Of a stretch of DNA of 64,000 nucleotides, positions 1 through 64,000 are shown piece by piece. The position numbers and the translations under genes were made by a program. The notes under the pieces are model-generated. The model did not search any database. It worked only from the letters and a program-made list of their open reading frames with translations, and had not been told where the DNA came from. Numbering within the stretch: position 1 is the first letter of the stretch; every line of letters starts with the position of its first letter. This DNA is from Terriglobia bacterium (lineage in GTDB: Bacteria; Acidobacteriota; Terriglobia; Bryobacterales; Bryobacteraceae): NCBI GenBank assembly GCA_963797245.1, contig CAWCPE010000016.1, positions 69,912 through 133,911 on the forward strand, given 5' to 3'.

Positions 1-806
1 TCGATGGCGGTGTGCGTGTGTCCGCAGCAGGAGTGCATCTTGTAGCAATTTTCTCGAATCTTCCACGCGCGTCCCAGGTTCTCAGTGATTTTCGATGCAT
101 CGGGCGCGGTGCTGGTGGCGGCGAAGAAGCCGCGCTCGCCTTCGAGAATGCGCGTCGCCCCGGTGAAGCCGAGCCGCGCCAGGTCGGCGGAGAGGATGCC
201 GTTGAATGCGGCCTTCCCTGGATGAAGATGTTTGCTCATGGCGCCGTCGGCGTTGAACTCCCACAGCCCGGCGGCCTGCGTGCCAGCCGATCCGAGGGCG
301 TCAAGCATCTGTGCGGCGTTCAGTTTAAGAAGCGAGCCGGCGGCGGCGGCGGCGCCGAAGGTCGCGACGGTTCCGGTCGGGTGCCAGAAACGATAGTGGC
401 TGGGATTGACCGCTTCGCCGATGCGCAACGCGGCTTCGTAGCCGACCGCGACGGCCAGCAGGAAATCGCGGCCGGTCGCGTGTTCGCGTTCGGCGATGGC
501 GAGCGAGGCGGGAATGATCGGCGCGGCGGCGTGCAGCGTGGAGCCTTTGTGCACGTCATCGAATTCGAGAATGTGCGACGCCACACCATTCTGAAGCGCC
601 GCAACGGCCGCGGAGGCGCGCGTGGCGCTGAACACCGTCGCTTCATTCGATGCGCCCAGACAGATTCGCTGGATCATGCGCGCGGGCGGTTCGAGCGATC
701 CGGCCAGCGCGGAGCCGAGCCAGTCGTGGACCGCGCGGCGCGTGTCCTCGACTGGTATGTCTTCAAATCGCGCGGACGCCAGGAATTCGGCGAGTTCACG
801 AGTCAC
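1..806 (-). CDS. MmgE/PrpD family protein (2-methylcitrate dehydratase-like), N-terminal part; gene continues past window start
   Basis: Absent from ORF track because it is open to the window edge. Manual reverse translation from GTG at 806 gives VTRELAEFLASARFEDIPVEDTRRAVHDWLGSALAG...ILEFDDVHKGSTLHAAAP...HYRFWHPTGTVATFGAAAAAG with no stops. These blocks resemble the PrpD family. GTGA overlap with the stop of the upstream peptidase gene. Confidence 0.7.
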   Translation of the reverse strand, partial: MTRELAEFLASARFEDIPVEDTRRAVHDWLGSALAGSLEPPARMIQRICLGASNEATVFSATRASAAVAALQNGVASHILEFDDVHKGSTLHAAAPIIPASLAIAEREHATGRDFLLAVAVGYEAALRIGEAVNPSHYRFWHPTGTVATFGAAAAAGSLLKLNAAQMLDALGSAGTQAAGLWEFNADGAMSKHLHPGKAAFNGILSADLARLGFTGATRILEGERGFFAATSTAPDASKITENLGRAWKIRENCYKMHSCCGHTHTAI

Positions 807-3787
807 TGGCGTTGGCTGGCGCGGCGGCGTCCTTGCGGACGCTCCTCGGATTTTCCGGCGTCGAGGTGATTCCAGTTGAGAATCGTGTTGAAGCCAAGGA
901 AATACGTCCCCTGCGTCTGCCAGCGCCAGAAGGGACGCAGCGCGAACAGCACTACGTGGCCCTTGCCGAGCGGAACGTCGATGGCCGCGGCGCGGCCGGA
1001 AAGCGCCTGGCCGCCGGCGAGCGTGCCGCTTAACAGCATATCGTTGGGATTTTGCGGGAACGTCATGACGACGCGCGGCTGGACGTCTTCAACGATGCCG
1101 TACTGGCGCATCTGCTGGCGAATCGCGGCCTGTTGATCGGCTTCGGAGGTCGAAGGCGCGGGCGTGGGCGGAGTGTCGTCGTCGTAGGGCGAAATGTGAA
1201 TCGGCGTGACGTTGGGCGTAATGTTCTGCGCCAGCGCGTCGGCGCCGGTAGGCCCGCCGCCGCGTCCACCGCCTCCGAATCCGCCGCGTCCACCACGTCC
1301 GCCGCCGGCCGATGCGCTGAACACCGGGTCCTGATTGAAGTACACGGGGATATCTTTTTGCTCGTACCCGTAGGTGATGGGGCTCTTATGATCCGTGATC
1401 ATGGCGCGCAAGATCGACCCGCGCGCGAAGAGCTGAGAAGGATGCTCCACCGTGACGCCGTTGGCGAGACCATAATCGGCGACGAACTGCGACGTGCCGC
1501 CTTCCGTGATCAGCGTGCCGCCTTCCTCAACAAACTTGGCGAGCTCGGCCAGACCTTCGACGCCCATGCCTCCGCGAATATCGTCGCTCTGATCGAGCGT
1601 GCCCAGGTTGGGCGTCAGTTCGGTTTTCTTGTAGGGCACCGGATCGGGCCCGACTTTCGGAATGCCGGTGAGGTACGACGCCGACGATCCGCCCACGTGC
1701 GGGAAAATGATCACGTCGTATTTGGAGCGCAGGTTGCCGTCGCGCAGGCGCTGATCCGCGAAGTAGGTGTATTTGACGCCGTAATAATCGAGCGCGGCGC
1801 GCACCCAGCCTTCATCCTGCGTGCGCTGCCACGCGTGCACGTAGCCGATGCGCGGGAGATCCATCTCATGCGACTTCACCGTCGGCGCTGAGGAGACCGC
1901 GACGGCGGAGATGCCGTACTCATCGATCGACGGCTGCAACTGCGCGCGGCTGGCGTTGGGAATAATGAACGCACCCGCGTGGAACTGGTGGCCGCCGGCG
2001 CTGAAATCTTCTTCGGCGGTGAGCATTTTCACGTTCGTGTTCTTGTAGCGAAAACCCATCAGCGCGTTGTCGGTGGTGTTTTCGATAATCAGCGTGTCGC
2101 CGCTGCCTTCGATGCCGCCGGCCGCTTTCACGTCGGCGGTCAGCATCTTCATGGGATGATCCAGCACGGCTTTATCGGTGACCGGGTGCAGCTTCACGTT
2201 ACGCATGTACTGCATGGTCCAGCCGGTGTCGTCATACGGGCGCGGATTCTGCGGCGGATAATTCTGGATGCTGAAATACATGTCGGCGAGCGTGCGATAC
2301 GGCTGATCGGCGCGCACGATGTAATCGCCCGCGGCGATATCCACCGCGCCGGCTTTGAACGCCGAGCTCGCCGTATCGATTTCGAGGCCCTGGTGCATCA
2401 GCGAATTCACCATGTCGACCGCGTCGATCCTGCGGCGCTGCGCGGCGGGGATGACCCACGCGAAAGTCGGACCATTCCTGCCTTTGTCGACCGAGCGCTT
2501 GTTCTTGAGCCAGTAATTTTCGAGATACAGCTCTTTATCGACCGAAACTTTATGCAGCGCGATGAGCAGCGCGGATTCCTGGATGTTGGTATTGTTGCGC
2601 GGTCCCCATTTAATGCTGGGCAGAGGAGGATTGGGTCGATACCATTCGCGACTGGTGGCGGTGGGCTGCAGGCGCAGGTTATTGTTCACGTCCGGGCCGT
2701 AGCTTTGGACTTCGTAGAAGCGGCCGAAGGAATTGTGCGTCAGCGCGATCCAGAACAGATAATTGGGCACCCAGCCGTCGTAATAGCCCCAGGTGAACAC
2801 GCCGGGGACGCCGCGCTTGGCCATCTCCATCAGCTCGGTTTCGCCCAGCAGCCACCATTCGTCGATGGCGATCGGATCGAGCGAAGGATTATACGGCCCA
2901 GTGCCGGTCGAAACATATAAATAGGACTGGGCTTCGTGCAGATCATGCAGAACGGTCGGGTGCCATTCGAGCACTTCCTTGGTGATGTTCTGGGTGAGCT
3001 TCAGAGCCTGGCCCATGCCGTCGCGATTGTTGTCGTGCGCGACGTATTTGCCCCAGTACATCAGCGGCGGGCGCTGTTTGCCGGTCTTCTTACCGTAGTA
3101 ATACGTGTCGACCTCGCGCTCGCGCCCGTCCACTTCGATGACCGGCGTGATCAAGAGGATGGTGTTGTTGCGGATGGTCTGGATGAAGGGCGTTTCCTCG
3201 ATGATCATGCGATAGGCGAGTTCGATCAGCATTTCCGGTCCGCCGGTTTCGGGCGAATGGATGCCGCTGTTGACCCAGTAAATCGGCTTGCCGGTGTGAA
3301 TCAGCTCGCGGGCCTGCGCGTCGGTGGTTTTGCGCGGATCGCCCAGCGCGGCGACGTCGGCTTTGTATTTATCGAGGTTCTTGATGGTCTGTTCGTCGGC
3401 AATGATCAGCATGAACTGGTCGCGGCCTTCTTCGGACTGCCCGATCTTCATGAACTTCGCACGCGGCGAGGCTTGCGCGAGGGCTTCGTAGTAGCGCTCG
3501 ATGTCCTTGGTGTACGTTAACTCGCCCGGTGTGCCGGGGATGCGCCCGAAGAATTTGAGCGGCGAAGGCACGGTATCGGACGCGGGCATGTGGTCGACCA
3601 GTTCGGTGGTGATGCGCGGGTCGTTCAAGTATTGATGGATGAGTTTGGTGTACTCCTCGTCCAATTTTTGGGGCGCGGGCGTGGACGAGGCAGGCGGGGC
3701 GATTTTCGTATTCTTCTTTTTTTGCGCAAAACCGGGCGCGAGAGTGAACAGGAGCAGAGCGGTCCAAGTGGTAAAGCGGGAAGCCAT
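803..3787 (-). CDS. Secreted M14-family zinc carboxypeptidase-like protein
   Basis: 994-aa ORF with signal-peptide-like N-terminus (MASRFTTWTALLLFTLAPGFAQ). HxxE zinc-binding block WVNSGIHSPETGGPE is typical of peptidase M14. Gly/Arg-rich tract near the C-terminal third. Confidence 0.75.
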   Translation of the reverse strand: MASRFTTWTALLLFTLAPGFAQKKKNTKIAPPASSTPAPQKLDEEYTKLIHQYLNDPRITTELVDHMPASDTVPSPLKFFGRIPGTPGELTYTKDIERYYEALAQASPRAKFMKIGQSEEGRDQFMLIIADEQTIKNLDKYKADVAALGDPRKTTDAQARELIHTGKPIYWVNSGIHSPETGGPEMLIELAYRMIIEETPFIQTIRNNTILLITPVIEVDGREREVDTYYYGKKTGKQRPPLMYWGKYVAHDNNRDGMGQALKLTQNITKEVLEWHPTVLHDLHEAQSYLYVSTGTGPYNPSLDPIAIDEWWLLGETELMEMAKRGVPGVFTWGYYDGWVPNYLFWIALTHNSFGRFYEVQSYGPDVNNNLRLQPTATSREWYRPNPPLPSIKWGPRNNTNIQESALLIALHKVSVDKELYLENYWLKNKRSVDKGRNGPTFAWVIPAAQRRRIDAVDMVNSLMHQGLEIDTASSAFKAGAVDIAAGDYIVRADQPYRTLADMYFSIQNYPPQNPRPYDDTGWTMQYMRNVKLHPVTDKAVLDHPMKMLTADVKAAGGIEGSGDTLIIENTTDNALMGFRYKNTNVKMLTAEEDFSAGGHQFHAGAFIIPNASRAQLQPSIDEYGISAVAVSSAPTVKSHEMDLPRIGYVHAWQRTQDEGWVRAALDYYGVKYTYFADQRLRDGNLRSKYDVIIFPHVGGSSASYLTGIPKVGPDPVPYKKTELTPNLGTLDQSDDIRGGMGVEGLAELAKFVEEGGTLITEGGTSQFVADYGLANGVTVEHPSQLFARGSILRAMITDHKSPITYGYEQKDIPVYFNQDPVFSASAGGGRGGRGGFGGGGRGGGPTGADALAQNITPNVTPIHISPYDDDTPPTPAPSTSEADQQAAIRQQMRQYGIVEDVQPRVVMTFPQNPNDMLLSGTLAGGQALSGRAAAIDVPLGKGHVVLFALRPFWRWQTQGTYFLGFNTILNWNHLDAGKSEERPQGRRRASQRQ

Positions 3788-3817
3788 AAAGGGTATGCTA
3801 CCACCTCTATTCGCAGC

Positions 3818-4696
3818 CTACGGTGAGGGCTTGGCGCGTTCCCGTTCGTCGACGACCTTCAGAAAATTCACGGCCTCTTCGTAACCCGGGCGGAGTTGCA
3901 GAGCCTTTGTGAAGTCGGCGCGGGCGCGTACCAGGTCGGGGTTGTGCAGCAGATGATAGATACCAACAAAGAGATGGGCGCGGGCGTCTTGTGGGCGCAT
4001 TTCTACAATGCGTTCGGCGATCGCCGTGGCTTCGTCTAACATTTCCAGTTGATGGTATTCGGCGGCCAGGAAATCCAGGCGAGTGTCATCAGAGGGGTCG
4101 GCCGCGATTTCTTCTTTCAGGATTTCGATGTACCAGCGATTCTTCAGACGCCGGGCGTCCGGGTCAGATGAAAAATTGTGATCGATGCGGATGTCCGTCT
4201 TGAGCAGCCGTCCGCCTGCGGATTGAATCGACTGATCGATGGTTTCATGGACGCGGCCCCGGTAACGATAGTCCGGGCGGTTCGGAAACAGGCGCACGAC
4301 GTAATCGACGGTCGGCTTTTGGGAATCCGTGCCGTGATTGTGGCGCTCCAGAAAATAGCCGGCGTTTTCATTCCGGGCGATGAGTTTTTGGACGGCGGGC
4401 GCGCTCGCGCGGTCCAGCGTCTCATCCGCATCGAGCACCAGAATCCAACGGCAGCGGGCGGCGGCGAGGGCGCGATTGCGGGCGGCGGCGAAATCGACCA
4501 CCGTGAAATCGAACGGAATCACCTGCGCGCCGTAGCCGGCGGCGATGCGGGGAGTCTCGTCGGTGGAACCGGTGTCGACCACGATCAGCTCGCCGGCCAG
4601 ATCCCGCACGGATTCGAGCGAGCGCGGAAGGTTGCGCTCTTCGTTCCGCACGATCATGCAGAGACTCACTGGCCCACCAGGCATTGCTCCGATCAT
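3818..4696 (-). CDS. Family 2 glycosyltransferase with C-terminal TPR-like region
   Basis: N-terminal GT2 blocks (SLCMIVRNEERNL, VVDTGSTDET, LDADE). C-terminal helical repeat region with TPR-like character. Confidence 0.75.
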   Translation of the reverse strand: MIGAMPGGPVSLCMIVRNEERNLPRSLESVRDLAGELIVVDTGSTDETPRIAAGYGAQVIPFDFTVVDFAAARNRALAAARCRWILVLDADETLDRASAPAVQKLIARNENAGYFLERHNHGTDSQKPTVDYVVRLFPNRPDYRYRGRVHETIDQSIQSAGGRLLKTDIRIDHNFSSDPDARRLKNRWYIEILKEEIAADPSDDTRLDFLAAEYHQLEMLDEATAIAERIVEMRPQDARAHLFVGIYHLLHNPDLVRARADFTKALQLRPGYEEAVNFLKVVDERERAKPSP

Positions 4697-4721
4697 AGAT
4701 TGTCCGTCGATTCGATTTTGC

Positions 4722-4750
4722 TTGACAATGTATTAGAAGACTAATACACT
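4722..4750 (+). promoter_or_regulatory. Sigma70-like promoter with embedded palindromic operator upstream of the GntR gene
   Basis: TTGACA (4722-4727), 17-nt spacer, TACACT (4745-4750). Perfect 7-bp inverted repeat GTATTAG-aaga-CTAATAC at 4730-4747 lies in the spacer and -10 region. The ATG at 4761 is only ~10 nt after the -10 box. Confidence 0.45.
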
Positions 4751-4760
4751 AGCCGTATAG

Positions 4761-5168
4761 ATGACCAGGGCACCCCAATTCGGTTTCCGACTCGATGAAC
4801 ATAGCGGGGTTCCGGTCTACCGGCAGTTGATCGACCAGATTCAGGGTGGAATCGCGTCCGGGATGCTGGCGGCCGGGGCGCAGCTTCCGACCGTGCGGCA
4901 GGTGGCGGTGGATCTGGCCATCAATCCGAATACGGTGCTGCGGGCTTATCGCGAGCTTGAAATTCGCGGCGTGATCGACACGCAGCAGGGGACGGGTACC
5001 TTCATCTCCGACCGGAAGCCGAAACGCGACGATGGCGAACGCGACCGGAAGCTGGATCAACTGGCCGGCGAGGTCGCAGCGCGCGCGGGGGCGTCGGGAT
5101 TCACGATTCAGGAAGTGGTCGAGGCTCTGCGCGAGAGAATCGCAGAACCGGAAAAGAGGAAACGATGA
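4761..5168 (+). CDS. GntR-family (YtrA-like, short) transcriptional regulator
   Basis: Winged-HTH block PVYRQLIDQIQGGIASGMLAAGAQLPTVRQVAVDLAINPNTVLRAYRELEIRGVIDTQQGTGTFI. ATGA overlap with the next gene. Confidence 0.85.
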   Translation: MTRAPQFGFRLDEHSGVPVYRQLIDQIQGGIASGMLAAGAQLPTVRQVAVDLAINPNTVLRAYRELEIRGVIDTQQGTGTFISDRKPKRDDGERDRKLDQLAGEVAARAGASGFTIQEVVEALRERIAEPEKRKR

Positions 5169-6061
5169 CACCGATGATGTCGAGAGCTTCTCAGAGAGCG
5201 GCGATGCAGGTGCGGATCAGCGGGCCGGGCGCGGCGGTGTTGGTGCTCTCGGTCTTGATGGGCGCGATTCTAACCGCGGCGACCACTCAGCCGTGGGGCG
5301 TCCTGGGCGGAATCGTCGTCGGGATTTACTTCTTTTTCGCGATCAAGGTGGTGAAGCAGTGGGAAAAAGTCGCGGTGCTGCGGTTGGGGCGATACCTGGG
5401 GTTGCGCGGGCCGGGCGTAGCGCTCATCGTGCCCATTATCGATACGCTGAGTTCATATGTTGACCAGCGCGTGCGCGTGACCAGTGTGAGCGCGGAATCG
5501 ACGCTCACGCGCGACACGGTCCCGGTGAACGTGGACGCGATCGTGTTCTGGGTGGTGTGGAACGCCGAAAAATCGATTCTCGAAGTGGAAAGTTTTATCG
5601 ACGCGATTACGCTCAGCGCGCAGACGGCGCTGCGCGAATCGATCGGGCGGCATGAACTGGCGCAGATGATCACGGAGCGCGAAACGATGGGGCACGAACT
5701 GCAGCGCATCCTCGACCAGAAAACCAATCCTTGGGGGATCACGGTGCAATCGGTGGAAATCCGCGACGTGCAGATTCCAGGCCCGCTTGAAGACGCGATG
5801 TCGCGCGAAGCCCAAGCCGAGCGCGAACGGCGGGCGCGCATCATCCTGGGCGAGGCGGAAACGCAGATTTCGGGCAAGTTCGCCGAGGCGGCGCGCGTCT
5901 ACCAGGACAACCCCATCGCGCTGCATCTGCGCGCCATGAACATGCTGTACGAAGCGATCAAGGAAAAGGGCGCCATGGTGATCGTACCCTCGTCGGCGGT
6001 GGAAACCATGGGACTGGGAGGCACACTCGCCACCACGGCGCTGGCGAAGAACCCAGTGTGA
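5165..6061 (+). CDS. SPFH/Band-7 (stomatin/slipin-like) membrane protein
   Basis: N-terminal TM segments followed by a Band-7 core (VDQRVRVTSV...TRDTVPVNVDAIVFWVV...LRESIGRHELAQMITERE...GITVQSVEIRDVQIP...AERERRARI). Confidence 0.85.
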   Translation: MTPMMSRASQRAAMQVRISGPGAAVLVLSVLMGAILTAATTQPWGVLGGIVVGIYFFFAIKVVKQWEKVAVLRLGRYLGLRGPGVALIVPIIDTLSSYVDQRVRVTSVSAESTLTRDTVPVNVDAIVFWVVWNAEKSILEVESFIDAITLSAQTALRESIGRHELAQMITERETMGHELQRILDQKTNPWGITVQSVEIRDVQIPGPLEDAMSREAQAERERRARIILGEAETQISGKFAEAARVYQDNPIALHLRAMNMLYEAIKEKGAMVIVPSSAVETMGLGGTLATTALAKNPV

Positions 6062-6080
6062 GCGGCGGTATGCTAACGGG

Positions 6081-7223
6081 ATGCGGCGCCGTACGTTTCT
6101 CGAAGCGATTCCTTTGATGGCGAGTTCCATCGGCCAGGCGGCTACGCGCGATCGCGTCGTGATTGCTGGCGCGGGGATCATGGGCGCGTCCATCGGCTAT
6201 CATCTGGCGAAACGCGGCGCGCGGGTTACGATTCTTGAAAAAGAACGGCCCGGCGCGGGCGCGACTCAGAATTCGTTCGCCTGGATCAACGCGACGTTTT
6301 CAAAGCAGCCGCGGGCGTATTTCGATCTCAACATGGCCGGGATCGCGGGATGGCGGCGGTTGTCGCTCGAATTCGGGAATGAGTTGCAGATTCAGTGGGG
6401 CGGAAGCGTCGAATGGGTCGCGGCCGGCGCGGATTCTGAAAGACTTCGTTCCAACGTCAAGCGGCAGGAAGATTGGGGCTACGCCACCGAAATCATCGAC
6501 GCCGGCCGGATCGCCACGCTGCTTCCGCCGGTTTCTACGGGTCCAGTGGCTGCGGCGTGTTTCAGCGAAATCGAAGGAACGCTCGATCCGATGCACGCGC
6601 TGGGCGTGCTGCTGTCGAAGGCTCGCGCGGCGGGAGCCGACGTCCAGCATCCATGTGAAGTCACCGGTATTTCGATGTTCAATGGTCGCGTGAAAGCGGT
6701 CCAAACGTCGCGCGGGCCGATGGAAGCGGATTATTTTGTGATCGCCGCCGGAACCGGGACCACGGCGCTGGCCCGCATGGCGGAGGTCAACGTGCCGTTG
6801 AAGGAATCGCCGGGGGCGCTCGCGCACACGCGTCCCATGAAGCGGCTGCTCAATCACGTCGCGCTCGCTCCGGGTGCGACCATCAAGCAGAATCCGGATG
6901 GCCGCATTGTCACGGGGACCGACTTCGGAGGGTCGCCGATTACGGAAGCCTCGCGCGAGTACGGAATGAAGCTGCTGCGCAATGCATCGCGATTTTTGCC
7001 GGCGCTCGATTCGGCGGAACTCGAAGTCACCACGCTGGGACATCGCGTGCTGCCTCGCGACGAATATCCGGTGGTCGGGTTCGCGCGTTCGAATCTGTAC
7101 GTCGCGGCCATGCACAGCGGCATCACGCTTTCCCCGCTGATCGGGCAGGTGGCCGCGATGGAGATTCTGGACGGCGCGGATGTCGATTTGTTGAAGACGT
7201 TTCGTCCGTCGCGTTTTGCTTAA
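6081..7223 (+). CDS. FAD-dependent oxidoreductase (DAO family) with Tat-like signal
   Basis: MRRRTFLEAIPLMASS twin-arginine-like N-terminus. Dinucleotide fold VVIAGAGIMGASIGYHLAKRGARVTILEK. DAO-family length and C-terminal blocks. Confidence 0.75.
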   Translation: MRRRTFLEAIPLMASSIGQAATRDRVVIAGAGIMGASIGYHLAKRGARVTILEKERPGAGATQNSFAWINATFSKQPRAYFDLNMAGIAGWRRLSLEFGNELQIQWGGSVEWVAAGADSERLRSNVKRQEDWGYATEIIDAGRIATLLPPVSTGPVAAACFSEIEGTLDPMHALGVLLSKARAAGADVQHPCEVTGISMFNGRVKAVQTSRGPMEADYFVIAAGTGTTALARMAEVNVPLKESPGALAHTRPMKRLLNHVALAPGATIKQNPDGRIVTGTDFGGSPITEASREYGMKLLRNASRFLPALDSAELEVTTLGHRVLPRDEYPVVGFARSNLYVAAMHSGITLSPLIGQVAAMEILDGADVDLLKTFRPSRFA

Positions 7224-7229
7224 CTTCAA

Positions 7230-8081
7230 GTGTTATGCTCGGGTCAGGATCGCCACATGCGCGTGCGGCAGGCTTTTGGACGAGGTGCAATCGGGCTCGC
7301 CTTCGCGTGCGCGGCGCTGGCGTTTCAACGGCCGTTCCACCAATTCCCGGGAGTCGAATATCCGTCGTTCGAAGTGCCTGAGGACTGGAACCACAACGCT
7401 GAATTCGCTTTCGCGCGCCTCATGTATCCGCCGGGGCCGCTGGACGGCTACTATCCGCGCTATCAAGGCGACTGGCGGCGCGGGCTGTCGCTGTGGACGC
7501 AGGATTATCCGCGCGCCGATCGCCACTTTTCGCGGGCGCTGCAGCGTCTGACTCGCCTAAGCGTTCGCAGCGTGGAGCAGCCGGTGATGCTCGAAGACGG
7601 CGATGAAGCGTTCAACTGGCCGTGGCTTTACGCGGTGCAGGTGGGCGAGTGGGGATTGAATGAAGACGAAGCCCGCATCCTGCGCGAATACCTGCTGCGC
7701 GGCGGATTTTTCATGGCCGACGATTTCCACGGCGTCGACGAGTGGAACGAATTCGAGAAGCGCATCAAGTTCGTCTTTCCCGACCGGCCGATTGTGGAGA
7801 TCGACGACAAAGACCCGATTTTTCACACCGTGTACGATCTGGACGACAAGATCCAAGTGCCCGGCCAGGCGCACCTGCGGCTGGGCTACAAGAACAACGG
7901 CATCGGCGCGCACTGGCGCGGAATTTACGATGACAAGGGCCGCGTGATGGTCGCGATTTCCTACAACTCGGATTTGGGCGACGCGTGGGAGTACGCGGAC
8001 GATCCGTATTACCCGGAGAAATTTTCGGGGCTGGCGATCCGGATTGGCGTCAATTATGTCATCTACGCGATGACGCATTAG
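7230..8081 (+). CDS. DUF4159-like domain protein
   Basis: 283-aa ORF. The pattern FARLMYP...W..DYPRADRHF...FFMADDFHG recalled from DUF4159 proteins. Family assignment is from memory only. Confidence 0.45.
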   Translation: MLCSGQDRHMRVRQAFGRGAIGLAFACAALAFQRPFHQFPGVEYPSFEVPEDWNHNAEFAFARLMYPPGPLDGYYPRYQGDWRRGLSLWTQDYPRADRHFSRALQRLTRLSVRSVEQPVMLEDGDEAFNWPWLYAVQVGEWGLNEDEARILREYLLRGGFFMADDFHGVDEWNEFEKRIKFVFPDRPIVEIDDKDPIFHTVYDLDDKIQVPGQAHLRLGYKNNGIGAHWRGIYDDKGRVMVAISYNSDLGDAWEYADDPYYPEKFSGLAIRIGVNYVIYAMTH

Positions 8082-8085
8082 CGTT

Positions 8086-8154
8086 CACAGCCGCGGATCC
8101 ACGCGGATAAATGATGGTCTCATCGGCGTGAATCCGCGTGAATCCGCGGCTCTG
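8086..8154. repeat. Palindromic intergenic repeat, family E copy 1
   Basis: Arms CACAGCCGCGGATCCACGCGGATAA and CGTGAATCCGCGTGAATCCGCGGCTCTG form an imperfect inverted repeat. Same CGCGGATTCACGCGGATAA-type motif as at 47841-47912. Confidence 0.7.
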
Positions 8155-8170
8155 ATATCCTGACTGCAGA

Positions 8171-9463
8171 TTGCGCATCCTTCAACTCACCGCCGGCGCC
8201 GCGGGGATGTATTGCGGGACCTGTCTGCGCGACAACGCGCTCGCCACGGAGTTGATCCGCCAGGGCCACGACGTGACTTTGGTTCCGTTGTACACGCCCA
8301 CGCTGACTGACGAGCGCAACGTCAGCGGAGACCGGATTTTTTTCGGCGGCATCAGCGTGTACCTGGAGCAGAACTTCGCGCTGTTTCGAAAAACTCCGTG
8401 GCTGATCGATAAGTTGTGGGATTCGAAGCTGGCATTGAAGGCGGCGGCGAAGCGCAGCATTCCGGTCGACCCGCATTTTCTGGGCGCCATGACGATTTCG
8501 ATGCTCGAAGTCGAAAACGGGCGGTTGAAAAAAGAGCTCGGCAAGATGCTCGATTGGCTTGAAGCGGAACCGCGGCCGGACGTGATCAATCTGCCGTACA
8601 CGCTGCTGATCGGACTGGCTGGTCCGCTCAAAAAGGCGCTGGGCGCGCCGGTGTGCTGCACTCTGCAGGGCGAGGATCTGTTTCTCGAAGGCTTGCGGGA
8701 GCCCTATCGCGAACGCGCTCTCGATCTGATCCGCCAAAGCATTCCGCACGTCGATTGTTTTTTGGCGGTGAGCGATTATTATGCGGAATTCATGTGCCGG
8801 TATCTCGGAATTCCGGATCACAAAATGGAGATCGCGCGGCTCGGCGTGACTACCGACGGCTATCGCGAAGCCGCTCCTTTGAGAACGGGCGGCCCGCTCG
8901 CGATCGGCTATTTTGCCCGGATCGCGCCGGAAAAAGGGCTGCACGTGTTGGCAGAAGCGTATCGCATCGTGCATGCCGAGGAGCCGGGCTGCACGCTCCA
9001 GGCGGCCGGCTATCTGGCGCCGGAGCACCGCACCTATTTCAACGGAATCGAGCGCCAATTGAAGGAGTGGAATTTGCCATTCCGCTATCACGGCACGCTC
9101 GACCGGGCGCAAAAGATCGCGTTCTTCGAATCGATTGACGTGCTCTCCACGCCAACGGTCTATGCTGATCCGAAGGGGATTTTCGTGCTGGAGGCGATGG
9201 CCGCGGGTGTTCCGTTTGTCCAGCCGCGGCATGGAAGTTTTCCTGAAATCGCGCAGCGAACCGGCGGTGGAATTCTGGTCGAGCCGGAAGATCCGGAGAG
9301 CCTGGCTCGCGGACTGTTGACCATTCTGCGCGATCCGGAATTGCGCGCCTCGCTTGCGCGGCGGGCGCATGCAGGCGTGCGGACACATTACACGGTGGGG
9401 CAGATGGCGCGGCAGACGCTCGACATTTTCGCGCGGCAGCGGGTCGGCGCTGCGGCCGTTTAA
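8171..9463 (+). CDS. Family 4 (GT-B, group 1) glycosyltransferase
   Basis: TTG start, MRILQLT N-terminus. C-terminal GT1 blocks FARIAPEKGLHVLAEA and FVLEAMAAGVPFVQPRHGSFPEI. Confidence 0.8.
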   Translation: MRILQLTAGAAGMYCGTCLRDNALATELIRQGHDVTLVPLYTPTLTDERNVSGDRIFFGGISVYLEQNFALFRKTPWLIDKLWDSKLALKAAAKRSIPVDPHFLGAMTISMLEVENGRLKKELGKMLDWLEAEPRPDVINLPYTLLIGLAGPLKKALGAPVCCTLQGEDLFLEGLREPYRERALDLIRQSIPHVDCFLAVSDYYAEFMCRYLGIPDHKMEIARLGVTTDGYREAAPLRTGGPLAIGYFARIAPEKGLHVLAEAYRIVHAEEPGCTLQAAGYLAPEHRTYFNGIERQLKEWNLPFRYHGTLDRAQKIAFFESIDVLSTPTVYADPKGIFVLEAMAAGVPFVQPRHGSFPEIAQRTGGGILVEPEDPESLARGLLTILRDPELRASLARRAHAGVRTHYTVGQMARQTLDIFARQRVGAAAV

Positions 9464-9465
9464 CC

Positions 9466-10131
9466 ATGCTGGAAGCCAGTCACGTTTCGAAAGCCTACGC
9501 GACCGCGGCCGGGCCGCTCCCGATTCTCGCCGAAGTTTCGCTGTCGTTGAATCAGGGTGACGCGATTGCGATCGTAGGTCCGTCGGGCTCCGGGAAAAGC
9601 ACGCTGCTGTATATTCTGGGCGCGCTCGAACCGCCGGATGGCGGGACGGTCACGCTCGATGGCGTGAATCCGTTCACATTGTCGGAAAACGATCTTTCGG
9701 CGTTCCGGAACAAACAGGCCGGATTTGTTTTTCAGGATCACTGCCTGCTTCCGCAACTGACGGTACTTGAAAATGTGCTGATTCCCGCGATGGTCGCCAA
9801 GCTCAATGACGCGGTGCGGGCGAAGGCGCGCGCGTTGCTCGATCAGGTGGGGCTCTCCAAGCGCCTGGACCATCGTCCGGCCGAGCTTTCGGGCGGCGAA
9901 AAACAACGCGTGGCCATCGCGCGCGCGCTGATTCGCGATCCCAAGCTTCTGTTGTGCGATGAACCGACCGGCAATCTTGACCGGCATACGGCCGCGCAGG
10001 TGGCCGATCTGCTGCTCGAAATCAACCGGGCATCGAAAACGATTCTGATCGTGGTGACGCACAGCACCGAACTGGCCGCGCGTTTCCCGGCGACGTGGGA
10101 ACTGGTCGAAGGAACCTTGGTCAAGCGATGA
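9466..10131 (+). CDS. ABC transporter ATP-binding protein (LolD/MacB-type)
   Basis: Walker A GPSGSGKST, signature LSGGEKQRVAIARAL, Walker B LLLCDEPTGNLD. Confidence 0.9.
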   Translation: MLEASHVSKAYATAAGPLPILAEVSLSLNQGDAIAIVGPSGSGKSTLLYILGALEPPDGGTVTLDGVNPFTLSENDLSAFRNKQAGFVFQDHCLLPQLTVLENVLIPAMVAKLNDAVRAKARALLDQVGLSKRLDHRPAELSGGEKQRVAIARALIRDPKLLLCDEPTGNLDRHTAAQVADLLLEINRASKTILIVVTHSTELAARFPATWELVEGTLVKR

Positions 10132-10538
10132 AAATCGACGGAATTGTCGAGACCGCGCTGGATGTCGCCGACGTCGCGCGCTCGGCCGAATTCTACCAGC
10201 GTCTGTTCGGGCTCGAACGTATCGCCGGCGACGACCGTTTCTGCGCCTTCGCGATTCCGGGCAACGCGGTATTGCTGTTGTTCCAGAAAGGTGGCGCCTA
10301 TCAACCGATCCCCACGCCCGGCGGCATGATTCCGCCGCACGACGGGTCTGGCCGGATGCATTTTGCGTTCAAGATCTCTGCCGATTCCGTGGAGGCGTGC
10401 GAGCGGGAGTTGGCCTTGCAAGGCATCCCGATCGAGAGCACCGTCGATTGGCCGCGCGGCGGGGTGAGCCTGTATTTTCGCGATCCGGACGAGCACCTGG
10501 TGGAGCTGATCACGCCCGGCTGTTGGGAAAATTATTAA
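10128..10538 (+). CDS. VOC/glyoxalase-family protein
   Basis: MKIDGIVETALDVADVARSAEFYQRLFGL... is a typical glyoxalase/bleomycin-resistance fold N-terminus. I chose the ATG at 10128 (ATGA overlap with the ABC stop) over track start 10095. Its TAA overlaps the ATG of the permease (TAATG). Confidence 0.75.
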   Translation: MKIDGIVETALDVADVARSAEFYQRLFGLERIAGDDRFCAFAIPGNAVLLLFQKGGAYQPIPTPGGMIPPHDGSGRMHFAFKISADSVEACERELALQGIPIESTVDWPRGGVSLYFRDPDEHLVELITPGCWENY

Positions 10539-13500
10539 TGTTGGTTTGGCGCAACCTCGTGTATTTTCGCCGCACGAACCTGGCGGTCATCGCCGGCGTG
10601 GCGACCGCGGTCGCGGTATTGAGCGGAGCGCTGCTGGTGGGTGATTCGGTGCGCGGGAGCTTGCGCGATCTTGCGCTGGCGCGGCTCGGAAAAACGCAAG
10701 CGGTGGTTTCCAGCGGCGGATTTTTTCGTGAAAAACTTTCCGACGAAGCCGCCGGCTCCGCGCCGATGATCGTGCTGCAGGGGATCGTCACCCATGACAA
10801 GGACCATCGACGGGCGGACAGCGTTTCGATCTACGGCGTCGACGATCGGTTCTGGAAATTTCACGGCATCGCGCCTCCGGAAGGATCCGGTGCGCAAGTG
10901 AGCGACGCGCTGGCGCGCGAGCTGAACCTCGCCGCTGGGGATACCATTCTGGTTCGTGTCGAAAAACCATCGGCGATTCCCACCGAATCGCTGGTCGGGC
11001 GCAAGGAAGATTCCGGCAAAACCATTCGTCTCGATGCCGGGGCGATTCTCGATCGCGCGCACCTGGGGGAATTTTCGCTGCGGCCCACGCAAGGCGACGT
11101 GTATGCGGTTTTTATCCCGCTGCGCCGGCTTCAACGCGAGCTCGCCGAACCCGCACACGTAAACACAATTCTGCTTGCGTCGGGCGCTTTTCCAAAACAA
11201 AGTGTCACCCTCGGCGATCTGGGAATCAAAATTCGCGCGCTCGCGAACGCATTATCAATCGAGAGCGACAGCGCGGTGTTCAATGACGCGCTGGTCGACA
11301 AAGTGAAACAGGTGGACCCGAGCGCCCAGCCCGTGTTCAGTTATCTTGCCAACGCAATCCGCATCGGCGGGCGCGAAGTTCCGTATTCGCTGGTGACTGC
11401 GATGGGCGATCGACCCGGGTTGGTTCTGGACGATTGGGCAGCCAAGGATCTGGGCGCGAAAGTCGGCGACGCCGTGACGCTTGAATATTATTACTGGGAG
11501 CCGTCGGGCAGCCTGATCACGCGCACCGCGACATTTCCTTTGACCGGCATTCTGCCAATGACCGGCCTCGCCGTCGATCGTGACCTGGTTCCCGAATACC
11601 CCGGCATCACCAACGCCGACACGATCGGTTCCTGGGACCCTCCGTTCCCGGTCGATTTAAAGCGCGTCCGGCCGCGCGATGAAGATTACTGGAAGAAGTA
11701 TCGGACTGCGCCGAAGGCGTTCATCGGTTTGAAGGCCGGTCAGGATTTATGGGGATCGCGATTCGGCAAAGTCACCTCGATCCGCATTGACGACACAACG
11801 GATGCCGCCGCGTTCTCGGCGAAGCTGCGTGCGGCGATCGATCCGGCGCAGCTTGGGATGGCGGTGTTCGATCCGCGCGCGCAATCGCTTGCTTCGGCGC
11901 AGGGGTCGACCGATTTCGGCCAGTATTTCACGTATTTCAGTTTCTTTCTGGTGGTTTCCGCGCTGCTGCTGGCCGGATTATTTTTTCAATTGGGAATCGA
12001 GCAGCGGCTGCGCGAGATCGGCACGCTGCGCGCCGTTGGATTTTCGCCGGGGCGCATCCGAGGCATCTTCCTCGCCGAAGGATTTTTCCTGGCAGTCGCG
12101 GGGTCCATCGTGGGAACCGCGGGAGCGCTCGCCTACGGATGGTTCTTGCTGTACGGCCTGAAAACCTGGTGGCGCGGAGCGGTGGGAACCAGTCTGCTGA
12201 CGCTGCATGTTTCGGCGGAATCGCTGGCCGGCGGCGCGATCGGAGGAGTGCTGATCGCGTGGCTGTGCATTCTGATCACTCTGCGCAGCCTGCGCCATGC
12301 GAGTCCGCGCGATCTGCTGGCCGGAACGCGAGGCACGCCAAGAGTCGCTCACGCGACGCGCTGGTTGAGCATCGTTGCGCTGATGTCGGCGATCGGCGGA
12401 ATCGCGATGGTCGCGATGGCGTTCGCCAAAGCGATCGACAACTCGGCGGGATTTTTCGGCGCGGGCACGCTCCTGCTGATCGCGGCGATTTTCTGGCAGT
12501 GGGCGCGTCTGCGCGAGCATTACGGCCTGGTCGAAACCATCCGCGCACTGGGATTCCGGAATGCAAGCTTCAAACCCGGGCGCAGCGTGCTGTCGATCGC
12601 ACTGATCGCTTCGGCCGTGTTTTTGGTGGTCGCGTTGGACGCCTTCCGGCAAGCCCCAGTTTCGGCATCCGATCCGAAATCCGGCGCGGGAGGTTTTCCG
12701 TTCGCCGCCGAATCGCAGCTGCCTCTGTTCTGGGACCCCAACACGTCCGCCGGCCGCGAGAATCTCAACATCGCCAACCTCGGCGACGCGAAATTCTACG
12801 CGTTCCGCCTGCGTCCCGGCGACGATTCGAGCTGCCTCAACCTATATGAACCGCGCACCCCGCGCATTCTCGGCGCACGCGAGGATTTTATCCGGTTGGG
12901 CCGCTTCTCGTTTACCGAATCTTCGGGTGAAAAGAAAAACCCGTGGCTGCTTCTGGACCAGCCGCAGGCCGACGGCTCCATTCCCGCCGTCGCCGACGCC
13001 AATTCGATCACCTACATACTGCATAAGAACCTCGGCGACACCATCGACGTGAACGGCGTGAAGTTGAAGCTGGTGGCCGCGCTCGACGACAGCATTTTTC
13101 AGAGCGAAGTGATCGTCTCCGAGAAGAATTTCACGCGCGCGTTTCCCGAGGTCCAGGGATTTCGTTATTTTCTGATCGACGGTCCGCCCGCCGTTCAAAC
13201 GGCGCTCGCGGATGGTCTCGCCGACTACGGATTCAACGTCCAGTCGACCACCGAACGCCTGGCCGCGTTTCATCGCGTCGAGAACACGTATCTATCCACG
13301 TTCCAGGCCCTGGGCGGATTGGGATTGATTCTCGGCACGCTCGGGCTGGGCGCGGTGCTGTTAAGAAATGTCATGGAGCGCCGCAAAGAGCTGGCTCTGC
13401 TGCGCGCGGTCGGGTACCGGCCCGCGCATTTGCAACGGATGGTGATCGCCGAGAACGCGTTTCTGCTGCTGACCGGCATTGCGATCGGCACGGTCTGCGC

Positions 13501-13666
13501 GCTGATCGCGATCGCGCCCGCGTTTTTCGAGCGTGGCGGGCATTTACCGGATCCTTCGCTCGCGCTCCTGTTGCTGGCCGTGCCGTTGGCGGGAATGCTC
13601 GCATCGCTGGCCGCGGTGCGCGCGGTGGCAAGAGCGCCGGTCCTCGAAACGCTGCGCGCCGAGTAG
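10538..13666 (+). CDS. Large FtsX-family ABC transporter permease (two FtsX modules)
   Basis: In-frame ATG at 10538 gives MLVWRNLVYFRRTNLAVIAGVATAVAVLSGALLVGDSVRGSL, a canonical FtsX/MacB permease start. A second FtsX module lies near the C-terminus (LALLRAVGYRPAHLQRMVIAENAFLLL). The track start 10397 overlaps the VOC gene and is R-rich. Confidence 0.8.
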   Translation: MLVWRNLVYFRRTNLAVIAGVATAVAVLSGALLVGDSVRGSLRDLALARLGKTQAVVSSGGFFREKLSDEAAGSAPMIVLQGIVTHDKDHRRADSVSIYGVDDRFWKFHGIAPPEGSGAQVSDALARELNLAAGDTILVRVEKPSAIPTESLVGRKEDSGKTIRLDAGAILDRAHLGEFSLRPTQGDVYAVFIPLRRLQRELAEPAHVNTILLASGAFPKQSVTLGDLGIKIRALANALSIESDSAVFNDALVDKVKQVDPSAQPVFSYLANAIRIGGREVPYSLVTAMGDRPGLVLDDWAAKDLGAKVGDAVTLEYYYWEPSGSLITRTATFPLTGILPMTGLAVDRDLVPEYPGITNADTIGSWDPPFPVDLKRVRPRDEDYWKKYRTAPKAFIGLKAGQDLWGSRFGKVTSIRIDDTTDAAAFSAKLRAAIDPAQLGMAVFDPRAQSLASAQGSTDFGQYFTYFSFFLVVSALLLAGLFFQLGIEQRLREIGTLRAVGFSPGRIRGIFLAEGFFLAVAGSIVGTAGALAYGWFLLYGLKTWWRGAVGTSLLTLHVSAESLAGGAIGGVLIAWLCILITLRSLRHASPRDLLAGTRGTPRVAHATRWLSIVALMSAIGGIAMVAMAFAKAIDNSAGFFGAGTLLLIAAIFWQWARLREHYGLVETIRALGFRNASFKPGRSVLSIALIASAVFLVVALDAFRQAPVSASDPKSGAGGFPFAAESQLPLFWDPNTSAGRENLNIANLGDAKFYAFRLRPGDDSSCLNLYEPRTPRILGAREDFIRLGRFSFTESSGEKKNPWLLLDQPQADGSIPAVADANSITYILHKNLGDTIDVNGVKLKLVAALDDSIFQSEVIVSEKNFTRAFPEVQGFRYFLIDGPPAVQTALADGLADYGFNVQSTTERLAAFHRVENTYLSTFQALGGLGLILGTLGLGAVLLRNVMERRKELALLRAVGYRPAHLQRMVIAENAFLLLTGIAIGTVCALIAIAPAFFERGGHLPDPSLALLLLAVPLAGMLASLAAVRAVARAPVLETLRAE

Positions 13667-13675
13667 CGCGAGAAT

Positions 13676-14551
13676 TCAGCGCAGCCACCAACCCAGCGAG
13701 TCCGAAGCCGCCGTGAAAAATTGTAGGGCGCCGGTAGGCGACGGAGAGTGCGGATCTTGCGTCCAGTTTCCTTCCGGCACATACGAAGGGTCGTGATACA
13801 CCCACACCTGTCCGTTGGCGGATTCCGAGTGGGCCAGAATGGGTTCGCTGGCGATCAATTCGAAATTGGCGTTATCGATGTTGAAGCGCAGGCGTCGTCC
13901 TTCGACAGTTCCCGCGTTAATAAAAGGATACGCGGCCACCGGCTCCAGCGAAAAGAAATACCCGCCCTGGCCGGGGAGATACAGCATCACGAACTTTCCC
14001 GCCACCGTGGCTGGCGGGGAAGGGCCCGAAATCCGCTGCCCGTTCAGCAAAACGCGCGCGCCTGCCAGGCGCAGTAAGCCCGACCCGCCGTTCGCGTTCA
14101 CGTTCAACTTCACACGGACCGTGTCGGTCAGCTGGATTCCCATGCCTGGAATTTCGAATAAGCCGAGAAATGCGCTCTCCCCGGAATTCAAGGAGCCGAG
14201 CGGGTGATCGGCGGAAAGGGTCGGAACCGGCTTGCCCGCGTCGGCATCGGGATAGCGCGCGGCAAATTCGTTTTCAACCGGCATGGCGGTTGCCGTCAGC
14301 GCCTGGCCGCCCGCGGCGAGATCCACCTTCAATTCGTAGGCGAATACCGCCAACTTGTTCTGATCGCGGAAGATACGGTAGAAACTGTGGCCCGAAGCGC
14401 GAGCCATTTCAACGCTCAACTGCTCCTGCCCGGTCGGCTTGCCGAGATCGGCGATGACCTCCAGTTGGACCCCGTTACTGACGTTGATCACGGAGGATAC
14501 CTGCGCAAACGCGACGAAATTCGCGACCAGCAGTGTGCCCAGATACTTCAC
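13676..14551 (-). CDS. Hypothetical secreted protein
   Basis: 291-aa ORF with signal-like N-terminus MKYLGTLLVANFVAFAQ. Normal amino-acid composition. No family recognised. Confidence 0.55.
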   Translation of the reverse strand: MKYLGTLLVANFVAFAQVSSVINVSNGVQLEVIADLGKPTGQEQLSVEMARASGHSFYRIFRDQNKLAVFAYELKVDLAAGGQALTATAMPVENEFAARYPDADAGKPVPTLSADHPLGSLNSGESAFLGLFEIPGMGIQLTDTVRVKLNVNANGGSGLLRLAGARVLLNGQRISGPSPPATVAGKFVMLYLPGQGGYFFSLEPVAAYPFINAGTVEGRRLRFNIDNANFELIASEPILAHSESANGQVWVYHDPSYVPEGNWTQDPHSPSPTGALQFFTAASDSLGWWLR

Positions 14552-14600
14552 CTTTCTATTATCCGCCGAAGGCCCCCTCTCAAGCTATGAGTCATTCCTT

Positions 14601-14714
14601 AGGAGCTTGTTGAAAAAGGGGACAGACCGCTCTGTCCACGCCGGAGGCTGCTTCTGCAATCAGACGTTTGCGATCGGGGACAGAGTAGTCTGTCCCCTTT
14701 TTCAACAAGCTCTT
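14601..14714. repeat. Structured palindromic repeat, family B copy 1
   Basis: AGGAGCTTGTTGAAAAAGGGGACAGA...TCTGTCCCCTTTTTCAACAAGCTCTT. Near-identical copy at 41977-42089 (6 substitutions and 1 indel by manual alignment). Outer inverted repeat plus two inner GGACAGA/TCTGTCC hairpins. Confidence 0.85.
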
Positions 14715-14835
14715 AGTACTGATACCTCATACAAATCCCTCTAGTACTAGACATTAGGGGTACCCCATACTACGGCGTTATTGGTACCTATGACCTAAAG
14801 ACAGGACGCCGGTTTAGCCGATATAAGAGAACAGA

Positions 14836-15342
14836 ATGACAAGTGTCGATACGGCTCTTCGGCGACGTCGAAAAACACAAGGGGGCAATGCCCTGGTGGA
14901 AGGTGCGCTGACCCTTCTTCCTCTGCTTGCCGTCGGGTTCGCGCTGCTCGACTTTCCTCTGGCGCTCTTCATCCAGAACACGCTGCAAGGCGCGGTTCGG
15001 GAAGGCGTGCGCTTCGCCATTACCCAGCAGACCGGAGCGAACGGACAGGACGCCGCCATTGAAGCGGTGGTGCTCCAGTATTCTATGGGATTTCTGACCA
15101 CGGCGGCGATTACGGCGGGGACTTCCAGTTTTTCGATCACGTATTACGATCCAACCAGCTCGCTTTCGACGCCGGTGACCGGCGTGGGAAGCAACGGTCA
15201 AGGAAATATTTGCGTGGTGAGCGCCACCATCAAACACGCCTTCATGGCGCCGATCTGGCAGACCACCGGGTTGATCCCGTTCAGCGCCACGTCGTCCGAC
15301 ATGATGGAAGCGCCGCCCAACGGCGTTTTGCCGGGACGCTGA
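14836..15342 (+). CDS. TadE-like (Flp pilus assembly) protein
   Basis: N-terminus RRRRKTQGGNALVEGALTLLPLLAVGFALLDFPLALF matches the TadE-like motif (basic stretch, G-x-x-x-VE, hydrophobic helix). Confidence 0.7.
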   Translation: MTSVDTALRRRRKTQGGNALVEGALTLLPLLAVGFALLDFPLALFIQNTLQGAVREGVRFAITQQTGANGQDAAIEAVVLQYSMGFLTTAAITAGTSSFSITYYDPTSSLSTPVTGVGSNGQGNICVVSATIKHAFMAPIWQTTGLIPFSATSSDMMEAPPNGVLPGR

Positions 15343-15343
15343 T

Positions 15344-16075
15344 ATGAAGATGATGATGAACACTCGTTTTGCGGTTACGCCGCGCCGCCGGAAGCAAAGC
15401 GGCAGCACGATTCTCGAACTGGCGATCATCTTTCCGCTGCTGACGCTGCTCTTGTTCGGCACCGTCGGGCTGGGGGTGATGCTCGGCCGTTTCATTACCG
15501 CCGAACAGATTTGCCGCGACGCCGCCCACATGTACTCCGATGGAGTCGACTTTTCCCAGACCAATAATCAGAACATCATCATTCAGCAGCTTGCCAACGG
15601 AACCGGAATCACGGCAACCGGCGGCAACGGGATCATCATTTTTTCGCAGATCCAGACGGTCTATCAGGCCGATTGCAATGCGGCATCCCAGACCTGCACC
15701 AACCTGGGCCTGCCGGTTTTCGTGCAGCGTTTATACATCGGAAAGCAGTCGCTCAAATCCAGCACTTTCGGGACGCCGGCCGCGGGGGATATGGACGCCC
15801 AAGGCAACATCGCGGCTTCGATTTATATGACCAACTCGGATCCCAACGTCAAGACCACGAATTTCATCGGCCAGTTGGATAACGCAATTTCGCGCGCCGG
15901 AGGATCGACGCCGGGGGCATCGCCCTCCTGCGGCGCGCTCAACGCCGCCACAACCTGCGCGCAGGCTCAGGACAACCCCGCCTATGTGTGCGAGGTCTAC
16001 TTCACCTATCCGGACATCGGATTCCTGGGGTGGTCGACCGCGGGCGGCGCGTACGCACGGTTCATTTTTCAGTAG
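15344..16075 (+). CDS. TadE-like (Flp pilus assembly) protein
   Basis: PRRRKQSGSTILELAIIFPLLTLLLFGTVGLGV is a TadE-like N-terminal motif. Starts 1 nt after the upstream stop. Confidence 0.7.
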   Translation: MKMMMNTRFAVTPRRRKQSGSTILELAIIFPLLTLLLFGTVGLGVMLGRFITAEQICRDAAHMYSDGVDFSQTNNQNIIIQQLANGTGITATGGNGIIIFSQIQTVYQADCNAASQTCTNLGLPVFVQRLYIGKQSLKSSTFGTPAAGDMDAQGNIAASIYMTNSDPNVKTTNFIGQLDNAISRAGGSTPGASPSCGALNAATTCAQAQDNPAYVCEVYFTYPDIGFLGWSTAGGAYARFIFQ

Positions 16076-16087
16076 GGGACGACACTT

Positions 16088-17602
16088 ATGAGAGCTCCTA
16101 GATTTGCCCGGCAGAGCGGCTTCGCCCTGTATATGGCCACGCTGATGATGCTGATGATCATTCCGATGATCGGCCTCGCCATCGATGCCAGCCTGCTGTA
16201 CGTGGTAAAGACACGCCTGCAGGGCGCGGTGGACGGCGCCGCGCTCGCCGGCGCACATGCGCTCTCGCATGGCAGCGACAGCGCCACCGAACTCACCGCC
16301 GCGACGGTCGCCGCCCAGACCTACGTCAAGCTCAATTACCCGAGCACGTTCTTCTTCAGCCAGGACGTGGTGCTGAACGCGACCACTGGCGTGGTGATCG
16401 ATGAGTCGGTGCAGTATCAGCGGACGGTCACCGTGACCGCTTCGGTGGTCGAGCCGACCCTGTTCATGCAGTGGCTGCACTTCATGTCGAACACGGTGTT
16501 CGCGACCGCCTCCACAGTCCGCAAGGACGTGAACATCATGATGGTGATGGACCGTTCCAATTCGCTCGCAGCCAGCGGATCCTGCGCACCGCTGATCGCC
16601 GCGGCGCAGAATTTCGTCGGGCAGTTTTCGCCGGGCAACGACAATGTCGGCCTGGTCACCTTCGCCAGCACTACTTATCTGAACTTCCCGCCCGCCACCA
16701 CCTTCGCTTCGGCTAGTCCGGATGTGGTGACCATGCTGGGCAATATCGCCTGCTCGGGTTCCACCAGCACCGCGAACGGGTTGTGGATGGGTTATCAGCA
16801 GCTCATCGCGCTGAACGAGACCTCAGCGTTGAACGTCATCCTCCTGTTCACCGACGGCGACCCTACGGCGGGGACCTTCAACATGCCGGTGGCCAACTCC
16901 AGCCCATGCTCGGCGTACACGCACGGCAGCCCGACCGGCGCCGGCGGCTACACCCTTCCGGGCACAGCGCACGGCTATATCACCGGACTGTGGAACTCGT
17001 TTACCGGAGTCTCGCCACAGGCGTTCTTCGGGCTTCTCAACCAGAGTGATCCGAACGCCCCCAGCGGCGGGGAGCAGGTGAGTACCAACGGCGACAACTA
17101 CTTCGCTCCGAATTCGACCGGCTGCGCCTATTATACCGGCACCCCAGTCAATAGCAGCCAGTGCATCACCAGCGATTTTACCGGCCTGCCGCTCACCGAT
17201 ATCTACGGCAATTCCACCACCGATTCCGGCTATCAGGCCACCACCACGAACGCCACCGGAATGATCAATCTTGGCGCCGGCGGCACCGGCTGCCCAACTA
17301 GCGCCAACGCCACTGCGGTGGCCCTGAACATCGCCGATAATGCGGCATCCCGAATACGATCCGGGACCACCGACCCGGTCTCCGGCAAGGGCTTGAGCGG
17401 GATCATTATTTTCTCGATCGGCCTCGGCAACGCCGCGGTACCTTTCAGCCCGACGTTCCTCGAACGCGTTTCGAACGATCCGCGCAGCCCCATTTACGAC
17501 AGCAGCGAGCCGGCCGGCTTGTATGTTTACGCCGCGACCTCGGCCGATCTTCAATCCGCTTTCGCCGCCGTCGCGTCAGAAGTTCTGCGCCTGGCGAAGT
17601 AA
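16088..17602 (+). CDS. TadG-like pilus assembly protein with vWA domain
   Basis: N-terminus RQSGFALYMATLMMLMIIPMIGLAIDASLLYVVKTRLQGAVDGAALAGA (TadG-like). MIDAS-like DRSNS in VNIMMVMDRSNSLAASGSC plus LLFTDGDPT is typical of vWA. Confidence 0.7.
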   Translation: MRAPRFARQSGFALYMATLMMLMIIPMIGLAIDASLLYVVKTRLQGAVDGAALAGAHALSHGSDSATELTAATVAAQTYVKLNYPSTFFFSQDVVLNATTGVVIDESVQYQRTVTVTASVVEPTLFMQWLHFMSNTVFATASTVRKDVNIMMVMDRSNSLAASGSCAPLIAAAQNFVGQFSPGNDNVGLVTFASTTYLNFPPATTFASASPDVVTMLGNIACSGSTSTANGLWMGYQQLIALNETSALNVILLFTDGDPTAGTFNMPVANSSPCSAYTHGSPTGAGGYTLPGTAHGYITGLWNSFTGVSPQAFFGLLNQSDPNAPSGGEQVSTNGDNYFAPNSTGCAYYTGTPVNSSQCITSDFTGLPLTDIYGNSTTDSGYQATTTNATGMINLGAGGTGCPTSANATAVALNIADNAASRIRSGTTDPVSGKGLSGIIIFSIGLGNAAVPFSPTFLERVSNDPRSPIYDSSEPAGLYVYAATSADLQSAFAAVASEVLRLAK

Positions 17603-17679
17603 CTGCGTTATAATCCCCCGGTGGTGCGTGGGCGTCCGCCAATCCGTTGAGGCGGCCATCCTCGTATCCACAGTAACGC

Positions 17680-18294
17680 ATGGTGTGGAATTTCCTACCG
17701 TTCGGACTGGCCTTCGGCATCCTTCAGGTAGTGCTGCGCTTCAAGGATGACTCCGATCTGGCGCGGCGCCTCAAGAATCGCGATCCGCACGCCATGGCGG
17801 ACCTGTACGACCGCTACGGCCGGCTCGCATATTCTCTGATTTACCGCGTGGTGCGCGACAGCGGCGTGGCCGAGGACCTGGTGCAGGAAACGTTTCTGCG
17901 GGTGTGGAACCGCGTCCAGAGCTTCGATCAGGAGCGCGGCGCGCTGGGGCCGTGGATTCTGACGGTGGCCCGCAATCGAGCCATCGATTATCTGCGCAGC
18001 ACAGACGGCCGCATGACGGCGAGCGCGCTGGATCTCGACCGCACCGAAACGCCGGCCAGGTTCACCAATATCGAAGACAGCGCCTTGGCCATCGATCGCG
18101 CGCGGCGGCTCAAATCGGCGTTTGAAAAACTGACCGCGAATCAGCGGACGGTGATCGAGCTGGCCTATTACGAGGGGCTTTCGCAAACCGAAATGGCCGA
18201 GCGGATGAAGCAGCCGCTGGGGACCGTCAAGACCTGGGTTCGAACGGCGCTGAAGGCGCTTCGCGAGGAGCTTACGGAGCGCGCCATCGCATGA
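17680..18294 (+). CDS. ECF-type RNA polymerase sigma factor
   Basis: Region 2 DLVQETFLRVWNRVQSF...WILTVARNRAIDYLR and region 4 LSQTEMAERMKQPLGTVKTWVRTAL. Start is uncertain (an in-frame GTG at 17731 is also possible). Confidence 0.85.
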   Translation: MVWNFLPFGLAFGILQVVLRFKDDSDLARRLKNRDPHAMADLYDRYGRLAYSLIYRVVRDSGVAEDLVQETFLRVWNRVQSFDQERGALGPWILTVARNRAIDYLRSTDGRMTASALDLDRTETPARFTNIEDSALAIDRARRLKSAFEKLTANQRTVIELAYYEGLSQTEMAERMKQPLGTVKTWVRTALKALREELTERAIA

Positions 18295-19013
18295 GCTGCG
18301 AGGAGCTTAGGGAAATGTACGAACTGTACGCACTGGGACTTCTCGACGGCGACGAAAAAACGGAAATGGACGCCCACTTGCGGCGCGGCTGCGTCACCTG
18401 CCAGCAAAGCTTGAATGATGCGCAGGCCATCAACGCGGTGCTCCTTTCGTCAGTTCCGGTGGTCGAGCCGAGCGCCCGTGTGAAGCGCCGCTTGATGGCC
18501 AGTATGGGAATTCAGCCGGCGGGCTGGACCTGGGCGGCCGCCCTGGCCGCCGCGTGCCTGCTGATCGTCACGCTTTGGTTGAGCGACCAGGAGCGGACGC
18601 GCGCCAATGAGCTGGCGCAGACGCGCGGACAACTGATCCAGGTGGCTGGCGATCGCGATCGAGTACTTCAGGCGCTCAGTTTCCTGAATCAGCCGGACAC
18701 CAAACAGGTCGGATTCGGGAAAGGCGCGCGCGGCAACGTATTTCTGAACGCTTCTCGCGGGATCCTGCTGATTTCGTCCAATCTCCCGCGCCTGGAGCCG
18801 GGCAAGACTTTCGAGATGTGGGTGATTCCCAAAGGCGGCGCGCCGCGTCCGGCGGGACTTTTCGAAGCCAACGCCGATGGGACGGCGTTGCACGTCCTGG
18901 CCGGCGCAGTGGATCTCGCGTCGCTGGGCGCGGTCGCCGTTACGATTGAGCCCGAGGCCGGCTCGCCGGCCCCTACCACCACCCCCATCATCGCCGCCTC
19001 CATCAGCTTCTAG
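18291..19013 (+). CDS. Anti-sigma factor (zf-HC2 N-terminus, RskA-like C-terminal domain)
   Basis: ATGA overlap with the sigma gene. HLRRGCVTCQ (H-x3-C-x2-C), a central TM segment, and C-terminal KTFEMWVIPKGGAPRPAGLF...AVTIEPEAGSPAPT typical of anti-sigma-K/RskA. Confidence 0.8.
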   Translation: MSCEELREMYELYALGLLDGDEKTEMDAHLRRGCVTCQQSLNDAQAINAVLLSSVPVVEPSARVKRRLMASMGIQPAGWTWAAALAAACLLIVTLWLSDQERTRANELAQTRGQLIQVAGDRDRVLQALSFLNQPDTKQVGFGKGARGNVFLNASRGILLISSNLPRLEPGKTFEMWVIPKGGAPRPAGLFEANADGTALHVLAGAVDLASLGAVAVTIEPEAGSPAPTTTPIIAASISF

Positions 19014-19022
19014 CACGAGTCC

Positions 19023-19092
19023 GTGCGAAAAGTGGAGTTGATCCCCGCCGTGACGAGTGTGTGTGAAAAGTGGAGTTGATCCCCGCCGTGAC
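19023..19092 (+). repeat. Tandem direct repeat (2 x 32 nt, period 38)
   Basis: GTG(C/T)GAAAAGTGGAGTTGATCCCCGCCGTGAC occurs at 19023-19054 and 19061-19092, differing at one position. Confidence 0.85.
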
Positions 19093-19284
19093 CGGCAGGG
19101 CTTGTCACCAACGGCTGCGCCTTCAACACCAGCGGTGCCGGTAACGGCGGGGTGGAGTCCCGACCGTGAGCGCGGGGCTACTTGGGAGGAGCCAAGTGGC
19201 GGCAGACGTAGCAGTTACGACAGAGCGTGTTTTTTTGGTTAGGTTTCACGCCCACGGGAGTCTACCCAGTGGAAGGAGTTCCAT

Positions 19285-19461
19285 ATGAACGACCCCAAGA
19301 ATCCACAAGACAAACAACATAATCCACAGAATCCGCAGCATCAGGACCCCAAGAAACCGGGTCACAATCCCAACGATCCACAGAATCGGCAGAACGACCC
19401 CAAGTATCGCCAGGAGCAGGAAAAGGGTCACCAGGAGCACGAAAAGCAGCCCACCCGCTAG
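19285..19461 (+). CDS. Small (58 aa) highly hydrophilic Q/N/P/K/H-rich protein
   Basis: Below the ORF-track length cutoff. ATG is preceded by GGAAGGAG with 6-nt spacing. Translation: MNDPKNPQDKQHNPQNPQHQDPKKPGHNPNDPQNRQNDPKYRQEQEKGHQEHEKQPTR. A hairpin terminator follows at 19486. Confidence 0.55.
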   Translation: MNDPKNPQDKQHNPQNPQHQDPKKPGHNPNDPQNRQNDPKYRQEQEKGHQEHEKQPTR

Positions 19462-19485
19462 CGTTTTTTCGACTCGTCCTTATCT

Positions 19486-19523
19486 CTCCCTCCCGTGTGA
19501 CTCCCGGGAGGGAGTTCTATTTT
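19486..19523 (+). terminator. Rho-independent terminator
   Basis: Perfect 10-bp stem CTCCCTCCCG (19486-19495) / CGGGAGGGAG (19505-19514), 9-nt loop, followed by TTCTATTTT. Confidence 0.7.
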
Positions 19524-20194
19524 ACGACCATCACTTCCGCGACCGTTTTCTTCCCGATCGCGGGAACCGTCGCATCCGGCGACGGCAGCCCGACCGGGAT
19601 CAGAACGAATGGCCGCTCATTTTTCGGGCGTTCCAGAATCGTCGACAGAAATCCCATCGGGCTGGGCGTATGCGTGAGCGTCGCGAGGCCGCTCATGTGC
19701 AGCGCGGCAAGCAGGAATCCGGTCGCGATCCCCACCGATTCCTGCACATAGTAGTGCTTGATCTTCGCGTCTCCCTCCAGCCCGAAATCCACCCGAAAAA
19801 CCACAATCAGATACGGCGCGGTCTCCAGGAATTCCTTGTGCCAATCCGTACCGAGGGGCGCCAGCGCTTCCAGCCAATCCGCCGGCATGCGATGTTCGTA
19901 ACTCTCGCGCTCCTCCGCCTCGGCGGCTTCGCGAATTTTGCGCTTGATCTCCGCGTCCTTCACGACCACGAACTTCCATGGCTGCTGATTCGCCCCGCTC
20001 GGAGCGAGCGACGCGCAGCGAATCGCGTTTTCGATCAGCTCGAAGGGGACTGGTTCTGGAGAGAGGAAGCGCACCGAGCGGCGCGCGGCCATCCACTTCA
20101 CAAACTCGCGCGAGACGTGCACCTGCCGGGAGGGCTCCATACGTTGGAAATCGAGCGGAACGTGCGCGTGCGGTTTCATGACACCGGCAAGCAT
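19517..20194 (-). CDS. Nitroreductase-family protein
   Basis: RRSVRFLSPEPVPFELIENAIRCASLAPSGANQQPWKFVVV is the canonical nitroreductase N-terminal block. Length 225 aa. Confidence 0.8.
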   Translation of the reverse strand: MLAGVMKPHAHVPLDFQRMEPSRQVHVSREFVKWMAARRSVRFLSPEPVPFELIENAIRCASLAPSGANQQPWKFVVVKDAEIKRKIREAAEAEERESYEHRMPADWLEALAPLGTDWHKEFLETAPYLIVVFRVDFGLEGDAKIKHYYVQESVGIATGFLLAALHMSGLATLTHTPSPMGFLSTILERPKNERPFVLIPVGLPSPDATVPAIGKKTVAEVMVVK

Positions 20195-20247
20195 AGCATC
20201 GGGCGTGACATACTGCGGACTGCGTAAAACGCACGAGGAGAACGAGG

Positions 20248-20736
20248 ATGTCCAATCCAGTAGTTCAAGTGCCGGCAGGAACCGGCCGGAAGTTTTGGGG
20301 CGCTGGTGACCAACTGCGCATCCTGGTCACTGGCGCGGAGACGGGAGGAGCGTTTTTCATGGTGGAAACCACCGTCGCGCCGGGAGGCGGTCCGCCGCCG
20401 CACCTGCACACGCGGGAAGACGAGTCGTTCTTTTTGCAGGAGGGCACCTTGACGGTTCAGGTGGGAGACCAGACGCTCCAGGCCTCACCCGGCGACTTCG
20501 TGCTCCTTCCGCGCGGCATCGTGCATACGTTCAAGAACACTTCGTCGAGCGAGGCGAAGATGCTGGTGATCGGCACGCCGGCGGGCTTCGAGGGGTTTTT
20601 CATGGAATCGTTCTTTCCGGTAGTCGAAGGCGAGGCGCCTCCGCCAATGGGCCCTGAAATCGTGGCACGCTTCCAGGCCGCCGCGCAGAAGTACGGATTG
20701 ACGCTGTTTCCGCCGGAACAAACCGCCGGCGCCTAG
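20248..20736 (+). CDS. Cupin-domain protein
   Basis: GGAFFMVETTVAPGGGPPPHLHTREDESFFLQEGTLTV...VHTFKN are cupin motifs 1 and 2. Confidence 0.8.
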   Translation: MSNPVVQVPAGTGRKFWGAGDQLRILVTGAETGGAFFMVETTVAPGGGPPPHLHTREDESFFLQEGTLTVQVGDQTLQASPGDFVLLPRGIVHTFKNTSSSEAKMLVIGTPAGFEGFFMESFFPVVEGEAPPPMGPEIVARFQAAAQKYGLTLFPPEQTAGA

Positions 20737-20761
20737 GAGGTATCGGGCGTCCCGCGAGTGC

Positions 20762-20872
20762 GTGGCGCACGCACTCGTGCGTGCCGTGTCGAGACTCGTC
20801 TCGACACCTCGTCTGCGCCAGAACAGGCGTCGGCAAGGGTGCCGACGCGGCACGCAGGAGTGCGTGCGCCAC
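20762..20872. repeat. Structured palindromic repeat, family A copy 1
   Basis: 111 nt, with 100/111 positions identical to 51292-51402 by manual alignment. Outer ~25-bp inverted repeat GTGGCGCACGCACTC.TGCGTGCCG plus two inner hairpins (GTGTCGAGA/TCTCGACAC and GTCGGCA/TGCCGAC). Confidence 0.85.
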
Positions 20873-20922
20873 CAGTTCGTCCGGCTCGAACAGAATCGCC
20901 GGGACCACTTTCTTGCCTGCGA

Positions 20923-22992
20923 TCACGCCAGATCCGCGGGACGAATCGGGAGCTGGCGGACGCGCTTCCGCGTTGCTGCAAACAGCGCGTTGGTAACGGC
21001 GGGCGCGATCCCCGGAGTTCCCGCTTCGCCGATGCCGCCCGGCGCCGCCGTGCTCGGCACGATGTGGACTTCGATCACCGGCATTTCATCGATGCGCAGC
21101 ACTTCATATTGATGAAAATTCTCCTGCTGCACGCGGCCCTTGTCGATGGTGATGCCCGTCTTCAACGCCGCCGTCAGTCCGAACACGATCGCGCTCTGGA
21201 TCTGCTGCTCAACGCCCGCCGGGTTCACCACCTGCCCGCAATCGACCGCGCAGACCACTCGATGCACCCGCAGTTTTCCGCCGGCAGTCGACACTTCGGC
21301 GATCTGCGCGGTGAAGCTGCCCACGTTATTCACCACCCCGACCCCGCGCGTGCGCCCGGCCGGAAGCGGACCCGCTTTCTCCGCTGCCAACTGAAGCGCT
21401 GCACGCAGACGCGGAACCTTCGCAAGTAAGCGAAGCCTCAACTCCACCGGATCTTTTCCACCCGCCGCGGCCAGTTCGTCCAGGAACGACTCCATGAAAA
21501 ACGTATTCTGCGAGTACCCCACCGATCGCCAGTAGTTCACCGGAATCCCCGCGTCGATCGCGTGATAATCACACAGAAAATGTTCGAACGCGTACGGCAT
21601 GGTGGTGACGCCTTCGACGCCAGTGCGTGACACGCCGTCGCGCAATCCGCCGAATGGCGGACACGCAATCGTGGCCGTCACGGCCACCGGCCACCCATCG
21701 GCATCCAGCGCACCGGAGAACCGGCACGCCGATGCCGGCCGGTACAGATCGTGCTGGATATCGTCTTCGCGCGACCACGTCACCTTCACGGGAACACCCG
21801 CGGCTTTCGAAATCTCGACTGCTTCATTGATGAAATCGACTTGTCCGCGCCGCCCGAATCCGCCGCCCATGAACTCGGTATGGACCTGCACGTTTTCAGG
21901 TTTCAGTCCGGTGATCTTGACCGCCGCGTCGCGCGCAGCGGTCTGCATCTGCGTGGATGCCCATACTTCGCAGGAATCGGCGCGAACATCGGCAGTGCAA
22001 TTCATCGGCTCCATGGGCGCGTGGGCCAGAAACGGGACTTCGTAGATCGCCTCCACGTGTTTCGCAGCACTCTGGATGGCCGCCGCAGCGTCACCGTCCT
22101 TGCGCGCGACCGCGCCGGGCTGCTTTATTTTGTCGGCGAAAATCTGGCTCAGCCGCGCGCTGTTCATCGCGGCCGTGGGACCCTCGTCCCATTGAACGAC
22201 CAGCGCCCGCCGGCCCTCCATCGCGTTCCACGTGTTGTCGGCCAGCACCGCCACGCCATTCGAAATCTGAATTACGTTTTTGACGCCGGGAACTTGCCGG
22301 GTCTTCGACGCATCGAAGCTCGCGGCTTTTCCACCGAACACCGGGCATCGCGCGACCACCGCATACAGCATTCCCGGACGCCGCACGTCGATTCCGAAAG
22401 TCGCCGTGCCGTTGACCTTCGACGGCGTATCCAGCCGCCGCGTCGGCTTGCCGATCAGACGGAAGTGCGAACGGTCTTTGAGTGTGACGTTCATTGGAAC
22501 GGACAGCTTCGAAGCGTCTTCCGCGAGGCTGCCATAACTCAGCTTTGCGCCCGAAGCCGTGTTGATTACCGAATTATTTTCAGCGCGGCACGCGGACGAG
22601 TCGACGCCCCAACGCTTCGCTGCCGCCTCGATCAGCATCAGCCTCGCAGTGGCACCGGCTTTAGGCAACGAATCCCAGGAGCTGCGAATGCTCGCGCTGC
22701 CGACCACGCCTTGAAACGGTCCGTATTCGCGGCTCACGCCCGGAAATTCGGTGCGAATTTTCTTCCAGTCGCATTCCAGTTCTTCGGCCAGCAACATCGA
22801 AAGTGAAGTGACGGTTCCCTGCCCCATCTCGGCTTTGTGAATGAACAGCGTGACGAAATCGTCCGCGCTGACGTGCACGTAGGCGTTGAGTTTCGATGCG
22901 ACCGCGTCGGCACGTACACGCGACGGCAAAGAGAAGCCGATCAGCAGGCCGCCCGCTGCGGTACGAAGAAAATCGCGTCGATCGAGTCTCAT
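20923..22992 (-). CDS. Molybdopterin-binding oxidoreductase large subunit (IorB / aldehyde oxidase-xanthine dehydrogenase family), Tat-exported
   Basis: [22 protein letters not shown] Tat signal. 689 aa with blocks typical of the isoquinoline 1-oxidoreductase beta family ([23 protein letters not shown]). Confidence 0.8.
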
Positions 22993-23465
22993 TTCGCGCC
23001 TCCCTCACTGCGCTCGATGGCTGCCGCGCGATGGACCGCCGCGCGGATGGCTTGATACGTTCCACACCGGCAGATGTTGCCGTGCAGAGCTTCGTCGATA
23101 TCCGCGTCGGTAGGATTCGCAGTCTTGCGCAGCAGCGCCACGGCGGTCATGATCTGGCCCGATTGACAGTACCCGCACTGCGGCACGTCTTCCTCGATCC
23201 AGGCACGCTGCACTGGATGGTTGCCGTCGGGGGAAAGCCCTTCGATGGTCGTGACGCTCTTACCGGCGACCGAAGAAACGCGCGTGGTGCAGGATCGCAC
23301 CGGCTGGCCGTTCACATGGACGGTGCAAGCCCCGCACAGCGCCATTCCGCAGCCGAATTTGGTCCCGGTGAGGCCGAGCGTGTCGCGCAGGACCCACAGC
23401 AACGGCATGGCCGGCTCGACATCCACGGTCTCGGGTTTTCCGTTCAGGGTGAATTTGACCGACAT
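22989..23465 (-). CDS. (2Fe-2S)-binding small subunit (IorA-like)
   Basis: [10 protein letters not shown]...[12 protein letters not shown]...[10 protein letters not shown]...NICRCGTY are cysteine clusters of the 2Fe-2S subunit. I chose the ATG at 23465, preceded by GAGGAAG. ATGA overlap with the large subunit. Confidence 0.85.
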
Positions 23466-23496
23466 GGCAGCTTCCTCAATCGAAGTATACAGCGCG

Positions 23497-25986
23497 TCAC
23501 TCCTGGCGGAGTGCAATCGCGGGGGACACTGCGGACGCGCGCCGCGCCGGAAGATAGCTGGCGCCGAAAGCGACCATCGTAAGGGCGATTCCTGCCGCCG
23601 CGAAGGTCAACGGATCGCCGGGTTGAACGCCGAATAACAAGGTCGCCGCCGTGCGGCCAGCGGCAATCGCCAGCAGCGTTCCGACGCACAATCCGACCGC
23701 GAGCAGCATGCCGGTCTCGCGCAGGATCAGCCCGATCACGTTTGCTGAACTCGCGCCTAGCGCGATCCGGATTCCGATTTCCCCGGTTCGCCGCGCGACC
23801 ATGTAGGAGATGACGCCATACAGCCCGACGGTCGCGAGCAGCACGGCGAGCGCCCCGAACAGTCCGGAAAGAATCGCCATCAGACGTTCCCGGATCAGCG
23901 ATTGAGCGATGCGATCTTCGAACACCGAGAAGAAGTGCCCGATATTCGGATTCACCTCCGCTATCGCGCGGCGGACGGACGGAGTGAGCGCGTCGAGCCC
24001 CGCGCCTGAGCGGATCAGAATCCGGCCGGAGAACAGCGGTTGCGGAAATTGAGACATGGGAAGGAAGATCATTGGCGGGAAGTCCTGGCGCAGGTCGTGG
24101 AATTTGCTATTCTTCGCCAGGCCGACGATTTCGTAAACCGTTTGCGGCGCGTAGGGAGCCTTTTCGATCCAGAATCGCCGGCCCACCGGATTCGGCCCCA
24201 GCGAAAACACGCGCGCAAACTCTTCACTGACGATCGCGACGCTGGGCGAAGTGCGCGTATCGCGCTCGTCAAATTCGCGGCCGGCCATCAGCGGCGTGCC
24301 GATCGCGTGGAAGTACCCCGGCCCCACCAGGCCACGCGAGACTTCGCGCGCGTGGGTCACGTCCGATCCGTCCATCCACATCATATTGGTCCAGGCATCA
24401 CCCGTGGCGGGAAGGAAGGAGGTTTCGGCCGCCGCGTTCACGCCGGGGATGGCGCGGATGCGCTCCACCAGATCGTGCCGCACCGCGGGCAGACGGGCAG
24501 CGTCCAGGCGTCCGTAGCCGACGTTTGCGATCAGGATTCCGTGCGCGTCGAACCCGGCGTCCACAGTCATCAGATTTCGCAGACTTCGGACGAACAACAG
24601 AGCGCCGACCATCAGCACCAGCGAGAGCGCGATCTGCGTAGTGACCAGAATGCGGCGAAGTCCGAAGCGTTCGCGACCCGGCGTCCCGCGGACACCCGAC
24701 TTCAACGCATCGGCCGGATGTGCCCGCGTGGCGCGTAACGCCGGCGCGAGCGCAAATAGCAGGCACGTCAGCAGCGCCCAGGACGCAGTGAACGCGAACA
24801 CGCGCCAGTCGGGATACACGTCGAGCGAGACCGAATCGTCTCGCGAACTCAGGAATGCGACCAGGAATCGGCTTAGCTCGTGCGCCAGAAACAACGCCGC
24901 TCCCGCGCCGGCGACCGCGATCACGAATCCTTCCACCATCAATTGCTGGATCAGGTCCGCGCGCGACGCGCCGATGGCCAGCCGCACCGCAATCTCGCGC
25001 TCCCGCGCGCTCGCCCGTGCGAGCATCAGGCTCGCCAGGTTCGCACACGCGATCAGCAGCACTAATCCGGCGATCGCCAGCAACATTGAAAGCGCGGTCG
25101 AATATTGATCGCGCAGGCGCGACAACCCTCCGCCGGCAGGGATCGCGTGGAGCTTCATTGCCAGATACGGCTTCACGCTGACTGGCGGATAATCCGGCGG
25201 CAGCGTGGTTTCGAAGACGCCGGGGGAAATCGCCTGAAGCTGCGCGTCGGCCTGCGCGAGCGAAACGCCAGGTTTCCTGCGTCCCATCACGGTGAGCCAC
25301 CAGAACGTGCCGGAATCGAAAGTTCGATCGGATGCTGCCGGCGCGCAGATTGGGAATGCGACGTCGAATTGCTTCCCTACTTCAAGCCCGAAGAAGCCCG
25401 GCGGCGTCACGCCGACGATCTCGATCGAGCCCCCTCGGTTGAATGGGATCTTCCGCCCCACGATGGATGCGTTTCCGCCGAATTCGCTTTGCCAGAATCC
25501 ATAGCTGATCACCGCGGCAGTCAACCCGCAGCCGCGCCGGTCATCATCGGCATGAAACACGCGGCCCAGTGCCGGCCGCACGCCCAGCGCGTCGAAGAAG
25601 TTTCCGCTGACGTACAATCCTTTCACCAGGCGGGTCTCCGGCCCTTCCGAGAAATTGATTGGGTTGTCAGCCCACGCGAAGATTTCCGAAAAAACCTGCT
25701 GGCGGCGGCCAATCTCCTCCCATAGAGGACTGGTCAGCGCGTTATCGCGCATCCAGCTTCCGCGCGCGTGCGTCATGTTGTCGATGCGAACTTCGGCGAT
25801 CTCCTGCGGCGACGGCACCGGCAGCGAACGCAGCCTCACCGCATCGAGCAATTGAAAGATTGCGGTATTGGCTCCGATTCCCAGCGCGAGCGATGCGACC
25901 GCGACCATCGCGAACACGGGGCTGCGGCGCAGACTGCGCAGCGCGTAGCCGAAATCGCTTGAGAGGCGGGCCATCGCGTAGCTCAA
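23497..25986 (-). CDS. ADOP-family duplicated FtsX/MacB-like permease without adjacent ATPase
   Basis: [41 protein letters not shown]-terminus and duplicated FtsX modules (829 aa). Matches the acidobacterial duplicated orphan permease pattern. Confidence 0.8.
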
Positions 25987-26024
25987 CTTTTACCACAGAA
26001 TCGCCTGATGTATACTTCCGGTTT

Positions 26025-27062
26025 ATGAAAACGATCTCACGCCGCGATGCGCTGCTGGCTTTGCCCGGATTGGCGGCAGCTTCGAAGCTGCTGGGACAAA
26101 CGAAACGCCAGATCCCGGTCAAGACGCTGAGTCACGTGACGCTCAGCGTGTCCGATCCCAAACGGTCGCTCGAGTTTTATCAGGGACTCTTCGGACTGCC
26201 GATCCAGGCGTATCAGGGACCGGATTCGAGCGCGCCTCCGTCGCTGCGCATCGGCGACGGGCCGCAGTTTCTGTTTCTCAGCGCGATTCGCGGCAACGGA
26301 AAACCCGGCATCGATCACTTCTGCATGACCACGCCGGATTTCAAGGTCGATCGCGCAACGGAGATCCTCGCCGCGCACGGCATTACGAAAGCCGAAGGAC
26401 GCGGTGGTGGAATGACGGGCGGTCCGATGAAAATGCGCATCCGCATCCGCGATGAAAGGACCGGCGGTTCGCCTGAAGGGACCCCCGAAATGTACATCGG
26501 CGATCCGGATGGGCTGCCGATTCAATTGCAGGACGTCCGTTATTGCGGAGGCTCCGGACCGCTGGGCGAAGTTTGTCTTTCGAAACTCGTGCCGGCTCCA
26601 CGCGCGGGGTTGATCGCGTTGAAGGACTTGAGCCACGTCACGCTATTCGTCTCCGATGGGCCGCGCTCCATCGCCTTTTATCAGGATCTGTTCGCCATGC
26701 CGGTTCAGGCGCATCAGGGACCCACCCCGCTGCTCGGAATAGGTTCGAATCGCCAGTTCCTGACCATCGTCGGCGTGGGACGCACACCGAGTATCAATCA
26801 CGCCTGCTTCACCATGGAAAATTTCAATCCGGATAAAGTCCTCAAGACGCTGGCGGACTTCGGAGTGAAACCCCGCGGCGAAGGGCGTGGACCGGCCGGT
26901 CCTCTGGTCTCCTACGTAACGCTGCGCACCGAAGCGCGCGGCGGAGCGAAAGAAGGCACACCCGAATTGTACTTTACCGATCCCGACGGTATCCTGATGC
27001 AGATTCAAGATGTTAGCTACTGCGGAGGCGCGGGGCCTCTGGGCGAGGTCTGCCGGGGCTAA
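26025..27062 (+). CDS. Tandem VOC/glyoxalase-domain protein with Tat-like signal
   Basis: In-frame ATG at 26025 gives MKTISRRDALLALPGLAAASKLLGQ. Two VOC modules follow (LSHVTLSVSDPKRSLEFYQGLFGLPIQ and LSHVTLFVSDGPRSIAFYQDLFAMPVQ). The upstream part of the track ORF is R/A-rich and overlaps the divergent permease. Confidence 0.7.
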   Translation: MKTISRRDALLALPGLAAASKLLGQTKRQIPVKTLSHVTLSVSDPKRSLEFYQGLFGLPIQAYQGPDSSAPPSLRIGDGPQFLFLSAIRGNGKPGIDHFCMTTPDFKVDRATEILAAHGITKAEGRGGGMTGGPMKMRIRIRDERTGGSPEGTPEMYIGDPDGLPIQLQDVRYCGGSGPLGEVCLSKLVPAPRAGLIALKDLSHVTLFVSDGPRSIAFYQDLFAMPVQAHQGPTPLLGIGSNRQFLTIVGVGRTPSINHACFTMENFNPDKVLKTLADFGVKPRGEGRGPAGPLVSYVTLRTEARGGAKEGTPELYFTDPDGILMQIQDVSYCGGAGPLGEVCRG

Positions 27063-27126
27063 GTGCCGCCGGTTATACTGTCAGGTGTAACGTAAGCCAA
27101 CTTACTCACCTGACCGGAGTTGCCAC

Positions 27127-27654
27127 ATGAAGAAACTGATTTCGCAGAGTTTGATAGCGGCGGCGATGCTCGCCCCGCTTTGTTTTGCAGCCGACGACGT
27201 CGTATCCGCAGTTCACGGCACCATCACGAAAGTCGATTCCGGTACCAAGACCATGGTGGTCAAAACGGCCGACGGCACTGAACACACCGTTAAGGTGGCC
27301 GGCAAGACCGCGGTTCACGGAACCGACGCGGCGTCGAAGGACACCTTTCACGGATTGAAAGAGGGATCCGAGGTGGTGGCGCATTACACCACCAAAGGGA
27401 CCGAGAAAACGGCGGTCGAGATCGACAAAGTCGGCAAGGACGGGATTAAAGAAACCGACGGCACGGTGGTCAAAATCGACCACGGAGCAAAAACCGTAGC
27501 GATCAAGACGGCCGACGGCACCGAGCAGACCTTCAAGATGACGGCGCATGCTACCGAAGACGCCGGCAAGGGGATTGGTAAATCGGCCAAAGTTTCGGTC
27601 TACTACACCGAAGACGCCGGCAAGAAAATCGCCCACTTTTTCGAAACTCACTAG
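27127..27654 (+). CDS. Secreted protein with internal duplication, unknown function
   Basis: Signal peptide MKKLISQSLIAAAMLAPLCFA. Two related modules: GTITKVDSGTKTMVVKTADGTEHTVKV...VVAHYT and GTVVKIDHGAKTVAIKTADGTEQTFKM...VSVYYT. Confidence 0.6.
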   Translation: MKKLISQSLIAAAMLAPLCFAADDVVSAVHGTITKVDSGTKTMVVKTADGTEHTVKVAGKTAVHGTDAASKDTFHGLKEGSEVVAHYTTKGTEKTAVEIDKVGKDGIKETDGTVVKIDHGAKTVAIKTADGTEQTFKMTAHATEDAGKGIGKSAKVSVYYTEDAGKKIAHFFETH

Positions 27655-27793
27655 ACGCTCGCGGCCGGGTCGGCCAGCGCCGGTCGAATCGATGTTATAC
27701 TTGTGCCTGGAAGTTGACCCGGACGCTCTCTGCCGCCCTTCGTAAGTGCTGATCGGTGATTGGCCGCCGATCCTCCTCAAACCAAAACACCGA

Positions 27794-29026
27794 ATGAAAA
27801 ATTTCTCTGAACTGTCCCTTTCCGCTCTGCTCAAGAGCAACCTGGCGAAGAATGGCTTCGTCGAACCCACACCGATTCAGGCGGTTGCCATCCCGCCGGC
27901 GCTCGAAGGCCGCGACCTGGTCGCAACCGCGCAAACCGGCACCGGCAAAACCCTCGCCTTCGTGCTGCCGATCCTCGAACTTCTTTCGAAAGAACCCGCG
28001 CAGGCCGGTCTGCGCGCCGTCGTGCTGGCTCCCACGCGCGAGCTGGCCATTCAAATCCATGAAACCTTCGCGATGATGTCCGCCGGCACCGGCCTGCGCG
28101 CCGTGATCGCCATTGGCGGGTTGAACGAACAAACCCAACTGCAGAATATCCGCAAGGGCGCCCAGGTGCTGATCGCGACCCCCGGACGCATGTTCGACTT
28201 CGTCAGCCGGAAGCTCCTCAAACTTTCCGGCGTTCAGATCCTGGTTCTGGATGAAGCCGACCGCATGCTCGACATGGGCTTCCTGCCGACCATCGAAAAA
28301 CTGATGGCCGCGCTGCCCGCCGGGCGCCAGACGCTGTTCTTCTCGGCGACCATCGAAAGCTCGGTGAAGCACCTGGTGGATTCGCACGTGCGCGACGCGG
28401 TGCGCGTCAGCGTCGGCTCCATCACCCAGCCCATCGACAAAGTCGCGCTGCACGTCTATGAAGTGGAGCAGGATCGCAAACTCGGCCTGCTGGCTTCCAT
28501 GTTGCGCGAGCACGACGGATCTTTTCTGGTCTTCGCCCGCACCAAGCGCGGCGCGGATCGCCTGGCCAAGAAGCTTTCGCGCGAAGGGCTGAAGGCGACC
28601 GCTATTCACGGCGATCGCACGCAGAACCAGCGCAACCAGGCCTTGCGCGGATTCCAGGAACGCTCCTACCGCGTGCTGGTGGCGACCGATGTGGCTGCGC
28701 GTGGAATCCACGTCGAAGGCATTGCGCACGTGGTGAATTACGATCTGCCGCAGGTCCCCGAGGATTTCATACATCGCGTGGGCCGCACCGGACGCGCGGG
28801 GGCCAGCGGAACGGCGTCGACCTTCGCGACCCGCAATGAGCGCCAGGAAGTGGTTCGCATTGAGCGGACCATCAACACCAAGCTCCAAAAGCGCGAAGTT
28901 TCGGCGGATATTCCGCGGGAACAAAAGCATTCGGCCGAGGTGATCGTCATGCCCGCCAAGGGTGCGCCGGGCCGTACGCGATCCTTCGCTCCCCGGCACA
29001 AGAGCAACCGCCGCCGCGCAGTTTAG
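27794..29026 (+). CDS. DEAD-box ATP-dependent RNA helicase (RhlE-like)
   Basis: Q-motif FVEPTPIQ, AQTGTGKT, VLDEADRMLDMGF, SAT, HRVGRTGRAG, and a basic C-terminal tail. Start chosen at MKNFSELSL (27794). Confidence 0.9.
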   Translation: MKNFSELSLSALLKSNLAKNGFVEPTPIQAVAIPPALEGRDLVATAQTGTGKTLAFVLPILELLSKEPAQAGLRAVVLAPTRELAIQIHETFAMMSAGTGLRAVIAIGGLNEQTQLQNIRKGAQVLIATPGRMFDFVSRKLLKLSGVQILVLDEADRMLDMGFLPTIEKLMAALPAGRQTLFFSATIESSVKHLVDSHVRDAVRVSVGSITQPIDKVALHVYEVEQDRKLGLLASMLREHDGSFLVFARTKRGADRLAKKLSREGLKATAIHGDRTQNQRNQALRGFQERSYRVLVATDVAARGIHVEGIAHVVNYDLPQVPEDFIHRVGRTGRAGASGTASTFATRNERQEVVRIERTINTKLQKREVSADIPREQKHSAEVIVMPAKGAPGRTRSFAPRHKSNRRRAV

Positions 29027-29194
29027 TTCCGCGCCGCGATAGCCCCATGCGTCAAGCTTGGGGCTATTGCGGTAACCAGCGCAAGCGCCAAGCTGACGCA
29101 TGGGGCTGAAGTGCCAACAAATGATCGGTCAGAGAACGAGTCGCTGCACCCCGTTGAGGCGCGACAGTAGTGGAGCGCGTGGGACGCTGGGACG

Positions 29195-32100
29195 TTATTG
29201 GCGTTCGGATGCCGGATTCAGGACGGAAGCCAGCACGCGTTCGAGTTCGTACAGGCTGAATGGCTTGGTGACGTAGTCCGTCATGCCCGCGTCCAGGCAG
29301 CGCTCGCGCTGGCCGGTGGGGGAATCGGCGGTGGTGGCGATGATGGGAATGGCGCGGCCGCGCTCGCCCGATGCGCGGATGCGGCGCGTGGTTTCGTAAC
29401 CGTCCATGCCGGGCATCTGGCAATCCATGAAAATGGCGTCGTAGGGACGCTTCGGCCAGGCTTCCACTGTTTCGGCTCCATTGCTTGCCAGGTCGACTTC
29501 GCAGCCGAGCTTGGTGAGCAGACGCTCGGCGAGTCTCTGATTAACGCGATTATCGTCGGCGAGCAGCACCAGGCGGCGAGGAGCGCCGCTGACGACGGTC
29601 TCGTGCGCCGCGTCCAGATTCTGCAGATCTCCGGACATTCCGGCGACTTCGGGCAGCGGGAGCTTGACCCAGAAGGTCGCGCCGTTGCCCGGCTCACTGC
29701 GCAGCCCGACGCTTCCGCCCATCAATTCAGCGAGTTGTTTACAGATGGCGAGGCCCAGGCCGGTGCCGCCGAAGCGCTGGGTGTGTTCGGCTTGCGTGAA
29801 GCGCGTGAACAGAAGAGGCTGCTGTTCGAGCGGAATTCCGATGCCGGAATCGGCCACCGAAATGAGCCATTGGCCGCCGGGCTCGGCGGCGAGACGTTCG
29901 ACTCTGACCAGAACGCGGCCGCGAAGAGTGAATTTGACCGCGTTGCCGATGTAGTTAACCAGAATCTGGCGGACGCGAGTGGCGTCGCCGATCACGTGTC
30001 GCGTGAGCGGAGCGTAATCGAGGCGCAGATCGAGCCCCTTCTGCTGGGCCTTGGGGCGAAGCATCTGGACGCTCTCTTCGACCACGGTTTGCAGATCGAA
30101 CGGTTCAGGCTGGATGGTCATGCGGCCGGCTTCGATTTTGGAAAAATCCAGAATGTCGTTGATGACGGTGAGCAGGCATTCGGCGGAGCCGAGAGCGGCC
30201 TCGGCCCACTCGCGCTGCTCGGTTTCGAGGTCGCTTTCGAGCAGGAGGTGCGTCATGCCGATGACGCCGTTCATGGGCGTGCGGATTTCGTGGCTCATCT
30301 GCGCTAGGAATTCGCTCTTGGCGAGATTGGCGCTTTCGGCGTGCGATTTGGCGTGCGCCAGCTCTTCGGTGCGCTGCGCGATGGCGCGTTCGAGGTGCGC
30401 CTGCTCGCGTTGATGGCGGCGAATATGACGTTTCCAGGCCGCGCGGCCGAGCACGCTCAATAGGGCCCCCAGGATCGACCACGGCCACCAGCGTTGCCAC
30501 AATGCGGGCTGGATGGAGAAGGATAGCCGGGCCGGCTCCGAGCTCCACACGCCGGCCGGATTGCGGGCCGCGACTTCGAAAGTGTAATCGCCCGGCGGCA
30601 GATTCGCGTAGCGGGCTTCGTTCTGCGAGCCTTCCACCCATTTCCGGTCGATATGCGAAAGGCGATAGCGGTACAAGCGGTCGCGATTATTGAACAATGC
30701 GGGAGCGGTGAAGCGAACGGCCAGGTAGCCATCTGAATACGGCGCAACGGTCGCGACACTGGGGTCGATGGGCTTCTCGCCCAGGCGCGCCATGGTCAAA
30801 ACCACCACCGGCGGAGGCGTGGGAGTGGTGGATTTGTGGCGGAAGCGCGAGAGCCCCCGGCTGGTGCCGATCCACACGCTGCCGTCCGAGTCCGCGAAGA
30901 ATGCGTCGGAATCGGTATCGTCCCAGATCAGGCCGTCGGGCTGGCCGTAATGCTTCCAGCCGCTGTTCGACGCTCCGCCGGAAAGATAATCCACGCCGGA
31001 GTCGGTCCCCGACCAGATGGAACCCTCCGCGTCGGTTCCCAGAAAAACGACCTGGTTCGAATGCAGGCCGTTATCCGTAGAAACGTGTTCGATATTCCAG
31101 CCGGACCCCTTCGGGGTGAGATGGGACAACCCCAGAGGGTCGCGATAGCTGATCCACAGCGAGCCATCGCGGCCGGCGGTCAAGGTTGCGAGCGAATCGG
31201 TACGCAGTCCGTCGTGGCTGGTCAGGCGGACCCAGCGGCCGTGATCGTAGCCGGCCAGTCCTCCGCTGCCCGCGGCCCACACGCGGCCTTTCGGATCGAT
31301 GGTAATGGAGTTGAAGAACTCGGCTGCAGTCACTCCGGGAACCGGTTGCGCCTCAAGCACCGGCATCGCCTGGCCCAGCGGCGCGGTGCTCCGGTACAGC
31401 GCGCCGCGCGAGGTGACCCATAGATAGTTTTCCTGGTCGACGGCCAGTTGTGGTTTGAACAACCCTTGGACGCTGGGAACCCGGCGAGCGGCACCGGTCC
31501 GCGGATCGAGCCGCCATAAGCCATGACTGCCGGTGGCGATCCACAAAGTGTTGTCGCGCGAATGCACCATCGACAAAATCATCATTCCGGCGAATTCCGG
31601 CTTGACCTTCCAATGCGACGGAGACGCGAGACCCTTTGCAAACGCGAGCCCGGTCAGCGTGCCCACCCACAGGGTGCCCTGCGCATCGCGATGAATCGAC
31701 CAGATGGCTTCGTGCGGGAGTCCCTCCGGGTTGCCCCAGCTCTCCCACTCGGAGGATCCCAGCCATCGTTCGAGCCCCAGGCCAGCCATGCCCACCCACA
31801 CCGATCCTTCCCGATCCGCGACCAGAGCGGAGGTGTCGCCGCGCACCAGACCGGATGCGCTGTCGATCGTCTTCCATGACTTGTGATCCCAGCGGCACAG
31901 CCCGTTCGATGCCGAAATGATCACTTCGCCGCCGCTGGTCACTTCGATCGCCGGATCGCCCAGGAATGGACCGCTCTTTTGGGGTGGCGCGGGCAGCGCC
32001 TCAAATGTCTGCGCGCCGCTGCGCCTGACCCAGACAGCGTCATCGGCGAGTATCCATAAATTGTGCTGGCTATCCGCGTGAAGGGAACGCCAGACCAAAC

Positions 32101-32695
32101 GGGGCAGCTCCGGCGCGACCGCGGCCAGGCGGCCGTTATCGAGGGTGCACAGCCGCTCACCGCAGGCGGCCCAGACCGCACCATCCGGATCGCGATAAAC
32201 GGCGTGGACCGCGTGGTACTCTCCCGCCCAGAGTGCCAGTCCGTCCTGGCGCACCAGGCCGTTGGTGGTGGCGATATAAAGAACGCCGCTCGCATCGGTC
32301 ACCATCCCCTGCCGCCGCGAGGTGGTGTGACTCGAGCCAGAGAACGGGACCGTCTTGAAACGATGGCCGTCGAATCGTGCGATGCCTTCTGGTGTCGCGG
32401 CGAACACTGCGCCCTGCGGATCGGCGTACAGGCTGTCGACGCGGGCGCTGGGAAGTCCCTGTGGGATGCTGAACGGCTCGAAACGCGTTCCATCGTAACG
32501 GAACAGCCCGTTCTGAGTGCCCACCCACAGAAATCCCGTGGAATCCTGCGCCATGGAGATCGGCACCAGGTTTCCGAGACCGTCGGCCTGTCCGTAAAGC
32601 TGGAAGGTGTAGCGCTGCGCCGCGCAGAGTCCGGCCGCCGCGAGCAAAACCGCAGGCAGGCTGGTACTGCGCGCCGACAAGTAATGGTGTGGCAA
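29195..32695 (-). CDS. Hybrid sensor histidine kinase/response regulator with periplasmic beta-propeller (two-component regulator propeller / Y_Y_Y) sensor
   Basis: Repeated GLxxxxVxxxxxDxxGxxWxGT propeller motifs, a TM segment, H-box [19 protein letters not shown], the HATPase region, and receiver [10 protein letters not shown]...[13 protein letters not shown]. Confidence 0.85.
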
Positions 32696-32769
32696 GGGCT
32701 TATCTATCTATCGCTCATTCCGGCCCGGCGCTTTAGGGAGAATGCGGGAAACTGGTTATACTTCGTAGC

Positions 32770-34218
32770 GTGACTGCGCCCCGTTTTGACTTGATCGCCG
32801 CCGCCCGGCGGGAGATGATCGAACACGGCTTCGATCCCGATTTTCCTAAAGGCGTCGACCAGCAGATTGCCCAGATCCGCACGCGCCATCCCGAAGCCGG
32901 ATTGCGCGATCTTCGAAATCTGCCGTGGTCGTCAATCGATAACGACACCTCTCGGGACCTCGACCAGATCGAAGTGGCCGAGCGTACGGGTGACGATATT
33001 CGCGTGCGAGTGGCCATTGCCGATGTGGATGCGTCGGTGGACACGCGTACGCCGATCGACCGGCACGCGTCGGATCAGACCACGACGGTGTATACCGGCG
33101 TTAAGAATTTTTCGATGCTGCCGGACGAGCTTTCGACCGGCCTCACTTCGTTGAACGAAGGCGAAGACCGCTCGGCCATGGTGATCGAATACACGGTCGC
33201 GAAGGACGGATCGATCGGCTCTCCCGACATTTACCGGGCGCTGGTGCGCAATCACGCGCAACTGGCTTATAACGCGGTTGGCGCGTGGCTCGAATCGAAC
33301 GCGGATGCGCCTGCCAAGCTGGCTGCGTCGGCGGAGTTGCAGGCGCAGTTGAAATTGCAGGATGAAGCGTCCGAGGTGTTGTGCGCGGCCCGGCACCAGC
33401 TGGGTGCGCTGGATTTCGATCGCGTGGAAGCGGAAGCCGTCGTCTCCGATGGTGAGGTCGAGGATGTCAGAGCGCGCCAGCGCAATCGGGCCACGCGGCT
33501 GATCGAGGATTTCATGATCGCGGCGAATCACGTGATGGCGCAAACGCTTTCGCGCGCGGGAGTGTCCAGCATCCGGCGCGTGGTGAAAACGCCGGAACGC
33601 TGGCCGAGGATCGCCGCGCTGGCGCAGCAATACGGGCAAAAGCTGCCGGCCGAAGCCGATTCCGGCGCGCTGAACACGTTTCTCCAGACGATTCAACACA
33701 AGGATCCCGACCATTACCAGGACATTTCCCTGGCCGTGATCAAGCTGATGGGACCCGGCGAATACGTGCTCGCCCGCAGCGGCGCCGATGCCCCCGGCCA
33801 TTTTGCGCTCGCGGTACAGGATTACACGCATTCGACCGCGCCGAATCGCCGGTTCGCGGATCTTGTCACGCAGCGCCTGGTGAAGGCTGTGCTGGCGCGC
33901 CGGGCGGCGCCCTACGCGGATGGAGAACTGGATGCGATCGCGACCAACTGCACCGAAAAAGAACACGCGGCGACCAAGGTGGAGCGCAAAATGGGCAAGC
34001 GGATCGCCGCCGTCGCGCTCCATTCGCGGATTGGCCAGACCTTTCGCGGGATCGTCACCGGGAATACTGCGAAAGGAGTCTTCGTGCGCATCGACGCGCC
34101 GCCGGCGGAAGGAATGCTGGTGCGCGGGGAACAGGGCGTCGACGTCGGCGACGTCCTCCGCGTCAAGCTGGTGAACACGGACCCGCATCGCGGCTACATC
34201 GATTTCGCGCGCGCGTAG
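32770..34218 (+). CDS. RNB-domain ribonuclease (RNase II/R family) with C-terminal S1-like domain
   Basis: WSSIDNDTSRDLDQIEVAE...TTVYTG...RLIEDFMIAANHVMA...HFALAVQDYTHSTAPNRRFADLVTQR are RNB catalytic blocks. The C-terminal FRGIVTGNTAKGVFVRI is S1-like. Confidence 0.8.
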   Translation: MTAPRFDLIAAARREMIEHGFDPDFPKGVDQQIAQIRTRHPEAGLRDLRNLPWSSIDNDTSRDLDQIEVAERTGDDIRVRVAIADVDASVDTRTPIDRHASDQTTTVYTGVKNFSMLPDELSTGLTSLNEGEDRSAMVIEYTVAKDGSIGSPDIYRALVRNHAQLAYNAVGAWLESNADAPAKLAASAELQAQLKLQDEASEVLCAARHQLGALDFDRVEAEAVVSDGEVEDVRARQRNRATRLIEDFMIAANHVMAQTLSRAGVSSIRRVVKTPERWPRIAALAQQYGQKLPAEADSGALNTFLQTIQHKDPDHYQDISLAVIKLMGPGEYVLARSGADAPGHFALAVQDYTHSTAPNRRFADLVTQRLVKAVLARRAAPYADGELDAIATNCTEKEHAATKVERKMGKRIAAVALHSRIGQTFRGIVTGNTAKGVFVRIDAPPAEGMLVRGEQGVDVGDVLRVKLVNTDPHRGYIDFARA

Positions 34219-34309
34219 CCTAACGAGTTTTTTGCTAGACTGCAAAGATTTCGGACGTGCTCCGCGCCCCTGAAAGTGATCCGCAGATTATTGATTTCAC
34301 GAGAGCCGC

Positions 34310-34397
34310 GGACGGCGGATTTCAATCCGCGTGGCGCTTCAGCGCCGCTGTACGGAAGCGAGGCTGAAGCCTCGCGCGGGCTCGAAGCCCGCCGTCC
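34310..34397. repeat. Multi-hairpin palindromic repeat, family C copy 1
   Basis: GGACGGCGGA...CCCGCCGTCC contains four short hairpins with TTCA/TGAA-type loops. A second copy lies at 41862-41952, with compensatory stem changes. Confidence 0.8.
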
Positions 34398-34442
34398 AGG
34401 GTACTTTCATCCGTCAACGATCATCCGAAAGATCATCGCCAA

Positions 34443-34505
34443 CTTGCTGACGCGCGCGGTTCCGCAGGGCGCCAAACAGAACCGCGACCGTCAGGGAGCG
34501 GAGCA
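34443..34505. repeat. Palindromic repeat, family D copy (GAACCGCGACCGTCAGGGAGCGGAGC type)
   Basis: Imperfect hairpin whose right arm CAGAACCGCGACCGTCAGGGAGCGGAGC closely matches 49717-49742 and is related to the arms at 49579-49603 and 46091-46175. Confidence 0.65.
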
Positions 34506-34522
34506 CGTCCGGGATGGCCCCG

Positions 34523-34951
34523 TTATTCCACGCGGATCAAGATCGGCGTCCGTGGATCGGGCGGAGGCTCTGTGGTCCCTTTGATTTCCGCTTCGCCATC
34601 CAGAGCGTGGCCTTCCAATCGATAGGATTTGTTCGCCTCGCGCACTTCGATGCGGCCGCCGCTCACTACGCCGCGGACATCCACTTTGGTCGCACCAGGT
34701 GTGAAGCCGACACGTTTGATCGCGTCCCAGACTTGTTCGACGCCGATGCGATTTTCAGGCGCCAGGTCCAGCCGGACGGTCGCGGCCTTATAATCGACTT
34801 CTACGTTCTCCACGCCGCGCATCCGCTTGAGAATCGACCCGAGCGATTCCGAGCAGGATTCGCAATTCATGTCGCGCACCGACACCTGGACGTGCAGAAA
34901 TTCGGCGTGAATCACGCACACGCTGATCAGCAGTAAAATAGCCACGCGCAT
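34523..34951 (-). CDS. Secreted heavy-metal-associated (HMA, MerP-like) domain protein
   Basis: Start chosen at MRVAILLLISVCVIHA (signal-like). HMA fold follows, with CxxC in VSVRDMNCESCSESLGSILKRMRGVENVEV. The upstream part of the track ORF overlaps the divergent gene start region. Confidence 0.65.
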   Translation of the reverse strand: MRVAILLLISVCVIHAEFLHVQVSVRDMNCESCSESLGSILKRMRGVENVEVDYKAATVRLDLAPENRIGVEQVWDAIKRVGFTPGATKVDVRGVVSGGRIEVREANKSYRLEGHALDGEAEIKGTTEPPPDPRTPILIRVE

Positions 34952-34979
34952 GACGCTCACGCTAGAATAACGAAATCCG

Positions 34980-36980
34980 ATGGCAAAGAAGAAGCGCCCT
35001 GCGGCGGTACCGGAAAGCTTGGGCGCTCGGCCGGCTCTTTCGCCGAAACTGATCTGGCCCGGCTTCGCGGTGCTGATCATCCTGTTCTTCTGGACTCCGC
35101 TGTTCGACGATCAGGCCAGCATTCAGTGGGATATGGCGGATGTCCACTACTCGGCGCAGAAATATTTTGAACAGTCGCTGCGCTCCACGGGTTTTCCGCG
35201 CTGGACGCCATTCGAATTCTCCGGGTTTCCGTTCCTGGCCGATCCGCAGACGGCCGCGTGGTATCCGCTGCACTGGCCGTTTTTCCTGATCGGAATCACC
35301 CCTCGGGCGATGGAGTGGGAACTGGCGCTGCACGCGTTTCTGGCACTGGGCGGAATGTTTCTGCTGGCGCGAAAGTTTCTGCGCAACACCAGCGCCGCTC
35401 TGGTCGCCGCGGTGTTTTACGCGTTCGGGGGATTTTTCGCCGGCCACAGCTCGCATCTGGGGATCTTCGAAACCGCGGCTCTGTTCCCATGGCTGCTGTG
35501 GGCCGCGGCGCTCGCGATCGAGACCGGCGCGATTCGGGAAATGCTTCTGACTGGGATGATCGCAGGCCTGGTGATCCTGGCGGGGCATTTTCAGACCGCG
35601 CTGTATGCATTTTTCGCGCTGGCTCTATTCGTCGCAGGGAGTCGCGGCCCGATGCTGAGGCGCGGGCTGGTTCTGGTCGCGGCGGGTGTGGCCGGATTGC
35701 TTCTGAGCGCGGTCCAAACCCTTCCGGCCCTCGAACTGGCCGTTCAGTCCGGACGTGCGGGACTCAGTTATCGTTCGACCACCAACGCGCCGCTGATTCC
35801 GGGCGCGCTGGCGACTCTGGTGGACCCCAATTTTTACGGCGTCATTCGGGGCGATTATAAAGGTCCCGCCGATATCACTCAGTTTTACCTTTACGGCGGA
35901 TTGCTGCTGCTGCCTCTGGCCATCGCGGGCTTCATCCGCCGGACCTCCCTGGCGATTCCCGCGGTTCTGATCGCGATTCCGCTGTGGTATTCATTTGGCC
36001 CGAAAACCGGGCTCTACGACGCGCTTACGCTGTTACCGGGATTCGGAAGCGTGCGCGCGCCGGTGCACATCTGGTTTGTGATTGCGCTCGGCCTGGCGCT
36101 GGCCGCGGGGCTCGGATTCATGCTCCTTGTCGAGCGGGTTCGCAAGCCGTGGCTGGCGGTGGTCGTGATCGCGTTTTCGATCGGCGACCTGTGGTACTGG
36201 AACATGTCGTCGAATCCGCTGACCTACGCGCGCATGAGTTATGCGGAGCGTTATGGGAACGCGTTCGATCGTTACCAAGCCTACATTGCGCCGGTCAAAC
36301 AGCGGCCGTTTTATCGCATCTGGTCGCCCTATGCGACCAATTCGTTCGGACCGATGAACAGCTCGCTCGAATCGCGCACGGAAGTTACTTATGGATACAA
36401 TCCTTTGGAGCTCGGGCGCTATGGCGAATACCTGGGCGCCAGCAACCAAAACCCGAAGCTGCTGAACGGTCTGGCGGTGACGCATAAAATCGATGTGTCC
36501 CACGGCACTTTGACGGAGAATCCCGAGGCGCTCCCGAGGGTTTCCGTTCCGCCGGAGGTCGCCTTCGTGCCGAACGCGGATGCGGCCAAAAGCATGCTGC
36601 CGACGCTCGATCCGGCGCTAAAAGCCATTGTCGAAGGACCTGCGCAAGCGCTTTCGCCCTCCGGTGCGCGCGCGGAGATCGTCAATTATGAGGACGATTT
36701 CTATCGCATCCGCTTCTCTGCCGCAGCAGATTGCCTGGTGCGGATCGCCGTGCCGTATTATCCGGGGTGGTCGGCCGCCATCGACGGGCATCCGGCGGAC
36801 GTACTGCCGGTCGATTATGCCCTGATGGGAGTGATCGTTCCTGCGGGTAAGCACGAACTGACAGTGCGGTTTCGATCCCGCTGGCTGGCCTTAGGCGCCA
36901 CCCTAAGCGTGGTCTCGCTAGGGGTAATCCTCGGAATGTTGCTTCTGGGCAGTTCAGTTTTCGCGCGATGCAGCCGATAA
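34980..36980 (+). CDS. Polytopic membrane protein, YfhO-like / glycosyltransferase-like
   Basis: 666 aa with many hydrophobic segments in the first two thirds and a soluble C-terminal part ending in a TM segment. Overall architecture resembles the YfhO family. Assignment is from memory. Confidence 0.45.
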   Translation: MAKKKRPAAVPESLGARPALSPKLIWPGFAVLIILFFWTPLFDDQASIQWDMADVHYSAQKYFEQSLRSTGFPRWTPFEFSGFPFLADPQTAAWYPLHWPFFLIGITPRAMEWELALHAFLALGGMFLLARKFLRNTSAALVAAVFYAFGGFFAGHSSHLGIFETAALFPWLLWAAALAIETGAIREMLLTGMIAGLVILAGHFQTALYAFFALALFVAGSRGPMLRRGLVLVAAGVAGLLLSAVQTLPALELAVQSGRAGLSYRSTTNAPLIPGALATLVDPNFYGVIRGDYKGPADITQFYLYGGLLLLPLAIAGFIRRTSLAIPAVLIAIPLWYSFGPKTGLYDALTLLPGFGSVRAPVHIWFVIALGLALAAGLGFMLLVERVRKPWLAVVVIAFSIGDLWYWNMSSNPLTYARMSYAERYGNAFDRYQAYIAPVKQRPFYRIWSPYATNSFGPMNSSLESRTEVTYGYNPLELGRYGEYLGASNQNPKLLNGLAVTHKIDVSHGTLTENPEALPRVSVPPEVAFVPNADAAKSMLPTLDPALKAIVEGPAQALSPSGARAEIVNYEDDFYRIRFSAAADCLVRIAVPYYPGWSAAIDGHPADVLPVDYALMGVIVPAGKHELTVRFRSRWLALGATLSVVSLGVILGMLLLGSSVFARCSR

Positions 36981-36987
36981 ACCGAGT

Positions 36988-37857
36988 GTGGTTCGACTCT
37001 CAGAAACGGAACCGTTAGCGGCGCCCGCGGCGGACGACTTAAAGCGTAAAGCATTGCATTCATTGGGAGAATTGCCACCGTTTTCGTCAGTTCTCACCCG
37101 TCTTCTGGCTTCCCTGGCAGGAGAAAATGTTTCGTTCTCGAAACTGGGCGATCTGATTGAAAAAGATACGGTGGTGGCTGCAAATCTGCTACACCTGGTA
37201 AATTCGGCGCTGTACGCGCGGCGGGGTACCATCAACTCCGTTCGGCACGCGCTGTCGCTGCTGGGCATCGAAAAGGTCCGGAATGCCGTGCTCGGAATGT
37301 CGATTACGCGCATGTGGAGCAAGGCGCGCATGCCTTCATCGTGGTCCATGGCGCGGTTCAACATGCACTCGGCTTCGACCGCCATTTTGAGCGACCTGCT
37401 GGCCCAACGCCTGGAAGTGGCGTATCCGGAAGGCGCGTTCGCCGCCGGCCTGTTGCATGACGTGGGCCGCCTGATCCTCGCGCTGGCGCTGCCCGATCAC
37501 TATGCGCGCATTGAACTACTGCATGCCACCGGGCGTCCTCGCCTGGACTGCGAAATGGAAGTGCTGGGGTTCACGCATCCGGTGCTGTCGTCAGACGCGC
37601 TGGCCTGCTGGAATCTGCCGGCGGAGATCCGCGTGGCGGTGCTCGACCATCACAATCCTTCGGGCGATCTGGAGTTGAGCCGGCTGCTCGACGCGGCCAA
37701 TCATTATGTGAACTCAACCGGCGCAGCCATTGCGGCAGGCGATCCGGAGTGGAGCGATCCGTCGCTGATCGAGACGCTCGGCCTAAATGACGATATCGGC
37801 GCAGTCCTGCGCGAATTCGCGGCCGAGTACAGCGCCATGTCGGCATTCTTCCGATAA
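36988..37857 (+). CDS. HDOD-domain signalling protein
   Basis: LPPFSSVLTRLLASLAGENVSFSKLGDLIEKDTVVAANLLHLVNSALY...GLLHDVGRLIL is the canonical HDOD pattern. Confidence 0.8.
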   Translation: MVRLSETEPLAAPAADDLKRKALHSLGELPPFSSVLTRLLASLAGENVSFSKLGDLIEKDTVVAANLLHLVNSALYARRGTINSVRHALSLLGIEKVRNAVLGMSITRMWSKARMPSSWSMARFNMHSASTAILSDLLAQRLEVAYPEGAFAAGLLHDVGRLILALALPDHYARIELLHATGRPRLDCEMEVLGFTHPVLSSDALACWNLPAEIRVAVLDHHNPSGDLELSRLLDAANHYVNSTGAAIAAGDPEWSDPSLIETLGLNDDIGAVLREFAAEYSAMSAFFR

Positions 37858-37973
37858 TCCCGCCTTTATTGCGGAGCTTCTTATTACTGGGCTCGAAATC
37901 CTGACGGAGCGGCGGACGCGTCACAGCGGGAAATAGCGGCGTCGTATGTTAAACTGGGGTTCGCCGCATTCGT

Positions 37974-38050
37974 CGGGGCGTGGCTCAGCCTGGTAGAGCG
38001 CCTGGTTCGGGACCAGGAGGCCGGTGGTTCGAATCCACTCGCCCCGACCA
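37974..38050 (+). tRNA. tRNA-Pro (anticodon CGG)
   Basis: Manual cloverleaf: acceptor CGGGGCG/CGCCCCG, D arm GCTC-AGCCTGGTA-GAGC, anticodon arm CCTGG-TTCGGGA-CCAGG (CGG, G37), T arm GGTGG-TTCGAAT-CCACT, discriminator A, encoded CCA. Confidence 0.9.
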
Positions 38051-38190
38051 ATCACCTTCCTTAACTTCCGGTGCGTCCATCCACGGTTCAAGCGGGGACG
38101 CTCACTGCCGCTAATAGCCCGCTCATCTGAAAGTTCGCCGTCGATCCCGCCCATCCATGGTAATTAAGTCCTGGGGAATTGGGATAGCCT

Positions 38191-38946
38191 GTGGCTTTGA
38201 AGACGCTAATCGTGGATGACGAGCCGATTGCGCGGCAGGTTTTGCGCGAGGAACTGGAATCCATGGCCGGCGTAAGAATCGTGGGCGAGGCCGAAAGTGG
38301 CCCGGCTGCGCTGGTGCAGATCGCGCAGCAGAAGCCGGATCTGGTACTGCTCGATCTGCAGATGCCGGAAATGGGCGGTCTGGATGTGGTCCGCAATTTG
38401 CGGAGCGGTCCGCATATTCCAGTGGTGATCATCGTGACCGCGCACGATGCGTACGCAGTGGAGGCGTTTGAAGCCGGCGCGGTCGATTACCTTTTGAAAC
38501 CCGTCCGGCGCCAGCGCCTGGCGGATGCCGTGGAGCGCGCCCGCCGCGTCACCGGATGGCGCGCCGCAGAGAAACTGGCGCACCTGCAGGAAGTATTGGA
38601 TCAACCAGCCAGTACGCGCTCGAAGAAGATCGTCGGCAAACAGGACGAGGAATATTTTCTCCTCAGCACCGATGAAATTCTGGCGTTCCAGGCGGAAGGC
38701 GATATCGTGTGGATCATCACCGCGCGTAAACGTTACATGGCGTCGCTGACACTCAAGGCGATTGAAGAGCGGCTGATCATGTGCGGTTTCCGCCGCATCC
38801 ACCGGAACGCGCTGGTGAACGTCGATCACGTCCGGAAAATGAGCGTGCTGAGCAGCCAGCGCTGGCTGATCACGCTCAGCAATAACCAGGAAGTGATCGC
38901 CAGCAAACGGTTGGCGCGCAGCATCCGCGCCCTGCTGGAACCGTGA
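38191..38946 (+). CDS. LytTR/AlgR-family response regulator
   Basis: GTG start. Receiver LIVDDEPIARQVL...LVLLDLQMPEMGG...DYLLKP. C-terminal LytTR domain (ILAFQAEGDIVWIITARKRY...RIHRNALVNVDHV). Confidence 0.85.
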   Translation: MALKTLIVDDEPIARQVLREELESMAGVRIVGEAESGPAALVQIAQQKPDLVLLDLQMPEMGGLDVVRNLRSGPHIPVVIIVTAHDAYAVEAFEAGAVDYLLKPVRRQRLADAVERARRVTGWRAAEKLAHLQEVLDQPASTRSKKIVGKQDEEYFLLSTDEILAFQAEGDIVWIITARKRYMASLTLKAIEERLIMCGFRRIHRNALVNVDHVRKMSVLSSQRWLITLSNNQEVIASKRLARSIRALLEP

Positions 38947-39048
38947 CACAAGTCCGCTTGTTTCCATCCTTAGTCCAGTCACCGTTATTTTAAGTTCAGT
39001 GGTCGAAATGTTCTAGGACGTGATGAAATTTTCACCCAGAATCGAGGA

Positions 39049-41829
39049 ATGAAGAAACGTGTTTCGACGGTCCTTACGTGTCTTTTGTTCTGCCTTTCCC
39101 CGACTGTTCTGCGCGCCCAGGCCAATTCCGGAACTCTTCGCGGCTCGGTACTCGATCCCTCCGGTGCGGCGATTGTGGGAGCTTCGGTGGAGATCCAGAA
39201 TCCGGTTTCGCATTATGACCGGACGGCTCAGACTGACTCGCAGGGGAAGTTCGAGTTCGATAACGTTCCCTTCAACAACTATCACGTCACCGCGACCGCC
39301 GCGGGATTTCAATCCGCCGAACAGGATACCGATGTGCGTTCTCCGATTCCCCTGGAGTTGAAGTTCGCTCTGAAGATAGGAACGGCCACCACTTCCGTGA
39401 CGGTCGAAACCGGCGCGGATCTGGTGGAAGCCGACTCCAGCACGCATACCGACATCGACCGCGGCCTGTTCGATAAGTTGCCGCTCGAAAGCCAGTCTTC
39501 CTCGCTCAGTTCGCTGGTGACTCTGGCGTCGCCGGGCATCGCCGCGGACTCGAACGGCCTGTTTCACGGGTTAGGCGATCACGCGTCCAACTCCTTCTCC
39601 CTCGATGGCCAGCCGATTACGGATCAGCAAAGCAAAGTATTCTCGAATCAGATCCCCATTGACGCAGTGCAGTCGATGGAAGTGATCGAGGGCGCGCCTC
39701 CCCCCGAATACGGCGACAAGACCAGCGTGATCATCAACGTCACCACGCGCTCCGGGCTGGGCATGACTCAGCCGCATGGCGATATCACGGCTTCTTACGG
39801 CTCGTTCGGGAGCACGAACGAGGGATTCGATCTGGGTTACGGTAACTCCCAATTCGGTAATTTCATCGCCGCCAACGGGCTCAATACCGGCCGATTTTTG
39901 GATGGGCCCGAATACCAGGTCTTCCATGATCATGGCAACGAAGAGAACGTGTTCGACCGCTTCGACTATAAGCCCACGCAGAACGATACGTTCAGCTTGA
40001 ATTTCAGCTTCACGCGTTCCTGGTTTCAGACTCCCAATTCATACGACGCGCAGGACGCGACTGCATGGTCCGGACCGGTTTGTATGAGTTATCTGTCGTA
40101 TTCGACGGCCTGCAACGGCTTGGGTCCCAATGGACAGGTGGTCGGCCCCACCGATCAACGTTCGAAGATCCGGACCTTCAACGTCGCGCCAACCTGGACG
40201 AAGCTGCTCAACGCACATACCGTTTGGACCTTCGGCGGTTTCGCTCGGCAGGACCAATACAACTACTATCCGAGCGCGGATCCTTTCTCCGACCTCATTC
40301 CAGATCTGCAGCTTCAGACCATTGGCCAGAATCGCCGGCTGACGGACCTGGGGCTTCGCACCAATGTTTCCTATATCAAGGGGGTCCACAATATCAAAGC
40401 TGGAATTACTTATTCGGATACGATCCTCACCGAAAACGATACTTTCGGAATCGTCGATCCGACCGCGAACGCGGTGTGTCTCTATGCGGACGGAAGTCCG
40501 GACCTGAATCCGAAGCTGACCAATCCGCTGAACTGCACGGGAACTCTTCAGCCGAATACGAATTTCAATCCCCTGCTGGCGTGCTACGATCTGAGCCGGA
40601 ACGGCACCCTGCCGGCATCCGACGGCTGTCCGGGTTCCACCAGCGGACAGTACACCTACAACGGCCGCGCCAACATCCGGGAACTGGCCTTCTACCTCCA
40701 GGACACCATCAATATCAAGAATTGGAGCTTCAACCTGGGATTCCGCTTCGATTATTACGACGGCATTGTCACGGCTAAACAAGGAGAACCGCGTCTCGGG
40801 ATTGCATACAATCTCAAACCATCCAACACGGTGTTTCGTGTCTCCTACGCCCGCACGCTCGAAACGCCGTTTAACGAGAACCTGGTTCTTTCCAGCTTGG
40901 GATGCAACGATCCGGTGATCAACGCGCTGTCGGCGGCCACCATCGCTCCTTGCGTTGGCACGGCGCCGCTCAGTCCCGGCTGGCGCAATGAATTCCATGC
41001 GGGGCTTCAGCAGGCCTTTGGAAAGTACTTCGTGCTGGACGGCGAATACATTTGGAAATACACGCACAAAGCCTACGATTTCAGCGTGTTGGGCGATTCA
41101 CCGATCACCTTTCCGATTGAGTGGGCGAGCTCGAAGATCCCCGGCTTCGCGGTTCGCGGCAGCATGCCCAACTTCCATGGTCTGTCGGCGTTCATCGTGA
41201 TGTCGCACGTGGCGGCGCGGTTCTTCGAGCCGCAGGTCAGCGGCATCGGCGCTACGCCGGTGGGTAGCGAAGTGTTCCGCATTGACCATGACGAGGCTTT
41301 CAACGCGACCACGCATCTTCAATATCAGATCGGGAAGCGCGGACCGTGGATCGGCTTCAACTGGCGCTATGATAGCGGCCTGGTGGCCGGTCCCGCGCCC
41401 TGCACGGGCGGCAACTGCGCCAACGGGCCGAACGGCGACGCGGACACCGTGGACGTCTCCGGCCTCACTCCCGATCAGCAATATGAAGCCGGACTCTACT
41501 GCGGCAGTGTACATGCGACGCCGACGACCCCGATCAGTCCCAGCGAGTTGTGTCCGGCCGCCATGTACGGTTCGACCCTGCTCAATCTCCCGGCGCCCGG
41601 GACGGAGAATGACGATCACAACCCGCCCCGCATCGCTTCGCGCAACCTGTTCGACCTCGCCGTCGGCCACGACAATCTGTTCCATGGCGACCGCTACAAG
41701 TGGAGCGCGCGCATCTCGGTGGTGAATCTGGCCAACACGGAAGCGCTGTACAATTTCCTGTCGACCTTCAGCGGAACGCATTATGTGACGCCGCGAACGG
41801 TGACGGGAACCATCGGCCTCCACTTCTAG
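39049..41829 (+). CDS. TonB-dependent outer-membrane receptor with N-terminal carboxypeptidase-regulatory-like domain
   Basis: Signal peptide. CarboxypepD_reg block GTLRGSVLDPSGAAIVGASVEIQNPVSHYDRTAQTDSQGKFEFDNVP. Plug region. 926 aa ending in a terminal aromatic (TGTIGLHF). Confidence 0.85.
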   Translation: MKKRVSTVLTCLLFCLSPTVLRAQANSGTLRGSVLDPSGAAIVGASVEIQNPVSHYDRTAQTDSQGKFEFDNVPFNNYHVTATAAGFQSAEQDTDVRSPIPLELKFALKIGTATTSVTVETGADLVEADSSTHTDIDRGLFDKLPLESQSSSLSSLVTLASPGIAADSNGLFHGLGDHASNSFSLDGQPITDQQSKVFSNQIPIDAVQSMEVIEGAPPPEYGDKTSVIINVTTRSGLGMTQPHGDITASYGSFGSTNEGFDLGYGNSQFGNFIAANGLNTGRFLDGPEYQVFHDHGNEENVFDRFDYKPTQNDTFSLNFSFTRSWFQTPNSYDAQDATAWSGPVCMSYLSYSTACNGLGPNGQVVGPTDQRSKIRTFNVAPTWTKLLNAHTVWTFGGFARQDQYNYYPSADPFSDLIPDLQLQTIGQNRRLTDLGLRTNVSYIKGVHNIKAGITYSDTILTENDTFGIVDPTANAVCLYADGSPDLNPKLTNPLNCTGTLQPNTNFNPLLACYDLSRNGTLPASDGCPGSTSGQYTYNGRANIRELAFYLQDTINIKNWSFNLGFRFDYYDGIVTAKQGEPRLGIAYNLKPSNTVFRVSYARTLETPFNENLVLSSLGCNDPVINALSAATIAPCVGTAPLSPGWRNEFHAGLQQAFGKYFVLDGEYIWKYTHKAYDFSVLGDSPITFPIEWASSKIPGFAVRGSMPNFHGLSAFIVMSHVAARFFEPQVSGIGATPVGSEVFRIDHDEAFNATTHLQYQIGKRGPWIGFNWRYDSGLVAGPAPCTGGNCANGPNGDADTVDVSGLTPDQQYEAGLYCGSVHATPTTPISPSELCPAAMYGSTLLNLPAPGTENDDHNPPRIASRNLFDLAVGHDNLFHGDRYKWSARISVVNLANTEALYNFLSTFSGTHYVTPRTVTGTIGLHF

Positions 41830-41861
41830 AGTGTCCCGAGAATAATTCTCAAACCGACTGA

Positions 41862-41952
41862 GGACGGCGGACTTCAGTCCGGGCGGGGCTTCAGCCCCGC
41901 ATCTGCATGAGTTGCGAAGCTGAAGCTTCGCGCGGGATGAATCCCGCCGTCC
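41862..41952. repeat. Multi-hairpin palindromic repeat, family C copy 2
   Basis: Same ends as 34310-34397 (GGACGGCGGA...CCCGCCGTCC) and the same four-hairpin layout. Confidence 0.8.
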
Positions 41953-41976
41953 AAACAACCCGAAGTCCGGGACACT

Positions 41977-42089
41977 AGGAGCTTGTTGAAAAAGGGGACA
42001 GACCGCTCTGTCCACGCCGGAGGCTGCCTTTGCAATTAGAGGTTTGCGATGGGGGACAGAGTAGTCTGTCCCCTTTTCAACAAGCTCCT
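41977..42089. repeat. Structured palindromic repeat, family B copy 2
   Basis: Near-identical to 14601-14714. Lies directly adjacent to family C copy 2 in a convergent intergenic region. Confidence 0.85.
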
Positions 42090-42206
42090 CTAGAGAAGCG
42101 TTGCCTGGAAAAATCAACGGCCGGGTCCGCCGCATGGAAGGTAACTGCGGCGGCCGCCGGCCGTTGGTGCCACTCGTAAACTCGCCTGCGCGAGCGAGGG
42201 CAAGCG

Positions 42207-43775
42207 TTAGATCGCGATGAACAGGGTCGTTCCGCCGCGATTCACAAGCAGGAGTACTGGATTGCTCTTAGTGGCATTGCTCATGGCCTGCTTGAATTCG
42301 GTCATGTTCGTGACTGCTTTGTGATTCACCTGTTGAATCACGTCGCCGCGCTGGAGGCCTGCATCGGCGGCCTTGCTGTCCGGGCTGACGCTTTCGACAA
42401 TCACGCCCTTGGTGCTGGGGGCGAGCTGCAACTGCTGCGCGACGTCCGCGGTCAGGTTGTCCACCTGGACGCCGTCGAGGCCGGCATTCATCTCCTCGCC
42501 GTTGTTGCCGTTGTTGTTCAATGACGCCTGCTCTTCATTGGGGAAATCGCCGAGGGTCACTGCCATTTCCTGAGTGCTCCCGTTGCGGAGAACTTTCATG
42601 TTCACGCGCGTACCCGGGTCCAGCGTGCCGACTGCCAGGCGCAGCTCATTCGCATCGCTAACGGCGGTGCCGTTGACCGCGAGAATAATGTCGCCTTTCT
42701 GCAGGCCCGCTTTCGAAGCCGGGCTGTTGGCGGTGACGTCGCCCACCAGCGCGCCGGTGGTTTCATGCACGCCCAGAGCCTTCGCCATGGACGGCGTCAC
42801 ATCCTGCGGAAGGATGCCGAGGTAGCCGCGCTCGACTTTGCCGTGCGCCAGGATCGAATCGAGGTCATGCCGGGCCAGGTTGATCGGAATCGCAAAACCG
42901 ATGCCCTGGTTGCCGCCGCTGTTGCCGGCCAAAATCGCCGTGTTGATTCCAATGAGGTGGCCGTCTTCATCCACTAGCGCTCCCCCGGAGTTGCCGGGAT
43001 TGATGGGCGCGTCGGTCTGGATGAAATCTTCCACCTGCTCGATGGCGCCGTTCAGGCTGCGGCCGGTGGCGCTGACGATTCCGGCGGTCACGGTCTGGCC
43101 GACGCCGAACGGATCGCCAATAGCGAGGACGATGTCGCCGACTTCAACCTTGCTTGAATCGGCCAGCGTCAGCGACGGGAAATTGGAGCCGTCGATCTTC
43201 AGAACCGCGATATCGGTGCGCGGGTCGGTGCCGATCACACGGGCCTTGAACTCGCGCTTATCGGAAAGCGTAACGGTGACTTCGGTCGCGTGGTCCACCA
43301 CGTGGTTGTTGGTGAGAATGTAGCCTTCCGGACTGATGATCACGCCCGAACCAAGGGCCTTTTCACGCCGCTCCTTCGGGATGTTCATTCCCGGCATGTT
43401 GTTGCCGAAAAACTGCCGGAACAGCGGATCCAGGCCTTGCATGCCCTGGTCGTTGCCGAACGGCATCTGCTGCTGCTCGTGCTGGCCGCGCTGGCCATGG
43501 CCACGCATGCTGGTGGATTCATCGCCGCCGACCATGCGGGTCGAGGAAATGTTGACCACCGCGGGAACCACCTTTTTGACGATGCCCGAATAGCCGCGCC
43601 GGGCTGCTTCGGGGGACCGCGGTGCGGTCTTGATGGTTGCGGGCGGGTTCTCGGAATGGGTTGTTGCCGCTTTCACGCCGAGAAAGCCGGTTGTTGCTAA
43701 AAGCGCTCCAACGACGACCGCGGCGCCTGGTTTCAAGCGGCGGTTCTGAAGAAAATTGTGCATGACTGTTGCCAC
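42207..43775 (-). CDS. HtrA/DegP-family periplasmic serine protease with two PDZ domains
   Basis: Catalytic blocks TNNHVV, DIAVLK and GNSGGALV, followed by two PDZ-like regions (GYLGILPQDVTP... and GVIVESVSPDSKAADAGLQRGDVI). Confidence 0.9.
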   Translation of the reverse strand: MATVMHNFLQNRRLKPGAAVVVGALLATTGFLGVKAATTHSENPPATIKTAPRSPEAARRGYSGIVKKVVPAVVNISSTRMVGGDESTSMRGHGQRGQHEQQQMPFGNDQGMQGLDPLFRQFFGNNMPGMNIPKERREKALGSGVIISPEGYILTNNHVVDHATEVTVTLSDKREFKARVIGTDPRTDIAVLKIDGSNFPSLTLADSSKVEVGDIVLAIGDPFGVGQTVTAGIVSATGRSLNGAIEQVEDFIQTDAPINPGNSGGALVDEDGHLIGINTAILAGNSGGNQGIGFAIPINLARHDLDSILAHGKVERGYLGILPQDVTPSMAKALGVHETTGALVGDVTANSPASKAGLQKGDIILAVNGTAVSDANELRLAVGTLDPGTRVNMKVLRNGSTQEMAVTLGDFPNEEQASLNNNGNNGEEMNAGLDGVQVDNLTADVAQQLQLAPSTKGVIVESVSPDSKAADAGLQRGDVIQQVNHKAVTNMTEFKQAMSNATKSNPVLLLVNRGGTTLFIAI

Positions 43776-43923
43776 CTCGATTTCTAGCTTAGGGTCCGGC
43801 AGGGCGATTGCACATCAGGCCAGTTTGGTAAATCGGGATACGGGTTCGGGGGGGTGGGGATCCCGGAAACAAGGGATGGCTGCGAAAACGTGACGAAGCG
43901 GGCTTAAGAACGTCTAATAGCGC

Positions 43924-44466
43924 CTACGCGTCGAGGTCGAAGGCTGAAATGAGCGGGATTTCGATGTCGGGATTAGAGGTGAGGAGGACGTCGCACGGGG
44001 CGCCGGCTGGGTTCGTTTGGGAAAAAGTCAGGGCGGATTTATCTTCCAGGTCGATCACCCACACCCATTCAACGCCAAACGCAAGATACTCCTGAATCTT
44101 CGGTACGACCCGCGTCATTCGATCTTCCGGCGAGAGGATCTCGATAGCCAGAAAGGGAGGGACAGTGGGCACACGGCCCCCGGTGTTATCATCGCGCCAC
44201 ACCGCAATGTCCGGTACGCGAAAGCGGCGAGGATTGAGCTGGATTCGAATCTCCGGCATCACGCGGATACCTAAGCGGGGCCGAAGCCCGCGCAACAGAA
44301 AGATCAGCGTTCCTTGTACGTCGGCGTGCGGGCCTTCTCCCATGTTTCTCTCCACCACCTCCCCATCGAGGTATTCGCAATCCGGACCCTCAAAGCTGGT
44401 GTGGAGATATTCGTCGACGTCCATCATGACTTTGGCGCTCATCGGCAACCCCATTATGACGCACAA
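43924..44466 (-). CDS. Uma2-family (DUF820) putative endonuclease
   Basis: EYLDGEVVERNMGEGPHADVQGTLIFLL...RVPDIAVW...PFLAIEILSPED is the characteristic Uma2/PD-(D/E)xK-like pattern. Confidence 0.7.
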   Translation of the reverse strand: MCVIMGLPMSAKVMMDVDEYLHTSFEGPDCEYLDGEVVERNMGEGPHADVQGTLIFLLRGLRPRLGIRVMPEIRIQLNPRRFRVPDIAVWRDDNTGGRVPTVPPFLAIEILSPEDRMTRVVPKIQEYLAFGVEWVWVIDLEDKSALTFSQTNPAGAPCDVLLTSNPDIEIPLISAFDLDA

Positions 44467-44533
44467 TCATATTTAAGGATGTCGCCCGACTTTTCCGCGA
44501 CCATGCGGCGTCTTTACGAACGGAGCCGACAGT

Positions 44534-45082
44534 TTGATCTTCCGCGAAGTTGAAGATCGCGACCTGATCCTCAAAGCGAGGCGCGGCGACGTGGAGGCCT
44601 ATAACCTTCTCGTATCGCGATGGGAGAGGCGTGTTTTCAATTACTTACTGCGGCTGGTCGGCCAGCGTGAAGATGCCATGGACGTGAGCCAGGAAGTGTT
44701 TTTGAAAGCGTATCAAAATCTGCCCAAGCTCGATGACGCGGGAAAGTTTTCCTCCTGGCTGTTCCGAATCGCGCATAATGAAGCGTTTTCGCTGCTGCGG
44801 CGGCGGCGGCCGGAAGGTGAGATCACGCATGAGCCGCGGAGTTCGGATGGGGCGGGGCGATTACTCCCGATCGAATTGTCGCTGGCGGTGGAAAGCGCGC
44901 TCGAGCGGCTTTCAAGCGATCAGCGCGAGGCGGTTCTGTTGAAGGTTTATCAGGGATTCAAATTCGACGAAATGGCGGAGATTCTGGATTGCCCGGTTTC
45001 GACCGTCAAATCGCGGTTGTACACGGCGCTGGAGCTGTTGAAAACATCGCTATCTCCGGCACTATTAAGGGGGGAATCGTGA
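44534..45082 (+). CDS. ECF-type RNA polymerase sigma factor
   Basis: TTG start. Region 2 DVSQEVFLKAYQNLPKL...WLFRIAHNEAFSLLRRR and region 4 FKFDEMAEILDCPVSTVKSRLYTAL. Confidence 0.85.
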   Translation: MIFREVEDRDLILKARRGDVEAYNLLVSRWERRVFNYLLRLVGQREDAMDVSQEVFLKAYQNLPKLDDAGKFSSWLFRIAHNEAFSLLRRRRPEGEITHEPRSSDGAGRLLPIELSLAVESALERLSSDQREAVLLKVYQGFKFDEMAEILDCPVSTVKSRLYTALELLKTSLSPALLRGES

Positions 45083-45537
45083 GCTGCACGAATTTTGACT
45101 GGAAAGCTTACGCGCTCGGCGAACTGGACCCGGCGGGCCGGGATCAGGCGGAGGCGCACGCCAATAGCTGCGCGAATTGCCGTGAGGAACTGGCCGGATT
45201 GCGGCTCACGCTGGATGCGCTGTCGACGCTGCGCGAAGAGGAAGTTCCGCGGAGGATCGCATTCGTCTCGGATAAGGTTTTCGAGCCGCGCTGGTGGCAG
45301 AAAATCTGGAATCCGTCGTTTGCGGCTGGCTGCGTGATCGCGGTGGCGATTCTGGTGCACGCTTTCATGCAACCCGCTTCGATGGATCAAAAAATTCAGT
45401 CGGCGGTGACGAGAGCCGTCGCCGAAACCGAGCAGCGGCACGTTCAGGAACTGGAAAACGTAATGGCCGACCGCGAAATTCTGCGGAAGGAAAACAACCG
45501 GATGTACATGCAAAATACAGGACTCTCACGGCAATGA
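45079..45537 (+). CDS. Membrane anti-sigma factor (zf-HC2)
   Basis: GTG at 45079 overlaps the sigma stop (GTGA). HANSCANC zinc-finger motif and a single TM segment (FAAGCVIAVAILVHAF). Confidence 0.7.
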   Translation: MSCTNFDWKAYALGELDPAGRDQAEAHANSCANCREELAGLRLTLDALSTLREEEVPRRIAFVSDKVFEPRWWQKIWNPSFAAGCVIAVAILVHAFMQPASMDQKIQSAVTRAVAETEQRHVQELENVMADREILRKENNRMYMQNTGLSRQ

Positions 45538-46076
45538 AAAAAATATTCGTACCTTCGCTTCTCCTTGTGGCGGTTTTAGCTCTGACCGCTGCCACTTCCG
45601 GGCCGCGCGTGAGCCGGGGGACCCTGGCGAGCATGGAAAAGAGTCTCGATGAGCGCATCCAGAGCTTGTGGAACGATACTCCGTATCTGCTGCTGGGCAC
45701 CACGCGCGGCGTTTATCTGGAGGGCTACGGAGCGGTGTTCACGGCGGAAGTGAACCTGGTGATGAACCCGGTGGGGCTGATGAACACGCGGATCACTAAG
45801 GAAGAAATCGCGAAAGTGCGGCAAAAGAAGCTCGACCGGATTCCGGTGCTGAAGAAGACGCTGCGGGATTCGATGGGCGCCATGGCATCGTCGCTCGACA
45901 CGGTGCCGGGTGACGAACAGATCGCCATCGTGGCGTTTATCGACCACTATCCGTGGGAGGACGTCACCGGCGTTCCGGTGCAAATCACGCTGACGGCGCA
46001 GAAAAAGAAGCTGGTGGAGGCGCAGCGCGCCGGCGGCGCGGGATTAGACGCTGCCATTCACGTGACGGAAAATTAA
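45534..46076 (+). CDS. Secreted hypothetical protein co-transcribed with the sigma/anti-sigma pair
   Basis: ATG at 45534 overlaps the anti-sigma stop (ATGA). Signal peptide MKKIFVPSLLLVAVLALTAA. No family recognised. Confidence 0.6.
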   Translation: MKKIFVPSLLLVAVLALTAATSGPRVSRGTLASMEKSLDERIQSLWNDTPYLLLGTTRGVYLEGYGAVFTAEVNLVMNPVGLMNTRITKEEIAKVRQKKLDRIPVLKKTLRDSMGAMASSLDTVPGDEQIAIVAFIDHYPWEDVTGVPVQITLTAQKKKLVEAQRAGGAGLDAAIHVTEN

Positions 46077-46090
46077 GGATGGCGGCGTCG

Positions 46091-46175
46091 TTTAACCGCT
46101 CCCTTTGGTCGCGGCTCGGGTCGGCTGTTGTGAGATTCGCGCGCAACGAGCCGCGACCAAAGGGAGCGGTTTAAA
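46091..46175. repeat. Long near-perfect hairpin (family D-related) upstream of gspE
   Basis: Arms TTTAACCGCTCCCTTTGGTCGCGGCTCG (46091-46118) and CGAGCCGCGACCAAAGGGAGCGGTTTAAA (46147-46175). Shares the CGCTCCCT..GGTCGCGG core with 49579-49603. Confidence 0.75.
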
Positions 46176-46196
46176 GATGTCGTTCCACTCATTCTG

Positions 46197-47834
46197 ATGC
46201 GCCTGGGCGAGATCCTCATCGAGCGGCACCTGCTGACGCAGGAGGATGTGGATCGCGCGCTCGAATTGCAGCGCGAGCGCGGCGACAAAATCGGCAAAAT
46301 TCTGGTCGACATGGGATTCGTCGCCATGCGCGACGTGCTCTCGGCGCTCGGCCAGCAGCTGGAGGTTCCGGTGCTCGCGATCGATGGTCCGCCCGCGATC
46401 TCGCCTGAAACCGAATCGCTCTCGCCCAAATTCCTGCGCCAGTTCCGCTGCCTGCCGGTGGCGCTGCACGATCACACGGTGACGCTCGCCATGGCCGATC
46501 CGAACGATTTCGAGACCCGCGCGACCGTTTCCGCATGCACCGGTTTGACAGTCCGGCCGGGGATTGCGGTGGAGCAGGAAATCCTGGACGCGATCGACCG
46601 CTTCTACGGTCAGGCTGAGAAACCCGGCGACGAAATCGCCGTGGGCACCGGCGAAGCCGACGAGAATCTGGAACACCTTCGCGACATGGCGAGCGAAGCG
46701 CCGGTCATTCGCCTGGTGAACGCGATGATCGCGCAGGCGCTTGAACAGCGCGCGAGCGACATTCATATCGAGCCGTTTGAAAAAGAATTCCGCGTCCGGT
46801 ACCGGATCGACGGCGTGCTGGTCAGCCAGGATTCGCCGGCGCGCGAGCTGAAGGCCGCCATCATTTCCCGCGTGAAGCTGATGGCCAAGCTGAACATCGC
46901 CGAGCGCCGGCTGCCGCAGGACGGCCGCATCAAAATCAAAGTGCTCGGCCGCGAAGTGGATTTGCGCGTTTCGACGCTGCCCACTCTCTACGGCGAATCG
47001 GTGGTGATGCGCCTGCTCGACCGTTCGGCCGGCGATTTTTACGATCTCGAACGGCTGGGCTTCGACCCGTACATGCTGTCCCGCATGGAATATTACACGT
47101 CCCTGCCGCACGGAATTTTCATGGTGACCGGCCCCACCGGCAGCGGAAAATCGACCACGCTGTATTCCGCGCTCAAGCGCATCAATGGCGCCGACAAGAA
47201 AATCATCACGATCGAAGATCCGGTCGAATATCAGATGGACGGGATCAACCAGATTCACGTCAATCCGCAAATCGGGCTGACCTTCGCGGCCGGATTACGA
47301 CATATCGTAAGACAAGACCCGGATGTGATCATGGTCGGCGAAATTCGCGACCGGGAGACGGCCGATATCGCGATCCGCGCAGCATTGACCGGGCATTTCG
47401 TGTACTCGACGCTGCATACCAACGACGCGCCCAGCGCGATTTCGCGGCTGACCGACATGGGCGTCGAAAATTACCTGATCACATCATCCGTGGTGGGCGT
47501 TTTAGCCCAGCGGCTGGTGCGCGTGATCTGTAAACACTGCAAAGCTCCGGCGGGAACCGCGACGACGCCGGATGGCGAGCAGATCGGCGTGTTTCGCGGC
47601 GCGGGCTGCGAGGAATGTTTCGGCACAGGGTTTCGAGGGCGCATCGGAATTTTCGAATTGATGGATCTGAACGAGGACTTGCGCGCGTCCATCATGCGGA
47701 ATGAGGATGCGACCAAAATCACCGCGATCGCGCGGCGGCAGGGAATGAGAAACCTGCGCGAGGATGGCTGGCTGAAAATCGCGCGCGGGGTGACGACCAC
47801 GGAAGAAGTGATGCGGGTGACGCAGGAGTTTTGA
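46197..47834 (+). CDS. gspE: Type II secretion ATPase GspE
   Basis: N-terminal T2SSE_N-like domain (MRLGEILIERHLLTQEDVDRALELQ), Walker A GPTGSGKST, Asp/His boxes, and the tetracysteine CKHC...CEEC motif. Confidence 0.9.
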   Translation: MRLGEILIERHLLTQEDVDRALELQRERGDKIGKILVDMGFVAMRDVLSALGQQLEVPVLAIDGPPAISPETESLSPKFLRQFRCLPVALHDHTVTLAMADPNDFETRATVSACTGLTVRPGIAVEQEILDAIDRFYGQAEKPGDEIAVGTGEADENLEHLRDMASEAPVIRLVNAMIAQALEQRASDIHIEPFEKEFRVRYRIDGVLVSQDSPARELKAAIISRVKLMAKLNIAERRLPQDGRIKIKVLGREVDLRVSTLPTLYGESVVMRLLDRSAGDFYDLERLGFDPYMLSRMEYYTSLPHGIFMVTGPTGSGKSTTLYSALKRINGADKKIITIEDPVEYQMDGINQIHVNPQIGLTFAAGLRHIVRQDPDVIMVGEIRDRETADIAIRAALTGHFVYSTLHTNDAPSAISRLTDMGVENYLITSSVVGVLAQRLVRVICKHCKAPAGTATTPDGEQIGVFRGAGCEECFGTGFRGRIGIFELMDLNEDLRASIMRNEDATKITAIARRQGMRNLREDGWLKIARGVTTTEEVMRVTQEF

Positions 47835-47840
47835 GAATGG

Positions 47841-47912
47841 CCACAGATACACGCGGATTCACGCGGATAAGAAACCATATTTTTATCTGCGTGTATCAGC
47901 GTGTATCTGTGG
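47841..47912. repeat. Palindromic intergenic repeat, family E copy 2 (gspE-gspF junction)
   Basis: CCACAGATACACGCGGATTCACGCGGATAA / TTATCTGCGTGTATCAGCGTGTATCTGTGG is an imperfect 30-bp inverted repeat, related to 8086-8154. Confidence 0.75.
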
Positions 47913-47925
47913 CTAAGAATCTCTG

Positions 47926-49137
47926 ATGGCGACGACTTTTCATTTTCGGGCGGTGGCTTCCGACGGGAAGGTGCGAACCGGCACGGTTACTGCGGACAAC
48001 GACAAGTCGGTCGCGCGGGAGCTGAAGCGGCAGGGATTGATTCCGGTCTACGTCGGACTCGAACAGAAAAAAGGGTTCGACCTCCAGATCCCCACATTCG
48101 ATCGCGGCAAGCGGCGCGACGTGTTGTTCTTCACGCAGGAGCTTTCGACGCTGCTCAATGCCGGAATTCCGCTCGATCGAGCGATTTCGATCACGGCCGA
48201 GCTCAGCGACCGCCGCTCGTTCCGGTCGCTGGTGATGGACGTTTTGCGGGTGCTCAAAGGCGGCAAATCGCTGGCCGACAGCCTGGCCACCCATCCGGCG
48301 CATTTTTCCGAGCTGTACATTAATATGGTCCGCGCGGGCGAAGCTTCCGGATCGCTCTCGCAGATTTTCGAGAGACTCTCCGAATTCGAGCGCACGCGCG
48401 ACGATTTGCGCGGATACATTATCAGCTCGCTGATCTATCCCGCGCTTCTGACGCTGGTGGGCATCGGGTCGATCCTGGTGTTGCTGAATTTCGTGGTGCC
48501 GCGGTTTGCTTCGATTTTTTCCGACCCGCGCATGAAAATTCCTACGCCGACCGCGATGCTGCTCGACGCGAGTTGGGTGGTGCAGACCTACGGACCCGCG
48601 GCATCCATCGCGCTGGCGGTCGCCTTCGTCGCGTTTCAGGCCTACATTCGAACCGTGGCCGGGCGCATGTGGTGGGACACGTTTCGATTGAAGCTGCCGC
48701 TGCTGGGCGACGCGCTGCGCAAAGCCGAGACGGCGCGATTCGCGCGTGCCATGGCGACGCTGGTGGCGGCCAGCGTGCCGCTGGTGCAGTCGCTCGGAAT
48801 CTCGCGCGGGATTTTGAATAACCGGAGAATCGCCGGATCGCTCGAAGCGATCGCGCAGGGAGTGAAGCGCGGTGAAGGCATCGCGGCGCCGCTGACCCGC
48901 GCAGGCGAATTTCCGCCGCTGGCCGGGCATCTGCTGGCGGTCGGCGAAGAGACCGGCCATCTCGACACCATGTTCAATCGCATGGCGGATATTTACGACA
49001 ACGAAACCCGCACGGCCATCCGGCGATTCACTTCGCTGTTTGAGCCGCTGATCATCCTGGTGATGGGACTGATCGTGGGAACATTGATTCTGAGCCTGAT
49101 GCTGGCGATCACCAGCATTAATGACGTGGCGGTGTAA
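47926..49137 (+). CDS. gspF: Type II secretion inner-membrane platform protein GspF
   Basis: 403 aa with two T2SSF repeats (FTQELSTLLNAGIPLDRAI... and FARAMATLVAASVPLVQSL...) and three TM regions. Confidence 0.9.
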   Translation: MATTFHFRAVASDGKVRTGTVTADNDKSVARELKRQGLIPVYVGLEQKKGFDLQIPTFDRGKRRDVLFFTQELSTLLNAGIPLDRAISITAELSDRRSFRSLVMDVLRVLKGGKSLADSLATHPAHFSELYINMVRAGEASGSLSQIFERLSEFERTRDDLRGYIISSLIYPALLTLVGIGSILVLLNFVVPRFASIFSDPRMKIPTPTAMLLDASWVVQTYGPAASIALAVAFVAFQAYIRTVAGRMWWDTFRLKLPLLGDALRKAETARFARAMATLVAASVPLVQSLGISRGILNNRRIAGSLEAIAQGVKRGEGIAAPLTRAGEFPPLAGHLLAVGEETGHLDTMFNRMADIYDNETRTAIRRFTSLFEPLIILVMGLIVGTLILSLMLAITSINDVAV

Positions 49138-49139
49138 AT

Positions 49140-49571
49140 ATGAATCGCAGAAGAAAATCTCAAAGCGGTATCACGCTGATTGAAATGCTGGTGGTGGTGA
49201 CCATCATTGCGCTGTTCGCGGCGCTGGTGGCTCCCCGCATGATGGGCAAGGCGGACGCGGCGCGCCACACCCAAGCGCACGCGCAGGTCAATTCCTTCAT
49301 GACCGCGCTGGGCGCCTACAAGCTGGACACGGGAACCTTTCCGACCACCGATCAGGGTCTAAACGCACTGCGCGTGAAGCCGGAAAATGCCAACCAATGG
49401 GCGGGACCGTATCTGCCGCAGGACATCCCGATGGATCCGTGGGGCCATCCGTATCTATATAAATATCCGGGTGAGCATGGCGACGAACCGGACGTGATCT
49501 CGCTCGGCGCCGACGGCGCGCCGGGTGGGGAAGGGAATAATGCCGACATCGTCAGCTGGAAGAATAACTAA
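49140..49571 (+). CDS. gspG: Major pseudopilin GspG
   Basis: Prepilin leader MNRRRKSQSG followed by ITLIEMLVVVTIIALFAAL. GspG signature region (GPYLPQDIPMDPWGHPYLYKYPGEHGDEPDVISLGADGAPGGEG). Confidence 0.9.
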   Translation: MNRRRKSQSGITLIEMLVVVTIIALFAALVAPRMMGKADAARHTQAHAQVNSFMTALGAYKLDTGTFPTTDQGLNALRVKPENANQWAGPYLPQDIPMDPWGHPYLYKYPGEHGDEPDVISLGADGAPGGEGNNADIVSWKNN

Positions 49572-49578
49572 GAACCTT

Positions 49579-49641
49579 GCTCCGCTCCCTGGTCGCGGTT
49601 CCGATTGGTGCTCTAACGGAACCGGGCCCGTGAGCGGTTGC
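49579..49641. repeat. Palindromic repeat, family D copy (first of two between gspG and gspH-like)
   Basis: GCTCCGCTCCCTGGTCGCGGTTCCG ... CGGAACCGGGCCCGTGAGCGGTTGC form an imperfect hairpin. Confidence 0.65.
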
Positions 49642-50196
49642 GCGAAGACTCCAGACCTGCTCCCCTCGCTGACGCTCAGGGTTCTGCAAGCCGCTCGTTC
49701 GACGGCTCGCCAAACAGAACCCCGACCGTCAGGGAGGGGAGCTCCGTTTTCACGTCGCGTCGTCAACGAACGCGGCGTCACGCTGATCGAGATGTTGATC
49801 GTGGTGACGCTGATCGCGCTGGTGGCCGGGATCAGTTTTCCGTCGATTGCTTCGGGCGTCGAATCGCTGCGGCTGCGGTCGGCGTCAGATGCCATGGTCG
49901 CGTTTTTCAACACGGCTCTCGATCATGCCGACCGGCGGCAGCAGGCCATTGAGATCCGTATTTCACCCAAGGAAAACCTGCTCACCGCGCGGTCGGCCGA
50001 TAACGGCTTCGCGCGCGAGCTGCATCTTCCGGACAACGTCAGCATTGCGAATCCCACTGAGCCTCGCCGGTTTCTGCTGTATCCGGGCGGGTCGGTTCCC
50101 GCGATTCAGGTCGAACTGGCGACCCACGGCGGACGGCATCGCCGGGTTTCGGTCGATCCGATTACGGGCGTTTCAAAATCGGAAGCGGTTCAATGA
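49630..50196 (+). CDS. gspH: Minor pseudopilin, GspH-like; start codon uncertain
   Basis: Prepilin motif NERG/VTLIEMLIVVTLIALVAGISFP, with the mature part starting at ~49777, and a GspH-like C-terminus. No ATG/GTG/TTG lies between the repeats and the cleavage site. In-frame candidates are GTG 49630, ATG 49540 and GTG 49525. Confidence 0.6.
   Translation: MSGCAKTPDLLPSLTLRVLQAARSTARQTEPRPSGRGAPFSRRVVNERGVTLIEMLIVVTLIALVAGISFPSIASGVESLRLRSASDAMVAFFNTALDHADRRQQAIEIRISPKENLLTARSADNGFARELHLPDNVSIANPTEPRRFLLYPGGSVPAIQVELATHGGRHRRVSVDPITGVSKSEAVQ
49659..49742. repeat. Palindromic repeat, family D copy (second of two between gspG and gspH-like)
   Basis: GCTCCCCTCGCTGACGCTCAGGGTTCTG ... CAGAACCCCGACCGTCAGGGAGGGGAGC. 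The right arm matches 34478-34505. Confidence 0.7.
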
Positions 50197-50609
50197 AGCA
50201 GTCTCAGCGCGGATTCACGCTGCTCGAAGTTCTGGTGGCGACGGCCATCATGGGAATCGCGGTCGCCGGCGTCCTCAATAATCTGGCGAACTCGGCGCGT
50301 AACGCGGCCCGCCTTACGGCTTACGATCGGGCGACGCTGCTCGCCAAATCGAAAATGGACGAGCTGATCGCCAACCAGAAAATCCCGCGCAAGGTTCCGA
50401 TCGAAGGAACGTTCGACCCGGCGATGGCCGGCGGAGCGGCGGGATGGCGCGCGACCGTGACCCCGTTTGAAACGGCCCAGGGCGCGGGGCCGGGAATGTG
50501 GGTGCTCGACCGGATTCAACTCGAAATCTGGTGGATGGATGGGCCAATCCGGCATGCGTTTTCGCTCGAAGCCTACCGGCGCGGCATCCTCCAGCCCGGG
50601 GATATATGA
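50193..50609 (+). CDS. gspI: Minor pseudopilin, GspI-like
   Basis: MKQSQRG/FTLLEVLVATAIMGIAVAGVL prepilin motif, 138 aa. ATGA overlaps at both ends. Confidence 0.75.
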   Translation: MKQSQRGFTLLEVLVATAIMGIAVAGVLNNLANSARNAARLTAYDRATLLAKSKMDELIANQKIPRKVPIEGTFDPAMAGGAAGWRATVTPFETAQGAGPGMWVLDRIQLEIWWMDGPIRHAFSLEAYRRGILQPGDI

Positions 50610-51290
50610 AAGAGCGCGGTTTCACGCTCATAGAAATGATGATCGCGATTACGCTGGTTGCGGCGATTTCGACCACCATGCTGTTCGCCATCCGAGCCGG
50701 GCTGATTACGCTGCAGAAGGTGGACGACCGGTTGATGTCTAACCGCCGGGTGATGAGTGTCGAGCGCATTGTGCGCGAATCAACTGGGCGGTGTGATGCC
50801 GGTGATCGGCTATTGCTCCGACAATACGCAGATGCCGATTTTCAATGGCAGTGACCAGACGCTGCACCTGGTGACCAGTTATTCGCTTGCGGAGGGCGCC
50901 CGCGGGTATCCTCACATCGTGGAATTGCAGGTGCTTCCGGCCGACGGCGGCGGAGTCCGGCTGATCGCCAATGAATTTCTGTACGGCGGCCCGTATTCGA
51001 CCGCGCCGTTCTGCGCGGGCAACGCTTTCCGGGTGGGCGTCGCGACGCCGCAATCCTTCGTGATCGCCGACCGTCTGGCGTACTGCCACATTTCGTATCA
51101 GGATCGTGACCCGTCCACTTACATGGGGACGGTCTGGCTGCCGCAGTGGAGCAAGACGAATCTTCCAGCCGCGGTGCATGTGGAGATGGCGCCGCTGATT
51201 CCCGATCCGGCTCGCCTGCCGCTGGTGAGCGTCACCGTTCCGATTCACATTAATCGCGATGTCAATGCGCCTTATACCGATTCACAATAA
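50606..51290 (+). pseudogene. gspJ: Minor pseudopilin, GspJ-like, with apparent +1 frameshift near 50777
   Basis: MKERG/FTLIEMMIAITLVAAIS opens at 50606, and that frame stops at 50854 after R-rich sequence. The +1 frame is open from 50757 to 51290 with normal composition (NQLGGVMPVIGYCSDNTQMPIFNGSDQTLHLV...). Joining them near 50777 gives one ~227-aa pseudopilin. Confidence 0.6.
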
Positions 51291-51291
51291 A

Positions 51292-51402
51292 GTGGCGCAC
51301 GCACTCCTGCGTGCCGTGTCGAGACCCATCTCGACACCTCTGCTGCGCCCGAACAATCGTCGGCATGAGTGCCGACGCAGCACGCAGGAGTGCGTGCGCC
51401 AC
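51292..51402. repeat. Structured palindromic repeat, family A copy 2 (gspJ-gspK junction)
   Basis: Begins 2 nt after the gspJ-like stop (TAA 51288-51290) and ends where the GspK hydrophobic N-terminus begins. 100/111 identical to 20762-20872. Confidence 0.85.
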
Positions 51403-52413
51403 GGGGAACGCGGGGGAGCGCTGCTTACCGTGCTATGGCTTTCCGCGGCGCTGGCGGCGATTGCGTTTTCGGTGGCGACCAGCGTCCGATCCGAGACGGA
51501 TCGGGTGGGCTCCGCCTCGGACGGTTTGCGCGCCTGGTATCTGGCGGAGGGATCGGTCGAACGCGGCATCCAGTGGATGCTGTGGGGACCTTCGGTGACC
51601 AACCCGGACGGCTCGCCCCGCTGGCGGCCGAACCTGCCGCGGATGATCATGCACTATCCGAGCGGCGACGCCGTGGTCGAGATGATTCCGGAATCGGCCA
51701 AGCTGAACATCAACACCGCGTCGGCTGATGACTTGACGCGGGTGGTCACCGTGGTTTCGGGCGACCCGGCGCGCGCCGCGCAGATTGTCGCCGCAATCCT
51801 CGACTGGCGCGGGGCGTCGGCCAGCCCAACCGTCTTTGATCAATATTACTTAACCCTCGGTCCGACTTTCCGGGCGCGGCATGCGTCATTTCAAGAGATC
51901 GAGGAACTCCTGCTGGTGCAAGGCATGACGCCCGAATTGTTCTACGGCAACTACATTCCGGATTCCGCGGGCCGGCTGTACGCCTCCGGCGGGCTGCGCG
52001 ATTGCCTGTCGGTGTGGGGCAGCCAGGGGCCGTTCGATATCAACACCGCGAGCCCGGCGCTGATGGAAGCCGTGGGTATGACGCCGGACGCCATCACGGC
52101 CGTGGTCAAGTATCGAAATGCGCAGCCGTTCAACGGCATGGGCGACGTATCCACCTTAGGCGTTTCCGCACCGCGCATGACCGTCGGCGGGAATGTGATC
52201 TGGACGCTGCGCGCCACCGCGCGTCTGCGCCGGCCCGACGGCGGTCCGTCGGAATTCGTGCGGACCGCATCCGCTACCGTGAAGCTGCTGAATCCCGCCA
52301 CTTATTTCATGATGCCAGCGCACGTGCTGCGCTGGTACGACGATGCGTGGTCTGAATCGGCGCTGATTCCCCCCGCCGCGCCCGCGCCGGTTCCGGGAGC
52401 TCCCGCCCAATGA
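51394..52413 (+). CDS. gspK: Minor pseudopilin GspK
   Basis: The GTG at 51394 gives MRHGERGGALLTVLWLSAALAAIAFSV, a typical GspK N-terminus. Also KLNINTASADDL and DINTASPALMEAVGMTPD helix-hairpin-helix-like blocks. Track start 51259 would translate through the repeat. Confidence 0.75.
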   Translation: MRHGERGGALLTVLWLSAALAAIAFSVATSVRSETDRVGSASDGLRAWYLAEGSVERGIQWMLWGPSVTNPDGSPRWRPNLPRMIMHYPSGDAVVEMIPESAKLNINTASADDLTRVVTVVSGDPARAAQIVAAILDWRGASASPTVFDQYYLTLGPTFRARHASFQEIEELLLVQGMTPELFYGNYIPDSAGRLYASGGLRDCLSVWGSQGPFDINTASPALMEAVGMTPDAITAVVKYRNAQPFNGMGDVSTLGVSAPRMTVGGNVIWTLRATARLRRPDGGPSEFVRTASATVKLLNPATYFMMPAHVLRWYDDAWSESALIPPAAPAPVPGAPAQ

Positions 52414-53711
52414 TTCCAGCGGCGTTGAAGAAATTCGCCGCTTTCGGGAGCGGTATTGGAATCGAGATTACCGGCCCGCGCGGAGCCGAGTCTCTGCTCA
52501 TCACAGCCGTGCGCGTTCGGCCCACCGGCGCCAAGGTAACCGGCCGGCTGACGATCGAGAATTTTCCGCACCAGCCGGCGGGCGTGTGGGGCTCCGAGTA
52601 CGCCGCGCTGGTTCGCAAGCTGGATCTCCGGCACGTTCCCGCCATGGTCCTGCTGCCGCGGCAGGACGTCATTCTGCGGCAGCTCGTGCTGCCCGGCGTC
52701 GCCGATAAGGACCTCGAATCGGCCATCCAATTTCAGCTCGACGGCCTTCATCCGTATGCGGAAGATGACGTGGTGTGCAGTTGGGCGCGCCTTCCAGGAA
52801 CGCAAACCGTGTTGATCGCCATCGCGCGGCGCGCCGAAGTGGACCGCTACACTACGGCGTTTTCAGAAGCGGGCGTCAAGTTGGGAGGATTCACGTGCTC
52901 GGCCGCAGCGGTGTATTCCTCGTTGCGGCTTTCGGGCGCGACGCCTCCCGCGGCATTGCTCGCGTCCACGGAGACTGACGGATCGATCGAGATTTACGGC
53001 GAAAGCCCGGCGCATCCGCTGTTTTCAGCGCGCTTCGATTTGCCCGCGCCGCGCGCTGCCGAGCTGGCCTGCGCGGAATTAAGAATAGATCCAGGCATGG
53101 AACCGAAGCCTCTCGAATCGTTATTTCCACTTGGGATTTCGGGCGGCACCGCGCTCCCGTACTGCGCGGCACTCGCTTCGGCGTGCCCGCGGCTGTCGAT
53201 CGCTCTCAATCTTCTTCCCGCCGACCGCCGCGATACCAGCTCGCGGGCCGTGTGGATTCCGGCCGTCGCGCTGGCCGTGCTGGTGCTGATGCTGGCTGGC
53301 GCTCTATTTGCGCTGCCGGTTTATCAGGACCATCTTTACCAAAGATCGCTTCAATCCGAAATCGCCAAGGTGGAACCGGGTGCGCGCCGCGCGGTCACCG
53401 TGGAGCGGGAAATCGATACCGCGCGCAAGCGCACCATCCTGCTCGACGATTTCCGCAGGCGTTCGAAAGCCGACATGGATGTGATTCAGGAGATGACCCG
53501 TCTGCTTCCGCCGCAGGTCTGGCTGAATCTGCTGGACCTCAATCGCACCACCGTGTTTATCGCAGGGGAAACCGACCAGGCCGCGCCGCTTCTGAAGCTG
53601 ATCGACGGGTCGCCGTATTTTGAAGGCTCCGAGTTCGTCCAGCCGCCCATGCGGGCCGCTGCGGGTGGTGAAACCTTCCGGATCCGCACCAACCGGAGGG
53701 CAGGAAAGTGA
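52410..53711 (+). CDS. GspL-equivalent: PilM-like cytoplasmic domain fused to a PilN-like TM/periplasmic domain
   Basis: ATGA overlap with gspK. A ~280-aa cytoplasmic domain, TM segment VWIPAVALAVLVLMLAGALFAL, then a coiled and ferredoxin-like periplasmic part (VWLNLLDLNRTTVFIAGETDQAAPLLKLIDGSPYF). Assignment is by architecture and position. Confidence 0.55.
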   Translation: MIPAALKKFAAFGSGIGIEITGPRGAESLLITAVRVRPTGAKVTGRLTIENFPHQPAGVWGSEYAALVRKLDLRHVPAMVLLPRQDVILRQLVLPGVADKDLESAIQFQLDGLHPYAEDDVVCSWARLPGTQTVLIAIARRAEVDRYTTAFSEAGVKLGGFTCSAAAVYSSLRLSGATPPAALLASTETDGSIEIYGESPAHPLFSARFDLPAPRAAELACAELRIDPGMEPKPLESLFPLGISGGTALPYCAALASACPRLSIALNLLPADRRDTSSRAVWIPAVALAVLVLMLAGALFALPVYQDHLYQRSLQSEIAKVEPGARRAVTVEREIDTARKRTILLDDFRRRSKADMDVIQEMTRLLPPQVWLNLLDLNRTTVFIAGETDQAAPLLKLIDGSPYFEGSEFVQPPMRAAAGGETFRIRTNRRAGK

Positions 53712-53727
53712 TCGGGGGACATTGATA

Positions 53728-54324
53728 ATGGACCCCCGCCATCGCCGCATGCTGCCGGTGCTCGCCGGAATTCTGATCTTGGGCCTGGCGATCCGTTTCT
53801 GGCCGGAAAGCTCCTCGGCGCCCGCCGTGGTTGCTCCCACAGCCGATACCATCGCGGTGGCGGAACGGCGTCTCGCCAAGCTGCGTGAAACCGCGGCGAC
53901 CGTGCCGGCCCGCGAGAAGATCCGCAAGGACGCCGCGGCCGAGCTCGCCACGCGGGAAAAAGGAATGCTGATCGCCGAGACGTTCCAGCAGGCGCAGGCG
54001 CAGCTGATCCAGATTATTCGCGACCTGGGGCGCGCCGAGACGCCGATTGTCGAGATCCGCAATACCGAAGGCTTCGGAATCCGCCCGTTGGGCGACGCGT
54101 ACGGCGAAGCCACCGTCACCGTGCAGGTCGAATGCCGCATCGATCAACTGGTCAACATGCTGGCCGGCCTCGCCGCCCGTAAGGAGCTGGTTTCGACCAG
54201 TGACCTGCGCGTCAACTCGACCAACGCCAAGGAAAAGACCATCATGGTTCACCTGACCGTGGCGGGCGTGGTACCTCGGAAACTGGTGCCCGAGCGGATG
54301 TTGCAGCAGGAGAAACACACATGA
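53728..54324 (+). CDS. GspM/PilO-like bitopic assembly protein
   Basis: Start chosen at MDPRHRRMLPVLAGILILGLAIRFW (short cytoplasmic tail plus TM). The periplasmic domain ends TIMVHLTVAGVV. Assignment is by architecture and position. Confidence 0.45.
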   Translation: MDPRHRRMLPVLAGILILGLAIRFWPESSSAPAVVAPTADTIAVAERRLAKLRETAATVPAREKIRKDAAAELATREKGMLIAETFQQAQAQLIQIIRDLGRAETPIVEIRNTEGFGIRPLGDAYGEATVTVQVECRIDQLVNMLAGLAARKELVSTSDLRVNSTNAKEKTIMVHLTVAGVVPRKLVPERMLQQEKHT

Positions 54325-55082
54325 ACCGGAAGGCGTTGCTGCTCGATCTGGCTTTACTCGCACTGGCCGCCGTGCTGATCTGGCAGATCCGCCAGCGTTG
54401 GCTGGAAGGTCAGGCGCGGGACCGGGCGATTTTCACAAAGGCTGCTTCCAATATTGCGGTCAAGGTATTCGCGCCGCCCCCGGTTACCCCGCCCAAACAG
54501 GTGATTGCCGGCGATTACATCGACGTTGCGCAGAAAATGCTGTTTGCGAAAGACCGCAATCCCAACGTCCCGATCGAGCCTCCGCCTCCGCCGCCGGTCA
54601 AGCCGCCGCTGCCGCCGCTGCCGGCTTACTACGGCCAGATTACGTTCGGGGATCCGGTGGTGGTGCTCGCCGCGGGCAACGGGGGACAGAAGAGATATCA
54701 CGTCGGCGATAAAGTGGGGCCGTTCGAACTGGCCGCTTTCGATAACGAAAAAATCGTGCTGAAATGGCGCGACGAAACCGTGGAGCGCAAGCTGGCGGAT
54801 CTGAAGCCGAAAGACACCGCGCCTGCGCCGGCGGTTGCCCCGCGCGCCGCCGTTCCAGTGGCGCGGAACTCGTCCCAGACCAGCCTCAAGCAAATCGGTT
54901 CTTCATCGACCGAGGCCGGCTCGGACGCCAACAAGGGACCGCTCGGCGTCGATGTCGGAGGCGGATTTCGCGGCTGTACGCCGGGTGACTCGACGCCCGC
55001 CGGCAGCGTAGTCAACGGCTACAAAAAAGTGGTTTCGCAAGGCATGTTCGGTTCTGTCTGCCGCTGGGAGCAAGTCAAGTAA
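54321..55082 (+). CDS. GspC/PilP-like membrane-anchored protein with Pro-rich linker
   Basis: N-terminal TM segment, PPPPPPVKPPLPPLP linker, small beta domain (YHVGDKVGPFELAAFDNEKIVLKW), directly upstream of the secretin. Assignment is by architecture and position. Confidence 0.4.
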   Translation: MNRKALLLDLALLALAAVLIWQIRQRWLEGQARDRAIFTKAASNIAVKVFAPPPVTPPKQVIAGDYIDVAQKMLFAKDRNPNVPIEPPPPPPVKPPLPPLPAYYGQITFGDPVVVLAAGNGGQKRYHVGDKVGPFELAAFDNEKIVLKWRDETVERKLADLKPKDTAPAPAVAPRAAVPVARNSSQTSLKQIGSSSTEAGSDANKGPLGVDVGGGFRGCTPGDSTPAGSVVNGYKKVVSQGMFGSVCRWEQVK

Positions 55083-57389
55083 ATGCGTTTAAATCCATAT
55101 TTAGCGTTCCTGTTCCTGATGGCGTCGGCTGCATGGGCCCAGCCGCCCGCCGCTCCGCCGCCGCAGCCTCCCGCGGCGCAACCGGTTCCTCCACCTGCCA
55201 CGCCGCAAGCGCCCGCCACCGCGCCGCAGGCGCCCGCCGGACCGGTGCAGATGGGCGGTTTGAATCTGCAGAACGTCTCGCTCACCGAGGTGATCGATCA
55301 GCTCGCCAAGCAACTGCACCTCAACTACATCATCGACCCCACCATTGCCAAAGCCGGCGTGACGATGAACACCTACGGCGATCCTCGAACGCTGGACGCG
55401 CGCAATTTGCTCGAGCAGATCCTTCGCATCAACGGACTTGGGATGGTGGAAGCCGGCGGTTTGTACCGCATCGTTCCATTGAAGGAAATTTCGCATCAGC
55501 CGCTGCCTCTCCAGCGGGAATTGAACGGCCAGGCGATCCCGGACGACGACCAGCTCATGCTGAACGTCATCTTCCTCAAGTACGTCTCAGTGGAGGAACT
55601 GTCCAAGGTGCTGAGCGAGTTCATCGGCGAAAACGCGCAGTTGATCACCTACGCGCCGGCTAACCTTCTGTTCATCCTCGACAGCCGGCGTAACATGCGC
55701 CGCACCATGGATCTGATCAGCCAGTTCGACAGCGACGCCTTTGTAAATCAGCGCGTGCATATCTTCGAGGTGCACAACGCCCGGCCTTCGGACCTGGTGA
55801 AGGACCTCGACAGTATCCTGAAATCGATTTCGCTCGATTCAAAGACCGGCACGGTCCGGTTTCTTCCGGTCGACCGCATCAACGAACTGATCGCCGTCGC
55901 GCCGAATCCAGGCGTGTTCACCACCATCGACCAATGGTTGTCGAAGCTCGACGTCCCTGTGAAGATCACGGCGGGAGCCACCGAAAATTACGTTTATCGC
56001 GTCAAGTACGGCCAGGCGCCGTGCCTGGCGCTGGCGCTCGGCGAGCTGTTCGGCAACTCGGCGAGCCGCGGGTACGGCGGTGGGTACGGGGGCTCTCCAT
56101 ACGGAGGCTCGGGCGGCGGTTATGGCGGCGGCTACGGCGGCGGTTATGGCGGGGGTTACCAATCATCGCCTTACGGCGGAGGGTATGGCGGCGGTTACCA
56201 GTCGTCGCCCTATGGCGGCGGATACGGCGGAGGTTTCGGAGGTGGAAGCAATCCCGGCGGCTACGGAAACGCGACCGGTTTCTCATCCCAATTCGGGGGC
56301 CAGGGCGCCTGCGCCGGCGGCGGATATGGCGGTCAGCAACAGGGTTACGGAGCACCCGCTTTTGGCGGATATTCGGCGCAGTACCCGGCCGGCAATCCCC
56401 TGGGCGCCACCGGGCAGACGTTGGGCGCCGCTCAGCCGAATGCGCTTGGCGGGGTTGGCGCGCAACTTGGAACGGCGGGAACACCGGGCGCCCCGGTGGT
56501 GAGGCCTCCGCGCATCGTCCCCAACCCGCTCGATAACGCACTGCTGATCCAGGCCGACGCCCAGCAGTATCAGGGCATTATGAAGATGCTCAAGGAACTG
56601 GATATTCCCCCTCGCCAGATTCTGCTCGAAGCCAAGATTTACGAAGTAGATCTCACCGACCAGTTCGCCGCGGGCGTGACCTACAATCTTCAGCAAGCCA
56701 GCGGTCCCGTCGCCAAACCCACCGCGATTCTCGATGCGACCGGCCTCGGGACCTTCAACGTCGGCACACTGGTAGGCAGCAGCCGCGCGCTCCTCGCGCA
56801 ACTTACCTTGAATGAAAACCGCTCCCACGTCCACATGGTGTCCGAACCGAGCCTGATCGCCACCGACAGCATTCCGGCGTCGATCAACGTGGGCGACCAG
56901 GTTCCGGTCACCACCGGGACCACCGTCATTCCCTCGGGCGGCAACGTGGTCTCTTCGCAAAGCATCTCTTCGCAGAATACCGGCGTGACGCTCCAGGTGA
57001 ACGCGCGCGTGGCGCCGAGCGGCGTGGTCACGCTTTACATCGGCCAGCAGATCAGCGCGATCGATGGCAGTGTTAATACCGGTACCGGCACGCCGGCCTT
57101 CAGCCAGCAGGTGGTCCAGACGCAGATTACTTTGATGGATGGCGATACCATCGCCATCGGCGGGACGATTTCCGATTCAGTCACCGACTCGGTCACCGGC
57201 ATTCCCGGGCTGGTGAATCTGCCCTGGATCGGCGCATTGTTCGGGCAGAAAACCAAGGTGCACTCGCGGACCGAACTGATCATGTTCATGACGCCGCACG
57301 TCATCCTCGACGAGACCAACCTGATCGAGGCGAGCGACGAATTGAAAGCCCGCGTCAAGATGCTGCGCCGCTACATCCGTGGCGAGTGA
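55083..57389 (+). CDS. gspD: Secretin GspD with large Gly/Tyr-rich insertion
   Basis: Signal peptide and Pro-rich stretch. N0/N1-like blocks (LNLQNVSLTEVIDQLAKQLHLNYIID). Secretin core (ILLEAKIYEVDL...SEPSLIATDSIPASINVGDQVP...TGIPGLVNLPWIGALFG...ELIMFMTPHVI). Confidence 0.9.
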   Translation: MRLNPYLAFLFLMASAAWAQPPAAPPPQPPAAQPVPPPATPQAPATAPQAPAGPVQMGGLNLQNVSLTEVIDQLAKQLHLNYIIDPTIAKAGVTMNTYGDPRTLDARNLLEQILRINGLGMVEAGGLYRIVPLKEISHQPLPLQRELNGQAIPDDDQLMLNVIFLKYVSVEELSKVLSEFIGENAQLITYAPANLLFILDSRRNMRRTMDLISQFDSDAFVNQRVHIFEVHNARPSDLVKDLDSILKSISLDSKTGTVRFLPVDRINELIAVAPNPGVFTTIDQWLSKLDVPVKITAGATENYVYRVKYGQAPCLALALGELFGNSASRGYGGGYGGSPYGGSGGGYGGGYGGGYGGGYQSSPYGGGYGGGYQSSPYGGGYGGGFGGGSNPGGYGNATGFSSQFGGQGACAGGGYGGQQQGYGAPAFGGYSAQYPAGNPLGATGQTLGAAQPNALGGVGAQLGTAGTPGAPVVRPPRIVPNPLDNALLIQADAQQYQGIMKMLKELDIPPRQILLEAKIYEVDLTDQFAAGVTYNLQQASGPVAKPTAILDATGLGTFNVGTLVGSSRALLAQLTLNENRSHVHMVSEPSLIATDSIPASINVGDQVPVTTGTTVIPSGGNVVSSQSISSQNTGVTLQVNARVAPSGVVTLYIGQQISAIDGSVNTGTGTPAFSQQVVQTQITLMDGDTIAIGGTISDSVTDSVTGIPGLVNLPWIGALFGQKTKVHSRTELIMFMTPHVILDETNLIEASDELKARVKMLRRYIRGE

Positions 57390-57571
57390 GGCAGACAGTG
57401 TACCGCCGGGTGCTTTTTCACCCCGTTCCAATGCTTCAATTCCCCATTCGACCGCAAATATACTCCATTCGCTGATGCGGCTTGACTTAGAGGTGTCCCG
57501 CATGGTCGAATGTTAACGCTGCGTCAGGGGACTTCGCAAGCTGTTCCAATGGCGCAACTGCAACTTTTTGC

Positions 57572-57601
57572 TTGACTTGAATCGCCTTAGGGTGGTATGA
57601 A
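57572..57601 (+). promoter_or_regulatory. Candidate sigma70-like promoter for the 774-aa secreted protein gene
   Basis: TTGACT (57572-57577), 18-nt spacer, TATGAA (57596-57601), within an AT-richer 485-bp intergenic region. A second GCTTGACTT motif lies at 57481-57489. Confidence 0.25.
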
Positions 57602-57874
57602 TAACTGACTGCGTCCAGGGTGTAACAGATAAGCAGTTTTAAGTGCGGCATTCATGACCGTGGATCCCGCGAGCACAAATGGGAAAAAGAGAAGAGAAGT
57701 CTTTAATGAGCTTTGTAGGAAAGCAGTCGAGCGGAGATCAGCCAAGTGTGAAGTCCGGCTGGAGGGAAGCTCGGGTTCCCGAGGTTAAAGCCAAGGGGAT
57801 TGTGTAGATTGAGGCTCAGGTTGAAAAAGAGAACTTCCATCAATTCAATTCCAAGAACTCACAAGGAGAAGGAA

Positions 57875-60199
57875 ATGGCAGATTTTCGCAAATGGTTTTA
57901 TGCGTTCGCCTTCGTGGCCCTCATCGTAGGGCTCACGGCTCCGGCCAACGCACAAGTCACGCCGTTTACCTGCAGCGCGCAAGCCGGCGTCACGCCGACC
58001 GTACGCGTTGAGGGGTATACGGAACTGGTCGGCGACCTCGTGCTCGGTTGCAGCGGCGGAACGCCGACAACATCCGGCGCGATCGTCCCGGGCGTCGACA
58101 TTACAATTGTTCTCAACACGAACATCACCAGCAAGCTGACCGCGGGCACGTTTGAAGAAGCCCTGCTCATCATTGATGAGCCGAACGCTCCTGGTCCGAA
58201 CTCCAACCGCCCGATCCTGAATTGCGGCGCGTCGGGAGCTCCGGATAGCAGCGCTTCGTCGGGCCCCGGCGTCTGCGCGATCTTCAGCGATGGCAACCCG
58301 GCTGACACCTACGGTGGTGAGTCTAGTGTGGTTGGCACGGCAGGTGGAACGCCTGCAGCGCCTGCCTCCGTGGCTTGCGGCGCGGCGGGTTCGCCGGCGA
58401 CCGTCACCAGCACGGGCAGCTTCGGCTGCGGCCGTCCGAACGTGTTCCAGGGCCGTGAAGGCACGGTCTTCAATCCGGGTCAGTACAACGCTGTGACTTT
58501 CAATGGCGTACCGATCGATCCTCCGGGCACCGGCACCACGCGTACGCTTCGTTTCACGAACGTCCGCGCTGACGCTGAATTCCTGCAGGTTTCCTCCACC
58601 TTCACGCCGCAGACGATTACGATGAGCGTTTCGACCAACGGTCAGACCTCCATCGGCATCAACATCTCGCAGCAGGTGGTCGCGATCATCGCGCATGGCT
58701 TGGTTGTCCTGAACGACGGTCACGGAGACATCTCCCTGCCCCGTCTGAATTTCGTCCAGTGTACGAGTGAGAATCCAAAACTCGCATCGACGAACACAGG
58801 CTCAATTGCAAGTTCGAGTACGGGGTCGTTCGGCGGAAACACTCAGCTTCTCGGAAGCTCGGTGCCAGCTCTGGACGCCTTCCCGACCATAAGTCTACAG
58901 GAAGGGTTCGCGAACTCCTGGAAGCCCAAGAACGTGAACTACTACATCAGTAACGGTAGTCCGAACTTGGCTGGCCAAGGCTACGGCTACAACACCGGTG
59001 CCGATCCGACGATTGTTCCCACCTCTGACTTAGCTCAGAACGTACCGGGTGCGATCTACAACACGGAATCCGGCTTCGAGTTCCCGTCGCTCGCTTCGGT
59101 CCCGGCGCCCAATCCTCCGGTTGGCGTAGGAACCACTGCAGTTACGGGTTCGACAGGCTTGGGGGCGCAGGCGTTCAACGACGCTGCGGGAACCGGCATC
59201 GTGAATGCTGGTAGCGCGACGCAAGGCACACGTCTCGCGTTAAGCCTCAGCAACGTTCCGCAGGGCTCGTTTGTTTGGGTTCAGCCGACTCTGTACCTCT
59301 ATCGCATCGGCGCTCCGACCGGTACGAACTCGATCACTCCTGGCGCCAACACTAGCGGTGTGATGGTTCTCACCTCGACCGATGCACAGGGCGATACCGC
59401 AATCAATCCGACCCCCGCAGCCGGCACCACCAGCCTGGTGCAGGTCTCCGGCGGTCTGGCGGTTTGGGAAGTCCTCTTCGCGGATGCTTCGGCGACCGAA
59501 GAAGTCGACATCCCGCTGATCGTTTCCTACGTGTCCCAACTGTCCGCCAACCTGCCGGCTGGTTTGCCTGCTCCGAACCAGATTGCTCAGGTGACGGCCG
59601 GCTTCGCTCCGTTCTACGGTGGCAGCTTCAGCCCGAATCCGCGTAACCCGACCAGCACCTCGGCGCTGCCGGTTCCGCGCTTCGTGCCGGGCAACGCTCC
59701 GCTGAACGCGTTCGAAATCGACAAGTGCGCTTGCAACCTGCTCTTCCCGTTCGTGACCAATCAGGCCGGGTTTGACACGGGTATCGCAGTCGCCAACACG
59801 ACTCAGGATCCTGGCGCAGCCTTTGGCTTCGACTCCACTGGCCAGCAACAGGGTGCGGTTACCTTCTTCTACTACGGTGTCGGCAATAACGGCGCCGCTG
59901 CTCCTGCTCCGCAGACCAGCGGTATTGTTCCGGCCGGCACGGTCCTGACCTACGACGTCTTCAGCGGTGGTGGTGCGATTGGCAGCGGTGCCAACGGCCT
60001 CAACGCCAGCGCCGCCGGGTTCCAGGGCTACATCATCGCTCAGACGCAATTCCAGTATTGCCATGGATACGCGTTCATCAGCGCTCTCGGAATTGGCCCG
60101 ACGGGTCAAGGAATTTCCGAGGGTTACCTCGGCATCGTGCTCGACAAGTCCCCGACTCTGCCGCGTACGCTGTTCGCTGCTGAAAACGACGCTCACTAA
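57875..60199 (+). CDS. Large secreted protein of unknown function (candidate T2SS cargo or surface protein)
   Basis: ATG at 57875 preceded by AAGGAGAAGGAA. Signal peptide MADFRKWFYAFAFVALIVGLTAPANA. 774 aa, T/S/G/A/N/P-rich, 10 Cys. Strong terminator downstream. Track start 57800 lacks an RBS. Confidence 0.8.
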   Translation: MADFRKWFYAFAFVALIVGLTAPANAQVTPFTCSAQAGVTPTVRVEGYTELVGDLVLGCSGGTPTTSGAIVPGVDITIVLNTNITSKLTAGTFEEALLIIDEPNAPGPNSNRPILNCGASGAPDSSASSGPGVCAIFSDGNPADTYGGESSVVGTAGGTPAAPASVACGAAGSPATVTSTGSFGCGRPNVFQGREGTVFNPGQYNAVTFNGVPIDPPGTGTTRTLRFTNVRADAEFLQVSSTFTPQTITMSVSTNGQTSIGINISQQVVAIIAHGLVVLNDGHGDISLPRLNFVQCTSENPKLASTNTGSIASSSTGSFGGNTQLLGSSVPALDAFPTISLQEGFANSWKPKNVNYYISNGSPNLAGQGYGYNTGADPTIVPTSDLAQNVPGAIYNTESGFEFPSLASVPAPNPPVGVGTTAVTGSTGLGAQAFNDAAGTGIVNAGSATQGTRLALSLSNVPQGSFVWVQPTLYLYRIGAPTGTNSITPGANTSGVMVLTSTDAQGDTAINPTPAAGTTSLVQVSGGLAVWEVLFADASATEEVDIPLIVSYVSQLSANLPAGLPAPNQIAQVTAGFAPFYGGSFSPNPRNPTSTSALPVPRFVPGNAPLNAFEIDKCACNLLFPFVTNQAGFDTGIAVANTTQDPGAAFGFDSTGQQQGAVTFFYYGVGNNGAAAPAPQTSGIVPAGTVLTYDVFSGGGAIGSGANGLNASAAGFQGYIIAQTQFQYCHGYAFISALGIGPTGQGISEGYLGIVLDKSPTLPRTLFAAENDAH

Positions 60200-60229
60200 A
60201 CTGAGTCGTTGTTGACCCGCTGTTCGCGG

Positions 60230-60264
60230 AAGGGAGGGGCTTCGGCTCCTCCCTTTTGCCTTTT
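60230..60264 (+). terminator. Rho-independent terminator
   Basis: AAGGGAGGGGC-TTCG-GCTCCTCCCTT stem-loop (one mismatch) followed by TTGCCTTTTG. Confidence 0.75.
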
Positions 60265-60366
60265 GCGCGACAATTTTCTTCCCACTTTTCCCCTATCCTT
60301 TCCTGCCGGCAGTGTGTTATGCTACGTATCTGCCCGCGTCCATCTCGCTCCCGAGAGGTTTCTTCA

Positions 60367-63300
60367 ATGTTGAATCGATCGTTTTCACTCGCAGTGTTGG
60401 TGTGCATCGCCGCGAGCATAGCTGCCCTTGGGCAAAATCAGGGCGCTGAATACCTATTCCAACTGCCCGGTTCTTCCACCAGCCCGCAGTTCGTCCCGTA
60501 TAATGCGCTGGCGAATCCGCTAGCGCCGCTGACCAACACTTCGGGTCCCAACGGGATAAACGGCGTCCTCGCCACGCCGAACGGGAGCCAGTTTTACCTG
60601 GTTGGTTCCAGTGCGATCCAGGCGGTGAACTCGAGCTTCCAGAATGCCACCGGCATCGTTCTCACGGAGCCGAGCGGCCTTACTCCCACCATCACGGCGG
60701 CCACGGTGACTCCCAACGGCGAGTATCTTCTGGTCGGAACTGTCGATTCGGCGAACGCGAGCTACCTCTTCGCCATCAACACGTCTACGAATCAGGCGCT
60801 GACCGGGACGGGGTTCCCGATTCAATTGGGCGGAGTGCCGGGCCCTTACATAATTTCGCAAACCGCCCCCTGCCCAGGTTGTTGGATCACGATCAGCCGG
60901 GATTCGAGCACGGCTTACATCCTTGAGAATTCGATTTTCGGCGGCAACACGCAAGTCGTGGAATACAATCTCAAGACGTTTCAGAAAGTCGGATACGCCG
61001 TTCCCGTGTCAGGTCAAGGAGCGGGCTTCGCGGGAGCCGGAAACGCTTTGACGCTGTCTCCGCAGAACCTTCTTTATCTGGCGGCGAACAACGTCATCAC
61101 CGTGATTGACCCGGTGGCGCTGGTTCAGGTCGGGAACAGCATCGCGCTTGGTGGATTCGATTGCAGCCAGCTTGAATTCACACCGGACGGGACTACGGCT
61201 TATGCCATCAATCAGTCGCCGCGAGGATCAGGCGCCGCTTCCCTGCTGGCGCTCACCATCTCCTCGGAAACGGTTTCGTACTGGCCCACCCTCAGCTCTC
61301 AGACCGGCCCTCAGCTTTCGTCCGTGTTTGTAGGCGGGAATAACAACTGCGCCAGTGGACGCTGTATTTTCGCGTACGCATCCCCCGCTGCTCAGAACTC
61401 GACCACCGGGACGTTCTACGACGTCACTCCGGCCACTTCGGGCCTGAGTGTCTCCGTGAGCCAACCGAGCCCGACCCTCGCCACGGCGATCTCCTTGCCG
61501 GGCGCACCGTGTCAAGGCGCCGTCAGCGTCGCCAACTGTGTCCTGGCAGCCACTGTCTCGAATGAGCTTCCGGCATCCAACTACATTTACGTGCTGATTG
61601 CCAACGGCACCCAGCCTTATCTGGACCGCATCAGCATTGCCACGGACACCATCAGCGTTGAAAACGGCTCACCGGCGCTTACCACCGGAAACATGCAGTT
61701 CGTCAGTGTTCCCGTGCAGGGCACCGCGACGCAGTTCATCACCTTCAACAACATTCAGACCGTGAATCCCGGGGCGACATCCTTACCACTGATTGCGCGC
61801 GCCATCGGCGCCGGGGGACTGCCGGTGTATAACACGCCAGGCACGTTCAGCGTACTCTCCACCTCCGGCCTGGTCATCAACACCCCGAGCTTCACCACCG
61901 GCGCGGATGGATATGCGCAAACCACCGTCAGCGTCCCCACTGCCGGCGCCACATGCCCCAGCGGAGTCTGCACTGTCACGCTGACTCTGGGCGGATCCAC
62001 CACCACTTTCTCCATTAACGTTCCCGGTTCCGGCGGAGTCTGCACCGTTAATTGCGGTACCTCAGGGAACTCATCGCCCCAAGTGATCATCACCAGCGGT
62101 CAGGGACAACTCGTTCCGATCGGCAACCCCGCTCAGCTCCCGCTTTCGGTCGAAATCACCGATACCAACGGAAATCCTCTGGCGAATCAGACCGTCTCCT
62201 TCGCGGTCACTTCCGGAAACGGGCAGATCAATTACACCAGCGTTATCACGGACAGCACTGGGACAGCCTCCACGTATTATTTTGCTGAAACCATCTCCGC
62301 CTCATACTCCTTTGAGACCGATGTGGTGGTCGCAAGCGCACCGCAGGGCAGCGCTACCTTCTACGAGACCGCGTATGCGAACCCGGAGGTGCCGCCAGGC
62401 GCTTCGGGTATCCAGGTGGAACTCCTCACTCCCGTGCCTGGCCAAGTTATTCAGGTAAGTCCCGGAGTCCCAGCCACCAACGCCGTCCAGGCATCCATCT
62501 CCACTGTCCCGTTCAACGGCTACGCCAGCACGCCCATCCCAGACGTGAGCATTGCTTTTGCGAACGCAACCAACCCCGGCACCCCGGCCCCGGTCAGTTG
62601 TCAGGGTAACCCGCTATCCGACCCCGTCTACGGTATCGTTTCGTGCACGGTCGTAACCACCTGCGCCACGGCGCCCGGAACGTATGGCCTCGCCGTTCTG
62701 ATCGGCGGCCAAGGTCCTATTAACCAAGGCGAAGTCCAGGTTGGCGCGGGCGGAGGCGGAGCTTCACAGATTGCCATCACCTCCGGCAACAACCAGAGTG
62801 GCAGCGCAGGACAGCGCGCCGCGCTTCCCCTCATCGCTACGCTGACCAGTTTCTGCGGCAGTCCCGTGGTCGGCACGGCGGTTACCTGGAGTGTCACGCA
62901 GGGCTCTGCGACGCTGGCGAGCTCCAGCTCGACCTCCAACGTCGTGGGCCAGGTCTCAAACACTATTACTTTTGGTCAAACTCCCGGCCAGATCACCGTC
63001 ACCGCCACCATCACTGGCGGAGCCTCGGTCAGCTTCACTCTGACCAACAGCGTGGTGGTCTCCGGCATCAAGCAGGTCAGCGGCACCGGCCAAACGGCCA
63101 CGGTCAGCCAGGGATTCGCGAGTCCTCTGGCCGTCTCGGTGTTCGACAATAACAACAACCCGGTCTCCGGCCTCGCCGTGACCTTCACTGTCACGTCGGG
63201 TAGCGCCACCGTCAATCCAGCATCGACGAATACCGGCGCGAATGGCCAGGCTCAAACCAGCGTCACTGCGGGAACGGTTGCCGGCCCGGTCACCGTCACG

Positions 63301-64000
63301 GCGTCTATTACGGGCGGCTACACCACTGTATTCAACCTCACGGTAATCCCGGCCGGCCCGGTCGTCAGTGCGACCAGCTTCGTGAATGCCGCGAGTTCCG
63401 TCGCCGGTCTGGTTCCGTGCGGTCTTGCAACGGTTACCGGTACGGGACTGGCGGCCGGTATTCAAGGAGTCGTTTCCGGACTGAGTCCCTTCGGGCCGTT
63501 ACCCTATACCCTCGCCAATCTCAGCATGACGATCAACGGCGTGCCGGCCCCGATCGAAGCCGTGGCCAATCAGAACGGCGTACAACAGGTTAATTTCCAA
63601 ACGCCGTGTGAAACGGCCGGGAGCACCACCGCCACGGTGGCCATCACCATCGGCTCCGCGCCGGCCACCACCATCAGCGGCGTTCCGGTGCTCGCGGCGC
63701 AACCCGGCATCTTCACTTACGCCGGACCCAACAACCTGCCGTACGGCGCCGTGATCAGCGCGGCGAACGGCAGCTACGTCACTCCCTCGAACCTCGCGCA
63801 GCGAGGCCAAACCTATTACATTGTTTTGACGGGTCTCGGACAAACCAATCCGCCCTTGACCACCAATAGCGCCGGGATCGCGGGTGAAAACGTCGTTCCG
63901 ACGCTCATTGTAGGAGTCAACAACTCCGGTGTGGCGGTGGTATCGGCCTACGCGCTGCCTGACCAGATCGGCGTCTATCTGGTCGGCTTCCAGATACCCA
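60367..64000 (+). CDS. Very large secreted protein with Big_1-like Ig repeats and Soli_cterm-like C-terminal domain; 3' end beyond window
   Basis: Absent from the track (open to the window end). I translated the whole frame from ATG 60367 manually without meeting a stop. Signal peptide MLNRSFSLAVLVCIAASIAALGQ. Repeated ...TDTNGNPLANQTVSFAVTSGNG.../...VFDNNNNPVSGLAVTFTVTSGSATV... modules. The C-terminal part (PVVSATSFVNAAS...QPGIFTY...LTGLGQTNPP...VYLVGFQIP) resembles TIGR03437. Confidence 0.8.
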   Translation, partial: MLNRSFSLAVLVCIAASIAALGQNQGAEYLFQLPGSSTSPQFVPYNALANPLAPLTNTSGPNGINGVLATPNGSQFYLVGSSAIQAVNSSFQNATGIVLTEPSGLTPTITAATVTPNGEYLLVGTVDSANASYLFAINTSTNQALTGTGFPIQLGGVPGPYIISQTAPCPGCWITISRDSSTAYILENSIFGGNTQVVEYNLKTFQKVGYAVPVSGQGAGFAGAGNALTLSPQNLLYLAANNVITVIDPVALVQVGNSIALGGFDCSQLEFTPDGTTAYAINQSPRGSGAASLLALTISSETVSYWPTLSSQTGPQLSSVFVGGNNNCASGRCIFAYASPAAQNSTTGTFYDVTPATSGLSVSVSQPSPTLATAISLPGAPCQGAVSVANCVLAATVSNELPASNYIYVLIANGTQPYLDRISIATDTISVENGSPALTTGNMQFVSVPVQGTATQFITFNNIQTVNPGATSLPLIARAIGAGGLPVYNTPGTFSVLSTSGLVINTPSFTTGADGYAQTTVSVPTAGATCPSGVCTVTLTLGGSTTTFSINVPGSGGVCTVNCGTSGNSSPQVIITSGQGQLVPIGNPAQLPLSVEITDTNGNPLANQTVSFAVTSGNGQINYTSVITDSTGTASTYYFAETISASYSFETDVVVASAPQGSATFYETAYANPEVPPGASGIQVELLTPVPGQVIQVSPGVPATNAVQASISTVPFNGYASTPIPDVSIAFANATNPGTPAPVSCQGNPLSDPVYGIVSCTVVTTCATAPGTYGLAVLIGGQGPINQGEVQVGAGGGGASQIAITSGNNQSGSAGQRAALPLIATLTSFCGSPVVGTAVTWSVTQGSATLASSSSTSNVVGQVSNTITFGQTPGQITVTATITGGASVSFTLTNSVVVSGIKQVSGTGQTATVSQGFASPLAVSVFDNNNNPVSGLAVTFTVTSGSATVNPASTNTGANGQAQTSVTAGTVAGPVTVTASITGGYTTVFNLTVIPAGPVVSATSFVNAASSVAGLVPCGLATVTGTGLAAGIQGVVSGLSPFGPLPYTLANLSMTINGVPAPIEAVANQNGVQQVNFQTPCETAGSTTATVAITIGSAPATTISGVPVLAAQPGIFTYAGPNNLPYGAVISAANGSYVTPSNLAQRGQTYYIVLTGLGQTNPPLTTNSAGIAGENVVPTLIVGVNNSGVAVVSAYALPDQIGVYLVGFQIP

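Follow-up and report, generated by a model that had tools for sequence, protein, structure and literature searches.

Mobile REP-type repeats that appear to have entered the type II secretion operon of a soil acidobacterium and to persist where ribosomes read through

Five hairpins in the type II secretion operon of a Terriglobia bacterium, here named E1, E2, E3a, E3b and E4, are members of three Bryobacteraceae (Acidobacteriota) repeat families. They are probably REP/REPIN-type mobile repeats, of at least three families, behaving as selfish or near-neutral DNA whose insertions are filtered by the passage of ribosomes. The operon lies in a window of 64,000 nucleotides, the whole stretch of DNA analysed.

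Pfam matches identify gspE, gspF, gspG, N-methyl pseudopilin genes, gspK, a PilM/N-like gene and a secretin, in agreement with the type II secretion annotation given by an earlier, sequence-only reading of the window, whose statement that the remaining junctions overlap or abut also proved correct. All five hairpins are present where that reading had placed them, and their folds are strongly non-random, with z-scores from -4.2 to -12.3 (RNA folding against 200 dinucleotide shuffles). The four junctions had been regarded as intergenic, which is true of upstream/gspE and gspE/gspF, both genuine spacers; gspH and gspK, instead, start inside the preceding gene, so that E3a/E3b and E4 fall within leader-coding sequence. 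When Rfam covariance models were run over the whole window a tRNA-Pro was the sole match above the gathering score, while an E-value search with the hairpins returned only sub-threshold matches to miRNA-precursor models. No target-site duplication was seen around E1, E3a, E3b or E4; the flanks of E2, ATGGCCAC and ATGGCGAC, agree at 7 of 8 positions, overlap the gspF start and include a GCCAC that belongs to the stem.

Family A comprises E1, E3a, E3b and one copy outside the operon. E1 (46091-46175; z = -8.5) consists of two 27-nt units in inverted orientation (CCGCTCCCTTTGGTCGCGGCTCG), both arms matching the strict family pattern, and fills the spacer between the stop of the upstream ORF (46074-46076) and the gspE ATG (46197). 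E3a (49579-49641; z = -4.2) is degenerate, with a 5' arm that matches the family core, and E3b (49659-49742; z = -7.4) carries the variant CCCCTCCCTGACGGTCGGGGTTC and is related to the copy at 34445-34505, a degenerate hairpin of weak fold (z = -1.95) whose 3' arm matches the core exactly. A 22-nt core, CCGCTCCCT-N2-3-GGTCGCGGYTC, is common to these four copies in 64 kb, and E1 and E3 therefore form one family and not two. In species-representative genomes more than 119 stretches contain the core, the units of the family being single (45%) or paired, either head-in (24%) or tail-in (34%); the single 27-nt unit shows neither a convincing internal palindrome nor a GTAG/CGTC head. The family-A arrays of two viral contigs (L216 and L228) were considered as CRISPR arrays, a candidate rejected on their tandem unit of ~68 nt and lack of unique spacers.

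Family B is represented by E2 (47840-47913; z = -12.3), the arms of which are tandem 10-mers (GATACACGCG / GATTCACGCG), and which occupies the spacer between the gspE stop (47832-47834) and the gspF ATG (47926). A family-B-like hairpin with tandem GGATCCACGC / GAATCCGCGT units (8085-8155; z = -7.1) is loosely related to it. The earlier expectation that each family has a further copy in the window is satisfied by E4 (a 90% copy, see below) and by E3b (the degenerate copy), less so by E2, with only this loosely related hairpin, and fails for E1, for which BLAST found no separate copy.

Family C has a REPIN architecture. E4 (51292-51402; z = -9.8) measures 111 nt, exactly 37 codons, and consists of two inverted REPs (GTGG-C-GCACGCA-CTCC-TGCGTGC) around two inner hairpins. 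The second of the two copies in the window (20762-20872; z = -8.9) is 90% identical to E4 and lies between convergent genes, and in both the outer 23-bp stem is formed by the two inverted REPs, as in a REPIN. At least nine further Bryobacterales or Terriglobia loci carry the family. In a related genome, L012 (7150-7830), a frameshifted RAYT-like gene is enclosed between inverted copies of the family-C REP plus hairpin 1; this gene was identified by tblastn only (33-37% identity to the RAYTs of L149 and L196) and has no Pfam hit, and the REPtron arrangement of family C was observed in a relative, not in the window itself. RAYT genes are also found inside related operons, at the gspE/F junction of L149 and the gspG/H junction of L196, L174 and L200; with NCBIfam NF047646, whose cut-off is 80 bits, the L149 gene scores 86.8 and the L196 gene 73.5. 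The RAYTs of L149 and L196 are flanked by GACAG-type REPs. The 64-kb window showed no RAYT gene, nor was any found beside family A or B in 119 loci, and the mobilisation of these two families is presumed.

The comparison of related operons indicates that the elements differ between lineages. The E1 site holds an orthologous copy in L201 and nothing in most of the other relatives, L004, L005, L126 and L127 among them. The E2 site holds a diverged orthologue in L125, hairpins of the same architecture and different sequence in L126, L131 and L146, and heptamer-type hairpins in L003, L004, L134 and L181; it is empty in L005 and L127. An E3b-like element is present at the gspG/H junction of L125. 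Altogether, none of the four junctions is occupied in L127 and three are empty in L005, and in relatives whose GspE is 93-94% identical the elements are different ones. Across ~75 operons, insertions longer than 40 nt affect every operon junction; occupancy of gspE/F (16/48), gspG/H (19/74) and gspJ/K (8/32), that is 25-33%, is above that of the other junctions, which could mean function instead of tolerance. The conserved presence at a junction that would mark an mRNA stabiliser was not found. Empty sites and unrelated hairpins, together with insertions at all junctions, therefore point to lineage-specific mobile insertions and not to conserved regulators. Of the two possibilities raised for the hairpins by the earlier reading, REP/MITE-like selfish DNA is borne out by the dispersal of the families in the window and in other Bryobacterales, by the flanked RAYT of L012 and by the empty sites, whereas mRNA processing or stability punctuation receives no comparative support, neither occupancy nor sequence being conserved between close relatives. 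Its notion of a targeting to intergenic boundaries is imprecise, for every junction is affected and, at the pseudopilin junctions, the insertions sit in frame inside leader-coding sequence.

A case in point is the gspH leader-peptide coding region, which would extend on the forward strand from 49540 to 49773, starting at a conserved ATG that precedes the gspG stop by 32 nt and ending at the Gly of the prepilin motif G/VTLIEML (49774). E3a and E3b lie in this frame and bring no stop, so that the region counts ~78 codons versus 18 in the empty-site L127; no start codon follows E3b before the motif is reached, and the closest GTG in frame (49630) still precedes E3b. Similarly, a gspK leader or N-terminal coding region would cover 51259-51417 on the forward strand, from an ATG at 51259 or 51265 inside the 3' end of gspJ, its frame running through E4 to ...ERGG/ALLTVLW; an alternative start is the GTG at 51394 in the E4 3' arm, 3 nt after AGGAG. 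Both E3a/E3b and E4 are thus contained in an ORF whose frame is kept and free of stops, in the manner of Rickettsia palindromic elements (RPE). The predicted leaders would be ~78 residues long in GspH and ~53 in GspK, as compared with roughly 10-20 in empty-site relatives.

The same rule applies to orthologous junctions. After removal of near-identical loci, and bearing in mind that some metagenomic loci are related and the counts not fully independent, insertion-bearing gspG/H junctions keep the frame to the -32 ATG in 13 of 15 cases (binomial P = 3e-5), with the motif frame stop-free in 15/15 versus 11/30 for the other frames. In all 37 related operons the frame of gspK can be followed back into gspJ without a stop, and the distinct gspJ/K junctions with insertions are in frame in 13/13 (P about 6e-7), all of them stop-free. 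Taking the two junctions together, the downstream frame is stop-free in 28/28 versus 24/56 control frames, and the register with the upstream start is kept in 26/28. The rule holds also at gspH/I (9/9) and gspI/J (9/10), that is in 18 of 19. L125 and L134 at gspG/H and L171 at gspI/J are out of register, and would require new starts. GspH may be dispensable, as reported for PulH (PMC7777525), which would weaken the selection argument at gspG/H.

In the two true spacers, the reading through would be achieved by short upstream ORFs. Read from the sequence, a relay of two uORFs spans E1 on the forward strand (46079-46197): uORF1 (46079-46174; 31 codons) starts 2 nt past the upstream stop, and uORF2 (46177-46197; 6 codons) ends in a TGA that overlaps the gspE ATG (TGATG). 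Over E2, likewise on the forward strand, a single uORF of 29 codons (47837-47926) starts 2 nt past the stop of gspE and again overlaps the next ATG, that of gspF, with its TGA (TGATG). Among relatives, an ORF is present at the occupied upstream/gspE junctions in 5/5 cases, its start no more than 8 nt from the upstream stop and its end at -14 to +22 nt relative to the gspE start, and a relay uORF is found at 9 of 15 distinct occupied gspE/F junctions versus 1.37 expected from dinucleotide shuffles.

I consider it improbable that the hairpins are selected RNA punctuation which, like the malE-malF REP, would stabilise the polycistronic mRNA, mark sites of its processing or form partial barriers within it, and so set how much GspE, GspF and GspG is made relative to the minor pseudopilins. 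The stems are indeed highly stable, unrelated hairpins at the same junctions in different lineages could reflect convergent recruitment, and a step-down in expression would be sensible right after gspG, the major pseudopilin gene. The family-C consensus, built from five full copies, counts 42 pairs, and at 9 of these compensatory changes maintain the structure; this conservation, however, is equally explained by a RAYT recognising single-stranded DNA hairpins. Against punctuation speak the relatives empty at three or all four junctions, and the fact that each operon junction is affected in some lineage and that RAYT genes themselves occupy these junctions. Moreover, none of the five elements was called as a Rho-independent terminator (GC-rich hairpin plus U-run), the hairpins being devoid of U-tails, and the 12 terminator-like sites observed are no more than shuffles give (12.5 +/- 4). 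Whereas the classical REP stabilisers work from 3' regions that are not translated, open frames here span all elements, and translating ribosomes would therefore melt the hairpins.

Somewhat less remote, yet still doubtful, is the idea of portable translation-initiation cassettes, whereby gspH and gspK would start at REP-supplied codons and not at the upstream overlapped ATG, the sequence 5' of the start being untranslated spacer, as could be the case with AGGAG-TGC-GTG at 51385-51396 in E4. Gene callers on sister contigs do place the gspK start at the GTG of the E4 3' arm. In L125 a second insertion has put gspH out of register with the upstream ATG, and a family-C GTG is its only in-frame start nearby, giving M-RAPGQAG/VTLLE, and in L196 the REP 3' of the RAYT supplies AGGA-ATG for gspH, giving MPVLPSRG/VTLVE. 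Internal starts, on the other hand, need no register, and yet the register with the upstream ATG is kept almost throughout gspG/H and gspJ/K; in the window itself the stretch between E3b and the gspH motif offers no start, and in E4 the 3-nt spacing of the Shine-Dalgarno-like AGGAG and the GTG is short and both are buried in the 23-bp stem. An origin of the hairpins in assembly or sequencing artefacts (chimeric joins, foldback reads) is hardly conceivable: the window does show a probable indel error or mutation in one place at least, an additional C in gspJ at 50774, but two independent ENA assemblies (L001 and L002) agree with it in every base of E1 to E4, and homologous elements recur in many unrelated assemblies.

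Among known systems, REP/REPIN-RAYT (the REP/BIME of E. coli and the REPINs of Pseudomonas) provides a close likeness, in the short palindromic units, single or in inverted pairs, whose copies are dispersed over the window and many other Bryobacterales genomes, in the pairing of family-C REPs as inverted hairpins headed by GT-G, and in the RAYTs that family-C REPs flank in L012 or that related operons hold with their own REPs. Differences are the family-C head, GTGG versus the canonical GTAG, although the palindrome GCACGCA-CTCC-TGCGTGC is present; the arms of family B, built from tandem 7- or 10-mers; and family A, whose 27-nt unit is a poor palindrome with no RAYT link and is shared across phyla, whereas a preprint reports REPIN-RAYT systems to be mostly vertically inherited (bioRxiv 10.1101/2022.05.22.493013). 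REPs inside ORFs and in-frame RPEs have been described, many intragenic GTAG/CGTC REPs being located at the N-terminal end of the ORF (Di Nocera et al. 2013, PMC3733652). Like these, the present elements are palindromic repeats tolerated in frame within protein-coding genes; unlike them, they belong to a different phylum without sequence relationship, concentrate in the cleavable prepilin leaders of four consecutive pseudopilin genes, and follow an in-frame rule supported statistically over dozens of orthologous junctions. The malE-malF REP, which Newbury and colleagues reportedly described in 1987 as an mRNA stabiliser, is likewise a REP hairpin between cistrons of one operon and the model behind the punctuation idea, but the malEF REPs are untranslated and intercistronic, whereas here ORFs span each element and the elements are not consistently present in relatives. 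Bacterial MITEs (Correia/NEMIS, ERIC, RUP, Nezha), which are co-transcribed and sometimes supply expression signals, are also small non-coding inverted-repeat elements beside or within genes; here, in contrast, neither a clear target-site duplication nor a DDE-transposase parent was found, and family C presumably derives from a RAYT-bearing REPtron instead of an IS with terminal inverted repeats.

In the preferred reading, that of mobile repeats filtered by ribosomes, E4 would have been mobilised presumably by a REP-associated tyrosine transposase. The operon would otherwise be translationally coupled through its overlapping or abutting stops and starts, and an insertion would be kept only where ribosomes can pass from one cistron to the next. 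At E1 and E2 the uORFs, with their stops on TGATG, would preserve the coupling of termination and reinitiation; AGGAG and GTG in the 3' REP of E4 might, in addition, be usable as a replacement start. Prepilin peptidase processes pseudopilins, GspK included (PMC7777525). The residues added by E3a/E3b and E4 would thus be discarded when this peptidase cuts the leaders of GspH and GspK. To sum up, REP-type repeats appear to have landed recently in the secretion operon of this soil acidobacterium, and to persist there only where ribosomes read through them.

The hairpins at the junctions of this type II secretion (T2SS) operon are real, and what is added here is that such inserts are constrained by translation, being either in frame within cleavable leaders or bridged by a short ORF preceding the next gene (uORF). 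In-frame palindromic elements (Rickettsia RPE) and intragenic REPs have already been described (PMC3733652). The source of the window is a bacterium of the Bryobacteraceae (Acidobacteriota), the closest named homologues of its GspE being Bryobacteraceae MAG proteins; two ENA metagenome contigs encode an identical GspE, and the sister contig L001 matches window positions 36195-57834 at 99.95% identity. Pfam confirms the operon on the + strand, with gspE (46197-47834), gspF (47926-49137), gspG (49140-49571), three N-methyl pseudopilin genes (gspH, I and J-like; 49540 to 51290), gspK (51259 to 52413), a PilM/N-like gene (52410-53711) and the secretin gene gspD (55083-57389); two small + strand genes occupy 53727 to 55082, and 5' of the operon are genes for an ECF sigma factor and an anti-sigma factor, along with an unknown one. 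Within gspD, positions 56070-56370 encode a Gly/Tyr-rich low-complexity insert (GGYGGGYGGGY...) by direct repeats of 12-nt period. At 50774 gspJ has one C more than in the sister contigs L001 and L002, where the gene is unbroken (227 aa); the extra C, an indel of the assembly or else a frameshift specific to the strain, splits the window's gspJ into 50606-50857 and 50757-51290. The sole RNA gene that Rfam or ARAGORN finds in the window is a tRNA-Pro (anticodon CGG, 37974-38050).

As the sequence-only reading had it, five hairpins sit at four of the operon's junctions, and every one folds far better than its dinucleotide shuffles (200 per hairpin): E1 upstream of gspE (46091-46175; z = -8.5, stem of about 25 bp), E2 between gspE and gspF (47840-47913; z = -12.3), E3a and E3b between gspG and gspH (49579-49641, z = -4.2, and 49659-49742, z = -7.4), and E4 between gspJ and gspK (51292-51402; z = -9.8), the 23-bp outer stem of which encloses two hairpins. 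The other junctions are indeed overlapping or abutting. About 5 of the window's roughly 14 long hairpins fall in a 5.3-kb part made up by the operon, a count that is suggestive only, as the intergenic space there is not comparable with that of the rest. Rfam searches by gathering threshold and by E-value returned no family for any element, only generic long-hairpin noise, and the hairpins lack U-tails. Intrinsic terminators and promoters are not above shuffle expectation and none coincides with an element; target-site duplications, sought as a sign of a DDE-type MITE, came down to an ambiguous 8-mer at E2.

It had also been claimed that each family has another copy in the window. This holds for E4 (20762-20872, 90% identical), is weakened for E3b, whose relative is degenerate (34445-34505), and for E2, with which a hairpin at 8085-8155 shows loose similarity only, and fails for E1, which has no separate BLAST copy. 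E1, E3a, E3b and the 34445 copy have in common the core CCGCTCCCT-N2-3-GGTCGCGGYTC; because of the window copies and this shared core, three families were distinguished: A for E1, E3a and E3b, B for E2, and C for E4. Family-B hairpin arms are tandem 10-mers or 7-mers. The gspE/gspF hairpins of the window and of the related loci L003, L004, L126, L131, L134, L142, L146, L157 and L181 follow one architecture with sequences that differ between lineages, the arms being tandem 7-mers (GTCAGGA / GACAGAA) or 10-mers (GATTCACGCG, GAATGAACAC). Two further families occur in the window. Family D comprises long-stem hairpins of about 115 nt at 14600-14717 (z = -12.4) and 41974-42089 (z = -10.4), 95% identical to each other, whose arms hold a GGACAGA-CCGC-TCTGTCC sub-hairpin similar to the REPs that flank REP-associated tyrosine transposase (RAYT) genes in the loci L149 and L196. 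Family G is a multi-hairpin repeat (34310-34397, z = -5.6; 41862-41952, z = -8.9) whose outer stem is GGACGGCGG/CCGCCGTCC and whose inner mini-hairpins have CTTCAG or CTGAAG loops; its copies are each stacked beside another element, of family A (34445) or family D (41974), in spacers next to flanking genes.

Orthologous operons were retrieved via GspE homologues and compared junction by junction, and a metagenome scan with GspG gave 80 more operon fragments. In L127 (GspE 86%) all four junctions are empty: 3 nt separate gspE from gspF, and the starts of gspH and gspK overlap gspG and gspJ, respectively. Three junctions are empty in L005 (GspE 85%) and two in L004 (GspE 86%). In the relatives of 93-94% identity (L003, L125, L126) the same places hold different elements. 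Upstream of gspE these are mini-hairpins with CTTCAG loops; the gspE/gspF spacer has a diverged E2 in L125, a hairpin of GAATGAACAC type in L126 and hairpins of GTCAGAA heptamers in L003, as also in L004; gspG/gspH has further copies of family A, alone or combined with family C; and gspJ/gspK has a GGAGACAGCCGG hairpin. Over the orthologous operons and metagenome fragments, inserts longer than 40 nt were found at every junction: upstream of gspE (5/32), E-F (16/48), F-G (7/75), G-H (19/74), H-I (4/63), I-J (7/47), J-K (8/32) and K-L (2/17). From this pattern of occupied and empty sites it follows that the elements are mobile insertions specific to lineages, and that the window shows what a general process has left in one lineage and not a conserved design. 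The proposal that the hairpins act as junction-specific mRNA punctuation therefore finds no support in the comparative data, in which relatives have empty sites and differing elements, whereas the alternative of REP/MITE-like selfish DNA is supported, with a link to a RAYT family in the case of E4.

Family C is a REPIN, that is, an inverted REP pair. Both arms of its outer stem form small REP hairpins of their own (GCACGCA-CTCC-TGCGTGC, headed by GTGG), and arms are also found solo elsewhere; in the consensus of 42 pairs from five full copies in four genomes, compensatory double changes affect 9/42 pairs, within the inner hairpins. In the Bryobacteraceae MAG L012 a frameshifted RAYT-like gene, recognised by tblastn only and without a Pfam match, is flanked by family-C REP plus hairpin 1 in inverted orientation; together with these flanking REPs it is a REPtron, a RAYT gene flanked by its own REPs. 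Moreover, four related T2SS operons harbour RAYT genes. That of L149 (3170-3679, - strand), situated between gspE and gspF, scores 86.8 bits with the NCBIfam model NF047646 ("REP-associated tyrosine transposase"; cut-off 80), while those of L196 (1889-2434, + strand; NF047646 at 73.5 bits, cut-off 80, plus Pfam Y1_Tnp), L174 (1669-2070) and L200 (564-1001) lie directly 3' of gspG. These operon RAYTs are flanked by GACAG-type REP hairpins similar to the family-D sub-hairpins. The L196, L174 and L200 RAYTs share just 56-63% identity, which suggests that a RAYT has long been resident at gspG/gspH in one clade. The first RAYT probes were used as bait only, their matches being verified with Pfam and NCBIfam; tblastn with RAYT probes found RAYTs in L012, L149, L174, L196 and L200 only, and 96 viral loci yielded none. 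A limited literature search found no description of REP, REPIN or RAYT in Acidobacteriota.

The inserts had been taken to lie at intergenic boundaries. Upstream of gspE and between gspE and gspF there are true spacers, but at gspG/gspH and gspJ/gspK the elements lie in coding sequence. At the empty site of L127, the gspH start, ATGATGCCGAC, precedes the gspG stop by 35 nt and gives a leader of 18 residues before G|VSLIE (the bar marks presumed cleavage). This gspH ATG is conserved, at -32, in most related operons; its window counterpart is ATG 49540, from which the frame runs stop-free via E3a and E3b to G|VTLIEML, the prepilin motif at 49774, and the interval from E3b to this motif contains no ATG, GTG or TTG. 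Likewise, gspK can be read from ATG 51259 or 51265 within gspJ through E4, whose 111 nt are exactly 37 codons, to ...ERGG|ALLTVLW. Across orthologous junctions, near-identical loci being left out, inserts are in register with the upstream start in 13/15 cases at gspG/H (binomial P = 3e-5), 13/13 at gspJ/K (P about 6e-7), 9/9 at gspH/I and 9/10 at gspI/J. The downstream frame is stop-free in 15/15 inserts at gspG/H and 13/13 at gspJ/K, i.e. 28/28 when pooled, versus 24/56 for the other two frames; at gspJ/K the frame is open back into gspJ in all 37 of the 37 junctions examined. Register and stop-free counts thus argue that inserts at the pseudopilin junctions are under selection for reading frame. 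XcpX/GspK undergoes prepilin-peptidase processing. The simplest reading of the frames is that the inserts would be translated within the leader peptide of the pseudopilin and, I infer, cleaved off with it; prepilin peptidase cuts the leader off all pseudopilins, GspK included (PMC7777525).

At the two true spacers the inserts are bridged by uORFs. A 31-codon uORF (46079-46174), starting 2 nt past the upstream stop, covers E1 and is accompanied by a second one of 6 codons (46177-46197), whose TGA overlaps the gspE ATG; E2 is covered by a 29-codon uORF (47837-47926) that runs from 2 nt past the gspE stop to a TGA overlapping the gspF ATG. A uORF starting at most 25 nt from the gspE stop and ending at most 8 nt from the gspF start is present in 9/15 distinct occupied gspE/F junctions, against an expectation of 1.37 when these spacers are dinucleotide-shuffled; of 200,000 sets simulated, not one got to 9. 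The 9/15 overstates independence, as a single insertion may be the ancestor of several of these hairpins. Such bridging is consistent with selection for coupling of termination and reinitiation over the insert.

Repeats may also supply start codons. The 3' REP of family C contains AGGAG-TGC-GTG, and on L001 and L002 gene callers place the gspK start at GTG 51394, inside E4, and the gspH start at an internal ATG (window 49792), with loss of the prepilin cleavage motif. In L125 an additional 115-nt family-A insert breaks register with the upstream gspH ATG, so that the family-C GTG is left as the only nearby start (M-RAPGQAG|VTLLE); in L196 an AGGA-ATG from the REP 3' of the RAYT opens gspH (MPVLPSRG|VTLVE). 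Such REP-supplied starts seem to rescue out-of-register cases; they cannot account for the rule that inserts keep register. Owing to the inserts, pseudopilin genes are probably mis-annotated systematically in these MAGs: with gspH truncated and the gspK start shifted by gene callers they look defective, but probably are not.

Family A is a sharply bounded 27-nt unit, A-CCGCTCCCT-N2-3-GGTCGCGGCTC-GG-W, found in the window at 46096-46169, 49580-49739 and 34479-34501. A scan with one genome per species located it in at least 119 stretches; among the matches listed the hosts are mostly Bryobacterales, other Acidobacteriota and Planctomycetota, with a few Legionellales and other phyla, and its 20 specified bases are identical across Bryobacterales, Planctomycetota, Legionellales and a few other phyla. 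Units stand single (45%), as head-in hairpins (24%) or as tail-in pairs (34%) among the matches listed, and the 3' half is in some cases tandemly iterated. All-against-all BLAST of the ORFs of the 119 loci listed revealed no protein family co-occurring with the unit, and a literature search for its 11-mers, among the matches listed, did not find them. The unit also occurs in 84 IMG/VR stretches. On phage contigs, tandem arrays of units or half-units with a period of about 68 nt sit between the genes for terminase large subunit and portal (L216, 1340-1730; L228, 3790-4200; also L238, L261 and L282); their regular spacing invited a CRISPR reading, ruled out because these tandem repeats have no unique spacers. 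The arrays might have a role in packaging or replication, or be a means of horizontal spread.

Taken together, the junction inserts carry a clean comparative signature, and family A is spread over phyla and phages. A reading that joins the two, with Bryobacterales REP-type repeats built to be translation-compatible and family A a cross-phylum module, perhaps horizontally spread, is unlikely to hold as a whole. It supposes that the repeats would offer stop-free frames, that a REP-loop AGGAG or AGGA with a GTG or ATG would replace a displaced start codon, and that repeat ends would create uORFs terminating on the next ATG; the repeats, and even their RAYT genes, could thereby colonise translationally coupled operons, where cleavable pseudopilin leader peptides would be safe harbours. 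Family A would be a module of Acidobacteriota, Planctomycetota and Legionellales, with phage-borne tandem arrays, that some enzyme may spread horizontally.

The findings add REP, REPIN and RAYT material for Acidobacteriota, as well as a repeat unit common to several phyla. Register and stop-freeness over orthologous junctions provide a simple comparative test of whether a junction repeat is coding. To sum up, the operon represents a natural experiment in which selfish repeats invade an operon without free intergenic space and only frame- or coupling-preserving insertions persist, and prepilin leader peptides, as a possible safe harbour, may tolerate large insertions.
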